DNA of 64,000 bases from an uncultured Treponemataceae bacterium (GCA_964485395.1 CAZAJF010000006.1:41195-105194); one strand, 5' to 3'; positions 1 to 64,000 are shown, counted from the stretch's first letter. The notes: a model not told the origin generated them from the letters alone. Numbers and translations are program-made.

Positions 1-233
1 CTGCACATTGTCATAGCGCTTTTGCATGACGCAGAGCGGGTTTCCATGATTGCGACATCGATTGTTTTCGATTACCATGAAATCATAGTTAATAATTATG
101 AATAAACAATCGGCAGCTTTATGAGCTGCCGGATTTTTCTTTGCAACAGATGATTTTTGTAGCATGCATCCATGAAAGCTTCGAGATATTTTACCATATC
201 CGATTTAGAGAAATAGCAATTCAGGGGGAAGCA

Positions 234-1295
234 ATGGTATTTATTGCAAAGAGAGCTATTAAAATTTACTTAATAATCGTGACCTTGACTAGTTTGATTG
301 TATTAAGCTGCAATAATCCAGCTATTCCCCAAAAAGACCCAAACCCGTCATCCAATCCTGTAGTAGCAAAGATTAACGCAAAGGTCAGTTGGTCGGGGGA
401 TTCCGTCTCCAAAGCCCCTACCTTCATCCGGCCTATCTCCAATCGTGGCGTTTCACGTTCCTCGGAGACATTGACAGCCCTCGAATCGAACTATGCCAAC
501 CTTGGATCACTCCGCAAGAGCTTGACTCCGACAGTTTTCAAGCTGCCCATCCAGGCGCTGGAAGTAGCCACTGCCGATTCCTACCTCCTACCGGTTCCGT
601 TTCACACCTTCGACGAGGCAACCTCCACCTGGATCTGCCAGTATGCAGATTTCACCACCCCTCTTGCCGCAACGCCGGAAGGTCAAATTCTCGCCGGTAA
701 GTACCTCACTTTTTTCATGTTTTTTTTCACGAATCCGGGAAGCATGCTTATGGGATCGAATAACCGCTACCTTTATTTCACTCCCGCTATTGAAGTGGAT
801 TTGGGAAACGAATATGCTGGAGTCTTCCCCAATGTGCGTGCCTGGCCTGTCGAAATCGATGCCAATAACCCCGGGTATCCTTCAGAACCTCTATCGAGGG
901 CAGATCTCGGTGGCGGCCAGTATCGATACACTCTCCATCCGCTCCTGCCTAAAAACATCGAGATGGTGCTTTTCGGAGGAACAGACTATGACGCGATCGT
1001 GAATGGCCTGGAAGGGAGCTACGAAGGAAACCTCTTAGGCTACAAAGAAACTCCCGGCATGGAAAGTACATGGGTCAATGGTCTGGTACGCATTCCATGG
1101 AAAGGATTCACCATTTCTGCCGATGCTGCAACCGTAGAATTCGTAGTCTCCTGGGATCTCGCCGACATCATCGAAGTCTATGACGCCAGCACCCCTGACG
1201 ATCTCTCCGATGATAAGGTCGTGCTTGCCAATCGATGGTGGGAGCGCATCAGCCTAAAAGTGCTTCAGAAGAATGCCGCAGGAAATCCGCTCTAA
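234..1295 (+). CDS. Hypothetical lipoprotein
   Basis: ORF 141..1295. The in-frame ATG at 234 follows GGGGGA and opens a signal peptide (KIYLIIVTLTSLIVLSC) with a lipobox-like LSC. No catalytic motif recognised. Confidence 0.55.
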   Translation: MVFIAKRAIKIYLIIVTLTSLIVLSCNNPAIPQKDPNPSSNPVVAKINAKVSWSGDSVSKAPTFIRPISNRGVSRSSETLTALESNYANLGSLRKSLTPTVFKLPIQALEVATADSYLLPVPFHTFDEATSTWICQYADFTTPLAATPEGQILAGKYLTFFMFFFTNPGSMLMGSNNRYLYFTPAIEVDLGNEYAGVFPNVRAWPVEIDANNPGYPSEPLSRADLGGGQYRYTLHPLLPKNIEMVLFGGTDYDAIVNGLEGSYEGNLLGYKETPGMESTWVNGLVRIPWKGFTISADAATVEFVVSWDLADIIEVYDASTPDDLSDDKVVLANRWWERISLKVLQKNAAGNPL

Positions 1296-1657
1296 TCGGT
1301 AGCCGAGTCTCATTATTCAGATGGCTCGGCTTATCGCTCCCTGGGGGTCAGCCCCAGCGCATCACAAATCCGGCGCGCTATACAAAATAGTAATTCTTAT
1401 TGACCTAACGTACGTTATGACGCCCGTTAAATCGAGGAGAATAATATGTCCGTACCGAAAGCAAGATAACGCAGGATTGCTAACAAAACTCTGAAAGGGC
1501 CACTAGAATGAGGGATGCCCGAGACAGATTCCCAAAAACTCGCCTGTTCTTTCGCATTGCTTGACAGCCACACGTACAATGACAATGATTAAGCGCCCGG
1601 TGCTGTGCATTTTCTACGCAGATGGCAATCCCGATCAATCTTCTACAGGCGGTGCGT

Positions 1658-2803
1658 ATGTCCAAAGTTGCTCTTGTAAGATGCGAATCGTATGAGTATG
1701 CCCAAGTCCTTGAAGCGGTCAGGAAAGGCATCGACCTTATTGGAGGAGCAGGGCTTTTCGCGAAACCAGGGGAGAATATACTTTTTAAACCGAACTGGCT
1801 TGTGGCGGATCCGCCGGAAAAATTGACTACGACGCATCCCGCCGTTTTTAAGGCAATGCTTGAAGTATTCCAATCAACCGGCGCACAATTTTCCTATGGC
1901 GACTCGCCTGCGATGCAAAGCCCGGATTTGGCAGCAAAAAAAACTGGATTCTGGGATGTTGCGCAAGAACGGGAAATTCCGCTGGCTGATTTCAAGCAAG
2001 GCCGGGAGACATCTTTTGAGGCGGGAATTCAAAACAAGAAATTCGTCGTTGCAAACGCGGTACTTGATTGCGATGGAATCATCAGTTTGCCCAAGCTCAA
2101 GACGCACGCCCTCGAGCGCTTCACCGGTTGCATCAAGAACCAGTTCGGATGCGTCCCCGGCGCCCTGAAGGGCGAATTCCACGTAAAACTCCCCAGCGCC
2201 ATCGATTTCGCGCGGATGCTCGTAGACCTGAACAACCTGGTTCATCCCCGCTTGTACGTGATGGACGGCATCATCGCGATGGAAGGCAACGGACCGCGCG
2301 GGGGCGATCCAAGCCCCATGAAAGTCCTTCTTTTTTCATCGGATCCAGTCGCCCTCGACGCTACGGTCTGCAGGATGATCAATATCGATCCTCAATTCGT
2401 TCCCACGACGACCTTCGGCATGGAAACGGGTATGGGTACCTGGAAGTCGGATGAAATCCAACTCGTAGGCGACCCCTTCGAGAATTTCGTCAATAAAAAA
2501 TTCGATATAAAGAGGGAACCGGTCAAGCCGTATTCCCGAGGCAAGGGTAGCGGATTTCTCAAGAATGCCCTCGTCCCCAAACCTTTCATCGTTGCTGCGA
2601 AGTGTACAAAATGCGGAACCTGCGTAAAAGCCTGTCCGGTAAACCCGAAAGCCGTGGATTGGCACGATGGCAATAAGAAAATATCACCTTCGTTCAAGTA
2701 CGAACGATGCATCCGCTGCTATTGCTGCCAGGAGCTATGCCCGGACAGCGCGGTGGAACTGAAAGTTCCCTTTCTTAGAAAACTTCTGAGGGGAGTAAAA
2801 TAA
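1658..2803 (+). CDS. DUF362-like iron-sulfur protein with C-terminal 2x[4Fe-4S] ferredoxin motifs
   Basis: ORF 1622..2803. The likely start is MSKVALVRC at 1658. The C-terminus has CTKCGTCVKACP and CIRCYCCQELCP cluster motifs, and the N-terminal body resembles DUF362 proteins (from memory). Confidence 0.65.
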   Translation: MSKVALVRCESYEYAQVLEAVRKGIDLIGGAGLFAKPGENILFKPNWLVADPPEKLTTTHPAVFKAMLEVFQSTGAQFSYGDSPAMQSPDLAAKKTGFWDVAQEREIPLADFKQGRETSFEAGIQNKKFVVANAVLDCDGIISLPKLKTHALERFTGCIKNQFGCVPGALKGEFHVKLPSAIDFARMLVDLNNLVHPRLYVMDGIIAMEGNGPRGGDPSPMKVLLFSSDPVALDATVCRMINIDPQFVPTTTFGMETGMGTWKSDEIQLVGDPFENFVNKKFDIKREPVKPYSRGKGSGFLKNALVPKPFIVAAKCTKCGTCVKACPVNPKAVDWHDGNKKISPSFKYERCIRCYCCQELCPDSAVELKVPFLRKLLRGVK

Positions 2804-2834
2804 ACTCTCTGGACGTAAAGCTCTCAAAAACCGG

Positions 2835-3848
2835 TCATAGCGCCTTGCGGTACAGGCAGTCCTGCCGCACTACGCGAAAGCCGCAATCCCCGTAGACCCG
2901 CGTTGCGCCGGTAAGGCTTTCGCTGTCGACGCCGAGGGCGGACTCGGTCATGCCCGCCGCCTTCTGTGCCCGAAGGCTCATGATGATAAGGGCTCGAGCG
3001 ATGCCCCGGCGCCGGTAGTCCGCCCCTACGGAGATGCACTCGGTATAGCCGCGCAGGCGGCCGTACTTGGCGTTCTCCTCGTGGTCGATAAAACCCAGGA
3101 CGTTGCCCGCTACCCTGCCCGTCGCGTTTTCCCAGGCGACCTGCCAGAGATCGGGCTGGAAATGGCGCTTGTCCTCCATCCAGCCTTTGTATTCCTCCTC
3201 ATTGGGCTCGCTGAAGCCCCAGTGATCCACGAGGGCGGCCATCCAAGCTTTCCAGATCGTCCTGTACTGGTCTGCCGTCGCGGGCCTGGCCTCGAAGCCC
3301 GCCGGGAGCTCGAAATCAGGAAGATCGTCCAGCGACGGGCGGACCATGGTGTCGAACCAGCGAACGGGCTTATAGCCCTCGCTCTCGAGGAGGGTAGCCT
3401 TATTTTTCTCGTTCCCCATGCAGAACACGTCGAAGCGCTTCCCGCTGTCCGCCGGATGCTCCGCGGCCACTTCGCGGACCCGCGCCTCCGCCCAGCGCAG
3501 CAAGGCGCGGTCCAGGCCGCTGCCCCGCCACTGCGGGTGGATATAATCGATTATGTTGTAGCAGTAGGCCCCGCTCTTCAACTCCCGATCCCAGGCGGTC
3601 CGGACATAGCCCACCGTGCGCCCCCCAGCCTCTGCCAGCATGAAGTCCTTGGCGAGATCGCAGTTGACCAGATGGGAGTAGGAGAGTACGAAGTCATCGA
3701 CGGTGTCGGCGTCTTCTATCCCGTCCGCGAGCGTGCAGGCTTGGACGACATCGTTCATGCCGACGAAATCGGACGGGCCGCCGAATTGCCTGAAGGTTAC
3801 TCCGGGAAGGGTGGGAAAATCAGTCGGAGTGGTGGTGTTGTCGTGCAT
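2835..3848 (-). CDS. GNAT-family N-acetyltransferase, two-domain (mycothiol-synthase-like layout)
   Basis: 337 aa. The acetyl-CoA-binding region is RRRGIARALI, and a second GNAT-like half carries WRGSGLDRALL. Confidence 0.7.
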   Translation of the reverse strand: MHDNTTTPTDFPTLPGVTFRQFGGPSDFVGMNDVVQACTLADGIEDADTVDDFVLSYSHLVNCDLAKDFMLAEAGGRTVGYVRTAWDRELKSGAYCYNIIDYIHPQWRGSGLDRALLRWAEARVREVAAEHPADSGKRFDVFCMGNEKNKATLLESEGYKPVRWFDTMVRPSLDDLPDFELPAGFEARPATADQYRTIWKAWMAALVDHWGFSEPNEEEYKGWMEDKRHFQPDLWQVAWENATGRVAGNVLGFIDHEENAKYGRLRGYTECISVGADYRRRGIARALIIMSLRAQKAAGMTESALGVDSESLTGATRVYGDCGFRVVRQDCLYRKAL

Positions 3849-4130
3849 ATGTTTCTACCTCGCTTAATTCCATGCTGCTTTCAATTATGCCGCTATTGGA
3901 AATAAGAAAAAGGGAAAAAACGAGTATAAGCCGAGATTTCTCCGTTGGCTCGTGAATCCATCCCGAGTATATAAGGAGTCCAGGAACTTCATCTGATACC
4001 ATGTGCAATAAAAGTACTTTTGGCAAAGCTGTCTTGAACTAGCAGTTTTCGTTCTAATACCGATTTTAAATATGGCGAAAGCGCAGCGCAGTAAATCCCG
4101 CTGGATAAAAACACTGCATATTAATCCCTG

Positions 4131-6494
4131 CTACCCCAAAAGCAGGAATCCGTCTTTATCGGCGACTAACCGAGTCATGCATTTACTGCATTTATATCTA
4201 CCGGGCTTCTTAATCGTATAAAGGCTGTCGCAAATTGGACAGTATCTTTTAATTGGAAAACTACATGGACTTGGGTCAAAAAATAGTAACCAGGCAGCAG
4301 CATCTTTTAATGTGTCCGCAATGGGTAGAAAATATTTAAAACCAAGTAGCTGTATCACTTGAAGTTTTTTTTCGGCAACTGCATAAAGGATACAATTCCC
4401 GCCCTTCGGAAGGAGTTTCTTGAGTAATCTTACGAAAGCCCCAATGGATCTACTGGCAATATCACCGGCATGCCCAAGGCCTATGGCAATTCGTCTATAA
4501 CCGGCATCCAGAGCGGCGTCCATTAAAATGTCGAACTCATTTACTATATAAGCATCGTCGAAAGCCATAGTGATCTCTACTGATAATCCATCAGGAACTC
4601 CAGGCAGGAGGGATAATCTAAGGTAATCGCCATACTTGATTTTTGTGTTGATGCCAGGCAGGATACCCTCGTTCCCCGTCGGCATGGCTTCTCCTGTGCT
4701 GGCATCCGGTATAGCTGGATTGCCTTTAGTCTCACTGGATGAAATGAGGGCACGAGATTCTCCCGTGATGGTTTTGACGCGTATCATGGCCTGTTCAAAG
4801 CTTTTATTTTCCCCCGAAACAATTTTCTCGAAACCTGCAAGCCAATTCCTGGATGCCATGCTCGGGTGCCCCAGCTTGAGGACACGATCATTGCTTTGGT
4901 CCTCAAGCTGTGGTTTTTGAATCGGCTGCTCGGTTTTTATCTTTTTAGAAAGGCTTATATACCGTTCCAAATCTGTTTTGCTTATCACAGCTCCCCCTGC
5001 TTTTAGCAGAGCGAAACTTTCCAGGTAATTTACACAATGATCATATTTCTGCGGACTAGCACAGGAATGAGCCCTTTCAAGCAAAGCACTCGCAAGGGGT
5101 TTGCTGATGGGGCGAGATTGTATTGTCCCATTTGCATCGATGGGGATATCTTCGTGGGAACGGATTAACACATTGACTTCAGCTCCTGCATCGATAAGGA
5201 TCATGGCGCTTTCAGGATGAGCTTTATAAGAAGTGATTTGACAGAGTGCAGTTTCACCAAACTCGTTAGTCTTTTTAACATCGGCACCTGCTTCAACCAG
5301 TAATCTGACGATGTCCGGTCGTCCTTTTTCAACGGCGTGCATGAGAACGGATTCGCCTGACATGCTCTCTTCGGCATTGACATCCGCCCCGGCTTCTACC
5401 AAGGCCCGAGCTATTGCAGTGTTCTTATTGTCTTTAACTGCATAAATCAAGGCTGTCTCTCCACGCCTGTTCTTTTCATCTATGTTTGCACCGGCCTGTG
5501 TTAAGACTTTGATAACACCGGGATCGGAATTCTGACGTGCGGCATACATGAGTACGGTGTCGCCAAAGGTGGTGGCGGCATTTACATTGGCGCCAGCACC
5601 ACAGAGGAGTTCGACCGTCCCGTGGGGACTCCAGCTTGCAGCTGAAATGAGCGCTGTATTTCCCCCTGAGTCTTTATCATTGACATTCGCCCCTGCAGCA
5701 AGCAGGATGGCCACTACCGCCCGACTCTCCTTGTTGCCTGCCGCCGACATCAAAGCCGTACGGCCGCATCCATTCGTTCCATTCACGTTGATGCCGGATT
5801 CTAGTAATCGCGTAATCGTCGCAGGGCTGTTCCAGAAGGCGGCAAGCCTGAGCATCTCCTGGCTGAAGGGACCATCCGGGCCCGGCGAGGCTCCTGCCTC
5901 AAGCAGAATGGCCGTAAGCTCGGGATGCCCGTTTTCCATCGCGGCATAGTGCAAGGCATCGCGGCCGTCAGGGGCTTGCGCCGTAATGCCAGCCCCCGAA
6001 GCGATAAGCTCAGCAACAATTTCGGGATTATCGTTGTAACAGGCTGCCAGCATCAGCGGAGTCATTCCATAACGATCTTTTGCTTCGATGTTGGAGCCGG
6101 AACTGCAAAGCAGTGCAATGACCCCGGGAGAATTCGTATATTTCGATGCCAGCATCAAGGCCGTCTGCCTGTCATGATTAACAATGCCGAGCTCTGCGCC
6201 ATTCGAAATTAGTGCGGAAACGACGGCTTCATCATTCCAGCAGGACGCGTACATCAATGCCGTCCAGCCGATCGCATCCTTGTCATCGACATGTATGCCC
6301 GCAAGGATAAGCCTTGAAACAACTTCAGGGTCTTTGCAAAATCGCGCGGCCAGAATGAGGCTGGTCTTCCCGTCGCCGGTGCTTTCGTGAATATTTATTT
6401 CTTCCGTCATGGCGGCCAGGATTGCCTTTGCATCGCCTGTCATGCACAGGGCAAGAAAGCTTACCGGTTTCGAAGAATTGTCCTTGGTTTCCAT
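4131..6494 (-). CDS. Ankyrin-repeat protein with C-terminal STAS-like domain and zinc ribbon
   Basis: 787 aa. About 12 ANK repeats (G.TALM.AA....PE.V..L..AGA..N) are followed by a STAS-like block (GNCILYAVAEKKLQVIQLLGFKYFLPIADTLKDAAAWL). The protein ends in CPICDS..x..CSKC. The 3' third is visibly lower in GC. Confidence 0.75.
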   Translation of the reverse strand: METKDNSSKPVSFLALCMTGDAKAILAAMTEEINIHESTGDGKTSLILAARFCKDPEVVSRLILAGIHVDDKDAIGWTALMYASCWNDEAVVSALISNGAELGIVNHDRQTALMLASKYTNSPGVIALLCSSGSNIEAKDRYGMTPLMLAACYNDNPEIVAELIASGAGITAQAPDGRDALHYAAMENGHPELTAILLEAGASPGPDGPFSQEMLRLAAFWNSPATITRLLESGINVNGTNGCGRTALMSAAGNKESRAVVAILLAAGANVNDKDSGGNTALISAASWSPHGTVELLCGAGANVNAATTFGDTVLMYAARQNSDPGVIKVLTQAGANIDEKNRRGETALIYAVKDNKNTAIARALVEAGADVNAEESMSGESVLMHAVEKGRPDIVRLLVEAGADVKKTNEFGETALCQITSYKAHPESAMILIDAGAEVNVLIRSHEDIPIDANGTIQSRPISKPLASALLERAHSCASPQKYDHCVNYLESFALLKAGGAVISKTDLERYISLSKKIKTEQPIQKPQLEDQSNDRVLKLGHPSMASRNWLAGFEKIVSGENKSFEQAMIRVKTITGESRALISSSETKGNPAIPDASTGEAMPTGNEGILPGINTKIKYGDYLRLSLLPGVPDGLSVEITMAFDDAYIVNEFDILMDAALDAGYRRIAIGLGHAGDIASRSIGAFVRLLKKLLPKGGNCILYAVAEKKLQVIQLLGFKYFLPIADTLKDAAAWLLFFDPSPCSFPIKRYCPICDSLYTIKKPGRYKCSKCMTRLVADKDGFLLLG

Positions 6495-6544
6495 TGGCTC
6501 GCCTTTCGTCGTTGCAGCTGTCTTGGGGACAGACCCATCCTAAC

Positions 6545-6886
6545 TCACTCAATCCCGAGTACGAGTTTCAGTCCATCTTCGATTTGGGACATAACGAATC
6601 TGCCGATTTTGCCTGCCGGTTCTGTCAGTCTGATTCTGTCAATCGCGTAAAGTTGTGAAACTACGGCAACGGAATCCTTTGACAAGCCCGACGCTTCTTG
6701 CTCCAGAAGCACATTGCCCGGTGCGTTTTCCAGAGTCAAATTCGTGGTCAAGGGAATAACGACGATGGTTCCGATCTTGCTTCTATTAAACGCGTCATCC
6801 TGGACGATCACCACAGGACGACGAAAACCCGGTTCGCTTCCGAAGGGTATACCGAAATCAGCCCACCAGATATCACCACGTATCAT
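6545..6886 (-). CDS. mazF: MazF/PemK-family type II toxin (mRNA interferase)
   Basis: 113 aa. MIRGDIWWADFG...GFRRPVVIVQDD...VVIPLTT is the characteristic PemK/MazF N-terminus. It overlaps the upstream antitoxin ORF by 14 nt. Confidence 0.8.
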   Translation of the reverse strand: MIRGDIWWADFGIPFGSEPGFRRPVVIVQDDAFNRSKIGTIVVIPLTTNLTLENAPGNVLLEQEASGLSKDSVAVVSQLYAIDRIRLTEPAGKIGRFVMSQIEDGLKLVLGIE

Positions 6887-7121
6887 GTTTCGTCAATTCC
6901 CGCAGAGACTCAAGGCCGACGCTCGAAATGGAAGCGTTTTCCGAGGCGGCTGTTTTTACATAAACCTGGTTGAGGCGTTCGGTAATATTTCCCCTCTTAT
7001 GATGATCGATGAATTCTTCCAGGGCTTTTGCGAACAGCTGGCTCCGGGGAATCCCCATCGCCTTGGCAATGCTCTCTGCACTTGAGTATAAGTCGTCCGG
7101 AAGTGAAACTGCTGTCTTCAT
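6873..7121 (-). CDS. Ribbon-helix-helix (CopG-like) antitoxin
   Basis: MKTAVSLPDDLYSSAESIAKAMGIPRSQLFAKALEEFI is an RHH pattern. The start at 7121 is chosen over the TTG at 7157 and is uncertain. Confidence 0.6.
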   Translation of the reverse strand: MKTAVSLPDDLYSSAESIAKAMGIPRSQLFAKALEEFIDHHKRGNITERLNQVYVKTAASENASISSVGLESLRELTKHDTW

Positions 7122-7153
7122 AGTTGTAGTATAACTATGGTATAACTGATGTG

Positions 7154-7861
7154 TCAAGTCAATAGCTTAATCCCACCCAGCTTGATGACTCCCGTCTCGG
7201 CCAAAGATAAAAAGCCGGTCTCGCAGAATATTATGTGGTCCACGAGTGAGATGCCCAGCAGTTCTCCCGCGGACTGAAGCCGGTGCGTAATCTCGATGTC
7301 CTCGCGCGAGGGCTCAAGATGGCCGCTTGGGTGGTTGTGCGCGACGAGGACTGCGCAGGCGCGGTCGATCAAAGCTTCGGCAAACACCTCGCGCGGGTGA
7401 ATAATCGTGCGATTCACGAGGCCTATTGTGATGAGCCTCACGGCGATGAGGTCGTGCGCTCCGTTCAGGGTGCAGCAGATAAAATGCTCGCGCTTGCGGT
7501 CCGCATAATGCTGCATGATAAGCCAGGCATCGTTGGGGGTGCATATTTTTCGCTCGCGCTGGCCGAAGAAACGTTTCCCCAATTCCAGCGCCGCGATTAT
7601 CCTGCAGGCTTGGGCATTTCCAAGACCGCTTACTTTAATAAGATCTTCGACCGCCGGAACACCTTTGCTGAAGTCGATGCTGTCGAGTATTTCGCATGCC
7701 AGCGAGCGTACATCCTGGCTCCTGGTGCCTGTCCCCAGGATCGCGGCGAGCAGCTCGTGATCGCTGACGGAAAGTGCGCCGGATTCCGTGATGCGTTCGC
7801 GAATATCGGGCTTGGTCGATTCATCGCATTGGCTGATGTTATATCGCATTGATTCCGTCAT
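7154..7861 (-). CDS. radC: RadC-like JAB-domain protein
   Basis: Carries the JAMM motif HNHPSGHLEPSREDIEIT. The ATG at 7861 is preceded by GGGGGA, whereas the ORF track starts at 7945. Confidence 0.8.
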   Translation of the reverse strand: MTESMRYNISQCDESTKPDIRERITESGALSVSDHELLAAILGTGTRSQDVRSLACEILDSIDFSKGVPAVEDLIKVSGLGNAQACRIIAALELGKRFFGQRERKICTPNDAWLIMQHYADRKREHFICCTLNGAHDLIAVRLITIGLVNRTIIHPREVFAEALIDRACAVLVAHNHPSGHLEPSREDIEITHRLQSAGELLGISLVDHIIFCETGFLSLAETGVIKLGGIKLLT

Positions 7862-8032
7862 TGATCCCCCAAGTCGTACTACGCCTGACGGGCTAGTTTT
7901 GCATGCATGGGCATAAGTTCGCCGGAAATCTGCCGCTGCAAGCAAAATATCGCTGACACATTCTGGCGATTCTCCGTGCTATTCTCTTGAGGCCTGCGAA
8001 AAACACGCAAGGAATTATTTCCGGAGGTATGT

Positions 8033-10030
8033 ATGTCCAATTTTATTTCTCGGTTTACCGCTTTGCTCTCAAGCGCGACGGGATCGACCGATATCGATGC
8101 CGCGGCATTGGAGGCTTTGCTTTTAGAATCGCCCGGCTTGATAAACCACATCGATGCTGACGGTAACAGCGCACTGCATTTGGCAGCGAATGCGCGGAAT
8201 CTCCGATGCGCGGAACTGCTTCTTGCTAATGGCGCGCTGGTGGATATCGCGGATCCCGACGGGCATACCGCGTCGTTCTACGCTGCCCTGAACGACGACT
8301 GCGCCATGCTGGAACTACTGGAACGAAACGGGGCGGATTTAGGCCGGACGGCCAGCTTCGGAGGAAGCCTCCTGCATTATGCGGCAATGTATTCCGGGGG
8401 AACAGCGATCCGCTGGCTGGCCGCGCGCGGGCTGGACGTCAACGGCCGGTCCATCAACGAGGAAACGCCGCTACAGTGGGCAATGTACCGCAGGAACCTT
8501 CGCGCGATCGACGTACTAGTGGAACTGGGAGCCGGTCTTCGCGGCGTTTCCGATATCTGGGGCAATACCGTGCTTACCGCGGCCATTCTCGCAGGGAGCC
8601 TGGAATGCACCGCAGCTCTCCTGGATCGCGGAGCCGATATCAACGAGCGCAGCCCGGAATTGGGCCGCACGCCGCTGCATGCCGCCGTAGGACCCGCGAA
8701 TCACCGCATCTCCCCCGATATCGTTGGCGTGCTTCTGGACCGGGGTGCCGCCCCGGACTCCGCCCTGGACGACGGAACTACCGCGCTCGCGTGGGCCTGT
8801 ACCGGCGAAGACCCGCGTATCGTAAAACTGCTTCTGGACCGTGGAGCCAAGGCCGATGATAGGCACACCCTGCATCCGGCTCTCCGGTCGGGCAACGACG
8901 AGATAATCGACATGATACTTACTGCGGCGGGCAAAGAAGCTCATGTTGACGATGCGGGAAAGACAGCGCTGCACCTGGCCTCGGAAAAGGGCAAGGCTTC
9001 GGTGGTTAAGGAATTATTGCTTCGCGGATTCAAAGTCGACGTACGCGATGCTTCCGGCATGACTCCGCTTCATTACGCGGCTGCAGGAGGCTTTCCCGAA
9101 ATTGCAGCAATTCTGCTGGATTCCGGCGCATCCATCGATGCGGCCGATGCGCAAGGCGTCACAGCGCTCGCCTATGCGGAAAAACACGGAAACCCGGCCG
9201 TCGCATCGATTCTATCTGGACGAGGAGCCAAGGCTCCTGCAAAAAAAGAGTCGGCAATTCCTCCGTTTACGGCTCCGGGAAGCTTGAAACGCGGAGAGGC
9301 GGTCGTTCGCTATCTGGGACATTCGGGATGGGCGGTGGAAACCGAGGCCAATATATTAATTTTCGATTACTGGAATGCGGGATCCGGAAACAACCCCGAT
9401 GCATCCATCGCAAACGGCCGGCTCGTCGCCGGGGAACTGGCCGGCCGCACGGTAACGATATTCGCAAGCATGGTGTTTCCTGATCATTTTGACCCCGGTA
9501 TCTTTACGCTGGCGGGCGAAGGTACGCAAATCGCCTACGTGTACGGCTTCGACCCGAACCGCAAGGATAACCCGTACCAGGGCCCGGCATACGTGGATAT
9601 CGGGCTTGGCAAGACCGCGCGTATCGGCGATATCGAAGTTACCACCTTAACCTCAACCGCGGGCGGCGCCGGATTCCTCGTGGTCGCGGATGGGCTCACG
9701 ATATTTCACGCCGGCGACCATACGAATCGCCGGGCAGACCTCTCGGGGCCTTTCAAGGCCGAAATCGACCTGCTGGCCCGCAGGAAATCCGGTATCGATA
9801 TAGCTTTTCTGCCTGTCGGAGGACCGGTGATGGCCGCCGAGCCGATCGTGTCCATAGGTTCGGACTATGCGATCAAAGCATTGAATCCGGCGATGGTTTT
9901 TCCGATGCACGAGGGCAGTCGGGAACATAAGTACTCCGGTTTCGCCGCGGCCATGCAACCCCGGCATCCGGGAGTCATTTTCTCGGCAGCGCGCAATCGG
10001 GGAGATTACTTTCGGTACAATCGTTCCTGA
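8033..10030 (+). CDS. Ankyrin-repeat protein fused to a metallo-beta-lactamase-fold domain
   Basis: 665 aa. About 11 ANK repeats precede a C-terminal domain (VRYLGHSGWAVE...IFHAGDH) typical of MBL-fold hydrolases. GGAGG sits upstream of the ATG. Confidence 0.75.
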   Translation: MSNFISRFTALLSSATGSTDIDAAALEALLLESPGLINHIDADGNSALHLAANARNLRCAELLLANGALVDIADPDGHTASFYAALNDDCAMLELLERNGADLGRTASFGGSLLHYAAMYSGGTAIRWLAARGLDVNGRSINEETPLQWAMYRRNLRAIDVLVELGAGLRGVSDIWGNTVLTAAILAGSLECTAALLDRGADINERSPELGRTPLHAAVGPANHRISPDIVGVLLDRGAAPDSALDDGTTALAWACTGEDPRIVKLLLDRGAKADDRHTLHPALRSGNDEIIDMILTAAGKEAHVDDAGKTALHLASEKGKASVVKELLLRGFKVDVRDASGMTPLHYAAAGGFPEIAAILLDSGASIDAADAQGVTALAYAEKHGNPAVASILSGRGAKAPAKKESAIPPFTAPGSLKRGEAVVRYLGHSGWAVETEANILIFDYWNAGSGNNPDASIANGRLVAGELAGRTVTIFASMVFPDHFDPGIFTLAGEGTQIAYVYGFDPNRKDNPYQGPAYVDIGLGKTARIGDIEVTTLTSTAGGAGFLVVADGLTIFHAGDHTNRRADLSGPFKAEIDLLARRKSGIDIAFLPVGGPVMAAEPIVSIGSDYAIKALNPAMVFPMHEGSREHKYSGFAAAMQPRHPGVIFSAARNRGDYFRYNRS

Positions 10031-10190
10031 AACGCATAATATTTGCCAAACCACCAAATAAAACGTATACTCAAGCCTGTTGGGCGCCTCGAAAAACTCG
10101 GTTGGTTTCTCGAGGTGCCCCGTTGTTCGATTGGCAAGAAAAGCCGCAGCGACGTTTTTTTGCGTCGCAATTTCCGACCAAGGAGACCGT

Positions 10191-10766
10191 ATGAAAAGTG
10201 TGAAGGGTACGAAAACAGAAAAAAACCTGATGGCCGCTTTCGCGGGCGAGTCTCAGGCGCGAAACCGCTATACCTATTTCGCGAGCAAGGCGAAGGACGA
10301 AGGTTTTATCCAGATAGCCGCCGTGTTCGAAGAAACCGCCAATCAGGAGAAAGAACACGCGAAACGCCTGTTCAAGCTGATGGAAGGCGGAGAAATAACG
10401 ATTACCGGGACATTCCCCGCCGGTCCCGTGGGAACCACTTCGGAAAACCTCAAGGAAGCCGCAGGCGGAGAGAACTACGAATGGAAGGAAATGTATCCGT
10501 CGTTCGCCAAAATTGCCAAGGAAGAAGGCCTGGACGCCATAGCCACTATTTTTGAATCCATCGCGCGCGCGGAAAAACAGCATGCGAAGCGCTATGAAGG
10601 CCTGAAGGCCAATGTGGATAAAGGCACCGTGTTCAAGACCGAGAAAGATTCGGTTTGGATCTGCCGCAACTGCGGCTACATCGCCGAGGGCAAGGAAGCG
10701 CCGAAAGCCTGCCCTGCCTGCGCGCATCCCCAAGCCTATTTTGAGCTGCTCGAAGAAAACTGGTGA
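10191..10766 (+). CDS. rbr: Rubrerythrin
   Basis: MKSVKGTKTEKNLMAAFAGESQARNRYTYF is a ferritin-like diiron domain, and the C-terminus has the rubredoxin-like CRNCGY...CPACAHP. AAGGAGA precedes the ATG at 10191. Confidence 0.9.
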   Translation: MKSVKGTKTEKNLMAAFAGESQARNRYTYFASKAKDEGFIQIAAVFEETANQEKEHAKRLFKLMEGGEITITGTFPAGPVGTTSENLKEAAGGENYEWKEMYPSFAKIAKEEGLDAIATIFESIARAEKQHAKRYEGLKANVDKGTVFKTEKDSVWICRNCGYIAEGKEAPKACPACAHPQAYFELLEENW

Positions 10767-10774
10767 CAAAGAAA

Positions 10775-10797
10775 ATTCAATCCGGAACGGATTGAAT
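10775..10797. repeat. Palindromic element ATTCAATCCG-GAA-CGGATTGAAT (copy 1 of 3)
   Basis: Perfect 10-bp inverted repeat immediately after the rbr stop. The same arm sequence recurs at 10818 and 11794. Confidence 0.6.
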
Positions 10798-10817
10798 ATC
10801 GATACTTTTGGATCTGA

Positions 10818-10845
10818 CAATTCCATCCGGGTGCGGATTGAATTG
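10818..10845. repeat. Palindromic element CAATTCCATCCG-GGTG-CGGATTGAATTG (copy 2)
   Basis: 12-bp arms with one mismatch. It shares the CGGATTGAAT arm with copy 1. Confidence 0.5.
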
Positions 10846-10868
10846 AGTTGGTTATGAGGAGGCATAAG

Positions 10869-11243
10869 ATGATTACAGTCAATCAAGTGTACCGCTGCGA
10901 AAAATGCGGAAATATCGTGGAAGTGCTCTTTGCCGGCGGCGGCGAGCTCGTCTGCTGCGGCCAGCCCATGAAGCTTCTCGTGGAGAACACGACCGAAGCC
11001 GCCAAGGAAAAACATATACCCGTCATCGAGAAGATCGCGGACGGCTATCGCGTCACCGTGGGCGCCGTGGCGCATCCCATGGAAGAAAAACACTCGATTC
11101 AATGGATCGAGCTGATAGCGGACGGCATCGTGTACCGCGCCGTCCTTGCGCCCGGCGGAAAGCCGGAAGCCGAATTCAAGGTAAAGGCTGCCAAGGTAAG
11201 CGCACGGGAATATTGCAATCTTCACGGCCTCTGGAAGGCATAA
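10869..11243 (+). CDS. dfx: Desulfoferrodoxin (2Fe superoxide reductase)
   Basis: The N-terminal desulforedoxin-like motif is [10 protein letters not shown]...VCCGQPM. The C-terminal SOR centre has [13 protein letters not shown] and CNLHGLW. GAGGAGG lies upstream of the ATG at 10869. Confidence 0.9.
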
Positions 11244-11281
11244 AACCAAGTATCGGCATCAAACTTCAGAGGAGATGATGG

Positions 11282-11443
11282 ATGAAGAAATTCGTATGTG
11301 ACGTATGCGGCTATATTTATGATCCGGAGCTCGGAGACCCCGATTCCAAAATGCCCGCAGGAACCAGTTTCGACGCCTTGCCGGACTCGTGGGTATGCCC
11401 CCTCTGCGGCGCAGGTAAAGATAACTTCAGCCCTGTCGAATAG
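11282..11443 (+). CDS. rub: Rubredoxin (53 aa, absent from the ORF track)
   Basis: Hand translation gives [53 protein letters not shown]. It has both CxxCG knuckles. Confidence 0.9.
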
Positions 11444-11498
11444 GCGGGAGCCCGGCCCCCCGAATACCGGGGGGTCATTTTTTATGCATGGAGCAGGT

Positions 11499-11789
11499 AT
11501 GATCTCACGGGAAGAATTTGTTTTTACCATCGGCTATGACGGAACCACCGCGATGGTGGATTCCAAGGCGAAAGCGAAGTACGGGAAGCTGTCCACGATG
11601 GAACTGGCCAGGCAAGGCTTGTTCCGGGCAGCGTTCGCCTCGGCGCTTTTCAGCAAAAACGAACCTGAATTCAAGAATTTCGCAGAATACTTCAACGGAG
11701 TATCGGGCACTGCCTATACGACCGTCGAGGAATTCAAGCGTCTCTTCGGCGTCAACGTGGAAACGGTGAAGCGAGTCTTGTCCCTTTGA
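11499..11789 (+). CDS. Hypothetical protein
   Basis: In-frame ATG at 11499 after GGAGCAGG within ORF 11298..11789. No motif recognised. Confidence 0.4.
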   Translation: MISREEFVFTIGYDGTTAMVDSKAKAKYGKLSTMELARQGLFRAAFASALFSKNEPEFKNFAEYFNGVSGTAYTTVEEFKRLFGVNVETVKRVLSL

Positions 11790-11793
11790 CGGA

Positions 11794-11821
11794 AAATTCA
11801 ATTCGTAAACGAATTGAATTT
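11794..11821. terminator. Bidirectional hairpin AAATTCAATTCG-TAAA-CGAATTGAATTT (palindromic element copy 3)
   Basis: Perfect 12-bp stem between convergent genes ending at 11789 (+) and 11828 (-). Confidence 0.5.
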
Positions 11822-11827
11822 CTCGGG

Positions 11828-13045
11828 TCAGCGCTTTTCCGCGGAAACGATGAAGCCTTTCAGGTAGCGCGATTCCGGGTAGCCGGAGACAATGGGGTGG
11901 TCGGGAGCCTGGCAGAGTTCCTGGATGTATCGCAGGCGCATGCCGGTATCGGCGGCCGCCGCTTCCAAGGTATCAAGGAAGCGCTCGCGAGACAGCCAGA
12001 ACGAGCATGAGAAGGTAGCCAGGATTCCGCCCTCGCCCAAGAGTTTGAGCGCCCGCACGTTTATTTCCCGATACCCGCGAATGGCACCGTCTACGGACGC
12101 CCGGTTTTTGGCGAAGGCAGGCGGGTCCAGCACGATAAGGCCATAGGGCCCTTTGGATGCCGTCTCGTCCCGCAGGAAATCAAAAGCGTTCGCCGCGTGG
12201 GTGGCTATGAGTGCGTCCAGCCCGTTGGCTTTGGCATTGGCGGCAACAGCGCTCACGGCATCGAAAGAAGCATCCACGGCAAGGACGCTCTGCGCTCCGG
12301 CAGCAGCGGCCGCCAGGGAAAAACCACCCTCGTTGCAGAACATGTCCAGCACTTTTTTTCCGCGCGCGTGGGCGGCAACCAAGGCGCGGTTTTCCCGCTG
12401 GTCCATAAACCAGCCGGTCTTTTGCCCTTCCCCGATATGCACGCCGAACTTAAGCCCATTTTCGGTAATCGAGATGCTTTTAGGGACGCTGCCCAAAATT
12501 ACGCCCGTCTTGGGTTCGAGTCCCTCAAGCTTGCGCACCGAGGCTTCGCTCCGTTCCATTATTCCGTCCGGCGCCAGCGCCTCGGAGAGCAGCTTTAGGA
12601 TCATGTCGCGGCGGCGATCCATGCCGAACGATAAAAACTGCACCGAAAGCCAAGAGCCCTTGGCTCCCGTCGCGTCGCTTCCCACGAATCGGTCTACGAT
12701 AAGACCGGGCAACCCATCGGCTTCCGCGAATAGAATCCTGGCGCAGTCGGCATCGAAGTTTCGGCACTGCCTGCGCAGCACTACGGCTTTTTGGATGCGC
12801 GCGCGCACGAGCTCTTCCGACAGGGCAATGTCGTCCGCGGAATACAGGCGAATCCTGATTTTAGAGCTGGGGCTGTAGATGCCCGTGCCCATGAAGCGCT
12901 TTTGCGAGGAAAAAACGTGAACCTCGTCTCCGGGCTCGGCGTTGCCGGCGATGCGGCCGATCTCGTTGTTGTAAACCCAGGGGTGCCCGCGGAGGAGCCT
13001 GTCTTCTTCGTGCTGCTTAAGGTATGCCGATGCCAGTGTTCTCAT
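11828..13045 (-). CDS. rlmI: PUA-domain class I SAM-dependent rRNA (cytosine-C5) methyltransferase, RlmI-like
   Basis: 405 aa. The N-terminus LRGHPWVYNNEI is typical of RlmI/YccW, and the SAM site is VLDMFCNEGGFS. Confidence 0.7.
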   Translation of the reverse strand: MRTLASAYLKQHEEDRLLRGHPWVYNNEIGRIAGNAEPGDEVHVFSSQKRFMGTGIYSPSSKIRIRLYSADDIALSEELVRARIQKAVVLRRQCRNFDADCARILFAEADGLPGLIVDRFVGSDATGAKGSWLSVQFLSFGMDRRRDMILKLLSEALAPDGIMERSEASVRKLEGLEPKTGVILGSVPKSISITENGLKFGVHIGEGQKTGWFMDQRENRALVAAHARGKKVLDMFCNEGGFSLAAAAAGAQSVLAVDASFDAVSAVAANAKANGLDALIATHAANAFDFLRDETASKGPYGLIVLDPPAFAKNRASVDGAIRGYREINVRALKLLGEGGILATFSCSFWLSRERFLDTLEAAAADTGMRLRYIQELCQAPDHPIVSGYPESRYLKGFIVSAEKR

Positions 13046-13087
13046 GCCTTCAATGCTAGACTGCCCGGCGACACCATTGCAAGAGGC

Positions 13088-13729
13088 TTAAGGCTCCCCG
13101 CCCTCAAGCGGAATCTTTATTTCTCCATGACCGATTACCGACGGTATCAGGCTCCCCGAGCTCACCCCGGCAAGCCTATCCCGGAACTCGGCGAGCCGCT
13201 CATCCACGACGCACGCTTCCAAGCTGACTGTTTCGGCGAATTTCTCGTTTAAGACGAGTATCTTCGAGTCGTCGAGCAGCCTCCGTACCCGATCGAAGAT
13301 TTCATAGGATACATTCAGGGATACGGTCGTGGCAGGCGTAAGACTCGCTCGCCTTACCGCGGATACAACAAGTTTTCCGGCTTGCGAATAAGCCTTGACG
13401 AGACCTCCGGTGCCAAGCAGCGTGCCCCCGAAGTATCGGCTTACCACCACGGCTATATCTCCCATGCCCGACCCTTTTACGACGGCGAGCAAAGGTCGGC
13501 CCGAGGTTCCGGATGGCTCCCCGTCGTCCGAGCAGAACTCGCTCACGGAACTTCCTCCCCCGATGATCCATGCGGGAACGTGATGGGAAGCATCCGCGAA
13601 TTCGGCACGCGTCGCGGCGAGGAACGCCCGCGCTTCCTCATGGCAGGTAATGGGAGAGAGGCTTGCTATGAATCTGGAATTCAGGACGACGAGCTCCCGC
13701 CGTGCGGATTCCATAGGTACGGTTCGCAT
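13088..13729 (-). CDS. yigZ: YigZ/IMPACT-family protein (UPF0029)
   Basis: Has the signature VVVSRYFGGTLLGTGGLVKAY. Confidence 0.75.
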   Translation of the reverse strand: MRTVPMESARRELVVLNSRFIASLSPITCHEEARAFLAATRAEFADASHHVPAWIIGGGSSVSEFCSDDGEPSGTSGRPLLAVVKGSGMGDIAVVVSRYFGGTLLGTGGLVKAYSQAGKLVVSAVRRASLTPATTVSLNVSYEIFDRVRRLLDDSKILVLNEKFAETVSLEACVVDERLAEFRDRLAGVSSGSLIPSVIGHGEIKIPLEGGEP

Positions 13730-13908
13730 CGCTCGAGTATGCCATATCGATTAATCTTATGCTATTCCACGCTTGTTTTTTACTACCGGCGGCGATATAT
13801 TAAAGCCTTGTGTGCAGGGTCGTCGCGCGTTGCGGACATCAGGCATACGCTGCGGCTATACGCGCGGCATCGCCCCGGACAGGGGCAAACAATTTTTTTG
13901 GAGGTCGT

Positions 13909-14631
13909 ATGACTCTTGGAAAACGCATTACGGCAATTATATTCGCCTTGCTCGCCAGCATTCCTGTCTTCGCGGACATATTCGTGAGAGGCGACGGCAA
14001 AGTCACGGAAAGCATCCGCAAGGTAAGCGGTTTCGACGCCTTGGACGTTTCCGGCGTCGCCCAGATCACCGTTTCGGAAGGCAAGGATTACTCGGTTATC
14101 GTGGAAACGGATTCCAACCTTCAGTCGGTCTTCGAGACGAAAGTAAAGGGAAACGTACTCGTACTCGGTTTCAAGCCGGGTACCAGCATCAGCCATGTTA
14201 CCAAACTCAACGTGGCCATTACCATGCCCAAATTATCAGCAGTATCAATTTCCGGCACTTCGGCCATAACGCTCGCGGACAAATTCTCCGGCGGCTCGCT
14301 CGGCGTGGACATCTCCGGAAACGGCGAGTTTTCAGGTGCGCTCGATTATAAAAACGTAGCGCTGGATGGCTCAGGGTCCTCATCCTTCAATATTTCTGGA
14401 AAAGCCGAAAAGATCGTCGCCGGCATTTCCGGCGCTGCCAATATCAATGCAAAAAGCTTTTCGGTCGCCAAGGCCGTCATAGATATCAGCGGCGTAGGTT
14501 CGGTGCGCATCGCGGTCAGCGAAACCCTTGAGGTAAGCATCAGCGGCGCAGGTTCCGTTACCTATTACGGCAATCCCAAAAACATCAAGCAGGATATTTC
14601 CGGAGTCGGAAGCATCAAGCAAGGTTCCTGA
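13909..14631 (+). CDS. Secreted DUF2807 / GIN-domain (adhesin-head-like) protein
   Basis: ATG at 13909 after GGAGG. The signal peptide is ITAIIFALLASIPVFA. Beta-helix-like units G.G...I.G repeat, and the protein ends in SVTYYGNP. Confidence 0.65.
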   Translation: MTLGKRITAIIFALLASIPVFADIFVRGDGKVTESIRKVSGFDALDVSGVAQITVSEGKDYSVIVETDSNLQSVFETKVKGNVLVLGFKPGTSISHVTKLNVAITMPKLSAVSISGTSAITLADKFSGGSLGVDISGNGEFSGALDYKNVALDGSGSSSFNISGKAEKIVAGISGAANINAKSFSVAKAVIDISGVGSVRIAVSETLEVSISGAGSVTYYGNPKNIKQDISGVGSIKQGS

Positions 14632-14759
14632 TCAGGAAAGGCGCCTTCTTAAAACGAGAGTTTTGTGAGGGCGCTTATAGTTTTTTTTCCTCTTTTATAA
14701 AATTCCGGCTCAAAACACGCTATACTACTCAAGAAGAGACCGAAACCCGGAGGAAGTAT

Positions 14760-16763
14760 ATGCGAAAACTATTTGGTGCCTTTTTTGTTTTTCTAGTGTG
14801 TATGTGCCTTATCGCTTCCTGTACGGGAGCTCCAAAAGGTACGCCCCAACCGGAAATTGCATCAGACAGGGTCGGCGCTCCCGGATCGACTCCGGGAGCG
14901 ACTCCCGCACCTCCACCGGGCGAACCCTATGCAGGGGCGGGCACGACGGCGACACCTGCGGACAAAGACTCGGGAAAACCGGAAAAACTAGCTGAGGAGG
15001 TTGCCAAAGCCGGTACGGCGGCTACAACATCCGACGACAAGGCTAAAAAAGACACCGAAGGCACCGTAAGCCCTTCCACGACGCCTATGGTTGCGGACGC
15101 CCTCCGGGGTAGTACGGCAACGGGTGAAACGACATGGACCGAGGCAGCTCCCGCAAAGCCGCCTGCCGCGAGCCCCACGACTACCGCCGGCACCGTTGGG
15201 TCCGCCAAAAAACCCGTGGCATCGGCATCGGGCCTCAAAGCGGGCTTTTCGGACGACAACGCGCAATTCAACTACTTTGTGGACTTCCTGAAAAAATACG
15301 CCACAGTTCCGCATCTGGATTTCGATATCAGCGAGCGCCTGGCCATCCGGGTTCTGGACGTAGACGGCAAGCCGGTCGCCAATGCGCAGGTTTCCATATA
15401 CGCTCCGGCCTCGGCAGGGTCCAACAAGGCAGGGAAGCTGCTGGCGGCGGGAACGAGTTTCTCCGACGGCATATTCCGGTTCTACCCCAAAGCGCAGGCG
15501 GGCGACGCGAAATCGTTCCTGGCGGCCATCGGCGGCAGCCAGAGCCTTATTCCCGTACAGAGAGACGGCAAGCGCACGGTGGACATCAAGCTCGGCATCA
15601 AGAGAGCCGTACCCGCGCCCGTTCCGCTGGACGTGCTGTTCGTCATGGATACCACCGGTTCCATGGGCGAGGAAATCGAGCGGCTCCGCTCCACCATCGA
15701 GATCATCCACTCCAACATATCCGCGCTCAAGCCAAGGCCGCTCGTGCGATTCGGCATGGTTCTCTACAAGGACCGCGGTGATGCTTATATAACCGAGATC
15801 GTGCCCTTCACCGGCGACGTCGACGCCTTTCAGCGGGAGCTGGACAAAGTGAGCGCCTCGGGCGGCGGCGACGGGCCGGAAGACCTCGAGACCGCCCTCG
15901 ACGACGCCGTGAACAAGATGGACTGGAACAAGGACGGCGTGCGCACCGTATTCGTGGTCACCGACGCGGAGCCCCACCTGGACTACTACCATGAATACAC
16001 CTACATGGACGCCGCCAACGACGCCAGGGCCAAGGGAATAAAAATTTACACCATTGGCACGGGCGGGCTTCCCCTGGAGGGGGAATACGTGCTCAGGCAG
16101 GTATCCCAGCTTACGGAAGGCAAGTATATATTCCTGACGTACGGCGAGAAGACGGAGGCGGGCGGCGGCACCGAAGGTTCGGTAAGCCACCATACGGGCG
16201 CCAATTTTACCACGGACAAGCTCGAGGCCATCATCATCCGATTCGTGCGCGACGAAGTAGCCAACCTCTCCGATACGCCGCCGGTCGTGGACGAGAGCTA
16301 TTTCACCGCGGACAAGATAAGCGCCGAAAGCCGCGACCAGACCCTGGACGCCCTGTTCGAGGAAGCATTGGGCAACCTATCGGACTACTCCACGTTCAAG
16401 ATAGACGCGAGCACGACCTGCGCGGTCCTGCCCATAACTCCCATGGCCGATGGAATCGCGCCTACGGCCGAATATTTCGCGGAGCGGCTTTCCATGACCG
16501 GGGCCAAGGCCAAGCGCTTCAAGCTGGTGGAGCGAAAAGACCTGCAAAAAGTGCTTAAAGAGCTGGAACTGCAGCTTTCCGGCCTCGTGGACGACGCCAA
16601 CGCCGCCAAGGTGGGACAATTCCTCGGGGCGGACATCCTGGTGGCCGGGACGCTGTACAAGCGCGCGGACCGCTATGAATTATTCTTGAAGCTGGTTCGG
16701 GTCTCCACGGCCGAAGTGCTTGCGGTTACCAGGGCGAAGATAGACTTCGACCTGGGCCTGTAG
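14760..16763 (+). CDS. von Willebrand factor A domain lipoprotein
   Basis: The lipobox is LIASC, followed by a low-complexity Pro/Ala/Thr linker. The vWA MIDAS motif is VMDTTGSMGEEI. The C-terminal block (KDLQKVLKELELQLSGLVD...ADILVAGTLY) resembles CsgG/LpoB-type modules. Confidence 0.75.
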   Translation: MRKLFGAFFVFLVCMCLIASCTGAPKGTPQPEIASDRVGAPGSTPGATPAPPPGEPYAGAGTTATPADKDSGKPEKLAEEVAKAGTAATTSDDKAKKDTEGTVSPSTTPMVADALRGSTATGETTWTEAAPAKPPAASPTTTAGTVGSAKKPVASASGLKAGFSDDNAQFNYFVDFLKKYATVPHLDFDISERLAIRVLDVDGKPVANAQVSIYAPASAGSNKAGKLLAAGTSFSDGIFRFYPKAQAGDAKSFLAAIGGSQSLIPVQRDGKRTVDIKLGIKRAVPAPVPLDVLFVMDTTGSMGEEIERLRSTIEIIHSNISALKPRPLVRFGMVLYKDRGDAYITEIVPFTGDVDAFQRELDKVSASGGGDGPEDLETALDDAVNKMDWNKDGVRTVFVVTDAEPHLDYYHEYTYMDAANDARAKGIKIYTIGTGGLPLEGEYVLRQVSQLTEGKYIFLTYGEKTEAGGGTEGSVSHHTGANFTTDKLEAIIIRFVRDEVANLSDTPPVVDESYFTADKISAESRDQTLDALFEEALGNLSDYSTFKIDASTTCAVLPITPMADGIAPTAEYFAERLSMTGAKAKRFKLVERKDLQKVLKELELQLSGLVDDANAAKVGQFLGADILVAGTLYKRADRYELFLKLVRVSTAEVLAVTRAKIDFDLGL

Positions 16764-16771
16764 AGCTACTC

Positions 16772-18175
16772 ATGGCGGTGAAGGCCGAGAAGACGGTATA
16801 CGAATGCTCATGCGGCCATAGGGAACCCAAGTGGCTGGGACGCTGCCCTTCCTGCGGGGAATGGAATACCCTGCATGAATCCCGGGCGCAGGCGGCGGTG
16901 AACAGGGCCGTAAAGGCGGGGAAATTTTCCATGCCGCTGTCCGCGGTGGATCCGGCCGAAGGCGTCCGCGTAAGCTCGGGGATGCCCGAGGTGGACAGGG
17001 TTCTGGGCGGCGGAATCATGCGCGGGTCCAGCGTGCTTGTGGGCGGGGAGCCGGGAATCGGCAAGAGCACGCTGCTCCTGCAGATCGCCGCCAAGGCCGG
17101 GGTAAAAGGCCGAATCCTCTACGTATCGGGCGAGGAAAGCGCCGCCCATATACGCCTCCGCGCGGATCGTCTCGGCCTCAAGCGGGACAGCCTCGAGATA
17201 CTGTGCTCGGGCGACCTCCCCGAAGTGCTAACCACGCTGGATCGCGTCAAGCCGGACCTGTTCGTGGTGGACTCCATGCAGACGATGCTTTCCGCGGAGG
17301 GCGGCGCGATACCGGGCACCGCAAACCAGGTTAAATATTGTTCGCTCGAATTGTCCGACTGGGCGAGGGACCACGCGTCCGCCTGCTTTCTCGTGGCGCA
17401 CGTCACCAAGGACGGCATGATAGCCGGTCCCAAGGCGGCCGAGCATATCGTGGACGTGGTACTCATGTTCGAGCAGACCGACTCCGACGTGCGCTTCCTC
17501 CGTTCCACCAAGAACCGATTCGGGTCCACCGACGAAGTGGGCCTGTTCACCATGACAGAAGCGGGGCTCGCGGAGGTATCCGATCCTTCCAGCGTGTTTC
17601 TCGTTCGCCGGGAAGGCCAGAACCCGGCAGGCGCGGCCGTGGCCGCAAGCTGGGAGGGCACCAGATGCTTCCTCGTGGAAATACAGGCGCTTACCGTACC
17701 GGGCAAAGCTTCCATGACGCGGGTATATTCGGACAGGATCGACGCCGCCAGGGTGGCGCGTGTCGCGGCGGTGCTGGAAAAACACGCGGGCCTGAGGTTT
17801 TCCGACCAGGATATCTACGTTAACGTGGCGGGAGGGATGCGCCTCATGGAACCGGGCATCGATCTGGCTCTCGCCCTAGCCCTCTATTCGGCGCGAACGG
17901 GCTTGGCCTTGCAGCCCAAGCTTGCGATGGCGGGCGAGATTTCCCTGGCGGGCGAAGTCCGCCCCATCCGCAGGATGCAGAGCAGGGCAAAGGCGGCGAA
18001 TGCCATGGGCTTTACTTCCGTAATCGGGCCGGCGGAACTCGCCTCCGCCGATTCCCGGCATGGCTCGGCGCCGCCAGGCGCGGATAAGTGGCAGAAGGCG
18101 AATTCCATAGGCCAGGCCATCCAACTGCTGTTCGGGGCAAAGCCTGCGGGCAAAAAAGCCTCGGCGGAAACGTGA
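16772..18175 (+). CDS. radA: DNA repair protein RadA/Sms
   Basis: Has the zinc finger CSCGH...CPSCGEW, Walker A GEPGIGKST, the KNRFG motif, and a Lon-like C-terminal domain. Confidence 0.9.
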   Translation: MAVKAEKTVYECSCGHREPKWLGRCPSCGEWNTLHESRAQAAVNRAVKAGKFSMPLSAVDPAEGVRVSSGMPEVDRVLGGGIMRGSSVLVGGEPGIGKSTLLLQIAAKAGVKGRILYVSGEESAAHIRLRADRLGLKRDSLEILCSGDLPEVLTTLDRVKPDLFVVDSMQTMLSAEGGAIPGTANQVKYCSLELSDWARDHASACFLVAHVTKDGMIAGPKAAEHIVDVVLMFEQTDSDVRFLRSTKNRFGSTDEVGLFTMTEAGLAEVSDPSSVFLVRREGQNPAGAAVAASWEGTRCFLVEIQALTVPGKASMTRVYSDRIDAARVARVAAVLEKHAGLRFSDQDIYVNVAGGMRLMEPGIDLALALALYSARTGLALQPKLAMAGEISLAGEVRPIRRMQSRAKAANAMGFTSVIGPAELASADSRHGSAPPGADKWQKANSIGQAIQLLFGAKPAGKKASAET

Positions 18176-18260
18176 GCATCCGCACAGGCAACGCCGAAAT
18201 ATTGGAATTATTTTTCTTGTACGCCTTTCGGGAAAATCATATACTGGTCGCGGAGGAATC

Positions 18261-20249
18261 ATGAAATACACGGCACCTGCCCAAAAAATCGCCGGCGTGG
18301 CCATCCCTTTGGCAGGAATCAAGACCAAAGGCTCGTGGTGTATCGGGGAATATCCGGATCTCGTTCCGCTCGCCGCGCTGTGCAATTCCGCGGGAATAAA
18401 ACTTATCCAGCTTTTGCCCATCAACGACTCAGGCGGCCAGAGCTCTCCCTATTCGGCGCTCTCGGCCTTTGCGCTGCATCCCCTGTACCTCCGCGTGGAA
18501 AACCTCCCCGAGGCGGCGGCGTTCCCCGAGGTCGTGGAATCGCTCGCGGCATACTCCGCGAAACACGCGCACGACGCGCGCTTTTCCTACATGGATGCCT
18601 ACCGGGTAAAAATGGACGCGCTCCGCACCATTTTCGAAGGCTTCAAGGAATCCATAGCGGCCCACCCCGAAACAAACGAATTCATCGCGTCGCACCCCTG
18701 GGTCACGACGTATTCCGTCTATAAGAGGCTAAAAAAAATTAACAGCGACCGGTCCTGGCGGGATTGGCAAAGCTATCGCGACCCTACGGACCACACCGTA
18801 TCCACGCTGTGGAACGACCCCGCCATGCGCCCCGAGCACCTGTTTTACGTATGGACGCAGGTCCGCTGCGCGCAGCAATGCGCCGCGGCCTCCCGCGCGG
18901 TCCGCGACGCGGGAATCACGCTGCTGGGCGACCTTCCCATCCTCATGAACGACGACTCGGCAGACGTCTGGGCAAACAGGCACTATTTTTCCATGGAGTT
19001 GCGCGCGGGAGCTCCGCCGGACATGTTCTCGCGCTATGGCCAAAACTGGGGCTTCCCCGTCTACGACTGGGATAGGCAGGCTGCCGACGGTTACTCCTTC
19101 TGGAAAAACCGGGTCGCCGAGGCTTCGGCCTATTACAGCGCCTACCGCATCGACCACGTTCTCGGTTTTTTTCGCATATGGGCCATGAGCGAATACGAGA
19201 GCGACGGCTACCTGGGGCATTTCCATCCAGAAATAGCCATAAGCGCCCAAGAATTGTCTGCCTGCGGGTTCTCGCAAGAGCGGCTCCGATGGCTTTCCCT
19301 GCCCCATGTCCAGGGTTCCGAGCTCCGCTCCGCCCTGGAAAAATCCGTGCGCGCAATGAGCGACCTGACCATCACCCGATCTGAGGTCGCGGAACCTCTG
19401 TTCAAGCGACTGGGCAGCGAAGACTTGTATCTGTTTGCGCCTGTAGTCCGCGGTACCGGCGACATCGACGCCAGGGGCCTACCCGCGGCTTTGGCGGAGT
19501 TCTTGAAATCCGCATGGCGCGACCGCGTTTTGCAGCCGCTATCGGGCGACTCCTTCGTGCCCACGTGGCGCCACTCGGAGGCATCCGCCTGGGCAAGTTT
19601 ATCCAAAGAAGAGCAGGAGAGCCTTGATCGGCTCTTCAAGCAAAAACAAGCAAAAAACGAAATACTCTGGGCAGAACGCGGCAGAAGGCTTTTAACCGTA
19701 CTGCTGGGGGCCTCGGACATGCTCGCCTGCGCAGAGGATCTCGGTGCGGTGCCGGATTGCGTTCCCGAGGTCCTGGCCGAATTGGGCATTCCCGGACTCA
19801 AGATTCCCCGATGGACCCGCTTCTGGAATAAAAACGGCCAGCCTTACGAGCCCCTTGCCGATTACCGGCCCGCCTCGGTATGCGCGGTAAGCGTTCACGA
19901 TACTTCTACGCTGCGGGAATGGTGGAACAGCGAGGCCGACCGCAATGATTTTTCCGCGGCGTATTGTCCCGAATTAAAAACGGTGCCCGACAAGCTGGAT
20001 GCGAAAACATCCTATGCGATCCTGCGGGCGCTTGCCCGAAGCGCTTCGTCCATTTTTGTTGCGCAAATGCAGGATTACCTGGATTTATCCGAGATGTTTC
20101 GCTCCGCGGATCCGCGCGAAGACCGCGTAAATATCCCCGGGACGCAAACGGACAGCAACTGGACATGGCGCATGCGGCCGACCCTCGAGGATTTATCCGC
20201 CGATGCGGAATGGCTCCGCTCCGTCGCGCAAATCGCGGCTCGTACTTGA
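18261..20249 (+). CDS. malQ: 4-alpha-glucanotransferase (GH77 amylomaltase)
   Basis: Motifs LLPINDSG..SPYS..SAFALHPLYL, YRIDHVLGFFRIW and AEDLG. Confidence 0.85.
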   Translation: MKYTAPAQKIAGVAIPLAGIKTKGSWCIGEYPDLVPLAALCNSAGIKLIQLLPINDSGGQSSPYSALSAFALHPLYLRVENLPEAAAFPEVVESLAAYSAKHAHDARFSYMDAYRVKMDALRTIFEGFKESIAAHPETNEFIASHPWVTTYSVYKRLKKINSDRSWRDWQSYRDPTDHTVSTLWNDPAMRPEHLFYVWTQVRCAQQCAAASRAVRDAGITLLGDLPILMNDDSADVWANRHYFSMELRAGAPPDMFSRYGQNWGFPVYDWDRQAADGYSFWKNRVAEASAYYSAYRIDHVLGFFRIWAMSEYESDGYLGHFHPEIAISAQELSACGFSQERLRWLSLPHVQGSELRSALEKSVRAMSDLTITRSEVAEPLFKRLGSEDLYLFAPVVRGTGDIDARGLPAALAEFLKSAWRDRVLQPLSGDSFVPTWRHSEASAWASLSKEEQESLDRLFKQKQAKNEILWAERGRRLLTVLLGASDMLACAEDLGAVPDCVPEVLAELGIPGLKIPRWTRFWNKNGQPYEPLADYRPASVCAVSVHDTSTLREWWNSEADRNDFSAAYCPELKTVPDKLDAKTSYAILRALARSASSIFVAQMQDYLDLSEMFRSADPREDRVNIPGTQTDSNWTWRMRPTLEDLSADAEWLRSVAQIAART

Positions 20250-20280
20250 TTTTTAGACGTAGATAGACACAATTAACTAA

Positions 20281-22980
20281 GTGTTGCGGATTATGCTGCC
20301 TAATCGAGTGCTGATATGCTCCTCAGGATTACCCAACCACGAGGCATTGGCCGGCGCTTTGAGAATTTCCCATCCAAGCCTCACCGTAAAATCCATGGAC
20401 GATCCGGACGCCGCCGCATTGGCGCTGACATCCGCGGAGGTTCTGGCTGTAATAGCCTCGCCGGCCGCCGTAAAACTCATCGGGAATGCCCCTGAGAGCG
20501 GCGTGGCCTGCTTTTCCGCGTTTGTTCCCGCTATCGACACCTCGATATCGAACGATTCCGACTGGATACCCATGTCCATCCTGCCCGACGGAAGCTGCCC
20601 GACGCTGCAGGCAGCCCTAACTGGATTACTGCGCGGCATGGAGCGCATGCAAAAGCAGTCCGAATCCTACGGACGCCGATACGAGGATCTGGTGCAGGCG
20701 CTGCCCGATATCGTTTACGAACTGGATATCAATGACCGCTTCTCGCTCGTCAACGATTCCATAAAGCTGCTCGGCTATACGCCCCAAGAACTGCTTGGCA
20801 AGCATTATTCCGCCCTGCTCTACAATGAAGACGTATTGTCCATGGATAGAGAAACGCTTTTGTCCGAATACTCGGGCGAACGTACGGGATTGGCCCTGAG
20901 CCCCAAACTCTTCAACGAGCGCCGTGGCATCAACCGCAAGACCAGCGGCCTCGAAGTTCGCCTGCGAAAAAAAAACGCTGAATCCGGTGCCGTGCACGAC
21001 ATGATCGGCGAGGTAATCTCGTACGGGGAAGTATCTGCCGCCGGAACCTACGCTGAAAAAGGCGACGGGTCGCTGAAAGGATCCGTCGGCATAATCCGCG
21101 ACGTAACCCTCCGCAGAAAATCCGAGGAAATGCTCCGCAAGCTGTACCAGGCGGTGGATCAACTATCGGTCTCCGTGTTCATCGTCAATCATCTTTTTGA
21201 AATTGAGTACGTAAACCCGCTGTTTTTCATGCTTACGGGATTCACCCCTACCGAAGTCATAGGTACGAACATTTTCAAGTATCTCGCGGTACTGCCGGAA
21301 AAAGCCGCCGAGATGCGCAAACAAATCCAGGACGGCTTGGACCTGCGGGACGAAGTCGTCGTACCCAAGCAAAACGACGGCCAATTCTGGGCCGAGATTT
21401 CAGTATCTCCCGTACGCTCGCCCTCGGGCATCATTTCCCATGCCATCGCCATCATCGACGATATAAGCTCCCGAAAGACAATGGAAGACCTATTGCGCAG
21501 CACGCGACTGGAAGCCGAGAACGCGACGCTCACAAAAACGAAATTTCTCTCCTCCATGACCCATGAGCTTAAAAACCCCATCACCGGAATCTTATCCGCG
21601 GCCAATCTCGTCAAGGCTCAGCCCGAGCAGATAGATCGACGCATGGACAGCATCATCGAGAACGCCCAGGCATTGCTCAGCATGCTCAGCGGCATCCTGG
21701 ACTACGTGCGTTCGGAAGGCGGAGAGGCGCGAACCCAGAAACTGGTTATTCCGCTCAAGCCGTTCGTGGAAAACTTATGCGCGCCATACATGCTCAAGGC
21801 CCGGAGTAAAGGCCTTTCGTTCCAGATCAAGGAAATCAGCGAAGGCAATATCGAAACCGATCCGGATCGGCTGCAACGCGCCTTGACGACTATCGTGGAC
21901 AATGCCGTCAAGTTTACGGAATCCGGAACGATAGAAATCGCCGCGATAATCGAACGCGAGGAAATGAACGTACCGCATCTATCCTTTACGGTTCGGGACA
22001 CGGGGGTCGGCATAATAAACTCCGAGAAGGAACAGGTTTTCATACCGTTCAGCCAGAGCCACAAAGGCGCCAGGCCGCATCCGCGCGGCGCAGGGATCGG
22101 ATTGGCTCTTGCGAGGAACCTGGTGCGGACGCTGGGAGGCGAAATTCGGCTGGACAGCAAAGACGGCCAAGGATCGGTTTTTACCCTCATCGTTCCCGTA
22201 GGATCCCCGGTCTCCACTCAAAACGATTATAGTCCCAGTGCCTATGTGGTGCTTCTCGTGGACGACAACGAAATCAATCTCAAGTACCTGAGCACGCTGG
22301 TGCAAAATTTCGGATACCGCGTATTAACCGCCAATGGAGCGAGCGAGGCTTTCCGGATTCTCGAGGATCGATATGTGGACGTGGCAATCCTTGATATACA
22401 AATGCCCGGATATTCCGGCATAGAGCTCGCAAAAGCCATACGCGCCTATGCAGGCTCCAGGTACTCCCCGAATATGCCCCTGTTTGCCATGACGGCTTTT
22501 AATCCGGAAGAAATGGAAGAGATGGGCGATACCGGCAAGCTCTTCCAGGAAGTTTTCGTAAAACCCGTGGATGTTCGCAAGCTTACGGTACAAATCGAGG
22601 AAGCCATCATGCCGAGGGAAATAGTCCCCCTCGCGTTCATCAACGCGGCCTTTACCGGCCGGGATTTGGAACAGGTTGCTGCCATGGAAACCCTGGAGGA
22701 AACGGTTACGAAAGCGTGTACCGCGCTGCGAAACGTTTTAAAAGGCAACAACAGGGCGCGCATAGACGTCAAGGCTGAAACCGGAAAGATTATCCAAGTA
22801 TTCAATAGATTCGCCTATAATGGAGGGGTGGAACTTACCAAACTCTTTTTCGAGCATTACACCGATGAAGATCATTCAGTGCTCAACGGACTGATCAATC
22901 GGATAGAACGCATGGTGGTTTCGGTATGCGACAAGCGTAAAAATCAGAAAGGTCGAAAAAATGATCGCATTGATAGCTGA
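20281..22980 (+). CDS. Hybrid sensor histidine kinase (PAS x2, HisKA, HATPase, receiver, C-terminal helical domain)
   Basis: The H-box is SSMTHELKNPITG, the G-boxes are DTGVGI and GAGIGLALARNLV, and the receiver is VLLVDDNEINL...DIQMPGYSG. The start is uncertain (GTG at 20281 or ATG at 20293). Confidence 0.85.
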   Translation: MLRIMLPNRVLICSSGLPNHEALAGALRISHPSLTVKSMDDPDAAALALTSAEVLAVIASPAAVKLIGNAPESGVACFSAFVPAIDTSISNDSDWIPMSILPDGSCPTLQAALTGLLRGMERMQKQSESYGRRYEDLVQALPDIVYELDINDRFSLVNDSIKLLGYTPQELLGKHYSALLYNEDVLSMDRETLLSEYSGERTGLALSPKLFNERRGINRKTSGLEVRLRKKNAESGAVHDMIGEVISYGEVSAAGTYAEKGDGSLKGSVGIIRDVTLRRKSEEMLRKLYQAVDQLSVSVFIVNHLFEIEYVNPLFFMLTGFTPTEVIGTNIFKYLAVLPEKAAEMRKQIQDGLDLRDEVVVPKQNDGQFWAEISVSPVRSPSGIISHAIAIIDDISSRKTMEDLLRSTRLEAENATLTKTKFLSSMTHELKNPITGILSAANLVKAQPEQIDRRMDSIIENAQALLSMLSGILDYVRSEGGEARTQKLVIPLKPFVENLCAPYMLKARSKGLSFQIKEISEGNIETDPDRLQRALTTIVDNAVKFTESGTIEIAAIIEREEMNVPHLSFTVRDTGVGIINSEKEQVFIPFSQSHKGARPHPRGAGIGLALARNLVRTLGGEIRLDSKDGQGSVFTLIVPVGSPVSTQNDYSPSAYVVLLVDDNEINLKYLSTLVQNFGYRVLTANGASEAFRILEDRYVDVAILDIQMPGYSGIELAKAIRAYAGSRYSPNMPLFAMTAFNPEEMEEMGDTGKLFQEVFVKPVDVRKLTVQIEEAIMPREIVPLAFINAAFTGRDLEQVAAMETLEETVTKACTALRNVLKGNNRARIDVKAETGKIIQVFNRFAYNGGVELTKLFFEHYTDEDHSVLNGLINRIERMVVSVCDKRKNQKGRKNDRIDS

Positions 22981-23326
22981 CGATGATGTTTTTAACCGCG
23001 AGTTGCTGAGCAGGATGCTAAAACGCCTGGGCTGGTTGGCCGATGAGGTTTCCGGCGGGAAAGCCGCGGTAAAGGCCTGCGAGGCCGCACGGTACGACGT
23101 CGTTCTTCTGGATCTGAACATGCCCGACATGAACGGACAGGAGGCCGCGCGCCGAATCCGATTATTGCAAGATCCTGCCGACGCAGAAGGCAAGGATTCA
23201 AAACCGCTCAGAATTATTGCCGTTACCGGGGCTGACAGTATTGATAAAAACATTCCTGGGCTTTTTGACAGTTTCCTGCAAAAGCCCTTTGTCTTGGCCG
23301 AACTGCAAGCTCAGCTAAATCAATAA
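22961..23326 (+). CDS. Single-domain response regulator (receiver)
   Basis: IALIADDDVFNRELL...DVVLLDLNMPDMNG...KPF. It overlaps the kinase stop by 20 nt. Confidence 0.85.
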   Translation: MIALIADDDVFNRELLSRMLKRLGWLADEVSGGKAAVKACEAARYDVVLLDLNMPDMNGQEAARRIRLLQDPADAEGKDSKPLRIIAVTGADSIDKNIPGLFDSFLQKPFVLAELQAQLNQ

Positions 23327-23410
23327 GAGTAACACAGCCCCTATTTCTGTTGATTTATTCCGCGCCCCTTGACATTGTTTCTCGTTTTCTGTAGATTACT
23401 CATACAACGA

Positions 23411-23483
23411 CGCAGGGTAGAGCAGTTGGCAGCTCGTCGGGCTCATAACCCGGAGGCCGTAGGTTCGAGTCCTACCCCTGCTA
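23411..23483 (+). tRNA. tRNA-Met (CAT), initiator type
   Basis: Hand-folded cloverleaf: acceptor CGCAGGG/CCCTGC, D stem GAGC/GCTC, anticodon stem TCGGG/CCCGG with loop CTCATAA, T arm GTAGG-TTCGAGT-CCTAC. Three consecutive G:C pairs close the anticodon stem and the 1:72 pair is unpaired (C1xU72), both initiator hallmarks. CCA is not encoded. Confidence 0.85.
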
Positions 23484-23488
23484 GAAAT

Positions 23489-23524
23489 AAAGAACCGATC
23501 CGAAAGGGTCGGTTCTTTATTGTT
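23489..23524 (+). terminator. Rho-independent terminator after tRNA-Met
   Basis: AAAGAACCGATCC-GAAA-GGGTCGGTTCTTT followed by ATTGTT. Confidence 0.7.
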
Positions 23525-23720
23525 ATAATACTAAAAAAATCCTAGAAACCTGGAATCAGTCCTTCTACAAAAAATCAAATACATAAGTAATTATCCAGTT
23601 TTTTCTAAATTCCTATTCGGTATTTTTTTAAGCTGGACTACATGTTTGCATGCACCGATACGGAGAAGCTCGTGAATTGAAAAGTGTTTTCAGGCTATGC
23701 CTGGATTTGATGTGATCATA

Positions 23721-23770
23721 CGCCGCATGTAATCACGCGCTGAACTTGGGCCTTCTATCGTGTGAAGGTA
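23721..23770 (-). pseudogene. Decayed tRNA-Val 3' fragment (att-like scar 1)
   Basis: TGAACTTGGGCCTTCTATCGTGTGAAGGT matches TGAACCAGTGACTTCTACCGTGTGAAGGT of the intact tRNA-Val. It is preceded by the hairpin CGCCGCATGTAATCACGCGC. Confidence 0.65.
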
Positions 23771-23879
23771 AGTATATACCCTATATTTAGTTATATTCAT
23801 TTTTCGGCTTTTTCCGACATCTTACCGTGTTAACAAATTATGGTAATCTTTTTTCCGTTGTTCTTATATTCAATTTTTT

Positions 23880-24475
23880 CTATTTTCTGATTTTTTCTTA
23901 CATTTGCTCTCATTCCACATCACAAAATCAGGTATAGTGGCCACCAATGTCAAGACAGCCTTAACCGCCAAATCCTTATAAACCACAATCGGACATTTTG
24001 TAGTGTAGTGTTCAATATGCATCACTTTCCTGCAATGCCGTGTAGTACCATGCCGATCTACTGATATTTAGCCGTTCGCATTGCTCGCAATTGGGAGTGT
24101 CATGGCTTGAGCGTAGATCATTCGTCGACGCTGCTGGAATTGGTAATACCTTATTATTTTTTAAGCCAGTCGATCTTTACCGTGTGAAGCACAATTGTCT
24201 GAATGAGTTCATCTCTATCTTATTCAACTGCCTTGTCATGATTTGGCGCAGCGGTTGCAAATATATCTGAGCCGGTTTTCAAAGGCTGCTTTTCCCATTT
24301 GCCTACAAAGTCGGGATGAGCCTTAAACTGTTCTATGATTTAAAAAATGGTCTTGTCGTCCTTTATAGCTACAAGCACAATCTTGAATTTCTGCTCTTTG
24401 TTCCAGTAACCTTTTTTTTCACTCATACGGCGCCACTTAGAGGGCAGCTGCCACTATAGTATACTGTCCAGTTCA
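23880..24475 (-). pseudogene. IS3-family transposase remnant (OrfA plus start of OrfB, multiple stops)
   Basis: The minus-strand translation reads MSEKKGYWNKEQKFKIVLVAIKDDKTIF*IIEQFKAHPDFVGKWEKQ...VKIDWLKK... then ...CEQCERLNISRSAWYY. This matches the IS3 OrfA HTH, leucine zipper and OrfB N-terminus. A TG-initiated putative terminal repeat (TGTGAACTGGACAG) lies at ~24475. Confidence 0.6.
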
Positions 24476-25014
24476 CAGGGTCCATTATATGGCGCTTGAA
24501 ATCATTTCCTTTTATCGAGGAGAAATCGGTAAAACAAAAATTGTTCAGCTTAGTCAGTATAAGACATAGATTAAAGGAATTGGCATTGTTTTTTGTTTTC
24601 GATTAAAACTGTCTTTCCAATTTCTACTTTCAAATCCGCTCTTGCCAATTCCTCATTTCTGTTTCATACTTTTCTTATCCCTTTCCAGAAAGGAAGCAGT
24701 AGAGCAGTAGAATCAACACCTCGTTCCAAGATAGCAATGAAGCTCGAAGCGTTGCAAGTCAAAGCCGTAAAACTCAATGCAGAGCGTCTTGAACTTACGA
24801 AATTTGTACAAGTAAAAGAGAGGAAAGCCTCGGTTCCTGCAATGAAGGTTGAAGTCAAGAAACGGTTTTGTCATAGCACCAAAAAACTAGGTTAAGTGCT
24901 CAGATACATCTCTATAGTCATTTGCTGTAGAGGCGGTTTAGGTATCAAATGGATAACTATACTTATAAAAAGAGCGTTCAAGTAATCACAGCGTAATTTC
25001 AAAGGAGATTAAAC

Positions 25015-26277
25015 ATGAATTCATTGAAATTTGAGACCTACTTCATGATGGAGCAGTATGTAAAAGAAAAGGTTGGCTTTTCCCCAAGTGCTGGTAAACC
25101 ATTATTGGTTGCTAAAGAGTTTCTAAAGCAATACAAAGACTATCTTGCCTGGAAAAAGTTTCCGCCCTTAACCGAGGCTGAAATTTCGGTTGCACATAAT
25201 CCCCGCTATGTGCATGGAATATTAGATTGTTCGATTGCAAACGGATTCAGCAACACTCTTGAATCGGTCGCAAAATCGTTACCATACACTACTGGCAGTT
25301 TCTATTATGCATCGTTATCTGCTCTAAAAAACAATTCAGTGACCATCTCGCTTACCTCTGGTTTTCATCATGCCTGTTATAATAATAGTGGTGGCTTCTG
25401 TACCTTCAATGCGCTCATGATCGCGTCAATTCTGCTTAAAAACAAAGGATTGCTTAAGAAAGAAGGTGTTGGAATCATTGATTTCGACATGCACTATGGC
25501 AATGGAACCGATGACATCATAAAGGAACTAAAAATCAGCTATGTTAAGCATCTTGGCACTGCAGATATAACGATCAAAGATGATGCTATTGATGAACCCG
25601 ATCTGTTAAAAAAACTTGAACCACTTAAGAAATGTGACATTTTATTTTATCAAGCAGGTGCGGATATTCATATTGACGATCCACTTGGCGGGAAACTGAC
25701 AACCGAGCAAATGAAACAGAGAGATAGGCTTATATTCCAATTTGCCAAAGATAATCAACTGCCTTTAGTGTGGAACCTTGCTGGCGGTTATCAAAAGCCT
25801 ATTGAAATTGTGATACAGCTACATGTGAACACTCTGAAAGAGTGTATAAATGTTTTTGAAGAGGGTCTCAGTAGGAATGGGACAATATCCTTAATTCAAG
25901 CTTCCAAGGTAAAAAAACAATTAGAACAATCATTCCCGCTAATAATCAGACTATTTCCCCCAAACATAATCTATATTGAGCCAACAGGATTTCTAGCGAC
26001 TGAAAATTTAGAAGTCCTTGATGATAAACTTATGCGAATAGATAATATCGAAAACTCAAATATTATTTTCAGCTTCAAAAATTTAAAATCTACGAGATCA
26101 AGTACAACTTGGGGATATCTATTTGACCTTACTAAGAACTTAGAGAAACGAAAAAAGAAGTTAATTCTTTGTGATATATTCCCATACCAATTAGAAGTAA
26201 TAAAAATGTTTGGATTTGAGTCAAAATTTGAAATTCATAATACTTGCAAAGAAGCAATAGAGGCAATAAATGGGTAG
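25015..26277 (+). CDS. Zn-dependent deacetylase (HDAC11-like layout) fused to a C-terminal STAS domain
   Basis: 420 aa, with AAGGAG upstream. The catalytic motifs are SGFHHA..GGFCTFN, IIDFDMHYGNGT, YQAGADIHIDDPLGG and LAGGYQK. The C-terminal ~120 aa has a STAS pattern (PTGFL..ENLEVLDDKL...KKLILCDIFPYQLEVIKMFGFESKFEIHNTCKEAIEAI). Confidence 0.8.
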   Translation: MNSLKFETYFMMEQYVKEKVGFSPSAGKPLLVAKEFLKQYKDYLAWKKFPPLTEAEISVAHNPRYVHGILDCSIANGFSNTLESVAKSLPYTTGSFYYASLSALKNNSVTISLTSGFHHACYNNSGGFCTFNALMIASILLKNKGLLKKEGVGIIDFDMHYGNGTDDIIKELKISYVKHLGTADITIKDDAIDEPDLLKKLEPLKKCDILFYQAGADIHIDDPLGGKLTTEQMKQRDRLIFQFAKDNQLPLVWNLAGGYQKPIEIVIQLHVNTLKECINVFEEGLSRNGTISLIQASKVKKQLEQSFPLIIRLFPPNIIYIEPTGFLATENLEVLDDKLMRIDNIENSNIIFSFKNLKSTRSSTTWGYLFDLTKNLEKRKKKLILCDIFPYQLEVIKMFGFESKFEIHNTCKEAIEAING

Positions 26278-26512
26278 TTTAAATCATGTCAATTTAAAGG
26301 AATTACCACATACCGCTTTGGTAGAAATCGAGTACAGTGATCCAGTATTTACTGACAAAAAATTATTGAAGCTCATTGAAACAGATTCCATGGGTTCAAC
26401 TTATGAATCTAATAACGGAGACAAGTCACATCCGGGCTGGCTCTGTCCTGTTTTCTTTTGGAATTTTCAAAAATCTCCAGAACTACTTGATGCAAGAATG
26501 GCAAAAGTATAA
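26270..26512 (+). CDS. Small protein of the WLCPV(F/L)F motif family (short paralogue)
   Basis: 80 aa ending in GSTYESNNGDKSHPGWLCPVFFWNFQKSPELL. It overlaps the upstream gene by 8 nt and the downstream gene by 1 nt (TAATG). Confidence 0.65.
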   Translation: MGSLNHVNLKELPHTALVEIEYSDPVFTDKKLLKLIETDSMGSTYESNNGDKSHPGWLCPVFFWNFQKSPELLDARMAKV

Positions 26513-27318
26513 TGAAAATATTATTCTCAAGTGACTTACATGGCGAAATAGATGCATATAAGAAATTTTCCAAACTTCTAAAATCGTATGACTGTGGTGT
26601 TTTAGCTGGGGACTTGATGGATGAAATGATCTCGCTAAGAGATGCGGAAAGCTATGGGTTAATAAATCCAGAAGAGCCGGAAGAATTACTTGGGGCAGAG
26701 GAAAATGACTTAGATGTATTCACTAAGCGATATCATGACTCATTGCACGACGTAAACTCCGTAAATAGAAAAGGGTTGGAAATAAAGAAAAATATAATAA
26801 TTGATATTTTAAATCACTCAAAAAAACCCATATTTTATATAACTGGAAATCACGATATTGCGAATTGGATAGATCAAGGGAATTTATTAAATATTGAGTT
26901 AAAAAAAGTAATATTTATGAATACATCCTTTGTTGGATACAGCCCTACTAACCTTAGATCACCTGAATCAGAACAACGATCCTTTCTTGCAAATCTTATT
27001 CCATTAGTGGATAAAAATACAATATTGGTTTCCCATTCACCTCCATATGGGATTTTAGATACAAATATGTCAAACGAGAACATCGGCAGCAGAGCACTAA
27101 GGGATTTTATTAAACAAACCAATCCAATGATAAATTTATTTGGCCATGTGCATGAAAGATTCGGACGCACCGGGAACTTTATTAACGGCAGTTGGTTTTT
27201 AAGCAAAAAATTCGTCTCAATCAATACAACTACAAGTAGGATAAGATATATAAATGCAAATAATATATTTTTCAACAATAACATTACTAATAAAAATGCC
27301 ACAAAGAAAAGATCATGA
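26512..27318 (+). CDS. Calcineurin-like metallophosphoesterase
   Basis: Motifs SDLHG, AGDL, ITGNHD, SHSPP and FGHVHE. It is a close paralogue of 43509..44279. Confidence 0.85.
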   Translation: MKILFSSDLHGEIDAYKKFSKLLKSYDCGVLAGDLMDEMISLRDAESYGLINPEEPEELLGAEENDLDVFTKRYHDSLHDVNSVNRKGLEIKKNIIIDILNHSKKPIFYITGNHDIANWIDQGNLLNIELKKVIFMNTSFVGYSPTNLRSPESEQRSFLANLIPLVDKNTILVSHSPPYGILDTNMSNENIGSRALRDFIKQTNPMINLFGHVHERFGRTGNFINGSWFLSKKFVSINTTTSRIRYINANNIFFNNNITNKNATKKRS

Positions 27319-27527
27319 TAATTTGTAAAAATCGACAAAACCACATGCCCCTCCGGGAAATTAACCAGTCATCTTTCCAAGACATAGTATCAAATATATA
27401 TAGGCATTGCAGCGATACTATTACAAAGGAAGCATTATACGAAACCTTAAAAGATAAAGTCAAAATTGATCTAATAATATGGAGGTCAAACATTTATGAA
27501 ACAAAACAAAGCTTTCTATTTCCATGA
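27315..27527 (+). CDS. Hypothetical small protein
   Basis: 70-aa ORF with an ATGA overlap to the upstream stop. It overlaps the next gene by 32 nt, and no motif was recognised. It may be spurious. Confidence 0.3.
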   Translation: MIICKNRQNHMPLREINQSSFQDIVSNIYRHCSDTITKEALYETLKDKVKIDLIIWRSNIYETKQSFLFP

Positions 27528-28500
27528 AGAAGTATTCAGTTTATCGATACCAGAAGAAAAAATTGAGTTTATTGGTCGATCTCTTCCGCATTTTCGAAAC
27601 ATTGCCCATCAGCTCTCAAAAAACTATACCATGCATAATCTTAGTCTTAGACGTGAAAATATTTCCGAATATCTAAGAGTACACAGTAAAGATTATCTTG
27701 ATTCTATACTTATGAAGCAAGCTGGTGAGAATGTATCACTAAAAATAAACTGCGAATGTTCAGGTCTGGAATACGCCATTCCCGGATTTGAATATACCCT
27801 CGGTGGTTTATATCAAGCCATAGATTTTGTCAAACAAGATTACAACAGCAGAGTATTTTGTTCAACACTACCCGGACACCATTCATATGCAGATCATGGA
27901 CATGGGTACTGTTTATTAAACCCAATGTCCGTCGCTGTTAGAAAAGCACAACAGGAGGGTTTTAAGAATATCCTAATCATTGATTGGGATTTACATCATG
28001 GCGATGGAACGCAAAGTATTTTTGCCTATGATAATTCTGTATATCAGATTAGTATCCATAGTGCCATAGACTTGTATATGAGCATGATGCGAATCTGGGA
28101 GCAAGGAACCACAGAGTTTGCACAAAGCATCGGGCATTGCAATATTCCTGTTCTTGATGCTTTGTATGATGAAAAGTTTATTAAAGAAGTTGAGTTCAAG
28201 GGGGAGTATTATAGAGCAGATAGTTGCAAGGAGCAATTTTCCAAAAAACTTAATAATTTGCCATTTAAGCCAGAATTGATTTTTATTTTCTCAGGCTTTG
28301 ATTCACATATTGATGATTGTGGTAAAAATATCACCGACTGGACTGATTTTGATTATGAATTGCTGACAAAGGCTGTTGTAGATATCGCTAAAAAGCATAA
28401 CTGTCCTATAATTTCGACCACAGGCGGAGGATATAATGTCGCATCAAGCCTAAGTGCCGCAAAGCACCATATTAATACCTTAATGAACTATAAGGCGTAA
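27496..28500 (+). CDS. Histone-deacetylase-family Zn-dependent deacetylase (class II / acetylpolyamine amidohydrolase-like)
   Basis: Motifs PGHHSYADHGHGYCLLN, IIDWDLHHGDGTQ, GFDSHIDD and TGGGYN. GGAGG lies upstream. Confidence 0.85.
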   Translation: MKQNKAFYFHEEVFSLSIPEEKIEFIGRSLPHFRNIAHQLSKNYTMHNLSLRRENISEYLRVHSKDYLDSILMKQAGENVSLKINCECSGLEYAIPGFEYTLGGLYQAIDFVKQDYNSRVFCSTLPGHHSYADHGHGYCLLNPMSVAVRKAQQEGFKNILIIDWDLHHGDGTQSIFAYDNSVYQISIHSAIDLYMSMMRIWEQGTTEFAQSIGHCNIPVLDALYDEKFIKEVEFKGEYYRADSCKEQFSKKLNNLPFKPELIFIFSGFDSHIDDCGKNITDWTDFDYELLTKAVVDIAKKHNCPIISTTGGGYNVASSLSAAKHHINTLMNYKA

Positions 28501-28596
28501 TGGCGTTATTTAAGCTTATTAGAATGATTTATTGCGAACACTAAACAAACAACGACAGTAAATTAGTTTTGAACAAATATCTATAAGGGAGATGTC

Positions 28597-29670
28597 ATGG
28601 ATAGAATAAGTGGGTGTATTTTTGGAGGTGCTGTAGGTGATGCTTTAGGCGCACCTCTTGAATTTTATAAAAAATATGACATCTCCACACTTTTCGGCAT
28701 TGATAAAGTAATTAAGAATATATTAGTAAAGCACCCTCAATTAGAAATTACCGATGATACTCAGATGTCGTTATATACCATGGAAGGCTTAAATAGAGAT
28801 TATTCTATTAAAAATATGCTGCATTCCTACCATAGATGGCTAGTAACCCAAAAGCACATTTTTAATCAGACTGAGAATTCAATCTATAACAATCTATCAA
28901 CAGAGGAAATAGCTAAGATAATATCAAATAGTAGTTTGATTAAATCTAAAAAACTATACAAAATTCGTTCTCCCGGAAACACCTGTTTAGAGGCACTATC
29001 GACTGGCAGGATTCAAACAGTTGAATTGATATTAAATGATAGTAAAGGTTGCGGGGGTGTGATGCGAGTTGCACCAGTCGGTTTCTTTTTTAATGATGCA
29101 AATTCGGTATACATAAACGCTTGCGATATTGCTTTATTAACACATGGACATCCTTCTGGATATATACCCGCTGGTATTTTAGCAACTATTATTTATTATA
29201 TTAATAACAATGAATCTTTGGTGGGGAGCATCACAAAAGCTATGGATATAGCCTACACGCACAATGGAGATGAAACCAAAGAATCTTTTTATTGCATTAC
29301 TAGTGCGATAAAACTAGCACTTAAGGGTAAAGTTAATTCAAGGGAAACTGAAGATTCCATTAGATCGGTATATTCAGAAAACAATGCAAAGTATTATACT
29401 CCAAAATCAAGAGGAATTGGATGGATTGCTCCTGAAGCCTTAGCATACGCGATATATTGTTCGTTAATTTATAATGGCGATTTTTTAAACTCTATCGAAA
29501 CTGCAATCAATCATTCAGGAGACAGCGATAGTATTGGTGCTATATGTGGAAATATATTAGGGGCATACTTGGGACGAGAGAATATTAATTGTGAACATAT
29601 AATAAATGTCATTGATGAAAAGGACATTATAGAATCCTCAATCAAACTATTTAAGCAAGAATTAAAATAA
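28597..29670 (+). CDS. ADP-ribosylglycohydrolase (ARH/DraG family)
   Basis: Motifs GGAVGDALGAPLEF, ITDDTQMSLYT, GNTCLEAL and HSGDSDSIGAICGNILGAYLG. Confidence 0.85.
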   Translation: MDRISGCIFGGAVGDALGAPLEFYKKYDISTLFGIDKVIKNILVKHPQLEITDDTQMSLYTMEGLNRDYSIKNMLHSYHRWLVTQKHIFNQTENSIYNNLSTEEIAKIISNSSLIKSKKLYKIRSPGNTCLEALSTGRIQTVELILNDSKGCGGVMRVAPVGFFFNDANSVYINACDIALLTHGHPSGYIPAGILATIIYYINNNESLVGSITKAMDIAYTHNGDETKESFYCITSAIKLALKGKVNSRETEDSIRSVYSENNAKYYTPKSRGIGWIAPEALAYAIYCSLIYNGDFLNSIETAINHSGDSDSIGAICGNILGAYLGRENINCEHIINVIDEKDIIESSIKLFKQELK

Positions 29671-29784
29671 TCCCGTATAATATGATTGGCAACTGGAAAT
29701 GTTTGATTGATATCAGTTTTATTTATAATTTTCTACTGGAAGATTTATAATCGAATGGTTTGATATAATTCACAGGAGATTAAA

Positions 29785-29871
29785 ATGACTAAATCCTTTA
29801 GACTCGTAAAAATCAAGAATACCAGGGGGCAATCTACAAGTAAATTAACTCTATCTGAAAGCATTGAATAG
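29785..29871 (+). pseudogene. Truncated duplicate of the 5' end of the gene at 30756
   Basis: MTKSFRLVKIKN... compares with MAKSFKLVKIKK.... The first ~45 nt are about 80% identical, then the sequences diverge and a stop follows. Confidence 0.4.
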
Positions 29872-29933
29872 AGAAATAGGTGTAGAAGGACCAAAAGGGA
29901 GAACATCCTAACCAATTCGGAGGTGGAAGACTA

Positions 29934-30302
29934 ATGAATATTTTCATAAAGACCAAACTTGATTTGTATGCATTCGCAAAACGATTGGCGAAGCATATGG
30001 GCGAAAAAACAGAATTGGCTACTTTATATCGGGAAGATTATTTTACGCTTATAGACAGCAGGATTGAAATATCTCCTTCGGATGATGATAGGGTTGCAGA
30101 TTACACACAAGAACTATCAAATTTCGATAATGCCACCCCTGGATATATTTTCAAATTAATGACATATTTAATAGATAAGTATGACTCCTTTGTGATTCCG
30201 GGGATACGCACCAGTGGTTTAATGTTAAATTATAATAAATCTAATTTCCCCAAAAGTCCAACAGAAATGTTGGAACTGATTTCACCATTATTAAAAAAGT
30301 GA
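29934..30302 (+). CDS. Hypothetical protein
   Basis: 122 aa with GGAGGTGG upstream. No motif recognised. Confidence 0.5.
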   Translation: MNIFIKTKLDLYAFAKRLAKHMGEKTELATLYREDYFTLIDSRIEISPSDDDRVADYTQELSNFDNATPGYIFKLMTYLIDKYDSFVIPGIRTSGLMLNYNKSNFPKSPTEMLELISPLLKK

Positions 30303-30398
30303 AATCAAGAGATCTTGAAGAAAGTTTATTCGATAAAACAAAAGATGATTTAGGGTGATTTAGTTAATTCTCTTTTTACATGTCATTGGAGGATTTGT

Positions 30399-30740
30399 AT
30401 GGAGCATAGATTTTATAGAAGAGAAAATGACGGCTTAGTATTATTTATACTCAAAAAATATGCAGGTGAGGAAACGGGTTCAGGAAAACCTGGAAGATAT
30501 AGCATGGAAATACATGCTGATGAACGCCATAAATGAGAAGAAATTACTGATGCTTGTTTTAGTAAGGGAAATGGCAAGGTATTTATTATTTCTGTTCGCA
30601 GCAGAAGACAATCACCAGAATTTCATAGTTTAACAGAAATAACTCCTGACCCATGGAGGATTGAACATGTAAAAATATATTTCTTCTCCCCCTTCAATCT
30701 TATCGACATTGAACGCAACACTGAAGCTGTAAGTTTATAA
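30399..30740 (+). pseudogene. Hypothetical gene interrupted by an in-frame TGA (30534..30536)
   Basis: Good SD (GGAGG) and ATG at 30399. The frame stays open for 113 codons apart from a single TGA. Confidence 0.45.
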
Positions 30741-30755
30741 TAGGAGCTTGAGACC

Positions 30756-31130
30756 ATGGCTAAATCCTTCAAACTTGTTAAAATCAAGAAAATCATGTGG
30801 GCAACTTACAAGGAAATTAACACTACCCCATGGTATAAAGATCGAAACCAAGATTTTTTCATGATTTCATTTTTTGACATTCTCAACTCCTTTTATCCAG
30901 AAAATGCCCATGTTGTTAATTTAACTATATCAGATGAAGCCATATCCGATTACGATTTGAAGTTAACAAAGTCTACAGGCAATATATATGTCGACGAAGA
31001 TAATAAATCACATACCATGAGTGAAAGAGAATTAATGAAGTTTTTGGGAACAGTTCCACCTGTTATGTACATTGCCGTTCAATTAGATTCAAGAGGCAAG
31101 AAATTAACCGAAAAAATAATAGAGAAATAA
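30756..31130 (+). CDS. Hypothetical protein
   Basis: 124 aa with AGGAG upstream. The stop is 2 nt before the next ATG. Confidence 0.5.
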   Translation: MAKSFKLVKIKKIMWATYKEINTTPWYKDRNQDFFMISFFDILNSFYPENAHVVNLTISDEAISDYDLKLTKSTGNIYVDEDNKSHTMSERELMKFLGTVPPVMYIAVQLDSRGKKLTEKIIEK

Positions 31131-31132
31131 AA

Positions 31133-31723
31133 ATGATTACAAAGGCAATCTTTATAGGTGATGTTCACGGTGAGTTTCAAAGACTAGAACAAATCATCTG
31201 TTTCAATAAAAATAATCTTCCAATGTTTTGTACAGGAGACATTCCAATATCTGCCATCAATGGTGAGGCAGATGACAGTATAGAAAAATGCATAAAACTC
31301 TTAAAAGAAAACAGTGTCGCTACAGTAAAAGGCAACCATGATAGTTGGCTAAATAAAGATTTCGACTTTATATCAAAGCTTCCATTAACACTTGATATAG
31401 CTACATCGGCAGGAAAAGCACTTTTCTGTCATGGCATTGGCAACAATTACATGAGTAAAATCAATCCCGATGACTATGGTTATGCGATTGAGTCTAATGA
31501 CGATTTACATAATATCATTAAAAGCAAAGACTACAAGTTCATCATAAATGGACATTCGCATAAAAAAATGATTAAAAAAGTTAGCAATATTGTAATAATA
31601 AATGCAGGATCGTTAAAACATGATCCCGGCTTTATTATTGCTGATTTTTTATACAAATCTGTAACGTTTTTAAAATTTTCTGATTTGGAAATATCCATCG
31701 AGAAATCAGAAAGTTTAGAATGA
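31133..31723 (+). CDS. Small metallophosphoesterase (YfcE/MJ0936-like)
   Basis: Motifs GDVHG, TGDI, KGNHDSW, CHG and NGHSHKK. Confidence 0.8.
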   Translation: MITKAIFIGDVHGEFQRLEQIICFNKNNLPMFCTGDIPISAINGEADDSIEKCIKLLKENSVATVKGNHDSWLNKDFDFISKLPLTLDIATSAGKALFCHGIGNNYMSKINPDDYGYAIESNDDLHNIIKSKDYKFIINGHSHKKMIKKVSNIVIINAGSLKHDPGFIIADFLYKSVTFLKFSDLEISIEKSESLE

Positions 31724-31859
31724 AGAAGAATAGGTATCGTTACGAATTAAAGATGAAATTATTGTGGTAGAAAAAATTATTGATTTCTTAAAATTGCATG
31801 ATTGCTTTAAGTAGTGTAATAACTGAACTAAGGGATCAATATTTGACAGGAGGTTGAAT

Positions 31860-32573
31860 ATGTATAATAACATTATCATCTTAACAGGAGCCGGTGTCTC
31901 TAAAGCATCTGGTGTCAGAACCTTTAGAGGGACTGGAGGACTCTGGAATGATCCAGAAAATGAAAAATATTCTAAAAGCGAGCTATTCAAACAAGAGCCC
32001 TTGTTGATTTGGCAGTTTTTTGGAAAAATGAGAAAAGAAATCCAAAATGTAAAACCAAATGATGCTCATTATGCATTAGCAAAACTGGAAAATCATGCTC
32101 CTTCAAATTTTTTATTGCTTACTCAAAATATAGATGGGCTACATCAAAAAGCAGGAAGTAAAAATCTTATTGAACTACATGGCAATATTTTTACTACAAA
32201 GTGTTCAAATCCAGAGTGTAATTTTAAAAAACCTGAAGATTATGACACATACGAAGAACACATTCCTATATGTGGCTTATGTGGATCAAATTTAAGACCT
32301 GCAATTGTATTATTTGGAGAATATTTAGATACTTTTAATGAGCATCGAACTAAGGTTGCACTAAGAGATTGTGATTTATTTGTTTCAGTTGGAACATCTG
32401 GGACGGTAGCTCCAGCTTCTAATTTTGTCAGAGGTGCAGAATATGCAGGGGCTGAAACCATATTTATCAATACAGAACCTACAGATAATACATATTTTCA
32501 AAAACAGATTATCGGAAATGCAGAAGATGTATTGCCAAAATTTGTATTGGAAATCACAAAACAGGAGGTATAA
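31860..32573 (+). CDS. cobB: Sir2-family NAD-dependent protein deacylase (CobB-like sirtuin)
   Basis: Motifs GAGVSKASGVRTFRG.GGLW, TQNIDGLH and the catalytic ELHGN. The Zn ribbon is CSNPEC...CGLCGS, followed by VGTSGTV. AGGAGG lies 6 nt before the ATG at 31860. Confidence 0.85.
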   Translation: MYNNIIILTGAGVSKASGVRTFRGTGGLWNDPENEKYSKSELFKQEPLLIWQFFGKMRKEIQNVKPNDAHYALAKLENHAPSNFLLLTQNIDGLHQKAGSKNLIELHGNIFTTKCSNPECNFKKPEDYDTYEEHIPICGLCGSNLRPAIVLFGEYLDTFNEHRTKVALRDCDLFVSVGTSGTVAPASNFVRGAEYAGAETIFINTEPTDNTYFQKQIIGNAEDVLPKFVLEITKQEV

Positions 32574-32580
32574 TAGCTAT

Positions 32581-33426
32581 ATGAAAGTGTTTTACAACAA
32601 TAATCAAGTCGCTATATACAATACAGGAAATTTCTGTAGAAATTCAGAAAAACCAATGCTTCTTGTTAAGGCACTTCTAAGCAATCCTTCAATTCAAATA
32701 ATCTCCGATTGGAATCCACTAACTCCCGAGGAGATTTCTGTTTCTCATGACAGAAAGCATGTTGACAGTATTCTAAATTACACAGAGAATAATGGATATG
32801 GCAACACCGATATGCAACTTACCGATGCAACTCCTTGGGAGTTGGAGAGTTTCTATCATGCAGCGTGTGAAGCTTTTGTTTCAAAAACTGTTACATTGTC
32901 ACCTTCTGCGGGATTCCATCATGCAGATTATTATGAAAGCTGGAATTTCTGTACCTTTAATGGACTGACTATCACAGCGATTTTGCTTAAAAATGAGTTT
33001 AATCCGGATAAAATTGGTATAATTGATTTTGATTGTCATTGGGGAAATGGAACGGATTCAATTATTGAAAAATTAAATTTATCATATGTAACCCATTACA
33101 CATTTGGTAAATTCAAAAGAATCATTCGAAAAGGCATTGGGTTTGACCAGTGGCTGGCTGATTTACCAGCAATACTTGAAGATAAATTTTCAAGTTCCGA
33201 TATTATCTTCTACCAAGCCGGGGCGGATGCACATATAGATGACCACTTTGGCGGCGAACTTTCCACAGAGCAAATGATACTTCGTGATAAAATTGTTTTT
33301 GAATTTGCAAAAAGTAGCAATATTCCACTAGTATGGAATTTAGCGGGAGGTTATCAAGAACCTTTAGATAAGGTGATACTATTACATCTGAACACGCTTA
33401 AAGAATGTATTGCCGTTTTTGAGTAA
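32581..33426 (+). CDS. Zn-dependent deacetylase (HDAC11-like layout), paralogue of the 25015 N-terminal domain
   Basis: Motifs AGFHHA, IIDFDCHWGNGT, YQAGADAHIDDHFGG and LAGGYQE. ATG at 32581 is 7 nt after the sirtuin stop, so the ORF-track start at 32425 is rejected. Confidence 0.8.
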   Translation: MKVFYNNNQVAIYNTGNFCRNSEKPMLLVKALLSNPSIQIISDWNPLTPEEISVSHDRKHVDSILNYTENNGYGNTDMQLTDATPWELESFYHAACEAFVSKTVTLSPSAGFHHADYYESWNFCTFNGLTITAILLKNEFNPDKIGIIDFDCHWGNGTDSIIEKLNLSYVTHYTFGKFKRIIRKGIGFDQWLADLPAILEDKFSSSDIIFYQAGADAHIDDHFGGELSTEQMILRDKIVFEFAKSSNIPLVWNLAGGYQEPLDKVILLHLNTLKECIAVFE

Positions 33427-33541
33427 GCTCTATGACTTTTTTTGAAATGAATAAATATTGGGAAGATTGTTGTATTCATTATAAAGATGGTAATCCTTGG
33501 CTAATAGAACCTTCGAAAAAACGGGTTGAAATAATGCCATT

Positions 33542-33769
33542 ATGTCATCTATAGTAAATACAACTGATTATGATTTTAGTAAAAGCTTGTGTGCAAGAAT
33601 GTATATGACTTCACTTGAAAAAAACATCATGGTGGAATTCAGACTTGAGAATGAGCACTTGAAGATTAACATTCAGAAAAATTTTATTACATTATTTGAA
33701 GATGAGGATGCAAGCATTAGAAATGCTATGAATAGATTGGCAATATTTTTGGAAGAAATAAAATTATAG
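33542..33769 (+). CDS. Hypothetical small protein
   Basis: 75 aa. A 41-codon ORF (33432..33557) overlaps its start, so this may be a frameshifted larger gene. Confidence 0.35.
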   Translation: MSSIVNTTDYDFSKSLCARMYMTSLEKNIMVEFRLENEHLKINIQKNFITLFEDEDASIRNAMNRLAIFLEEIKL

Positions 33770-33804
33770 AGAAATTTGGTATAAGAGAGTCGGTTTAAGT
33801 CATA

Positions 33805-34350
33805 TTAATTTGAAGCAAATGGTGAATGCCTATTCGGGTACCAATCAGAATATTTCGTTTTACTGGTATATGTTTTCTCTAACCAACTACTTACCCATGA
33901 AAGCGGATAAAGCCATCTAAAATCATCTTCTATCAATAGTTCTAACAGTGGACTTGTCTCATGACAACTACTGCTTATGTTTCCTAGTTTTCGGTCATTT
34001 TCCTTTTTTATACTCATTATTTTATATGCATTTTCTTCTGGGTTCACGTAAAAATCATGAAAAACTGATCGTATTTCTTTCGCAATCTGAATATCATGAC
34101 CTATTTGATCGGATTTAATCAGAACAAAAACAAACAATATCTTTTCCAATTTTTCTTTTATAATATTATTTGATACATAATGTAAGAAATATTTCTCGCC
34201 AGGATTAACATATTTAATACCTTGTCTTTGTGATTTATCAAATATATATTTTTGATTGTTTATATCTTCAATTCCAAATATAATCTCATCATTACAGGAA
34301 AAATAAAAAAGCAACACTTGCTCTGGGTTTGTCAAATTAGTAATTATCAT
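33805..34350 (-). CDS. Hypothetical protein
   Basis: 181 aa with GGGGGA upstream. No motif recognised. Confidence 0.5.
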   Translation of the reverse strand: MIITNLTNPEQVLLFYFSCNDEIIFGIEDINNQKYIFDKSQRQGIKYVNPGEKYFLHYVSNNIIKEKLEKILFVFVLIKSDQIGHDIQIAKEIRSVFHDFYVNPEENAYKIMSIKKENDRKLGNISSSCHETSPLLELLIEDDFRWLYPLSWVSSWLEKTYTSKTKYSDWYPNRHSPFASN

Positions 34351-34503
34351 TATTCCCCCATGGTAAATAGAGATTCAATAGCTTTTTATATAACTTATAA
34401 ATAATTTTCAGTTGCAATTCTCCTCACGTAGTGTCCATCAAATTTTAGCTCAATTTGCTAACTAGAAATTCCAAAGTAACATATCTTCTAATTCTATTAA
34501 TAG

Positions 34504-35166
34504 TCACTCCTCTTCCTCGATCACAAGCAACTCCTCAATATCAGCTTCCAATTCTTTTCTTATACCAGCCCAATCATATTCTATTCCTTGTGAAACGCTT
34601 GAAGCCAAATAAACCATCTCTGGAAGCACCAAAGCTGTTAGATATCCTCCGCTACCACACCCAGTATTGATATTGATCCTATTTCCACATACAACAGGCT
34701 CGCTAACAATCATGTGACCGTGAATTACAGTTTTATTAGTTATACTGTAGTAATTATTGTCATAGCGAGTCCATAAATAATCAAATTCCGTTTGTTGATC
34801 CAAGGGTTTTGAGACATCTAATCCTGCGTGTACAAAAATATATTTTCCGGCCGAATAAACAGGAAATAGCGAATTGTTGATCCAAGAGAATGATTCTTTG
34901 GATATCTTCGCCATACCCAGCAACTTATCTAAATCATCTGGATTATGTCTTGCTCTATTTAATAGCATTTCCTCATGATTTCCCTTTAAGCAAATTGCGT
35001 TGAGTGAAGCGACTTTTTTACAGACATATTCTGCATCAGTGCCACGATCAATATAATCACCCAAAAAAACAAAACTATGTGTAGGATATGTTTTTGCTTT
35101 TTCGAGTATTTCGTCGAGTTGTTTTTGACATCCATGAATATCACCTATTGCGATTATATTGTGCAT
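34504..35166 (-). CDS. PPP-family Ser/Thr phosphatase / ApaH-like metallophosphoesterase
   Basis: Motifs GDIHG, GDYIDRG, GNHE, VHAG and HGHM. Confidence 0.85.
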   Translation of the reverse strand: MHNIIAIGDIHGCQKQLDEILEKAKTYPTHSFVFLGDYIDRGTDAEYVCKKVASLNAICLKGNHEEMLLNRARHNPDDLDKLLGMAKISKESFSWINNSLFPVYSAGKYIFVHAGLDVSKPLDQQTEFDYLWTRYDNNYYSITNKTVIHGHMIVSEPVVCGNRININTGCGSGGYLTALVLPEMVYLASSVSQGIEYDWAGIRKELEADIEELLVIEEEE

Positions 35167-35204
35167 AAACCTCTTCCTTCAAATTTTAAGTTGTACATAG
35201 CTTT

Positions 35205-35975
35205 TCAATAATTGCAGTAAATCAATTTATTTTCCGCTATCTTATAAGACACCTTATGTATACCGCTTATCAAGCTACAGTCCAGTCCCTCGGTTGTATG
35301 AAATATCGAATGTTTAATGGACAGCGAGTCACAAATGTTTTTAATTACACTATTACTATCTTCAAATACATTCTTCCTGTTTACCGCATCACCATCATCA
35401 TATTGATAAGCATAATGTCCATAAGTAATAAATATTGCCATTTTTACTTTTCTATCTATTTTTCTAATTATTTCATATAACCATTCTTTATTATTTGAAT
35501 TCTCGAAAAATAAACCTATAAAAACAAAATCATTAAAATATAGAATTTTGTTATAAATGTTTCTTAAATTACTTGATACTTGATCTGGTAGATTTATCTT
35601 TGAATTTAAAAAGAAAAGTATATTTCTATTTGAAGCTGTAAATATTGTTAATATTTCATTAAGTTTATGTTCAAATATAACTCCTAAATATTTACAATAA
35701 CCAATAGCTATTTCATCATATCCAATGGACTGCACAAGAAAAAGACCAGTTGCAAGATTTCTATCCTGCTTAAAAATTTCTGCATTAACCATATAATTTC
35801 TAATATACGAACGAGCTTCGTTTGTATCAAATATTTTATGGTTGCTAACATCCAAAAAATCATGCACGTTTCCAGAAATTATCCCAATATCAATATTTTT
35901 TACAGCCAAGGCATTTGCAAAGGAAGTATATCTTGCAATTTCACCTTTAAATGACGAGCCAAATAACACTTTCAC
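35205..35975 (-). CDS. Degenerate metallophosphoesterase paralogue (metal ligands lost)
   Basis: The N-terminus MKVLFGSSFKGEIARYTSFANAL aligns with MKILFSSDLHGEIDAYKKFSKLL. However DxHG, GD, GNHD and GHxH are all replaced (SSFKG, SGN, no GNHD, FHTTEG). GTG start with AGAGGTG upstream. Confidence 0.6.
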   Translation of the reverse strand: MKVLFGSSFKGEIARYTSFANALAVKNIDIGIISGNVHDFLDVSNHKIFDTNEARSYIRNYMVNAEIFKQDRNLATGLFLVQSIGYDEIAIGYCKYLGVIFEHKLNEILTIFTASNRNILFFLNSKINLPDQVSSNLRNIYNKILYFNDFVFIGLFFENSNNKEWLYEIIRKIDRKVKMAIFITYGHYAYQYDDGDAVNRKNVFEDSNSVIKNICDSLSIKHSIFHTTEGLDCSLISGIHKVSYKIAENKLIYCNY

Positions 35976-36074
35976 AGATTCACCTCTATATATTTTTTCG
36001 TAATCTGCAAGTTACCATAGATCACCAAGTTCTTCTAAGGAGCAATTTTCAACTTCACAATATCGTTTCAATAA

Positions 36075-36539
36075 TTAAATTATAGATTCACCATTTTGCT
36101 TTATATGTTCATTATTTCTAGTATAAATATATTCAAGAGACAATGATATCTCTGTTTCCATATGGATTATCTCGAATGCACATAATCCGATAATTGAATC
36201 TGCTTTATAAGCAACAAGGTAATCATAACCTAAAATCGCGTTTTTATTAGAAATCATATATTTATAATATTTCGAATATACTCCACCGCAATAATATAAC
36301 CGAGTTAGATTTTTCGATTCTTTCAATAACCGATAATGATCGATAATATTTCTTTTTTTTAATACTAAATCTGTGTTTTCGATTTTGCAAACATCAAGTG
36401 ATTTCAAATTTTCGGCTCCTATTACTTGATCATTGGCTTTTGCAGCACCACAAAATAAAAATAAAAAACAATAGCGAGAAAAATTACTCCGATCAATATT
36501 AACATGATGCTTCCTTTGAATATTTTGATTCAGAATCAA
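36075..36539 (-). CDS. Hypothetical protein
   Basis: 154 aa with a TTG start in the track. A hydrophobic FLFLFCGAA segment near the N-terminus is the only feature, and the start is uncertain. Confidence 0.35.
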   Translation of the reverse strand: MILNQNIQRKHHVNIDRSNFSRYCFLFLFCGAAKANDQVIGAENLKSLDVCKIENTDLVLKKRNIIDHYRLLKESKNLTRLYYCGGVYSKYYKYMISNKNAILGYDYLVAYKADSIIGLCAFEIIHMETEISLSLEYIYTRNNEHIKQNGESII

Positions 36540-36855
36540 ATATTCCCAGAATAACCAAAAACCTTTAATCAGCTTCCTCTAACCCTTCATTTTCCAGTTC
36601 ACATATATCTGACTTTCTTCTGCTTTTCCAGTCCCGCAAGACCTCCATTCTTTTTGATCGAAGTGCAGTGCAATATAGCCAATCTATCATCCTTAATATG
36701 CTTTCATGGGTTAATGCATAGGTCGAACGAGTATCAGTTTTTCGATCACTTTTTCTTCACTCGTGAGAATAAGGTACAGTACAAGCATCCCATACCTGTC
36801 GCCCCCCCAAAAAAACAAAGCAATACTATCCTTTTATATTTTTCAAAAAATCGTT

Positions 36856-37119
36856 TCACAGCTTTTCATCCCGCAGCTCAGGTATACGCTTTGGCTTTTT
36901 AAGTTCAAAAAGTATTATATCAAATAGATCAAAGAACTCATGGCGTAATATTTTCCCAATGCTCTTTTTAAATATTCTTCGTATTTTTTCATCAGCCTGA
37001 GTTTTCTTGAAAATCCAATGGGGGTTTCCTATCGAAACAAAGACTGCATAATTAAAATTATGTTTTCGGCAATCTCGCTGAAGATCGTTTTGGGAATATA
37101 TTTCTACTGTGTCAATCAT
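36856..37119 (-). CDS. Hypothetical small protein
   Basis: 87 aa with no secure motif. Confidence 0.3.
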   Translation of the reverse strand: MIDTVEIYSQNDLQRDCRKHNFNYAVFVSIGNPHWIFKKTQADEKIRRIFKKSIGKILRHEFFDLFDIILFELKKPKRIPELRDEKL

Positions 37120-37177
37120 TTATTAATGCTTTCATAACTCCAATTTTTTCTACAAAATATAAATAAAATCGCTTTAT

Positions 37178-37739
37178 CTAAGAACCCTTCTCTTCCCACC
37201 TCTTAATTATTAAATAAAAGGTAAGTCTTTTAAGCTTTAACTCTTGTGCTACATCCGTGGGGTTGAGAGTTCAATCTTCCATTGATTATAAACCATCCCC
37301 CAATTTTTTGGAAACTCTTTTGTGGGACTTCCAAGCTTTTTAACCTTTGTTTTTGCAAATTCTATGTCTTCTTTTGCCAGGAGCGGATGTTTTGCCGTTC
37401 CAATTCGGCGAAAGCTCCGAAGAGAGTAATGCTAAACCGTCCTTGAGCTGAGGTTGTATCGATGTTTTCTATATGAGAAATATAGCCGACTTTTTTTGAT
37501 TTATGCTATCGATGATTGATAGCCAGTCTCTCGTATAGCTCACAATGCAACTAATATCGGAAACCACGACCGTATCGCTTTCGCGTGCGTAGTCGAGAAG
37601 CTTCTTGAGCTCAGGTGGGTTTGCGTTGTTTCCACTGAGTTTGTCTACAAAGAGGCGATCTACGCCAAGCCCCTTCGTTGCGTCATCTTGGCGATCTGTG
37701 GACAGAGTTGAAGTCGAGACCCGTGTATACCTTATTCAT
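37178..37739 (-). pseudogene. Serine recombinase (resolvase/invertase family) pseudogene
   Basis: Fragments across three frames read MNKVYTRVST, DRLFVDKLSG...PELKKLLDYARESDTVVV and IENIDTTSAQGRFSITLFGAFAELERQNI, followed by an HTH-like tail (LKLKRLTFY.IIKRWEEKG). There are several frameshifts and stops. GC is visibly higher than in the neighbours. Confidence 0.75.
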
Positions 37740-38124
37740 GCCATGTGTCAAAAACCGCATCTAATAATAGTATAGCGTCAGGAAGTTGGCACGTAGATTT
37801 TCTGACAGGGATATTTGAAGCGCTAAGAAGGTAGGCAATGTTGATGGGAAAATTAAGAAATATTTAATATGCAATTAGCTATTATACGAAATGGTTGATT
37901 TAAAATGCATCTTGGACGAAGAAATATCCTTATCTAGATCAAAATAACCCAAATTAGTAGAATGAATATAGGGAACTTTATACTAATTATGGAATTAATA
38001 TTATTTGCTGGAATTGTCTATATGTATTATACTAATTTGACGCATGTTTAGACGCACTCTTCGTATATAGATATTTGAATCTAACTTTTATACGATATAT
38101 GAAATCTATTATTAAGGAATACTT

Positions 38125-38769
38125 ATGCGAATCAGAGCCTATGCTATCGCTTTGCTAATTGTAATTTCGATTAGTAGCTGCGTCTCATTATCACCACCCG
38201 ATACAGTTAATAAGATTAATGTTGATAATGTAATGTTTCCAAAATTTTACTGGGATCAACCATTAGCCGAATTAATAGCCTTGCTTGGTTCGCCACTTAC
38301 CACATCTGGTCAATCAGATGTAGTAACAGCATATTACTTTAAAGGATATAGTAAAATAGAATTCCCTAATGTTATATGCTGCACTGTGACTTCTTCATCT
38401 AAGTTGCTGAGAAGTATAAGTATATTTATATTATCTCAACATGAGGATAATCCACAATTGTATTTTAACGAATATTTAGAAATTGAAAAATATATTAATT
38501 CAATCTATGGGATAGCATCTAAAACCGAAACCTTTTCACTAAATAAAGAACCGAAATACAATGGAGAAGAATTATTGAACCAAAGACTAACTATGATTAC
38601 TAACTTTGAACTTGCTAATTCAGTAGTAATACATACTATAATGTATGATGAAGAACATATGAACCATGTTATGGCATGGGGCGATAAAAGAAGCCAGACC
38701 ATGGAAGAGACTATTGAGATATTTAAAAATACTAGTTTCGCAGTTTTATTGAAAGGCAAGAAGAAATAA
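38125..38769 (+). CDS. Hypothetical lipoprotein
   Basis: Signal peptide MRIRAYAIALLIVISISSC with a lipobox. Confidence 0.55.
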   Translation: MRIRAYAIALLIVISISSCVSLSPPDTVNKINVDNVMFPKFYWDQPLAELIALLGSPLTTSGQSDVVTAYYFKGYSKIEFPNVICCTVTSSSKLLRSISIFILSQHEDNPQLYFNEYLEIEKYINSIYGIASKTETFSLNKEPKYNGEELLNQRLTMITNFELANSVVIHTIMYDEEHMNHVMAWGDKRSQTMEETIEIFKNTSFAVLLKGKKK

Positions 38770-38915
38770 AAATATCTAAAACATGGGTCAACCGTACAAT
38801 GCTATTATCATGATTACATACAGTCTCCGGGCTCGGTTCAAATCGCGTCAAAGCCGGAGTACCAGTTAAAGGAATATTAGATTCAATCCTTCGGGATAAA
38901 ATAAATTATAAAGTA

Positions 38916-39020
38916 ATGAAAAGACCTTTTTGAAATGCAATAGCAATCTTATGCGTAACAGTACTATTAGTATCTTGTAAAAAGCAAGGGTTAATGCAAG
39001 ATCGATTATTTGAAAAGTGA
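38916..39020 (+). pseudogene. Short lipoprotein-signal ORF with an in-frame TGA at codon 6
   Basis: The translation is MKRPF*NAIAILCVTVLLVSCKKQG.... Confidence 0.3.
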
Positions 39021-39029
39021 GGATTATAG

Positions 39030-39794
39030 ATGCGTATATTATTCGGATCAGATTTTCATGGAAATATCAAAGCATATCAACGATTCGCTGAATTAGTAGA
39101 AAATGCTGATTTCGGAATTCTAGGAGGAGATTTGAATACTGGTTTCACACCAGACGAATTTGAACAAATAAGAGAAAAGTATGGCATTGAAGACGATGAT
39201 CTAATTGAAGAATTACATTCGGAATTCGATTACTTACCAATAAGCCCTAATAGCAAATTAAATAAAGCATTCAAGGAGAAGGAAAAAGAATATAAAGAAA
39301 TATTAAAAAAACCAAATAAGAAAATCTATTTCATTATGGGTAATGATGATGGTATTGTAGGTGGCGCATGGGATGAAGATGAAATATTTAGTAATGTAAA
39401 CATGAAGCGGATTGACATTGGTATGGTAAACATTGTTGGCTACCAATATACACTACCATTTGTTGGTGGTCTTTTTGAAAAACGAGAAGAAGAACAGCAA
39501 AAAGATATGAGTAATATTTGGAATCTTGTTGATGAGTCAACAATTTTCGTATCACATGGTCCAGCTTATAAAGAAAATGATATGTTGCATAATGGCTTAA
39601 CTGGGAACCTAAATCGAATAGGTGGCAAGGCTTTAAGAGGATTAATTTCTGAAAGAAAGCCAAGATACCATCTATATGGACATTACCATCAGAAATATGG
39701 CATTAGAAAAAACTCCATAAATGGCTCATATCCAATATCAAGAAAATTCATCATGATTGATCTGGAAAAATCAATAGCGAAATGGCTAAGTTAG
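39030..39794 (+). CDS. Calcineurin-like metallophosphoesterase
   Basis: Motifs SDFHG, GGDL, GNDD (variant of GNHD), SHGP and YGHYHQ. Confidence 0.8.
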   Translation: MRILFGSDFHGNIKAYQRFAELVENADFGILGGDLNTGFTPDEFEQIREKYGIEDDDLIEELHSEFDYLPISPNSKLNKAFKEKEKEYKEILKKPNKKIYFIMGNDDGIVGGAWDEDEIFSNVNMKRIDIGMVNIVGYQYTLPFVGGLFEKREEEQQKDMSNIWNLVDESTIFVSHGPAYKENDMLHNGLTGNLNRIGGKALRGLISERKPRYHLYGHYHQKYGIRKNSINGSYPISRKFIMIDLEKSIAKWLS

Positions 39795-39932
39795 ATTTAC
39801 AAACGTTTCAAGACTATGAACCTATGTTATGATTATTTGCTCGCTTAATTAAGAGCAAAATACATTAAGGAAGGATGAGGCAAGTCAGGCAGATATTATG
39901 ACAACTGATATTTTAAGGAAGGAAAACAGATC

Positions 39933-40783
39933 ATGAAATCTGAGTTCGATAAAAACTATAATACTATAATGCTAAACGCCAACTACTTAAATAACAAAAT
40001 TGCTGAAACTAATTATTTTGGGGAAGAAAATAAAATTTTCCTAAAACTTACGAATACTAATCATGATTTTATTGATTTCGAAATTATTTTTCATATAATA
40101 CACGATTTATTTGGAACAAAGTCAATCTAGCTTTTTGGAAGAGCATAAATGAGATTCAGAAAAATTTAGAAAAAAATATTGGGAAATCGATTAGTAAAAG
40201 TATTGTAATAATTGAATACTATACCGATAAAAAGAAATCAAAGAGTTTAATTTTGAAAATCAAGCGTCTTTATGACCTAATAATCGAATCAAAATCTGGA
40301 AAAGACTTTCTGACTTGATTCTACAATAATAGGAAACTGGATACTGTTCTTAGGTTAGAAAACGATCGTTTCAATATTTACAATGTCAAATTCCATTTGA
40401 TGATATTGGATATTAAGCGATTAATAATAATTAATGATTTAGAGGGACATGCATTTGGGGATAAGCTCATTATCAAAATTAGTATTATAATTAAGGAGTT
40501 ATGCTCAAATATTGATTACATATTTAGATATGGCGGAGATGAGTTTGTCATACTAATTCCCCATAAAGAGGAATCTCAGGTTAAGGAAATGGCTGAAAAA
40601 ATCCTTGAAAAGGTAAGAAAATTATCGACAGCCCAATATGGAGTAGCATTAAGTATAGGAATTTCAAACACAAATGAAAAAACAAAGAATCTTACCGAAC
40701 TTTTAGAAAGAGCAGATATTGCAATATACACTGCAAGCAATAAAGCCACTATGAGTAATGGAATTATAGAGTGGGCATTTTAG
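39933..40783 (+). pseudogene. GGDEF-domain (diguanylate cyclase) gene disrupted by a frameshift and an in-frame TGA
   Basis: The open part 40397..40783 carries NDLEGHAFGDKL and RYGGDEFVIL. Upstream in the same frame, KDFLT*FYNNRKL replaces the D.LTGL.NRR motif, with TGA at 40316 at the Gly position. Further upstream the frame switches to ORF 39933..40130. Confidence 0.65.
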
Positions 40784-40892
40784 TTAAGTATTTTTTGAAA
40801 CTTAGGCGATACAGCTTCTTACTTGGACATTTAGGACACTAGGGTTGCTTAAAAGTTAATCGATATAGATGATTTACGATGAAGGAGTAATT

Positions 40893-41585
40893 ATGAATAC
40901 TAGAATTGGATTGATTGCTATGTCGCTGTTCATTCTCGGCAGCACTCTAATTACGCAAGAGAGCCTGAGCGATCAGGTGACAACCTACTACTTTCAGACA
41001 GTGAATCTTTCAAGAGATGGTAATATCAGAATTGAGGTTACCCCAGAGAGTCAGCAAAAAAGGGACGGGAAGGTAGTTGTCGGCGTCCGATTTGATATAG
41101 TTAAAGACAACGTGCTTGATCCAGTATTCACCGTCGGAACAGTGGGTTCTGGCGAGAATATGGATACGGCATTTCGAACCGCCCTAGCTGAATGGATGTT
41201 CTTTTTCGGGGACCCATTTAAGAACTACACCAACAAAATTGATGCCAAGCAATTCAATGACTACGACCTATTTTTCTCAGGAAAGAAAGCACAAGGAGAG
41301 CAGTCAGACCGGCTATCTACCTTCATAATCCCTGACGAACAGTGGAATGCACAACTTACCCGCCTGATTCAAGACGATCAATTATTCAAAAAAGGAGCTG
41401 TTAATACTTCAATGATTCTTGTCATTGTTCAGAACGGAAAATTCGTCGGGGAATGTAGAATCAATGGAGTAGTAAGCACAAGTTTCTTAAACAGTATTGA
41501 GAAAAGTGGATTGTTCATTACCCTCGATTCAATTACTAGCCTTCTCGTTAAACAATATATAATTATTGCACCTAGGCGAAATTAA
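40893..41585 (+). CDS. Hypothetical secreted protein
   Basis: AAGGAG lies before the ATG at 40893. The signal peptide is MNTRIGLIAMSLFILGSTLI. Confidence 0.5.
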   Translation: MNTRIGLIAMSLFILGSTLITQESLSDQVTTYYFQTVNLSRDGNIRIEVTPESQQKRDGKVVVGVRFDIVKDNVLDPVFTVGTVGSGENMDTAFRTALAEWMFFFGDPFKNYTNKIDAKQFNDYDLFFSGKKAQGEQSDRLSTFIIPDEQWNAQLTRLIQDDQLFKKGAVNTSMILVIVQNGKFVGECRINGVVSTSFLNSIEKSGLFITLDSITSLLVKQYIIIAPRRN

Positions 41586-41864
41586 GTTTTGGCTTCGTTT
41601 ACTGTGTGTTTTAAGAATTCTGATCTTCTGGTGTCTGTAGAAAAGGAGGAAACTACATTAAAAATTCGGCTCCGACAAGGACTATAAAAAATAGTTTCGA
41701 AACTAATCAGATGGTGCATTAAAGCACCAATATTCTGTCAAAAGGATGTTTTTCAATTCTGTTCAATCTCATAGATTATCCAGAAAATCTGTAGTAGACT
41801 AGTTTGAAAAATTAAAATTACCTTGAATAACTGATTATTCAATATACTATAGGGAGAACCTTAA

Positions 41865-42296
41865 ATGAATATGGTAAACTACAAGATTCTAAGAATCAGA
41901 ATGCGTATTCGAAGGGCATTATCTTCTATAATCCCTTTCCTTGCAAAGACGACAAAAATATTCAAGAAACCAATAGTGAAAGCATATAAGGATTCTGAAG
42001 GTTGGTTTATTTCTGATTCAAATGGATTTTCCAAAGCTCAAAACCAACTTATTGGAGGAGTTCCCGAGCTTATCGAACACTTTGTTGGCGCTTCGACTAA
42101 GATAATGATTAAATATAGCTCAGTAAAATTTCAAGATGCCATTACCTGTGATCTGATTGAAACCAGACCAAGTGGTTCAACGTATCGATATCACGAGGGC
42201 AATGTTGACTATAAATTTTGGCTTTGCCCTGTCTTCTTTTGGTATTTCAAGAATCCTCCGAAAACTCTATTTGTGTTAATAGTTGACGACTGCTAG
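41865..42296 (+). CDS. WLCPV(F/L)F motif family protein
   Basis: 143 aa with EGWFISDSNGF...GGVPELIEHFV...GSTYRYHEGNVDYKFWLCPVFFWYFKNPPKTLFV. Confidence 0.65.
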   Translation: MNMVNYKILRIRMRIRRALSSIIPFLAKTTKIFKKPIVKAYKDSEGWFISDSNGFSKAQNQLIGGVPELIEHFVGASTKIMIKYSSVKFQDAITCDLIETRPSGSTYRYHEGNVDYKFWLCPVFFWYFKNPPKTLFVLIVDDC

Positions 42297-42471
42297 CTCC
42301 ATGCAAAAGTACTTAAATGATTTTATCGCAATGTTCGCTTTTTGATTTGGCAGGGCACGACTATTATCGCAGTTCCCCATTACAAGATAGCATCATTGGA
42401 CTTATCTTGGAGAAGCATAGTAATGCATCTCGCAGTGACTATGACTTAAATCTTTATGGAGGTTTTGCAAA

Positions 42472-42849
42472 ATGACTGAAAATAAATACAGTTTAAAATG
42501 CATTACCACTGCTTATAAACTGATCAATCATCCAGAAATTGCCTTGTTAAAGATAGTAGGTTCATTAGACTTATTTTCTAAAGGAAACTGGTTTAGCAGA
42601 ATCGAAAAACTAAGCAAAGTTGGCTATAAAAAAATTATACTCGATTGCAATGAAACTTTTGTTTACGATCATATTGATCCATTTTTCACTAACCTTAAAT
42701 TTCCTAAAGATAGCAATCTTTGTTTTGTTATTTATGCCAAAAAAGAATCGACAATAGTCAAGAATTACTATGATGGGATTCTTGGTGGAATGTTAAATTT
42801 CGTACTTGGATCAATGCAAGAGTGCATAGGTTACTTAAATAAATACTAA
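42472..42849 (+). CDS. STAS-like single-domain protein (tentative)
   Basis: 125 aa. LLKIVGSLDLFS...GYKKIILDCNETFVYDHID...LCFVIY...SMQECIGYL follows the SpoIIAA/STAS pattern only loosely. Confidence 0.4.
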   Translation: MTENKYSLKCITTAYKLINHPEIALLKIVGSLDLFSKGNWFSRIEKLSKVGYKKIILDCNETFVYDHIDPFFTNLKFPKDSNLCFVIYAKKESTIVKNYYDGILGGMLNFVLGSMQECIGYLNKY

Positions 42850-42986
42850 TGTGAAGAAGTAAATACGAACCTTAACAAATCAGGTTTGCGCTAATGATAA
42901 GCCGACCCTGCTGAGAATATTTTAGGTTTATAAAAAGTGGTTGAATACAAACCAATATTTTTTGACTTCTTGAGAGGAGAATAGAT

Positions 42987-43316
42987 ATGAAAGCACGACA
43001 AACTCTAATAGCAGTATTATTAGGGGTTATTACAGGTTATATAATTTGTTTCGCAGTATTTCTTGGATTTTTATTCCTAAATACTATCACTGCTGTTGAC
43101 CTCAATACATTGGTTTGGACATTTTATTTATTACTTATTTTGATATTGATCCCTATTGTTATTCTGTTTATTAAGAATGCGAGAAGTAAAAAAACAACAT
43201 TTGCGAATGTTTATTGGCTGTCTTCTATTGCTTTTTCATTAATTGCTGGGATTACCGGGATTACATTACCAATAGTTGATTTATTTTTAATAGTTGCGAT
43301 AAACAAAATATTATGA
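42987..43316 (+). CDS. Small integral membrane protein (3 predicted TM segments)
   Basis: 109 aa with three long hydrophobic stretches. GAGGAG lies upstream. Confidence 0.55.
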   Translation: MKARQTLIAVLLGVITGYIICFAVFLGFLFLNTITAVDLNTLVWTFYLLLILILIPIVILFIKNARSKKTTFANVYWLSSIAFSLIAGITGITLPIVDLFLIVAINKIL

Positions 43317-43508
43317 AAATGGTTAAGCCGAATTCGAGATTACATGCTTTTATAAAATACAATTCAAGGAAGATTCAGCCAGATTCGCTCTTTGCCATGA
43401 ATTATTATTGCATTGACCATAACACAAAAACCTATCACATTTGCTTTTATAGATTTAGTGAATATTAGGTTGACGCTACATATATAGTGGGATTATTATA
43501 GAGGGCAA

Positions 43509-44279
43509 ATGAAAATCTTATTCACAACCGACATCCATGGTGATATGGAGACATATCAAGCCTTCTCAGAAAAATTGAAGGACTTCGACATTGGTATCAT
43601 TGCTGGTGACTTGATGGAAGAATTCCTGTCACCTAATGATGCTATCGCATTTGGCTTGAAAGACAAAGAACTAATCGAAGAATTGCATGGCGAGGAATTT
43701 GACGAAGTTGTTGAAATGGATAAAGCCATAAAAAATGCACTCCATAACAAGAATTCAACAAATAGAAAAGGATTGGAAATTAAGAGAAAAAAAATAATAG
43801 AGACTCTCGAAATCGCACAGCGACCAATATACTACATTCGCGGTAACCATGATATTGCCGATTGGGGTGATACAAAATATATAAAAAATATTGAAAACAA
43901 GAAAATAGATTTAGGAACAATAAGTCTATTTGGTTTGAAAGAAGATTTTAGATTGGCAGTAAGCCAATTTAGGTATTCAAGTAAAATAGCAAATTGCATT
44001 GATAAGGGTACAATTTTAGTTTGTCATTCTCCACCATATAAAATAATGGATATTACGAAAATGGTGCGAAGGAGGGATCATAAAGTAGTCCTTACACATG
44101 TTGGAAGTAAAAATATTCTTAAAATAGTAAACAAAAAGCATCCCCTGTTTTGCCTTTGCGGTCATGTACACCAAGGAATAGGTATTAACGGTAACATCAT
44201 TAATGGGGGATGTTACAGGCATAAGAAATTTGCAAGCATCGATACAGAAAAAAGCAAAGCAGAATTTATCAACTGGTAA
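43509..44279 (+). CDS. Calcineurin-like metallophosphoesterase
   Basis: Motifs TDIHG, AGDL, RGNHD, CHSPP and CGHVHQ. It shares the insert ...NSTNRKGLEIKRKKII... with 26512..27318. Confidence 0.85.
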   Translation: MKILFTTDIHGDMETYQAFSEKLKDFDIGIIAGDLMEEFLSPNDAIAFGLKDKELIEELHGEEFDEVVEMDKAIKNALHNKNSTNRKGLEIKRKKIIETLEIAQRPIYYIRGNHDIADWGDTKYIKNIENKKIDLGTISLFGLKEDFRLAVSQFRYSSKIANCIDKGTILVCHSPPYKIMDITKMVRRRDHKVVLTHVGSKNILKIVNKKHPLFCLCGHVHQGIGINGNIINGGCYRHKKFASIDTEKSKAEFINW

Positions 44280-44599
44280 GGCTTTAAGATTGTCCTAAGA
44301 TTGGCATTAACTGAAAATAGTTATGTTACGATTATTTACTTTTGTTTTCTTAATTCATACTAAAGCAGCTTTGATGTTAAAATTATATATGGCAGGCTTG
44401 ATCAATCAATGGTAATATAAAAACAAAAAATGTTTTAGTATTACCCAAGAATGGTGCTTTTACAGATTCTGTTTTTTCTTAGTTGTGTAGATCAGCAAAA
44501 TTCATATCCAAAACAATAATGGGTGATACACTATCAGTTTGAATAGTCATTTATGAATTGATTGAATTAGTGTTGGATTGAACTATATATGAGGTGCAT

Positions 44600-45340
44600 A
44601 TGTCCATATTTGCTATTGGTGATATTCATGGATGTTTTGACTTATTAGATAAAGGGTTTGAAGTAATCAAAAACCGCGCATCTCTAAATGATAAAATAGT
44701 CCTCCTAGGGGACATAATTGATTCTGGCAGTGATACAAAAAAGTGTATCGATCTAATACTTGAAATGAGTCAAAAATATGAAGTAATCGCAGTCAAGGGA
44801 AATCATGAAGAATGGATGCTACAAACAAAAGATGATTATACCAGTCACTCATGGATAATTAGTATGGATGGATTAAAAACCATTAAAAGCTATTCTGAAA
44901 GTGTAGAAGAAGAATTGAAAAGTGAATTAAAAGCAAATGGAATTGCAATAGTAAATGATCACGTACCAATATCGTATGATAAATTTTTCAAGGTGTTACC
45001 AAAAGCACATTTGGATTTCATAGAAAACATGAGAGACTATTACATTGAAGGAAACTACATATTCGTTCACGCAGGGATATCAACAGAATATAAAGATCTT
45101 GACAAAATGGATAGGCACAACATGAGATGGGGATTTGAAGGATTTCCGGAAAAATACCACGGAAATAAAATAGTTGTATATGGTCACTGGAGCAATAAAG
45201 CAGTAATAAACGGCAACCAAGTGATTACATATCAATCCAATAACACTATCTGTATAGACACCCAAAAACATAACGTGCTTACAATATTTATAGCTCCAGA
45301 AAATAAAATAGTGCAAATTACGCCTAAAAAGCAAATCTAA
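44600..45340 (+). CDS. PPP-family Ser/Thr phosphatase-like metallophosphoesterase
   Basis: Motifs GDIHG, GDIIDSG (Arg of DRG replaced), GNHE, VHAG and YGHW. ATG at 44600 follows GAGG. Confidence 0.8.
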   Translation: MSIFAIGDIHGCFDLLDKGFEVIKNRASLNDKIVLLGDIIDSGSDTKKCIDLILEMSQKYEVIAVKGNHEEWMLQTKDDYTSHSWIISMDGLKTIKSYSESVEEELKSELKANGIAIVNDHVPISYDKFFKVLPKAHLDFIENMRDYYIEGNYIFVHAGISTEYKDLDKMDRHNMRWGFEGFPEKYHGNKIVVYGHWSNKAVINGNQVITYQSNNTICIDTQKHNVLTIFIAPENKIVQITPKKQI

Positions 45341-45448
45341 TAAGTTTTAAATCTGTTATTTTAAAGCCATCCCAGTTTAGCAAACATAAGATTGACGCCT
45401 CAACTAAAAGCGAATATAATCTTATTTCAGAGAAAACCAGGAGCATAT

Positions 45449-45922
45449 ATGCAATATCGAGTTCATATTAAAAGGTTTGGCAATGGATTTTGGTCATTTC
45501 ATACCCCGAGATTTGCATATCCTCAACTTCCAGAACGATCAATATTTGACAATGCGCTCGTTGCAGGAATAGATGACATGTTGTTGGAATATGAAAAGAA
45601 ATATGGAAAATTTGATGTGATTTTCAGTGACACCAAGATTGATTGTGAAAATATCGATTTTATGAAATTGACGTGGGTTCGCGGGGATCGGTATGATTCT
45701 CAAAAAGGTGGCAATTGGTATGCTAATTCCGAAAATAAAATCGGATGGCTTTGCCCTGTTTTATTTGATTATTTTAACCCCTGCCCTGAAAATATTTTCA
45801 TATTTTTAGTAAAATACCAGCAAACCAAAGATAGCAGGCTTACAATAAAACAACTCTTCGAAGAATTGAAAACCAAGTTACTTAAGAATAGCGTTGGATT
45901 TTTAGAATCTGTGGAAGAGTAA
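45449..45922 (+). CDS. WLCPV(F/L)F motif family protein
   Basis: Contains GGNWYANSENKIGWLCPVLFDYFNPCPENIFIF. ATG at 45449 follows CCAGGAG. Confidence 0.65.
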   Translation: MQYRVHIKRFGNGFWSFHTPRFAYPQLPERSIFDNALVAGIDDMLLEYEKKYGKFDVIFSDTKIDCENIDFMKLTWVRGDRYDSQKGGNWYANSENKIGWLCPVLFDYFNPCPENIFIFLVKYQQTKDSRLTIKQLFEELKTKLLKNSVGFLESVEE

Positions 45923-46029
45923 AAGTTAATAATACTATTTGAACCTGAGATTAAATATGGGAAAATTTGTCTGAAGGCATTGAATTATAGGCCATGTTCG
46001 AGGAAATACTTTTAAATTATGGAGATTAG

Positions 46030-46767
46030 ATGAATCCCTCTTATCCAAGCATTAAACAAGCGCTATTTTTACTATTTTGCATAGTGACAATACAGACAAT
46101 AATTGGTGTATTTATAACGGGTTTACTTCAAGCTCTCAATCATGAAATAAATAATTCCGCTTTAGCCGGCTTTGCTGATACGATTACACTAGGGTTGATT
46201 ATTTTTAATGCTCAAAAATACTATGAATACAGCTTTAGCAAACTATATTCATTTAAGCTATTTAACCCTTTATATTTAATTCCTATAATTCTTGTTACTT
46301 GTGGGTTTTCTATATTACTATCCGAGTTAAATAATGTCATACAATTTTTCGTTCCTATTCCACCTATGTGGAGAGAGATATTTACTTCAGTTGGCAGCAC
46401 TAAATCTGGAATGATACCTTCTATCCTGACTCTTTCTATTATTGCTCCACTAACTGAAGAGTTATTATTTCAAGGATTATTTCTGAAAAGCTTTCTAACT
46501 AAAATGACAAAATCGAATGCTATTGTATTATCTTCGCTTTTATTTGCAATTCTTCATTTAAATCTCTGGCAATTTGCAGGAGCATTTTTAATGGGAATAT
46601 TATTGGCAAATATGTATATTGAGTTCAAATCCCTTTTGCCATGCTTGATCGTACATAGTATATATAATTTTCTACCAACATTATCCAGAGATATTCTTAG
46701 TATTAACATTTCTGGATACTCTTCACATACTCAATCATCACAATTTCAAACAATTCGTTTGACTTAA
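46030..46767 (+). CDS. CPBP-family intramembrane glutamic protease (CAAX protease / Abi)
   Basis: Multi-TM protein with motifs APLTEELLFQG, FAILH and HSIYNF. Confidence 0.8.
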   Translation: MNPSYPSIKQALFLLFCIVTIQTIIGVFITGLLQALNHEINNSALAGFADTITLGLIIFNAQKYYEYSFSKLYSFKLFNPLYLIPIILVTCGFSILLSELNNVIQFFVPIPPMWREIFTSVGSTKSGMIPSILTLSIIAPLTEELLFQGLFLKSFLTKMTKSNAIVLSSLLFAILHLNLWQFAGAFLMGILLANMYIEFKSLLPCLIVHSIYNFLPTLSRDILSINISGYSSHTQSSQFQTIRLT

Positions 46768-46848
46768 TTGAGGTGATATTGATCTTAGCATCTGTTCTTT
46801 CCTATATATTTTTTGAGAAGTTAACTGTAAAATTTAGGAGGACTTAAA

Positions 46849-47253
46849 TTGGCAGTTTCAGTTGAAGTAAAAATAGAAGAAGATAATATTCATTGTCTTT
46901 TAATAAGAATTAGCGGTGTATATAAATACGGATCAGAAGGAAATGAAGATGCTGGGTATTTAGGGAAAATGATTCAAATTGGCGAGATTATTGGAACTTG
47001 CAAAAAGAATGGGTTAAAAGGAATCATTGTTGATATGCAATCACTATCCTATTCTTGGGGTAATGGAATACATATCTTCCAATTTGAATTATTTCGAAAC
47101 ATAATTCCTATTGCATATGTTACTGGAGCGAAGTGCATCGAAGGCATAATGAGTCTGTCTAAATTATCAAATATCATGGGAAATATTGAGTCAGCTATCT
47201 TTCCATCCATGAAAGAAGCGGTTGAGTATATTAACAAAAGGAGTTTTTCATGA
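46849..47253 (+). CDS. STAS-like single-domain protein (tentative)
   Basis: TTG start 8 nt after AGGAGG. LLIRISGVY...LKGIIVDMQSLSYSWGNG...IAYVTGAKCIEGIMSL...SMKEAVEYI resembles STAS only loosely. Confidence 0.35.
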   Translation: MAVSVEVKIEEDNIHCLLIRISGVYKYGSEGNEDAGYLGKMIQIGEIIGTCKKNGLKGIIVDMQSLSYSWGNGIHIFQFELFRNIIPIAYVTGAKCIEGIMSLSKLSNIMGNIESAIFPSMKEAVEYINKRSFS

Positions 47254-47639
47254 TCCCAAACACAAAACTTCGAGCCGTATTTGACAAGACCAGCGGGCAT
47301 TGCCATTTCTGCGGCGATGGATTGGTTTTTGAAAAGTACGGTATAAAGGACATTAACGACCTTATGGGAGCATGGGAATCAGACCATGTAATCCAGCAAG
47401 GCAAGGGTGGTTCTAAAGATGACGAGAACTGTCTACCAACCTGTGTTCGATGCAACCGCCTTAGGTGGCATAGAGACGGAGACAATCTGCGGGAGTTATT
47501 ACTCCTTGGGCTTGTGGCATTCGATGAGGTTAAAAAGAAGACTACTACAGGGAAGAAGATTGAGGAACTAAAAACAAAGCGCCTTGAGGCTAATATCAAG
47601 AGGAGAAGAAGTTCGCCAAGTGAAGAGGCGGCAGAATAG
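47250..47639 (+). CDS. HNH endonuclease-domain protein
   Basis: Motifs GHCHFCG...WESDHVIQQGKGG...CVRCNRLRWH. It has an ATGA overlap with the upstream gene, and its GC is higher than the island average. Confidence 0.75.
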   Translation: MIPNTKLRAVFDKTSGHCHFCGDGLVFEKYGIKDINDLMGAWESDHVIQQGKGGSKDDENCLPTCVRCNRLRWHRDGDNLRELLLLGLVAFDEVKKKTTTGKKIEELKTKRLEANIKRRRSSPSEEAAE

Positions 47640-48523
47640 AATATTGCTACATTCGCTTCCCATGCAAGTGGATATCGCTTTTATAGTAGAACATGGTCTT
47701 AGGGTTGGTGCATCAGGAGCAATAACAATAAGGGCAGGGAGATACTCTGGAAACTCCAAAGGGAAAAAGATTATTTGAAAGGTTTCGGAAAAGGTCATGT
47801 AGGCGATAACTGAAGCGTAAATCGCTTCTAAAAAGCCCTATGCAGATTTTCCTCAGGATGCTGTTCGTAATTCGTTCCGATATGCTGTTGGAAAGCTATA
47901 TATGACTGGAAGTGTCAACACTGGATTTAAATTTCCGAAATTCATCGGTTTGCGAATTTCGCTTTTTCAGGCTTCTGCGAGGTCAACGATCCCGGTTTTC
48001 AAGCGATTTTTCATGCGATATGAATCACCTTTCAGATTTATATGACAACAAGAATACCTATAGATTGAAGGTCTTATTGAACCATGCGAACAATCAAGTC
48101 ACGGAGCTATACTTAAAAGGGCTTGCGGCTTATTAAGGGTAAGAGGAATGTGTCCGGGACGAGCCTTATTAAGATCGTCAAAGTTAATAGGGCACTAGCT
48201 CTTGATTCTAGTAGCTCTTGGGCAGAATTTTCAAAGAATATTACTATGAAATAGATATGCAAGTTCAAGATTTTGCTTAGGTGTTTTTCGATCCAAGTGA
48301 CAGAGAGCTATTTGCGCGGAATCGAGGAATATTGACAAAATGATATGTTTTTTGATTAAAGAAAAGGGCAGGTTGAGAACCCGCACCTGCTATGTAGCGC
48401 CACGCTATATGTATAAAAAGGCAGTGGTATAAAATGGAGCAACTAAAAATAACATAGCAGTTAAGTTCTTATAATACAACAAATAAATCGAAAGCCATAA
48501 GTGAGTCCTACCCTTGCAAGCAA

Positions 48524-48557
48524 TAAAAACCGATCCGAAAGGGTCGGTTTTTTATTG
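48524..48557 (+). terminator. Terminator hairpin copy inside the right repeat
   Basis: AAAAACCGATCC-GAAA-GGGTCGGTTTTTT followed by ATTGTT. The stem difference from the left copy keeps base pairing. Confidence 0.55.
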
Positions 48558-48756
48558 TTATAATACAAAAAAAATCCAAGAAACCTGGAATCAGTTCTTC
48601 TACTAAAAATCAAATACATAATTAATTATCCAGTTTTTTCTAAATTCCTACTCGGTTTTTTTTTACGTTGGACTACATGTTTGCATGCGCCGATACAGAG
48701 AAGCTCGTGAATTGAAAAGTGTTTTCTGGCTATGCCTGGATTTGATGTGATCATAG

Positions 48757-48804
48757 GCCGCGTGTATTCACGCGCTGAACTTGGGTCTTCTATCGTGTGA
48801 AGGT
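48757..48804 (-). pseudogene. Decayed tRNA-Val 3' fragment (att-like scar 2)
   Basis: The sequence is GGCCGCGTGTATTCACGCGCTGAACTTGGGTCTTCTATCGTGTGAAGGT. Confidence 0.65.
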
Positions 48805-48839
48805 TCACGAAGCAGTTTAAAACTATGCATGCTTTTTAT

Positions 48840-48900
48840 GGGCGATACTGGGATCGCGTGTATTCACGCGCTGAACCAGTGACTTCTACCGTGTGAAGGT
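48840..48900 (-). pseudogene. tRNA-Val 3' two-thirds copy with an 18-nt hairpin inserted in the T-loop (scar 3)
   Basis: GGGCGATACTGGGA + TCGCGTGTATTCACGCGC + TGAACCAGTGACTTCTACCGTGTGAAGGT. Outside the insert it is identical to the intact tRNA. Confidence 0.75.
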
Positions 48901-48933
48901 TCGTCAATCGAGTTTGTAGACAACAGATTTTTT

Positions 48934-49008
48934 TGGTGGGCGATACTGGGATTGAACCAGTGACTTCTACCGTGTGAAGGTAGCACTCTCCCGCTGAGTT
49001 AATCGCCC
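48934..49008 (-). tRNA. tRNA-Val (CAC)
   Basis: The reverse complement folds as acceptor GGGCGAT/ATCGCCC, D stem ACTC/GAGT, anticodon stem CTACC/GGTAG with loop TTCACAC, and T arm ACTGG-TTCAATC-CCAGT. The discriminator is A and CCA is encoded. Length is 75 nt. Confidence 0.9.
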
Positions 49009-49045
49009 ACCAAAAAAACCGATCAAGGGAAATCGCGATTGACGC

Positions 49046-49067
49046 GCACTCTCCTGCTGAGTTAATC
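49046..49067 (-). repeat. 22-nt duplicate of the tRNA-Val D-arm region
   Basis: GCACTCTCCTGCTGAGTTAATC compares with GCACTCTCCCGCTGAGTTAATC at 48983..49004, one mismatch. Confidence 0.6.
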
Positions 49068-49312
49068 CAACGAAGTATTACCTCAACGTTTCTATATTAT
49101 CTTGCGGAGAGAGATCGTGTCAACGCAGAAGTATTTAGCGATTATTTTAGCTAGTAGTATTGCTGTATAAAAATGTGCACTAAGGTAGGATAATGACTTC
49201 TCAAGGCAGGATTCAAGTCATGCTAAGCTTTGCAACAGTATACAATTAGATAATTAAAATTTGCCAATCTTTACATGGCATGGTTATTGCATTATAAGTG
49301 CCATGAAATATT

Positions 49313-49948
49313 ATGGAGAAAATGATGAGTGATTTAACTACATTTCTTTCTGGCTTCAGAACCCGATCAACATCATTTAATCAAATATCGACAGAAATTC
49401 TACGCAAAAGCATCCATTTGCTTATTGCTCTCGTTCCAACGCTCGCGACATGGAACATGGGTTTTACCGTTGCGCTGCTGGCATCGGGGACCATCATTTA
49501 TGCCTATAGCGAAATGATGCGACTCCGCGGATTCGAGATTATTTTTATTTCTAAAATAACCGCTATGGCGGCCCGCAAGCGCGATGCGGGAAAATTCGTG
49601 CTTGGACCCGTCACACTAGGCGTTGGCGCCATGCTGGCACTCCTTCTATACCCGAATCCAGCGGCATCAATTGCCATATACGCACTTGCCTTTGGGGATG
49701 GCTTATCCAGCCTTGTAGGCAGGATCTTCGGAACCATAAAGATACCATTTACCGGCGGAAAATCCGTAGAAGGCAGCTTAACCTGCTTCGTCGCCGTGCT
49801 CTCGTCATCCTATGCCATTACCGGCGATTTTGCCAAATCGGGCTTGCTTGCCCTGGTAGCTACGTTCGTCGAGGTTCTCCCAACCAAAGACATGGACAAT
49901 ATTCTGCTTCCCGTGGTCACGGGGGTTTTCGCCGTTTTACTTTTATAG
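49313..49948 (+). CDS. Polyprenol/diacylglycerol kinase-family membrane protein (dolichol/phytol kinase-like)
   Basis: Multi-TM protein with a C-terminal block (YALAFGDGLSSLVGRIFG...GKSVEGSL) typical of the CTP-dependent kinase / cytidylyltransferase superfamily. The start may be 49322 or 49325. Confidence 0.55.
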   Translation: MEKMMSDLTTFLSGFRTRSTSFNQISTEILRKSIHLLIALVPTLATWNMGFTVALLASGTIIYAYSEMMRLRGFEIIFISKITAMAARKRDAGKFVLGPVTLGVGAMLALLLYPNPAASIAIYALAFGDGLSSLVGRIFGTIKIPFTGGKSVEGSLTCFVAVLSSSYAITGDFAKSGLLALVATFVEVLPTKDMDNILLPVVTGVFAVLLL

Positions 49949-50061
49949 GAATCATGTGCCGGATGCCATGATTCCGGACGGTAATCCGTAAAAAGGAACC
50001 CAAGGCGCCAGAGACGTAATCAGGGGAATTTTGAAGCGCTTCCTACGCAGGAAGCGCTTTT

Positions 50062-50865
50062 TTAGCGCCAAAGGTAATAAGAGTGTAGCGTCTTGAGATA
50101 AATACCGCTACCCGCAGAAAGCGCTACAAGCGAAAGAGGTCCAAAAACAAGCCCGGGGGTGATGCGCAGTAGAAGAAGAGATAGCATCGCGACGCTGATA
50201 CTGGCCGCCGCCGCAAGAAAGGTTCTATCCCTGATTACTCGGAACGCAATAAGATAATTTACGAAAACACTCCCGATCAGGATTAAGTCGAAAGCATAGA
50301 CCAACGGCGCATAGCCGCGTATCACTAAAAACCCCGGCCCCAGTTGCCCGGTATTAAGAGGCTGGATGGACGCAAAAAACAATGCAACCGAAACGGTAAC
50401 GATAAAGGCAGTGAGAATCCTTTCCTGCTTGAAGCCAAGCGAAAAAAGGCTAGCCACGAAAACGGCGAGAGAACCGACATATCTGCCAAACATTACAAAG
50501 CGCGTAATCGCGGCGACAGAGGCAATTCCGGCACCCTGACTGCTCAACCACACGATAACAATCCGGCCAAGCTCAAATGACAGACTTGCACACCATAGAG
50601 AAAAGAAAAAAATCTCCGCAGACGCGTTCCTGCCCATTCGAAAGGCTATAAGACCTAAAAATACCGACGAGACAGCAAAGCACGAAAAAATAGAAAATAT
50701 TCCTGAGAGAAAGCTGGCCGACGTAGTATCGGGAAAGACAGAGTGCCTGAACGCATCCAAGGTATCGAATCCCATGCTAACCATAAAAAAAATTCCGCCC
50801 AGCAAGGCGAAAATAGCCAAAATGAAAAAAACATAGTATAATCGCTGACGTAGTTTTACGGTCAT
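50062..50865 (-). CDS. Hypothetical integral membrane protein (about 8 TM)
   Basis: 267 aa, hydrophobic throughout, no motif recognised. Confidence 0.5.
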   Translation of the reverse strand: MTVKLRQRLYYVFFILAIFALLGGIFFMVSMGFDTLDAFRHSVFPDTTSASFLSGIFSIFSCFAVSSVFLGLIAFRMGRNASAEIFFFSLWCASLSFELGRIVIVWLSSQGAGIASVAAITRFVMFGRYVGSLAVFVASLFSLGFKQERILTAFIVTVSVALFFASIQPLNTGQLGPGFLVIRGYAPLVYAFDLILIGSVFVNYLIAFRVIRDRTFLAAAASISVAMLSLLLLRITPGLVFGPLSLVALSAGSGIYLKTLHSYYLWR

Positions 50866-50985
50866 GCGCTTAGACTAGCGCGCTTTGAACTTTAACTCAA
50901 GACCGCATGCCAAACGCCGATGTTTATAGAAGTAAAAGGTTTCGGCAGACGCTAGCCTGCAGCCTATACGATCGGAGACGTACAT

Positions 50986-51675
50986 ATGAAGAAATGGATA
51001 CTTCTTGTCAGTTTGGGCATCGCACTACTCTCCACGGCTTTTGCCGGGGATTTGCCGACTTTGGTCAATCTTGGATTCTCTTCGGACTCCAGCTGTTTCA
51101 TGTTCGGGTTTTACGGAATTGACGCGGCTTCAAGCAAACCGTACGCGGAGATATATCTCGTAGACACCAAAAAAAACAACTTCGTAACCGGCGGCATCTT
51201 CAGGGGAATGTATGGCGCCAGCCTTGAACCTGGATGGAATGCCTCCGGCGCGTTTTTCAGGCTTTTCGCGGATGCCAACGCACAATCCAGGAAATATGCG
51301 ATCGATCATTTGGCGCAGGGCAGGCTTACCTACCTTCTGGTAAACGGAGCCGAAGATCCCGATAAAATATCATTCCGCGATTTCAAGGATTCATCCCAAT
51401 GGGACGTAGCGCTCAAGGAAGTCGTCGAGGAAAAAGCAGGGTCGCTGACATCGTCCTTCAGTATCGAATATAGCATCATCGGTACGGACGGGAAAAAAAC
51501 CAGCGGCACGTTGGGAAATCCGAAGATCAAGCGGAACAACGTGAAAAATTATACGATAAACCAGATAATCCTTGGGCCGGATGAAAAAACCCTTATCTTT
51601 ATCATAGAAAAAATAGAGAAAAATCCAAACGGACCCGCCATAAGCTATATGGTTGAGACTTGCAAGCTACCTTGA
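50986..51675 (+). CDS. Hypothetical secreted protein (DUF2259-like, from memory)
   Basis: The signal peptide is MKKWILLVSLGIALLSTAFA, followed by LGFSSDSSCFMFGFYG. Confidence 0.45.
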   Translation: MKKWILLVSLGIALLSTAFAGDLPTLVNLGFSSDSSCFMFGFYGIDAASSKPYAEIYLVDTKKNNFVTGGIFRGMYGASLEPGWNASGAFFRLFADANAQSRKYAIDHLAQGRLTYLLVNGAEDPDKISFRDFKDSSQWDVALKEVVEEKAGSLTSSFSIEYSIIGTDGKKTSGTLGNPKIKRNNVKNYTINQIILGPDEKTLIFIIEKIEKNPNGPAISYMVETCKLP

Positions 51676-51737
51676 ATCCGTTCTTGACGCGTTATTGAAA
51701 CGTAGCGCCCTTTAGGCTATCATGCACTCATCAGAAA

Positions 51738-51768
51738 CACCGACCCTTCCGTGGGTCGGCGTTTTTTA
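51738..51768 (+). terminator. Rho-independent terminator
   Basis: CCGACCC-TTCCGT-GGGTCGG followed by CGTTTTTTATT. Confidence 0.7.
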
Positions 51769-51809
51769 TTCAGTATGCGGACGGAGCTCCGCCCAGAAGA
51801 GGTACGAAA

Positions 51810-53306
51810 ATGGCAGACAAGATCACCCCCCGGAGCGTCGATTACTCGCAGTGGTATATCGACATCGTCCTGAACGCGAAACTCGCGGACTACTCGCCGG
51901 TCAAGGGATCCATGGTCATTCGGCCTCGGGGCTACGCGATATGGGAACGCCTGCGCGACGAGCTTGACCGCAGATTCAAGGAAACAGGCCACGAGAATGC
52001 CTACTTCCCGATGCTCATACCCATGAGCTTCCTGAAAAAGGAAGCTCAGCACGTGGAGGGATTCGCGCCCGAGCTGGCCGTCGTTACCCACGCGGGCGGC
52101 GAGGAACTGGACGAACCGCTGGTCGTGCGCCCGACTTCCGAGACTATCATCTGGGCGAAGTACCGCGAGTGGATACAGTCCTACCGCGACCTGCCCCTCC
52201 TCTACAACCAATGGGCCAACGTGGTCCGCTGGGAGAAGCGCACGCGCCTGTTCCTGCGCACCTCGGAATTCCTCTGGCAGGAAGGCCATACCGCGCACGA
52301 GACGAGCAAGGAAGCCGTAGCCGAGACGGAGCAGATGCTCGAGGTATACCGCAAATTCGCCGAGGAATACCTCTGCCTGCCCGTTATCGCCGGCAAGAAG
52401 AGCGAATCAGAAAAATTCGCGGGCGCCATAGATACGTACTCTATAGAAGCCATGATGCAGGACAAGAAAGCCTTGCAGGCCGGCACGAGCCATTTCCTTG
52501 GCCAGAATTTCGCCAAAGCCTTTGACGTGCAGTTCCAGACCCGCGAGGGTGGGCTCGACTACGTGTGGGCCACCAGCTGGGGCGTTTCGACGCGCCTCAT
52601 CGGTGCCGTTATAATGACGCACTCAGACGACAAGGGGCTCGTGGTTCCCCCGTCGCTGGCGCAGCACGAGCTCGTAGTCGTCCCTATATTCAAGAACGAA
52701 AACAAAGCGGACGTGCTCGCCTACTCTGACAAGGTCGTCGCCGCCCTCAAGGCTTCGGGCCGTCGCGTGGCCTACGATACCGACGATAACTCAAGTCCCG
52801 GCTGGAAGTTCGCCGAGTGGGAAATGCGCGGCGTGCCCATACGCGTGGAAGCCGGCCCCAAGGACGCGGCCGCCGGCACCGTGGTGATGGTACGCCGCGA
52901 TACCGGTGAAAAAGCCTTCGTCAATGTGGCAGAAGTTCCGGCAAAGGCCGCGGAGCTGCTGGCGGCGATCCAGAAAAACCTTCTGGATCGGGCACGCGCC
53001 TTCCGCGACGCCAATACCAAAGACGTGGAAAATTACGACGAGATGCTCGCCTTCTTCGGCAAGGATAAAAAAGCCAAGGCAAGCGACGCGGCGGACGGCG
53101 AGGACCACGAGGGAACGGCTACGGCTACCGGCGGATTCGCAAGAGGCCTGTGGTGCGGCGGACGCGAGTGCGAAGCCAAGCTTAAGCTGGAAAAAAAGGT
53201 AACAATCCGCAATATGCCCTTCGACCAACAGGAAGGCATAAGCGGCTCCTGCTGCCTCTGCGGCGCATCCGCAAAGCACAGAGCCATATTCGCGAAGTCA
53301 TACTGA
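51810..53306 (+). CDS. proS: Proline--tRNA ligase (archaeal/eukaryote-like type)
   Basis: [34 protein letters not shown] is the characteristic N-terminus. Class II motifs are present, and the C-terminal Zn-binding tail has CCLCG. Confidence 0.9.
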
Positions 53307-53642
53307 CGAAAAGCGCGAAAAGACTTTTATAAAAAGGCGGTTGACGGGGTCCTGTCGTTGAAAAGGCATGCGCGGCTTATCGCCGGGCGCGTCCTGCTTA
53401 TGGCAGGATGGCCTTTTTGGTGCCGCCCCGACGACTGCCTGTTTATAAAGGATCAGCAGTTTGGTTATATCGTATGACAACCCTCTATCTGTTATATAAA
53501 AATTGACTTACTATTTCCTTATCCCTCCTTTTCCTCTGTGACTCTGTGTCTCTGTGGTAAGATTTTCCATAGCGGATACTCACTACCGCTTATTTTCCTG
53601 CCGAAACTCATAGAGACGTCTGACCCGTAATAAAGGAAATCC

Positions 53643-54800
53643 ATGAGCTCGACAACTTTGATTATACGGCCTAAAAAAACGATCCTTCCGGCGCTATTAC
53701 TCCTATCGATTCCCTTGGCATGCGCGTTTTTATCATGCGCGCCAAAACCGAAGCCGGTACCGGAAGTGCCAGTCGCGCTTCCCGGATTCGAACTGCCGCC
53801 GGGAGGAACCCTGTGGCTTGCCCTATCGCCCGAGGGCTCGTACGTTCCATGGCCTTTGCCCGAATCCGCCGACGGCAGCGCGGAAACCTTGCCGTCTAAT
53901 TTCGCGGTTCACATGGGCCCCGCGGCGATTGAGCCTCTGCCAAACGGCGGCGCGATTCTGGCCAGCAACCGCTCGGGCCTCCACTTCATCGAGCTTGCCA
54001 AGCAGTCTTCGCCGGAAGCATCCGGCCAAAATCCTCGATTCATATTTACGCCCGTGACCTCCGCGGACGGGTCATTCGCCAAAAGAACGGTAGCCGGTTC
54101 CTGGCTTTTTAACGGCAAGGCCATGGTGCTCCTTAACAGGAACCCGATTTTCGAGACGGAACCTTTCGAGGCCCCCGGTTATTCTTTTATCTCCGCCGAC
54201 AGGAATGGGTCGACACTCTGGAGTTTGCCCGGAACCGCGCCGACGGAAACCGCCGACGCAGGCATCTTCTCGGTATACGCCTGCTACGCTCGATCACCGG
54301 ACTCATGGGCGGTACAGCTGCGCAAGGATAGCGACGAACGCGTGGATATGCTCTACGAACAATGGTCGCCGGGAAGCGGGAAGCGCTCCGATATCGGGAG
54401 GGAAGCCTTCGAGAAAAGCGTAAAACCCGCTGGCATGGCGCGCGCTCCTGAAACCCTGCAGGAGCTCGCAGGCTTGGTAAACGGCGCGATTATCGTAAGC
54501 TGCCGGATGGAAGACGGTTCCAGGAGCGCCTTTACGCAAGGGAACGCGGGAAACGAGGATTCACTGAACGCCTATGCCCAAATCGGCACCGGCGGCACCC
54601 TGCTCGTTATCGAAGACGGCAGGGCGATGTACAAGAATAAATCTCTGCCCGTGCGCAACTTCTCGATTCCACGCGCCTTGCCGGACGCCACGATACGCGA
54701 TGCGGCCCTTGTAGACGGCGTACTGGTGGTAATTTGGGAGGAAGACCTGTTTCCCGACGTGGGCGACTGCGGCTTGCTGATTTTTAACCTTGGGCTATGA
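53643..54800 (+). CDS. Hypothetical lipoprotein
   Basis: Signal peptide LLLLSIPLACAFLSC. Confidence 0.5.
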   Translation: MSSTTLIIRPKKTILPALLLLSIPLACAFLSCAPKPKPVPEVPVALPGFELPPGGTLWLALSPEGSYVPWPLPESADGSAETLPSNFAVHMGPAAIEPLPNGGAILASNRSGLHFIELAKQSSPEASGQNPRFIFTPVTSADGSFAKRTVAGSWLFNGKAMVLLNRNPIFETEPFEAPGYSFISADRNGSTLWSLPGTAPTETADAGIFSVYACYARSPDSWAVQLRKDSDERVDMLYEQWSPGSGKRSDIGREAFEKSVKPAGMARAPETLQELAGLVNGAIIVSCRMEDGSRSAFTQGNAGNEDSLNAYAQIGTGGTLLVIEDGRAMYKNKSLPVRNFSIPRALPDATIRDAALVDGVLVVIWEEDLFPDVGDCGLLIFNLGL

Positions 54801-54834
54801 AAAATCCCGACGGAGCGATATAGTTTATAGCACC

Positions 54835-55527
54835 ATGAAACGATATCTCGCGATTACCGTCTGCGCGCTCATCGCACTGCACAATCTTGCGGCCTTCGAT
54901 ATAGAGGCCGCTACCGGGCGTTTCGGCGTAGATATTCTGAACAGCGATGTACCCGGAATAATCCTGGCTCCAAGCCCGGTTATGAACACCTTGGGCGGCA
55001 GCGCGATTTTTTCGTTCAAAGAGGGTTTTTTCCTTACTTTTGAACCGGGATTGGACCTGTTTTGGACCAACTATGAAAATCTTGATGGACGCGCCGTTCC
55101 AACCGAAACCGACCGGGGTGCCGGTAATAACGTATTCGTACTTGGATTTTTACTGGATATTCCGCTCACCGCTACCGTTCGGTTTGGACCTTCGGTGAGC
55201 GAAGCTCTGCCGCACCGGTTTGCCGTGGCATTCTCGCTGGGGCCGGCGTTTGTATTGCGTACCGTATTTAAAAACGACCTGACCATCGGCACCGAAACCG
55301 CGATGGCTGCCAATCAGCAAGCCATCATCGATTATTTTTGGGCGCAAGGCAGATGGTTCTACCCAGCCGCCGGCATACGCTTCGAGATTGCATTGCAGGA
55401 ACGATTCAATTTTTTGATAGGCGTGCGCGAGTTCCTTCCGATTTTCAACGGTTGGACGAACACGACGCCCTTCCTGGACCACAACATGCTTCATATAATA
55501 ATCAGCATGCGCGTTAAACTTAAATAA
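54835..55527 (+). CDS. Hypothetical secreted / outer-membrane beta-barrel-like protein
   Basis: ATG at 54835 opens MKRYLAITVCALIALHNLAA. The body has an alternating hydrophobic pattern. Confidence 0.4.
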   Translation: MKRYLAITVCALIALHNLAAFDIEAATGRFGVDILNSDVPGIILAPSPVMNTLGGSAIFSFKEGFFLTFEPGLDLFWTNYENLDGRAVPTETDRGAGNNVFVLGFLLDIPLTATVRFGPSVSEALPHRFAVAFSLGPAFVLRTVFKNDLTIGTETAMAANQQAIIDYFWAQGRWFYPAAGIRFEIALQERFNFLIGVREFLPIFNGWTNTTPFLDHNMLHIIISMRVKLK

Positions 55528-55544
55528 CGACTCTCCGCCCCGTC

Positions 55545-56216
55545 TCAGCGGGCCGGAAGAATCGCCATTATGGCAAAAAAGTGAAGAATGGTTCCTGCCG
55601 CCACGAATACATGCCACACGGGATGCGTCCAGACTGATTTCTTGATGAGGTAGAAAAGCGACCCCGCGGTGTAGGCCACGCCGCCGGCGATGATAAACCA
55701 GAGTGTCGTTGGGCTGGCCGCCGCTACGAGCGGTTTCCAGGCGAATACTACGACCCAGCCCATCAGCACATATGCAATCGTGGAAACGAACCGGGCTTTA
55801 CCCAATAAAAACGGCTTCAAGGCGATTCCGATAATCGCGGCGCCCCAAACGACGCCAAAAATCCACCAGCCTACCGTGGGCCTTAAAATCGTCAGGGAAA
55901 ATGGAGTATAGGTCCCGGCTATCAGGATATATATAGAAGAATGGTCAAAAATGCGCAGTATCCGCTTGGCTTTCGTAAACGGAATCGCATGATACAGCGT
56001 AGACATCGTGTAGAGCATCAGCGATGACACGCCGAAGACCGTAAAGGAAACGATGTGCCACACGTCTCCCCGTAAAACCGAGGAAATTACCAGGACGACA
56101 AGCCCGGCTATGGATAAAAGCACGCCGAGCCCATGTGTGATTGAATTGGCTATTTCTTGGCCGACAGGGTACGGTTTAAGTATAGCTCCGGTGTCGGTTA
56201 GCGATTTTGCATGCAT
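55545..56216 (-). CDS. Hemolysin III / PAQR-family membrane protein
   Basis: Seven TM segments with motifs NSITHG, LYHA and FDHSSIYILIAGTYTPF. Confidence 0.85.
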   Translation of the reverse strand: MHAKSLTDTGAILKPYPVGQEIANSITHGLGVLLSIAGLVVLVISSVLRGDVWHIVSFTVFGVSSLMLYTMSTLYHAIPFTKAKRILRIFDHSSIYILIAGTYTPFSLTILRPTVGWWIFGVVWGAAIIGIALKPFLLGKARFVSTIAYVLMGWVVVFAWKPLVAAASPTTLWFIIAGGVAYTAGSLFYLIKKSVWTHPVWHVFVAAGTILHFFAIMAILPAR

Positions 56217-56342
56217 ATGCGGGACCTCTTTCGCTTACATTGATTAGCTGTCATCTATTAAAACCTTCTCGGTTTTGCACGGTGACATTGCATGAACTCA
56301 AGTTTTGTTCGTAAGTTAGACAAGCTGATAATTGCTTGGTTG

Positions 56343-56378
56343 CAATAAAAACAGGGTGCCGGCCCTGGCACCCTGTTT
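56343..56378 (-). terminator. Rho-independent terminator (minus strand)
   Basis: On the minus strand AAACAGGGTGCC-AGGGCC-GGCACCCTGTTT is followed by TTATT. Confidence 0.65.
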
Positions 56379-56465
56379 CCATGATTTTAGATTATTTCTA
56401 TATAACAATATTTTCTACTCTGTCTTTTTAACTGATTTTACCTGCAACTTTTTTTACCAACCTTG
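56343..56465 (-). ncRNA. Candidate sigma-54-dependent small RNA (~120 nt)
   Basis: It is bounded by a consensus sigma-54 promoter (56474..56492, minus) and a minus-strand intrinsic terminator (stem 56349..56378, then TTTTTATT). It is AU-rich with no convincing ORF. Confidence 0.45.
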
Positions 56466-56473
56466 CTTCTTAT

Positions 56474-56492
56474 AAAGCAAGAAACGTGCCAA
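56474..56492 (-). promoter_or_regulatory. Sigma-54 (-24/-12) promoter
   Basis: The minus strand reads TTGGCACGTTTCTTGCTTT. This is an exact match to TGGCAC-N5-TTGC with correct GG/GC spacing. Confidence 0.6.
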
Positions 56493-56581
56493 AATGGTGG
56501 AATTTCTATTTATTTTAATTCGTTTCTATATAAAGAATTATTTTCTGCAATTAGTTTAAAAAACAAGCATTAAAAACCAAA

Positions 56582-56701
56582 GGGTGTGCACAATTCTATT
56601 ATATTTTTTGAAAAGACAAGACATATAGCAAGTATATCCTTATAATATATATACTTATATATTAGCTATATATGTACACAGCAGTGCATTAATGCACACC
56701 C
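56582..56701. promoter_or_regulatory. Candidate enhancer (UAS) sites for the NtrC-type activator
   Basis: GGGTGTGCA at 56582..56590 and its inverted copy TGCACACCC at 56693..56701, plus the perfect palindrome GTGCATTAATGCAC at 56684..56697. They lie ~95-210 bp upstream of the sigma-54 promoter. Confidence 0.35.
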
Positions 56702-56730
56702 CTAAAGCTAGAATAAAAAAGATTCAGCCA

Positions 56731-58146
56731 TTATTCCTCATCATCGTTTTTTAATCTGCGATTCAACGCTGTTCGTGAGATTCCCAAGAAGCCTGCCGCA
56801 ATTCCTTGATTCCCCCCTGCCCTTTTCAATGCTTCCTGGATTAATTCGTCGCTGAGTTCTTTTAAAGTAGGTAAGACGGTGCGAGAAGAAAAAAACGAGG
56901 TTGTGCCTGCGCTTGAGCGTGCGGGACTATGGCTGTTCTCATAGGCCCCATTCTTAAAGATTCGCGCTTTAAAAGACTCCAAGGGCAGGATGCGTCCTTC
57001 GGCGCGCCCTATGGCGTCATAGATCATCGACTCCAGTTCGCGGATGTTTCCGGGAAAATCCCACGTTAATAAAAGATCATACAACTCTTCGGGTATGGAC
57101 GGTTTTTTCTTTCCGAATTTTCCGGCGGCCTTTTCGGCAAAGTATTCCACGAGCAGGGGGATATCGTCGGGACGTTCGCGAAGCGGCGGAATCCTGATAT
57201 GATGCGTCTCGAGGCGGTAAAACAGATCGAGGCGAAACCTGCCGGAATCGGCGTCAGCCTGAAGGTTTCGGTGCGTCGCGGCCACAATTAGGGCATCCGA
57301 TGGGCGGGTCAGGTCGGAGCCCAGCGGGTAGTAGAGTTTCTGCTCAATCAGGCGCAGCAGCTTTACCTGGCTTTGCGGGGAGAGATCCCCGATTTCGTCC
57401 AGGAACAGCGTTCCTCCCGCAGCCTTCTCGATGAGGCCGGACCTGTCGGTTTCCGCCCCGGTATACGAGCCTTTTTTATGGCCGAACAGCGTGTCGCTGA
57501 ACATGGCATCGTCCAGGCCGGCGATATTCACGGTTACGAGAGGACCCTTCCGCCCCGAGGCGGCATGCACCGCGGCTGCGAACAATTCCTTACCGGTGCC
57601 GGATTCTCCGGTGATGAGGATAGGCTTTTCCGAGCAGGCGATCGCGTCGATATACCTGAATATGGCGATCATGCCGCGATTTCCGGTAATTACCCGGCTG
57701 TAGTAATCGGGCAGGGGACGCTGCTCGCCCAGGAGGCTGTCCTTCAAGGCTTTGTTATCATCCAATAACCTTCCGATCTCCTCCGCGTGCCGTATGCTGG
57801 CTATGAGCCGCGTTGCCTCCGCCGACTTGGGAACATAGTCGAAGGCTCCCGCCTTCATGCAGCGGACGACGATATCCAGATCGTCGACGGCCGTGGCGAC
57901 GATGACGGGCACCTCCGGCCTGCGGCTGTTCATTTCGTCCAGCACCGCGTACCCGTCCACGTCGGGCATGAGCAGATCGAGTATCATGACGATGACCTTG
58001 CGCGACTCCAGAACCTTCCAGACCTGCGAGGCATGTTCGCATAATATTATATCTTCATAACCATTGAAGCGGAGAAGGCGTTCCAGCCGCTTGAGCACCC
58101 CCGTATCGTCGTCGAGAACCAGGATCGCGCCGTTTCGTTCGTTCAT
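56731..58146 (-). CDS. Sigma-54-dependent response regulator (NtrC/Fis family)
   Basis: The receiver is ILVLDDD...DLLMPDVDG. The AAA+ domain has GESGTGKE, a GAFTGA-like GSYTGA, and the ESELFGH equivalent SDTLFGH. The C-terminal Fis HTH is GNQGIAAGFLGISRTAL. Confidence 0.9.
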   Translation of the reverse strand: MNERNGAILVLDDDTGVLKRLERLLRFNGYEDIILCEHASQVWKVLESRKVIVMILDLLMPDVDGYAVLDEMNSRRPEVPVIVATAVDDLDIVVRCMKAGAFDYVPKSAEATRLIASIRHAEEIGRLLDDNKALKDSLLGEQRPLPDYYSRVITGNRGMIAIFRYIDAIACSEKPILITGESGTGKELFAAAVHAASGRKGPLVTVNIAGLDDAMFSDTLFGHKKGSYTGAETDRSGLIEKAAGGTLFLDEIGDLSPQSQVKLLRLIEQKLYYPLGSDLTRPSDALIVAATHRNLQADADSGRFRLDLFYRLETHHIRIPPLRERPDDIPLLVEYFAEKAAGKFGKKKPSIPEELYDLLLTWDFPGNIRELESMIYDAIGRAEGRILPLESFKARIFKNGAYENSHSPARSSAGTTSFFSSRTVLPTLKELSDELIQEALKRAGGNQGIAAGFLGISRTALNRRLKNDDEE

Positions 58147-58147
58147 C

Positions 58148-61100
58148 TCACTTTTCCCCTTCCGATTCCCCGGCTGCCGATTCCCTGTATATGGGGAACG
58201 CGACGGTTACGACCGTGCCGAGGCCCGGCTTGGACTCGATATCTATTTTTCCGCCAAACTCGCGGACGATCCCGGCGACCACGGGAAGGCCGAGGCCAGT
58301 GCCGCCTTTTTCGCGCTTCGTGGTAAAAAACGGATTGAAAATGCAGGCTAGGACTTCCGGGGTCATGCCTATGCCTTGGTCGATAATCGTAATTCCAACC
58401 CGGCCTTCCCGCGAAGCTGCGTCGTTCCCAAGCTCCACGAAGGTGCTTACGGAAACCGGCGCCTCGATGGACGGCAGGCATTGCAATGCGTTTTCCAGGA
58501 TATTCACCACGATTTGCGTAAGTTTCAGCTTGTCGCCCAGGATAAATGGCGGGTTTTGGGCATACGTAGCGGTGAAATTTTTTGAACTTACCGCGATGGA
58601 ATGCTTGAGCAGCCTGACGGCGTACTGCACGGATTGGTTGACGTCGATGGGTCCGAGCCCTTCCTGCCTCGGACCGCGCGCGTATTCCTTGAGATCCTCC
58701 ACGATTTTGCGGATATGCTGGGCACCCATGTAGAGATCGTTGAACATCTCGGGTATTTCATTGCGGAGGTCCGGCACGGAAAATCCGCGAATGCTGAAAT
58801 CGCCCTCGGCAGCGTAGAGTTTTTCAAGGGCGGGTGCAAGCTCCGACCATATTTCCTTCAAGATGGGAACATTGCGCAGGGCCGAGTTGTTGGGAGTGTT
58901 GATTTCATGGGCCACTCCCGCGGTAAGCCATCCCAGCGTCTTGAGCTTGTCGGTTTCGGCCATCTTGTCGCGCTGTTCCCGCTCCCGCCGGACGCTGCGC
59001 CCAAGATCCGCATGCGTCTTTATCTTTGAAAGCAGCTCGACGGCGCCGACGGGCCTGACGATGTAATCGTCGGCTCCCGACTTGAAAACTTCCTCGATTT
59101 CCTCCGGGCGGCCCGCATCAATGAGGATGATGACCGGCAGGGTTTCCCTCGGATAATATTTTCTTAATATTTTGGTGAATTCAAAGCCGCTCATTTCCGG
59201 CATCAAGGAATCCACGAGAACGACATCGCAAAACAATCCGGTTTTCAACGCCTGAATGGCCTGCCACGCGGAGATCTTGGCATACACATTCCAGCCGGCC
59301 GTTTCTATCCTTCTCTTTACGGTAAAGAGGGAAACAGGTTCGTCATCGACGATGAGCACCGAGCAAATGGAGGAGAAACCCCTTTGCTCCCGCTGATCGG
59401 GATGGTCGATTTTTTTTATCGGACTTCCCGCGCTCGACAGCCTCATCCGTTGCGGCAAGCTGGTTTCCGCAGTGGTTTCGGGAGCATCCAGACGCGCTTC
59501 CTGACTGGGGAAATGCTTGGAAAGCGGAAGCTCGAACTGATAGGAAGTGCCTTCGGAATTCCTGTTGTACGCAAATTTTCCACCGATCAAGCTGGCTAGC
59601 CGCGCCGTCAGGGCAAGGTCCATATCTTCTTCGCTATTGGGGCTTTCTTCATTATCCGGCCAGACTATCCCGGGATTGGCCGGACCTCCGCGACTGCCGG
59701 AGAGATCCTTGCCGTTGTCGCTGATTCGCAAAAAAACCATCGAGTCGATCACATACGCCTTGATGCCGATCTCCGTAACGAGCTCCGTTATCGCGGAACG
59801 GTACAAGGTATTGTATATCAGCTGCTGGATCGTTTGAATGTCGTTGACGAGCTCGATGGAGGGAACCGATTGCAGGAAAATAATTTTCCCCGAGGAAGTA
59901 AAATACCTGACCAGTTGAATCGCCGAATTTACGGATGCGGAAAGGCTGAAAGGCTCCGCCGTCAGGTTCCTCGATCCATCCTTGAGGTTGACGTATGAAA
60001 CTATATTGGAGACTATATTCAGTAAATTGACCGCCTCATTTTTGGCAAGGGCGCTGTCCGGGCCGAATCCGGCTCTCTGCGCTCCGCCATCACGGTCTTC
60101 AAGCAGCGAAACGATATGGTTGAGCGGAGAGCTGAGCAGTGCGGCGACAGACGTTATAAAACCTTGCTTTTCCCTCAGAAGCTTCTCTTCCTTCTCGCGC
60201 TGCGCGGAGAATACCAGGTCGCGAATCCTGCCCCATTTCAGGTAGCCGACTATCGATGCGACGGAAATCATGGCCATCGAAAAAAGCATGAGGCCAAACA
60301 AGATCGCGGATCTTAATCCGAAGGGGAATATGGAAGGAAAAAACGTGGCTGCGAACAGGAATAGAGATACGGCGGCATTGCCGCCATAGAGCATAAGATA
60401 GAATATTTCGTAAGGTTTCTCCGAAAAGGAATCTCTGAAACCCCGCATGAGCAGGAGTACGGATGTCGTCAAGACCAGAAAGTAGAGCGCCGCCTCGGAA
60501 AAAGAATATGCCTTTACCACCACTGTGCTGCAAAGGATGAGCGAAAACGAAAGCAGCGCGAAAAGGTACACGAGCTGCACCGAATAAATTTTATTCCAGA
60601 TCGCCGAGAGGAAAAAAATGACCAGCGGATAAAGGCAGGAAACCAGGTAAACCGTAAATAAAATTTCCGACGTGCCAAGCCCGAGAAAGGAAAGGCTTCC
60701 GGAAAACAGCTCGACGGCGCAGAAGATCATCGAGTAGGCCAGGAATAAAATAAAAACCAACGGGTTCCCGAGCTTCTGCATAGTAAGAAAAACAAACGCC
60801 ATGATCACCGAGAACAGCAGTAGAGAATACGCAATGCCGCGCAAGACCGCCCGTCCGATGGTTACCCTCGCGTGCGCTGGAATTTTCTGCAGTTGCATGT
60901 CGGCTATCCAGGTCTTGACGGGGCTCAGCTTGATGAACACGAGCGCGGAACCTTGGATTGAGCCAGAGGGGAGCACATAGTCCGAACGGGAGATTCCGCT
61001 GAAAACCCGTAAGTGCTCCAGAGACGCGTCTTTATATGAAATCCTGGAATTGTATTCGTCCACCACTATCAATTCCGCAAGGTCGGGAGTATCCGCATGA

Positions 61101-61465
61101 ATCGACAGAACGGAACCTTGCCAAGCGCGGTAATCCTGAAAGGGGATCATGAGCCAAAGCGGATTTTCGGCGTAGATTTCCGGCAGCACGCCGGTTTTCA
61201 TGAAATATTCGTCTTTTGAGTATTTCAGCGCAAAAAAGAATTCCAGGCACGAAAGAGAATTCATCGCTGAATAAGGAAGACGCACTCCGCCTTCGTAATG
61301 GATATAGGCGAATGCCGCCACGGATAGCGCTTCCGCTTTTGCGGACAGTACGGGAGGCACCCGGTTCAGGACGGGCAGATCGGACGCGACGGCCTTGGCC
61401 GGCGCCGCGTACATGAAGAGCGGGAATAAAAGCAATGCGAAGGATACGGCGAGTTTTCTGATCAT
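58148..61465 (-). CDS. Large membrane hybrid sensor histidine kinase
   Basis: An N-terminal signal and extracytoplasmic region are followed by ~7 TM segments and a degenerate kinase-like region. The receiver is VLIVDDEPVSL...DSLMPEMSG, the H-box is AGVAHEINTPNN, and the HATPase G-box is GTGLGLPVVAGIV. ATG at 61465 overlaps the upstream stop (ATGA). Confidence 0.8.
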   Translation of the reverse strand: MIRKLAVSFALLLFPLFMYAAPAKAVASDLPVLNRVPPVLSAKAEALSVAAFAYIHYEGGVRLPYSAMNSLSCLEFFFALKYSKDEYFMKTGVLPEIYAENPLWLMIPFQDYRAWQGSVLSIHADTPDLAELIVVDEYNSRISYKDASLEHLRVFSGISRSDYVLPSGSIQGSALVFIKLSPVKTWIADMQLQKIPAHARVTIGRAVLRGIAYSLLLFSVIMAFVFLTMQKLGNPLVFILFLAYSMIFCAVELFSGSLSFLGLGTSEILFTVYLVSCLYPLVIFFLSAIWNKIYSVQLVYLFALLSFSLILCSTVVVKAYSFSEAALYFLVLTTSVLLLMRGFRDSFSEKPYEIFYLMLYGGNAAVSLFLFAATFFPSIFPFGLRSAILFGLMLFSMAMISVASIVGYLKWGRIRDLVFSAQREKEEKLLREKQGFITSVAALLSSPLNHIVSLLEDRDGGAQRAGFGPDSALAKNEAVNLLNIVSNIVSYVNLKDGSRNLTAEPFSLSASVNSAIQLVRYFTSSGKIIFLQSVPSIELVNDIQTIQQLIYNTLYRSAITELVTEIGIKAYVIDSMVFLRISDNGKDLSGSRGGPANPGIVWPDNEESPNSEEDMDLALTARLASLIGGKFAYNRNSEGTSYQFELPLSKHFPSQEARLDAPETTAETSLPQRMRLSSAGSPIKKIDHPDQREQRGFSSICSVLIVDDEPVSLFTVKRRIETAGWNVYAKISAWQAIQALKTGLFCDVVLVDSLMPEMSGFEFTKILRKYYPRETLPVIILIDAGRPEEIEEVFKSGADDYIVRPVGAVELLSKIKTHADLGRSVRREREQRDKMAETDKLKTLGWLTAGVAHEINTPNNSALRNVPILKEIWSELAPALEKLYAAEGDFSIRGFSVPDLRNEIPEMFNDLYMGAQHIRKIVEDLKEYARGPRQEGLGPIDVNQSVQYAVRLLKHSIAVSSKNFTATYAQNPPFILGDKLKLTQIVVNILENALQCLPSIEAPVSVSTFVELGNDAASREGRVGITIIDQGIGMTPEVLACIFNPFFTTKREKGGTGLGLPVVAGIVREFGGKIDIESKPGLGTVVTVAFPIYRESAAGESEGEK

Positions 61466-62205
61466 CCGCGAAGCTCGAACCCCGGGCGGACCCGTCCGGA
61501 AACGAGCGATGCCCTGATTCGCCCCAAATCGGCCAAGCCGTCGGATGTTTTCCATCCGGCATCCAGCTCGAGGATAAACGGCCTTCTTCCGACGTTTTCC
61601 GGATAGTGCGCATCGGACCCTGTTATTACCGTATAACCTTTGGCGGAGCCTTCGACCGGGGCGCGAACCAGCTCCACGGCGGCATACGGGCCTTCAGGAA
61701 GGAATCCCAACTGGGAAATCACCCCGAACATGGGTCTGTCTATGTGGGCGGGTATCACGAGCGCCCCGGTTTCGGAGGCGATGCGGCAGACTTCGTCATA
61801 ACCCATCGTCAAGGAAGATCCAAGGTAATGATCCGGCATTTCCAGGATGTTCTCGTCTTTGTCCACGACGACCTGGTCACCCAGGACCACGGCGTCGTAG
61901 GGCAGCGGAAGCAGGTTGCCCTCGAGGACCCGGCCGAAGCCGAGCGCGGCGTCGGGATCCGCGAAAATGCACAATACGTGGACTTCCTCGGCCGTCGTCA
62001 TTTCCATGCCGAACAGGGGAACGATCCCTTCCGCGCGCGCGCAGTCCAGCCATGCGGGAGCGTTGCGCGCCGAATTGTGATCGGTAAGGGCGACGAGCTC
62101 GAGACCTTTCGCGCGAGCCGCCCTGGCCAGCACCCTGGGAGACATCTCGAGGCTGCCGCACGGGGACAGGCAGGAATGATTATGGAAATCCGAAAGGACG
62201 GTCAT
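61462..62205 (-). CDS. PHP-domain metal-dependent phosphoesterase
   Basis: Motifs DFHNHSCLSPCG, ALTDHNS and IPAHIDR. Confidence 0.8.
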   Translation of the reverse strand: MTVLSDFHNHSCLSPCGSLEMSPRVLARAARAKGLELVALTDHNSARNAPAWLDCARAEGIVPLFGMEMTTAEEVHVLCIFADPDAALGFGRVLEGNLLPLPYDAVVLGDQVVVDKDENILEMPDHYLGSSLTMGYDEVCRIASETGALVIPAHIDRPMFGVISQLGFLPEGPYAAVELVRAPVEGSAKGYTVITGSDAHYPENVGRRPFILELDAGWKTSDGLADLGRIRASLVSGRVRPGFELRG

Positions 62206-62218
62206 TCCGGGATAGGGC

Positions 62219-62557
62219 TCAACTGCTCGGGCGCAGCGTGGAATAAAGCATTCCGGAAACTTCGAACTGCGACTTTGAGGTGCGGAAAATCGCGACCTTC
62301 TCGCTTTTCGCGGCTGCCGTCATGTCCTCGGGGACCGGCCGGTCATTGCAGACGACGACGGCGCAAATCCCCACGAGCGTTGCGACGGCTACGGTATTCT
62401 TGTGGGCCTGGATGGTAATGAGCGCAAAATCGTTTCCGGCCCTTGCCATGACGTCAGAGAGCAGGTCGGACGTGTAGCCGCCGGCGACGGGCCTATCGTC
62501 GAAATCGCCTTGGATTGCCTCGAAGCCGAATCGTGATCCGAACTCGCTAATATTCAT
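62219..62557 (-). CDS. DRTGG-domain protein
   Basis: 112 aa with GYTSDLLSDVMA...ALITIQAHKNTVAVA. This matches the DRTGG small-domain family as I recall it. Confidence 0.6.
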   Translation of the reverse strand: MNISEFGSRFGFEAIQGDFDDRPVAGGYTSDLLSDVMARAGNDFALITIQAHKNTVAVATLVGICAVVVCNDRPVPEDMTAAAKSEKVAIFRTSKSQFEVSGMLYSTLRPSS

Positions 62558-62572
62558 GGAATGCTCCTTGTT

Positions 62573-63499
62573 TCAGATATCGTAGTTTATCTTGACGATT
62601 ACGGTCGTACCCGCGGGCGAGGACTTGATGTCGAAGTCGTTGGCCGAGCGCTTGGCGTTGGGAAGGCCGAGCCCGGCGCCGAATCCGATGGACCTGATCC
62701 ACTCGTTGGCCGTGGAGAATCCCTCGGTAAGGGCAGCCTCCAGGTCGGGGATGCCCGGCCCGGTATCGCGCGCGATAATAGTTATATTTCCTTTTCCTAC
62801 GGAAAATTCCATGACGCCGCCGAGGGAATGTATGACCTGATTCAATTCAAGCTCGTAGCTCGCGACCGCGGCGCGCCGAATCACGGCGGGGTCTATGGAA
62901 AACCCCTTGAGCGCCTTCTTGAGCTCGCCGGAGGCCTTGCCCGCGTTCTCGAAATCGAATTGCCGCGTCGGAAAATACAGGGTTATCACATCAGCCGCGG
63001 CAGGGCTCGTTCCCGAGGTGGCCCGCACGGCCGCCATGTCGGCCTCGAGCCGTTCCACCTCCCGGTTCATTTCCACCAGCAGCACCCGGATTATGTCCGC
63101 CGCCGTGATTATTCCCACGAGCAGCCCGTCCTTGCCGAGGACGGGGAACCTCCGGAACGTATAGCGGTTCAGGTACGAGATGGCGAAGCTGAGCGGCATT
63201 TCTTCCTCGAGCACGATGATGGAAGTGCTCATATGCCGCCCCGCCGCCTCGTTGATGAGCCCTGCGTCCAGCGCCTGGAGGATGTCGCCGATGGTGACGA
63301 TGCCCACCAGGCGGCCGTTCTCCGCGATGGGCACGCCGGTAATCCCATGGTCGCGCATCAAGACCTGGACTTCCCTCATTCCGGAATCGGGAGTGGCGGT
63401 TATGATCGCGTGGGTCATCACGTCGCGGACCTTGAGGCGGTAAATAAGTTCAAGGACGACTTTTGAACCGCCATCGGTATCGATTGGAATGGAAGTCAT
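62573..63499 (-). CDS. CBS-pair protein fused to a GHKL ATPase (anti-sigma/serine-kinase-like) domain
   Basis: Two CBS motifs (VRDVMTHAIITATPD..GITGVPI; RFPVLGKDGLLVGIITAADI) are followed by a C-terminal DTGPGI...GFGAGLGLPNAKR. Confidence 0.75.
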   Translation of the reverse strand: MTSIPIDTDGGSKVVLELIYRLKVRDVMTHAIITATPDSGMREVQVLMRDHGITGVPIAENGRLVGIVTIGDILQALDAGLINEAAGRHMSTSIIVLEEEMPLSFAISYLNRYTFRRFPVLGKDGLLVGIITAADIIRVLLVEMNREVERLEADMAAVRATSGTSPAAADVITLYFPTRQFDFENAGKASGELKKALKGFSIDPAVIRRAAVASYELELNQVIHSLGGVMEFSVGKGNITIIARDTGPGIPDLEAALTEGFSTANEWIRSIGFGAGLGLPNAKRSANDFDIKSSPAGTTVIVKINYDI

Positions 63500-63547
63500 G
63501 ATGCCGTTATTGTCGCACGAAATTTAAAGGTGGACAAGCCGCGGCAA

Positions 63548-64000
63548 TCACCGAACCAGGCATTTTTCCCCGCTGCCTATCAGGTCTTCCCTTCCGGCAA
63601 GGCGCAAAGCCTCGCAGACGAGCGTCCGATTCTCCGGCTTATTGTATTGCAGCAAGGCCCGCTGCAGGGAACGCTCGTGCGCGCCTTTGGCGACATAGAT
63701 CGGCTGACCGCCCATAGGATCCACACCGGTGTGGTACATAGCGCTTGCGAGGGTGCCCGGCGTTGGATAAAAATCCTGTACCTGGTCGGGCACAAAGCCC
63801 GAGTCGCGCAGATATTCCGCGAGGGCGATCGCGTCGTCGAGCGTGGAACCCGGATGCGAGGCGATGAAATACGGTACCAGAAACTGCTTGAGCCCCAGCT
63901 CGCGGTTCAAGGCCGCCCAGCGGTTCGCGAATGCGTCGTAAACCTTCAAGGGAGGCTTTCCCATGATGCGGAGCACGCGGTCGGACACATGCTCGGGGGC
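63548..64000 (-). CDS. ygiQ: YgiQ-family radical SAM protein, C-terminal part (runs off the window)
   Basis: FIASHPGSTLDDAIALAEYLRDSGF.PDQVQDFYPTPGT is the conserved UPF0313 C-terminal region. The reading frame stays open to the window edge. Confidence 0.7.
   Translation of the reverse strand, partial: APEHVSDRVLRIMGKPPLKVYDAFANRWAALNRELGLKQFLVPYFIASHPGSTLDDAIALAEYLRDSGFVPDQVQDFYPTPGTLASAMYHTGVDPMGGQPIYVAKGAHERSLQRALLQYNKPENRTLVCEALRLAGREDLIGSGEKCLVR

Follow-up and report, generated by a model that had tools for sequence, protein, structure and literature searches.

A conserved candidate sigma-54-dependent small RNA gene downstream of an NtrC-type regulator gene in uncultured Treponema-related spirochaetes

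Regulator-linked small RNAs and the spirochaete locus

NtrC-class regulators that activate an adjacent sigma-54-dependent small RNA (sRNA) gene are known from the GlrK/GlrR (QseE/QseF)-GlmY system of the Enterobacteriaceae and from LuxO-Qrr in Vibrio; GlmY acts as a decoy for RapZ, while the Qrr RNAs act by Hfq-dependent pairing. The promoter of crcZ is likewise of the sigma-54 type. In the Nla19-Pxr system of Myxococcus the sRNA gene reportedly lies directly downstream of the sigma-54 activator gene and in the same orientation, and in Desulfovibrio vulgaris sRNAs are said to be found downstream of response-regulator genes. In Pseudomonas, crcZ is always located downstream of cbrB, with which it is co-transcribed, and its several A-rich motifs sequester Hfq/Crc (PMC5113210). 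The nrsZ gene of Pseudomonas aeruginosa lies in the gap after ntrC, is transcribed from an RpoN promoter and has 1-6 repeated modules between species; these are stem-loop repeats with ACAGGCAG in the loop, and NrsZ is cut into 40-nt units that have been proposed to pair with the rhlA leader (PMC4253122).

We analysed a 64,000-nucleotide stretch of DNA (the window) from an uncultured spirochaete, in which a gap of 514 nt separates the gene for a sigma-54 activator (end of stop codon at 56731) from a hemolysin-III gene (start at 56216). An earlier reading of the window, made from its sequence alone (the sequence-only reading), had described this gap as AT-rich and had proposed that it contains an sRNA gene with a sigma-54 promoter, serving as the output of the upstream kinase and regulator. 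The gap has a G+C content of 26-34% compared with about 55% for the genome, and all of the sequence features that had been listed were found in place. Comparative data (synteny, covariance model searches and co-occurrence) support the proposal, and it is very probable that the gap holds an sRNA gene of its own, dependent on sigma-54 and under the control of the neighbouring regulator. Comparison of the sequences also supports the view that it holds a member of a conserved, uncatalogued sRNA gene family of uncultured Treponema-related spirochaetes.

The order of the genes i.e. kinase, NtrC-type regulator and then a co-oriented sRNA directly downstream, is that of CbrA/CbrB-CrcZ, and the likeness to CrcZ extends to a separate, regulator-activated promoter (predicted here), several unpaired A-rich repeats and possible co-transcription with the regulator gene. 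However, CrcZ belongs to another phylum, is ~400 nt long and carries AAnAAnAA motifs, whereas the spirochaete RNA is 120-200 nt long, carries CA(G/U)GUAAAAA, matches no Rfam model in sequence or structure, and comes from a family in which Hfq was found in none of 42 genomes. NrsZ resembles it in its position right after the regulator gene, in its RpoN-type promoter and in having a copy number that varies (1-6 for NrsZ, 2-6 for the spirochaete RNA), but the NrsZ repeats are stem-loops rather than single-stranded A-rich sequences and the spirochaete regulator is not an NtrC equivalog. With GlmY and Qrr it shares a two-component or phosphorelay regulator of the NtrC class, a sigma-54 sRNA gene next to it and, as proposed here, an sRNA as main output; glmY and qrr1, however, lie upstream of or divergent from their regulator genes, whereas the spirochaete RNA gene lies downstream and has no match to the GlmY or Qrr models of Rfam. 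The Myxococcus Pxr and D. vulgaris sRNAs differ in belonging to other phyla and in having unrelated sequences and folds.

The spirochaete RNA is therefore a new family in a layout that is known from CbrB-CrcZ, NtrC-NrsZ, GlrR-GlmY and LuxO-Qrr. The placement of an sRNA gene beside its sigma-54 activator gene is already established in Proteobacteria, and the value of the present case lies in a new family and a new motif and not in a new principle; its notable features are the phylum, the repeat motif and the absence of Hfq. To our knowledge, hardly anything has been described about regulatory RNAs in spirochaetes other than Borrelia and Leptospira; the family that bears this RNA consists of uncultured environmental organisms. 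The host genome assembly comprises 4.35 Mb in 78 contigs with an estimated completeness of 88.6%. A search of sequencing runs detected the window's DNA solely in rock-metagenome DNA runs, and the close relatives of the regulator all come from Spirochaetota genomes assembled from metagenomes, under the labels Spirochaetia, Spirochaetaceae or 'uncultured Treponemataceae'.

The two-component system and the predicted promoter

The regulator gene (56731..58146, minus strand) encodes a response regulator with REC, AAA+ Sigma54_activat and HTH_8 domains (Pfam E-values for Response_reg, Sigma54_activat and HTH_8 of 1e-23, 1.1e-53 and 5.5e-10, respectively). Its Walker motifs are intact (Walker A is GESGTGKE), and its sigma-54 contact loop reads GSYTGA, a variant of GAFTGA that retains the aromatic residue and the Thr; the orthologue in G090, a genome from a sister family, has GAFTGA itself. 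The protein scored 316 bits against the NtrC equivalog, below the cut-off of 559, and in the NCBIfam search it was far under the cut-offs of the GlrR and LuxO equivalogs. Upstream of it (58148..61555, minus strand) Pfam, NCBIfam and translation identify a hybrid sensor histidine kinase of 1135 aa, in which a signal/TM segment is followed by a periplasmic domain of ~200 aa, a multi-TM block and then REC (residues 733-845), HisKA-like (877-960) and HATPase_c (1007-1122) domains. On the other side of the gap lies trhA (hemolysin-III; 55545..56216, minus strand), which codes for a PAQR family membrane homeostasis protein (NCBIfam NF011669, 247 bits against a cut-off of 80; Pfam HlyIII, 4e-40). The domain matches thus confirm the identities that had been assigned to both flanking genes. 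The presence of rpoN, on which the sequence-only reading had made its proposal depend, was established in the host genome (G000:C4:86136-86609; Sigma54_DBD, 181 bits).

Around the predicted promoter the minus strand of the gap reads TTGGCACGTTTCTTGCTTT. This includes the exact TGGCAC-N5-TTGC that had been reported previously, which we located by motif match and conservation at 56477..56491 on the minus strand as TGGCAC-GTTTC-TTGC (TGGCACGTTTCTTGC, with GG at -24 and GC at -12); the extended consensus TGGCAC-N5-TTGCW is satisfied by TGGCACGTTTCTTGCT at 56491-56476. It is the sole match to the motif in the 64-kb window, where 0.08 matches are expected by chance (8 of 100 dinucleotide shuffles gave one match), in line with the original estimate of about 0.1. 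From the usual spacing, transcription is predicted to start near 56466-56465. We compared 15 loci with regulator orthologues (63-87% identity), from which paralogues, at no more than 51%, are well separated. A kinase ORF of 970-1000 aa lies directly 5' of the regulator gene in all of the orthologous loci, and in each of the 13 that have downstream DNA a -24/-12 element of the form TGGCA(C/T)-N5-nTGC is found 212-284 nt past the regulator stop codon; after it come 120-145 nt of A-rich sequence and then a strong terminator. Across the family as a whole, 22 of the 24 distinct copies are immediately preceded by TGG(C/T)A-N6-TGC; of the other two, one has TGGCCT-N5-TTGC and one is lost to a contig end.

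The inverted pair and the palindrome that had been noted upstream of the promoter are also present, and turn out to be part of a conserved site, TGTGCA-N4-TGCACA. In the window the sequence GGGGTGTGCATTAATGCAC at 56702-56684 includes the palindrome GTGCATTAATGCAC (56698-56685), and the candidate activator site as a whole (TGTGCATTAATGCACT, 56683..56698) lies just after the regulator stop codon, ~207 nt upstream of the -24 box. A second, partial candidate site (TGCACACCC, 56582..56590), which is an inverted copy of GGGTGTGCA, lies ~95 nt upstream of the -24 box, and its TGCACACC is kept in a genome of the same genus. Most members of the family have the 16-nt palindrome 197-238 nt upstream of the -24 box, and in several relatives it is repeated in full at about -100 to -121. 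With up to one mismatch allowed the palindrome occurs only once in the 4.35-Mb genome, and of the remaining 23 strong sigma-54-like sites of that genome not one has it within 260 nt. This suggests that the RNA gene is the principal direct target of the regulator, which we infer to bind the palindrome.

We propose that the sRNA is the chief and perhaps the sole direct output of the two-component system encoded upstream. In the proposed mechanism the membrane-bound hybrid kinase would sense a signal, probably at the envelope, and phosphorylate the NtrC-type regulator. The regulator would then bind TGTGCA-N4-TGCACA behind its own stop codon, together with the second site nearer the promoter, and remodel the sigma-54 RNA polymerase held at TGGCAC-N5-TTGC. 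The resulting RNA of ~122 nt would start near 56466 and end near 56345, where the hairpin and the U-run lie. In this mechanism regulator binding, the start site and transcription itself are all predictions from the sequence. The locus represents a compact and complete circuit that is testable outside the host, with a kinase, an activator, a once-per-genome site, a promoter, an RNA and a terminator.

The predicted RNA and its family

The predicted sRNA of the window (56345..56466, minus strand; ~122 nt) is supported by a covariance model match and by its fold (z -3.9), which consists of a 4-bp 5' hairpin with GGUUGGUAAAAAAA in the loop, an open A-rich body of ~60 nt and the terminator hairpin. 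Matches to the family motif place one repeat copy at 56449..56460 (UUGGUAAAAAAA) and another at 56436..56444 (CAGGUAAAA), both on the minus strand, and after the latter come two degenerate copies, AGUUAAAAA and AGUAGAAAA. The only RGGTAAAA cluster in the genome is the one in this RNA. The intrinsic terminator (56344..56378, minus strand) has a 13-bp stem, the hexaloop AGGGCC and then UUUUUAUU; its hairpin, AAACAGGGTGCC-loop-GGCACCCTGTTT at 56378-56349, has 7 G-C pairs among its 13 and is followed by TTTTTATT. The hairpin begins 99 nt past the -12 element, in agreement with the GC-rich hairpin that had been placed about 100 nt downstream of the promoter. The window's RNA is an atypical member of the family, as the internal helix found in most genera has been lost in its genus and it has only two good copies of the motif.

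A DNA-level search of 40 relatives aligned the same-genus copy alone, and we therefore used protein-anchored loci and covariance models in its place. In the same-genus genome the part that aligns, at 79%, begins shortly before the promoter and ends shortly after the terminator; elsewhere the gap aligns poorly. A covariance model (R1) made from the sequences of nine relatives, with the window and its genus excluded, recovered the window copy at 56344-56480 with 57 bits and an E-value of 1e-6 (87 bits with a further model, R2), and gave a single hit in each of 23 genomes among the 42 species-representative genomes of the family. When R2 was applied to 401 genomes of the order, it matched 24 of the 42 family genomes and one of the ~360 others, this being G090 from the sister family, where the layout is regulator, GGGTGTGAATAATTGCACA, TTGGCATGTCCCTTGC, four AGGUAAAAA or AUGUAAAAA repeats and terminator.

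The distribution of the RNA follows that of the regulator. Orthologues of the regulator with 62-87% identity are found in 25 of the 42 family genomes, and two more genomes have one at 58%. Of the 25 genomes whose orthologue is at least 62% identical, 24 have the RNA, the exception being a regulator fragment at a contig end, and the covariance model found it in none of the 15 family genomes that lack an orthologue. In 19 genomes regulator and RNA share a contig, and there the RNA follows the regulator gene at a distance of 240-322 nt. The two genomes with the 58% orthologue, both of genus g8, were missed by the models, but a longer and diverged RNA copy can be seen by eye in each, keeping the palindrome, the promoter, the 5' GGUGGUUGG block, the repeats and the terminator. 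The conserved unit consists of the upstream palindrome, the -24/-12 promoter, an A-rich RNA of ~120-200 nt and the terminator.

Most genera share a 5' G(C/U)GGUUGGU block, a 5-bp helix, the single-stranded A-rich region that it encloses, and the terminator. The sequence-only reading had suggested a check for covariation in relatives, and both helices do covary. The internal helix (GUCCC/GGGAC) is 85% paired, with double changes at all five of its pairs and compensatory variants that include GGCCC/GGGCC and AUCCC/GGGAU. In 24 distinct sequences the columns of the terminator helix, whose hexaloop is often (A/U)GGGCC in the family, are 99.6% paired, and 8 of its 10 pairs show compensatory changes. 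For the whole structure, in an alignment that was fitted to the model and thereby favours the structure, 94.9% of cells are paired compared with 82% in shuffles and 42-50% when the partners are slid, and compensatory changes occur in 13 of 15 pairs; the observed values were reached by none of 500 column shuffles.

The most conserved element is the repeat, C-A-(G/U)-G-U-A-A-A-(A/c)-A-A-G-U, which occurs in 2-6 copies per RNA, often 13-16 nt apart and differing in number between species. On the basis of this conservation, the functional elements of the RNA would be the 2-6 single-stranded CA(G/U)GUAAAAA copies together with the 5' GGUUGGU block. Rfam 15 includes models for GlmY, Qrr, CrcZ and CsrB/RsmZ. 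No credible Rfam match was found for the gap, even at permissive E-values, or for the 13 orthologous loci at gathering thresholds; the best score in the gap was that of traJ_5, with 20.8 bits against a threshold of 50, and it covered the terminator only. A search of the literature for sigma-54-dependent sRNAs in spirochaetes returned nothing relevant.

Alternative explanations and possible modes of action

As an alternative to an independent sRNA, the sequence-only reading had offered that the hairpin could be an attenuator for the hemolysin-III gene. In the form considered here, the sigma-54 promoter would drive trhA, and the long 5' leader of that gene would contain the hairpin as a regulated attenuator. 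We consider this improbable. In most loci, though not all, trhA does lie downstream of the RNA in the same orientation, but the RNA is also kept where it does not: in L014, G090, G008 and G019 it is followed by a convergent gene (lipoprotein-like in the first two, an alanine racemase in G008), and in at least one more lineage, L107, by a different gene. The presence of the RNA follows the regulator and not trhA. Moreover, a promoter-like element of the ECF-sigma type (GCAAC-N17-GTCTAA, 56316..56343, minus strand) stands before trhA in the window, and in 20 of 24 loci the stretch from the terminator to trhA contains GCAAC-N17-GTC with invariant spacing. As this resembles ECF-sigma promoters, which are of the GGAAC-N16/17-GTC type, trhA probably has its own promoter. 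The fold analysis also argues against attenuation, as the strong terminator hairpin is present in every minimum-energy fold and no competing antiterminator segment was found upstream of it. The transcript data can be read in favour of an attenuator, since a 210-nt contig in a sediment metatranscriptome, from a strain related to the one with locus L019, spans the RNA and extends 55 nt past the terminator; its ends, however, reflect assembly. Its depth is low, at ~5, like that of the flanking genes (2-4), and DNA carry-over or read-through is possible. None of the RNA runs that were searched holds the window's organism, and those from groundwater and wastewater yielded only conserved AAA+ fragments of other organisms.

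The same contig begins ~18 nt upstream of the predicted start, as would be expected if the RNA were no more than an untranslated, perhaps processed, 3' tail of the kinase-regulator transcript, with a silent -24/-12 motif and a terminator that just closes the operon. Co-transcription of cbrB and crcZ with processing is documented in Pseudomonas putida (PMC5113210), and no other terminator-like site was found on the way from the regulator stop codon to the hairpin. For that reason, transcripts reading through from the kinase-regulator operon may also end at the terminator of the RNA, but such read-through is compatible with an independent sRNA gene and does not oppose it. A silent promoter is hard to reconcile with the retention of GG-N10-GC and near-consensus flanks in 22 of 24 diverged copies whose surrounding 200 nt cannot be aligned, or with a palindrome kept at a fixed distance, which is unexpected for a dead promoter, and we regard the 3' tail as, if anything, less probable than the attenuator. 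Least probable of all, to the point of being very hard to credit, is that the region encodes a very small protein instead of acting as an RNA. Some copies do have an SD-like AGG followed by AUG and 2-8 codons, but these mini-frames vary between species in length, frame and presence, and where the window copy has ATG the same-genus genome has ACG. No conserved ORF was found in the RNA when the same-genus genome and the orthologous loci were compared, and conservation tracks base pairs and the nucleotide motif rather than codons.

For the independent sRNA, the mode of action that we rate most likely, albeit tentatively, is that it titrates an RNA-binding factor, in the manner of CsrB or CrcZ but not via Hfq. 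This is favoured because the motif is repeated, single-stranded and purine-rich, and because it varies in copy number but is conserved in sequence. Next in likelihood is base-pairing with targets, either by the repeats or by the 5' block, in the manner proposed for NrsZ. Predicted duplexes with the trhA leader were no better in energy than those formed by shuffled RNA (z from -2.9 to +2.2, mostly near 0), and a search near gene starts for the complement of the motif (TTTTTACC/A) gave only noise.

Several specific candidates were tried and rejected. A CrcZ-like Hfq sponge was discarded because Hfq is absent from the genome and the family, with no match in the host genome and none above the cut-off in the 42 family genomes. 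Set beside the AAnAAnAA pattern, the repeats contain runs of 5-7 A but are defined by the preceding A(G/U)GU, and each gives only two ARN triplets. CsrA is present in the host genome (G000:C4:116567-116725), and a CsrA sponge was rejected because the repeat reads GUA in place of the GGA of CsrA sites, with no GG at all in many copies; GUAA is found in all 87 repeat occurrences, with G as the preceding base in 46 and U in 28. Mimicry of a ribosome binding site by the motif was dismissed, as such a site occurs at only a handful of unrelated genes. The GGUUGGU block is complementary to GCCAAC, which forms the I-A-N codons of trhA, and we treated this as a coincidence in view of the lack of compensatory changes between species in the sequences compared.

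A narrower form of the titration reading, which we regard as rather doubtful, is that the RNA is a new type of protein sponge for Hfq-less spirochaetes, with the 2-6 single-stranded repeats, spaced some 14-16 nt apart, titrating a single-strand RNA-binding regulator. If this were true, a 7TM-type envelope sensor would control translation globally via one sigma-54-made RNA, and spirochaetes would have a new recognition motif and a Csr/Crc-like circuit; we know of no circuit of this sponge type in the phylum. The repeat motif provides a concrete bait for an RNA-binding partner in this Hfq-less lineage. Candidate partners for the sponge are small RRM proteins or a PUR-like protein, which the host genome encodes at G000:C2:99387-99599 and G000:C4:123108-123320, respectively. 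In a phylogenetic profile of the family genomes the occurrence of RRM_1 and PUR-like DUF3276 proteins does not track the presence of the RNA; small RRM (RRM_1) proteins are encoded in all 42 of these genomes and the PUR-like (DUF3276) protein in 41.

The regulator, its kinase and the genes upstream

The NtrC-type sigma-54 activator (56731-58146, minus strand) carries GSYTGA in place of GAFTGA in its sigma-54 contact loop (residues about 224-229); the GAFTGA loop is present in the orthologue from the sister-family genome G090. The neighboring gene (58148-61555, minus strand) encodes a hybrid sensor kinase, for which Pfam searches and inspection of the translation revealed an unusual architecture. 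An N-terminal signal/TM segment is followed by a periplasmic region of ~200 aa, a large number of TM helices in one block, and ~200 aa without a family match; no Pfam family was matched within the first 730 residues. The receiver domain lies N-terminal, not C-terminal, to the HisKA-like and HATPase domains. Domain matches showed that the three genes directly upstream of the kinase in the same orientation (61462-63499, minus strand) encode a protein with a CBS pair and a GHKL ATPase domain, a small protein resembling DRTGG/HPr-kinase-N domains, and a protein with a PHP domain.

Another sigma-54-like element is TGGCATGGTTATTGCA, at 49276-49291 on the plus strand, about 22 nt ahead of an ATG. A palindrome of the TGTGCA-N4-TGCACA type, the putative activator site of the predicted sRNA locus, was not found upstream of this element.

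Promoter-like element and leader of trhA

The hemolysin-III gene trhA is preceded by an ECF-sigma-type promoter-like element (56316-56343, minus strand) with the pattern GCAAC-N17-GTC. This pattern is found ahead of trhA in 20 of the 24 loci, always with the same spacing and within the interval between the sRNA terminator and trhA; besides the window, the loci with the pattern in this interval fall within L013-L027 and L094-L116. A pattern count of the longer form, GCAAC-N17-GTCnA(A/T), gave 14 occurrences in the window's genome (G000), another well-placed one being 64 nt ahead of the gene for a 112-aa membrane protein (contig C7, minus strand, about 51657).

The 5' leader of trhA contains a hairpin in the relatives L018 (about 4810-4850), L019, L023, L016 and L025. 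Its stem shows compensatory changes between species (CCGCTC...GAGCGG versus GATCGCC...GGCGATC), and in these relatives a ribosome-binding site, GAAAGGT, lies directly 3' of it. Most of this hairpin-bearing leader is missing in the window's genus.

Candidate RNA-binding proteins and other elements

Hfq was not found in any of the 42 genomes of the family. Small RRM-domain proteins are encoded in all 42 (1-4 per genome) and a PUR-like (DUF3276) protein in 41; these proteins could serve the lineage as its general RNA-binding proteins.

In one relative, trhA is followed by group II intron domains (L016, 5842-6167, plus strand), which matched the Rfam families RF02001 (95.5 bits) and RF01998 (50.3 bits). 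Outside the window, contig C3 of the window's genome, G000, carries a tandem array of at least 3 copies of a 29-nt unit, CACCTTGTTTGTAAACATGAGGGACAGG (minus strand, about 58889), which adjoins a masked stretch of that contig.
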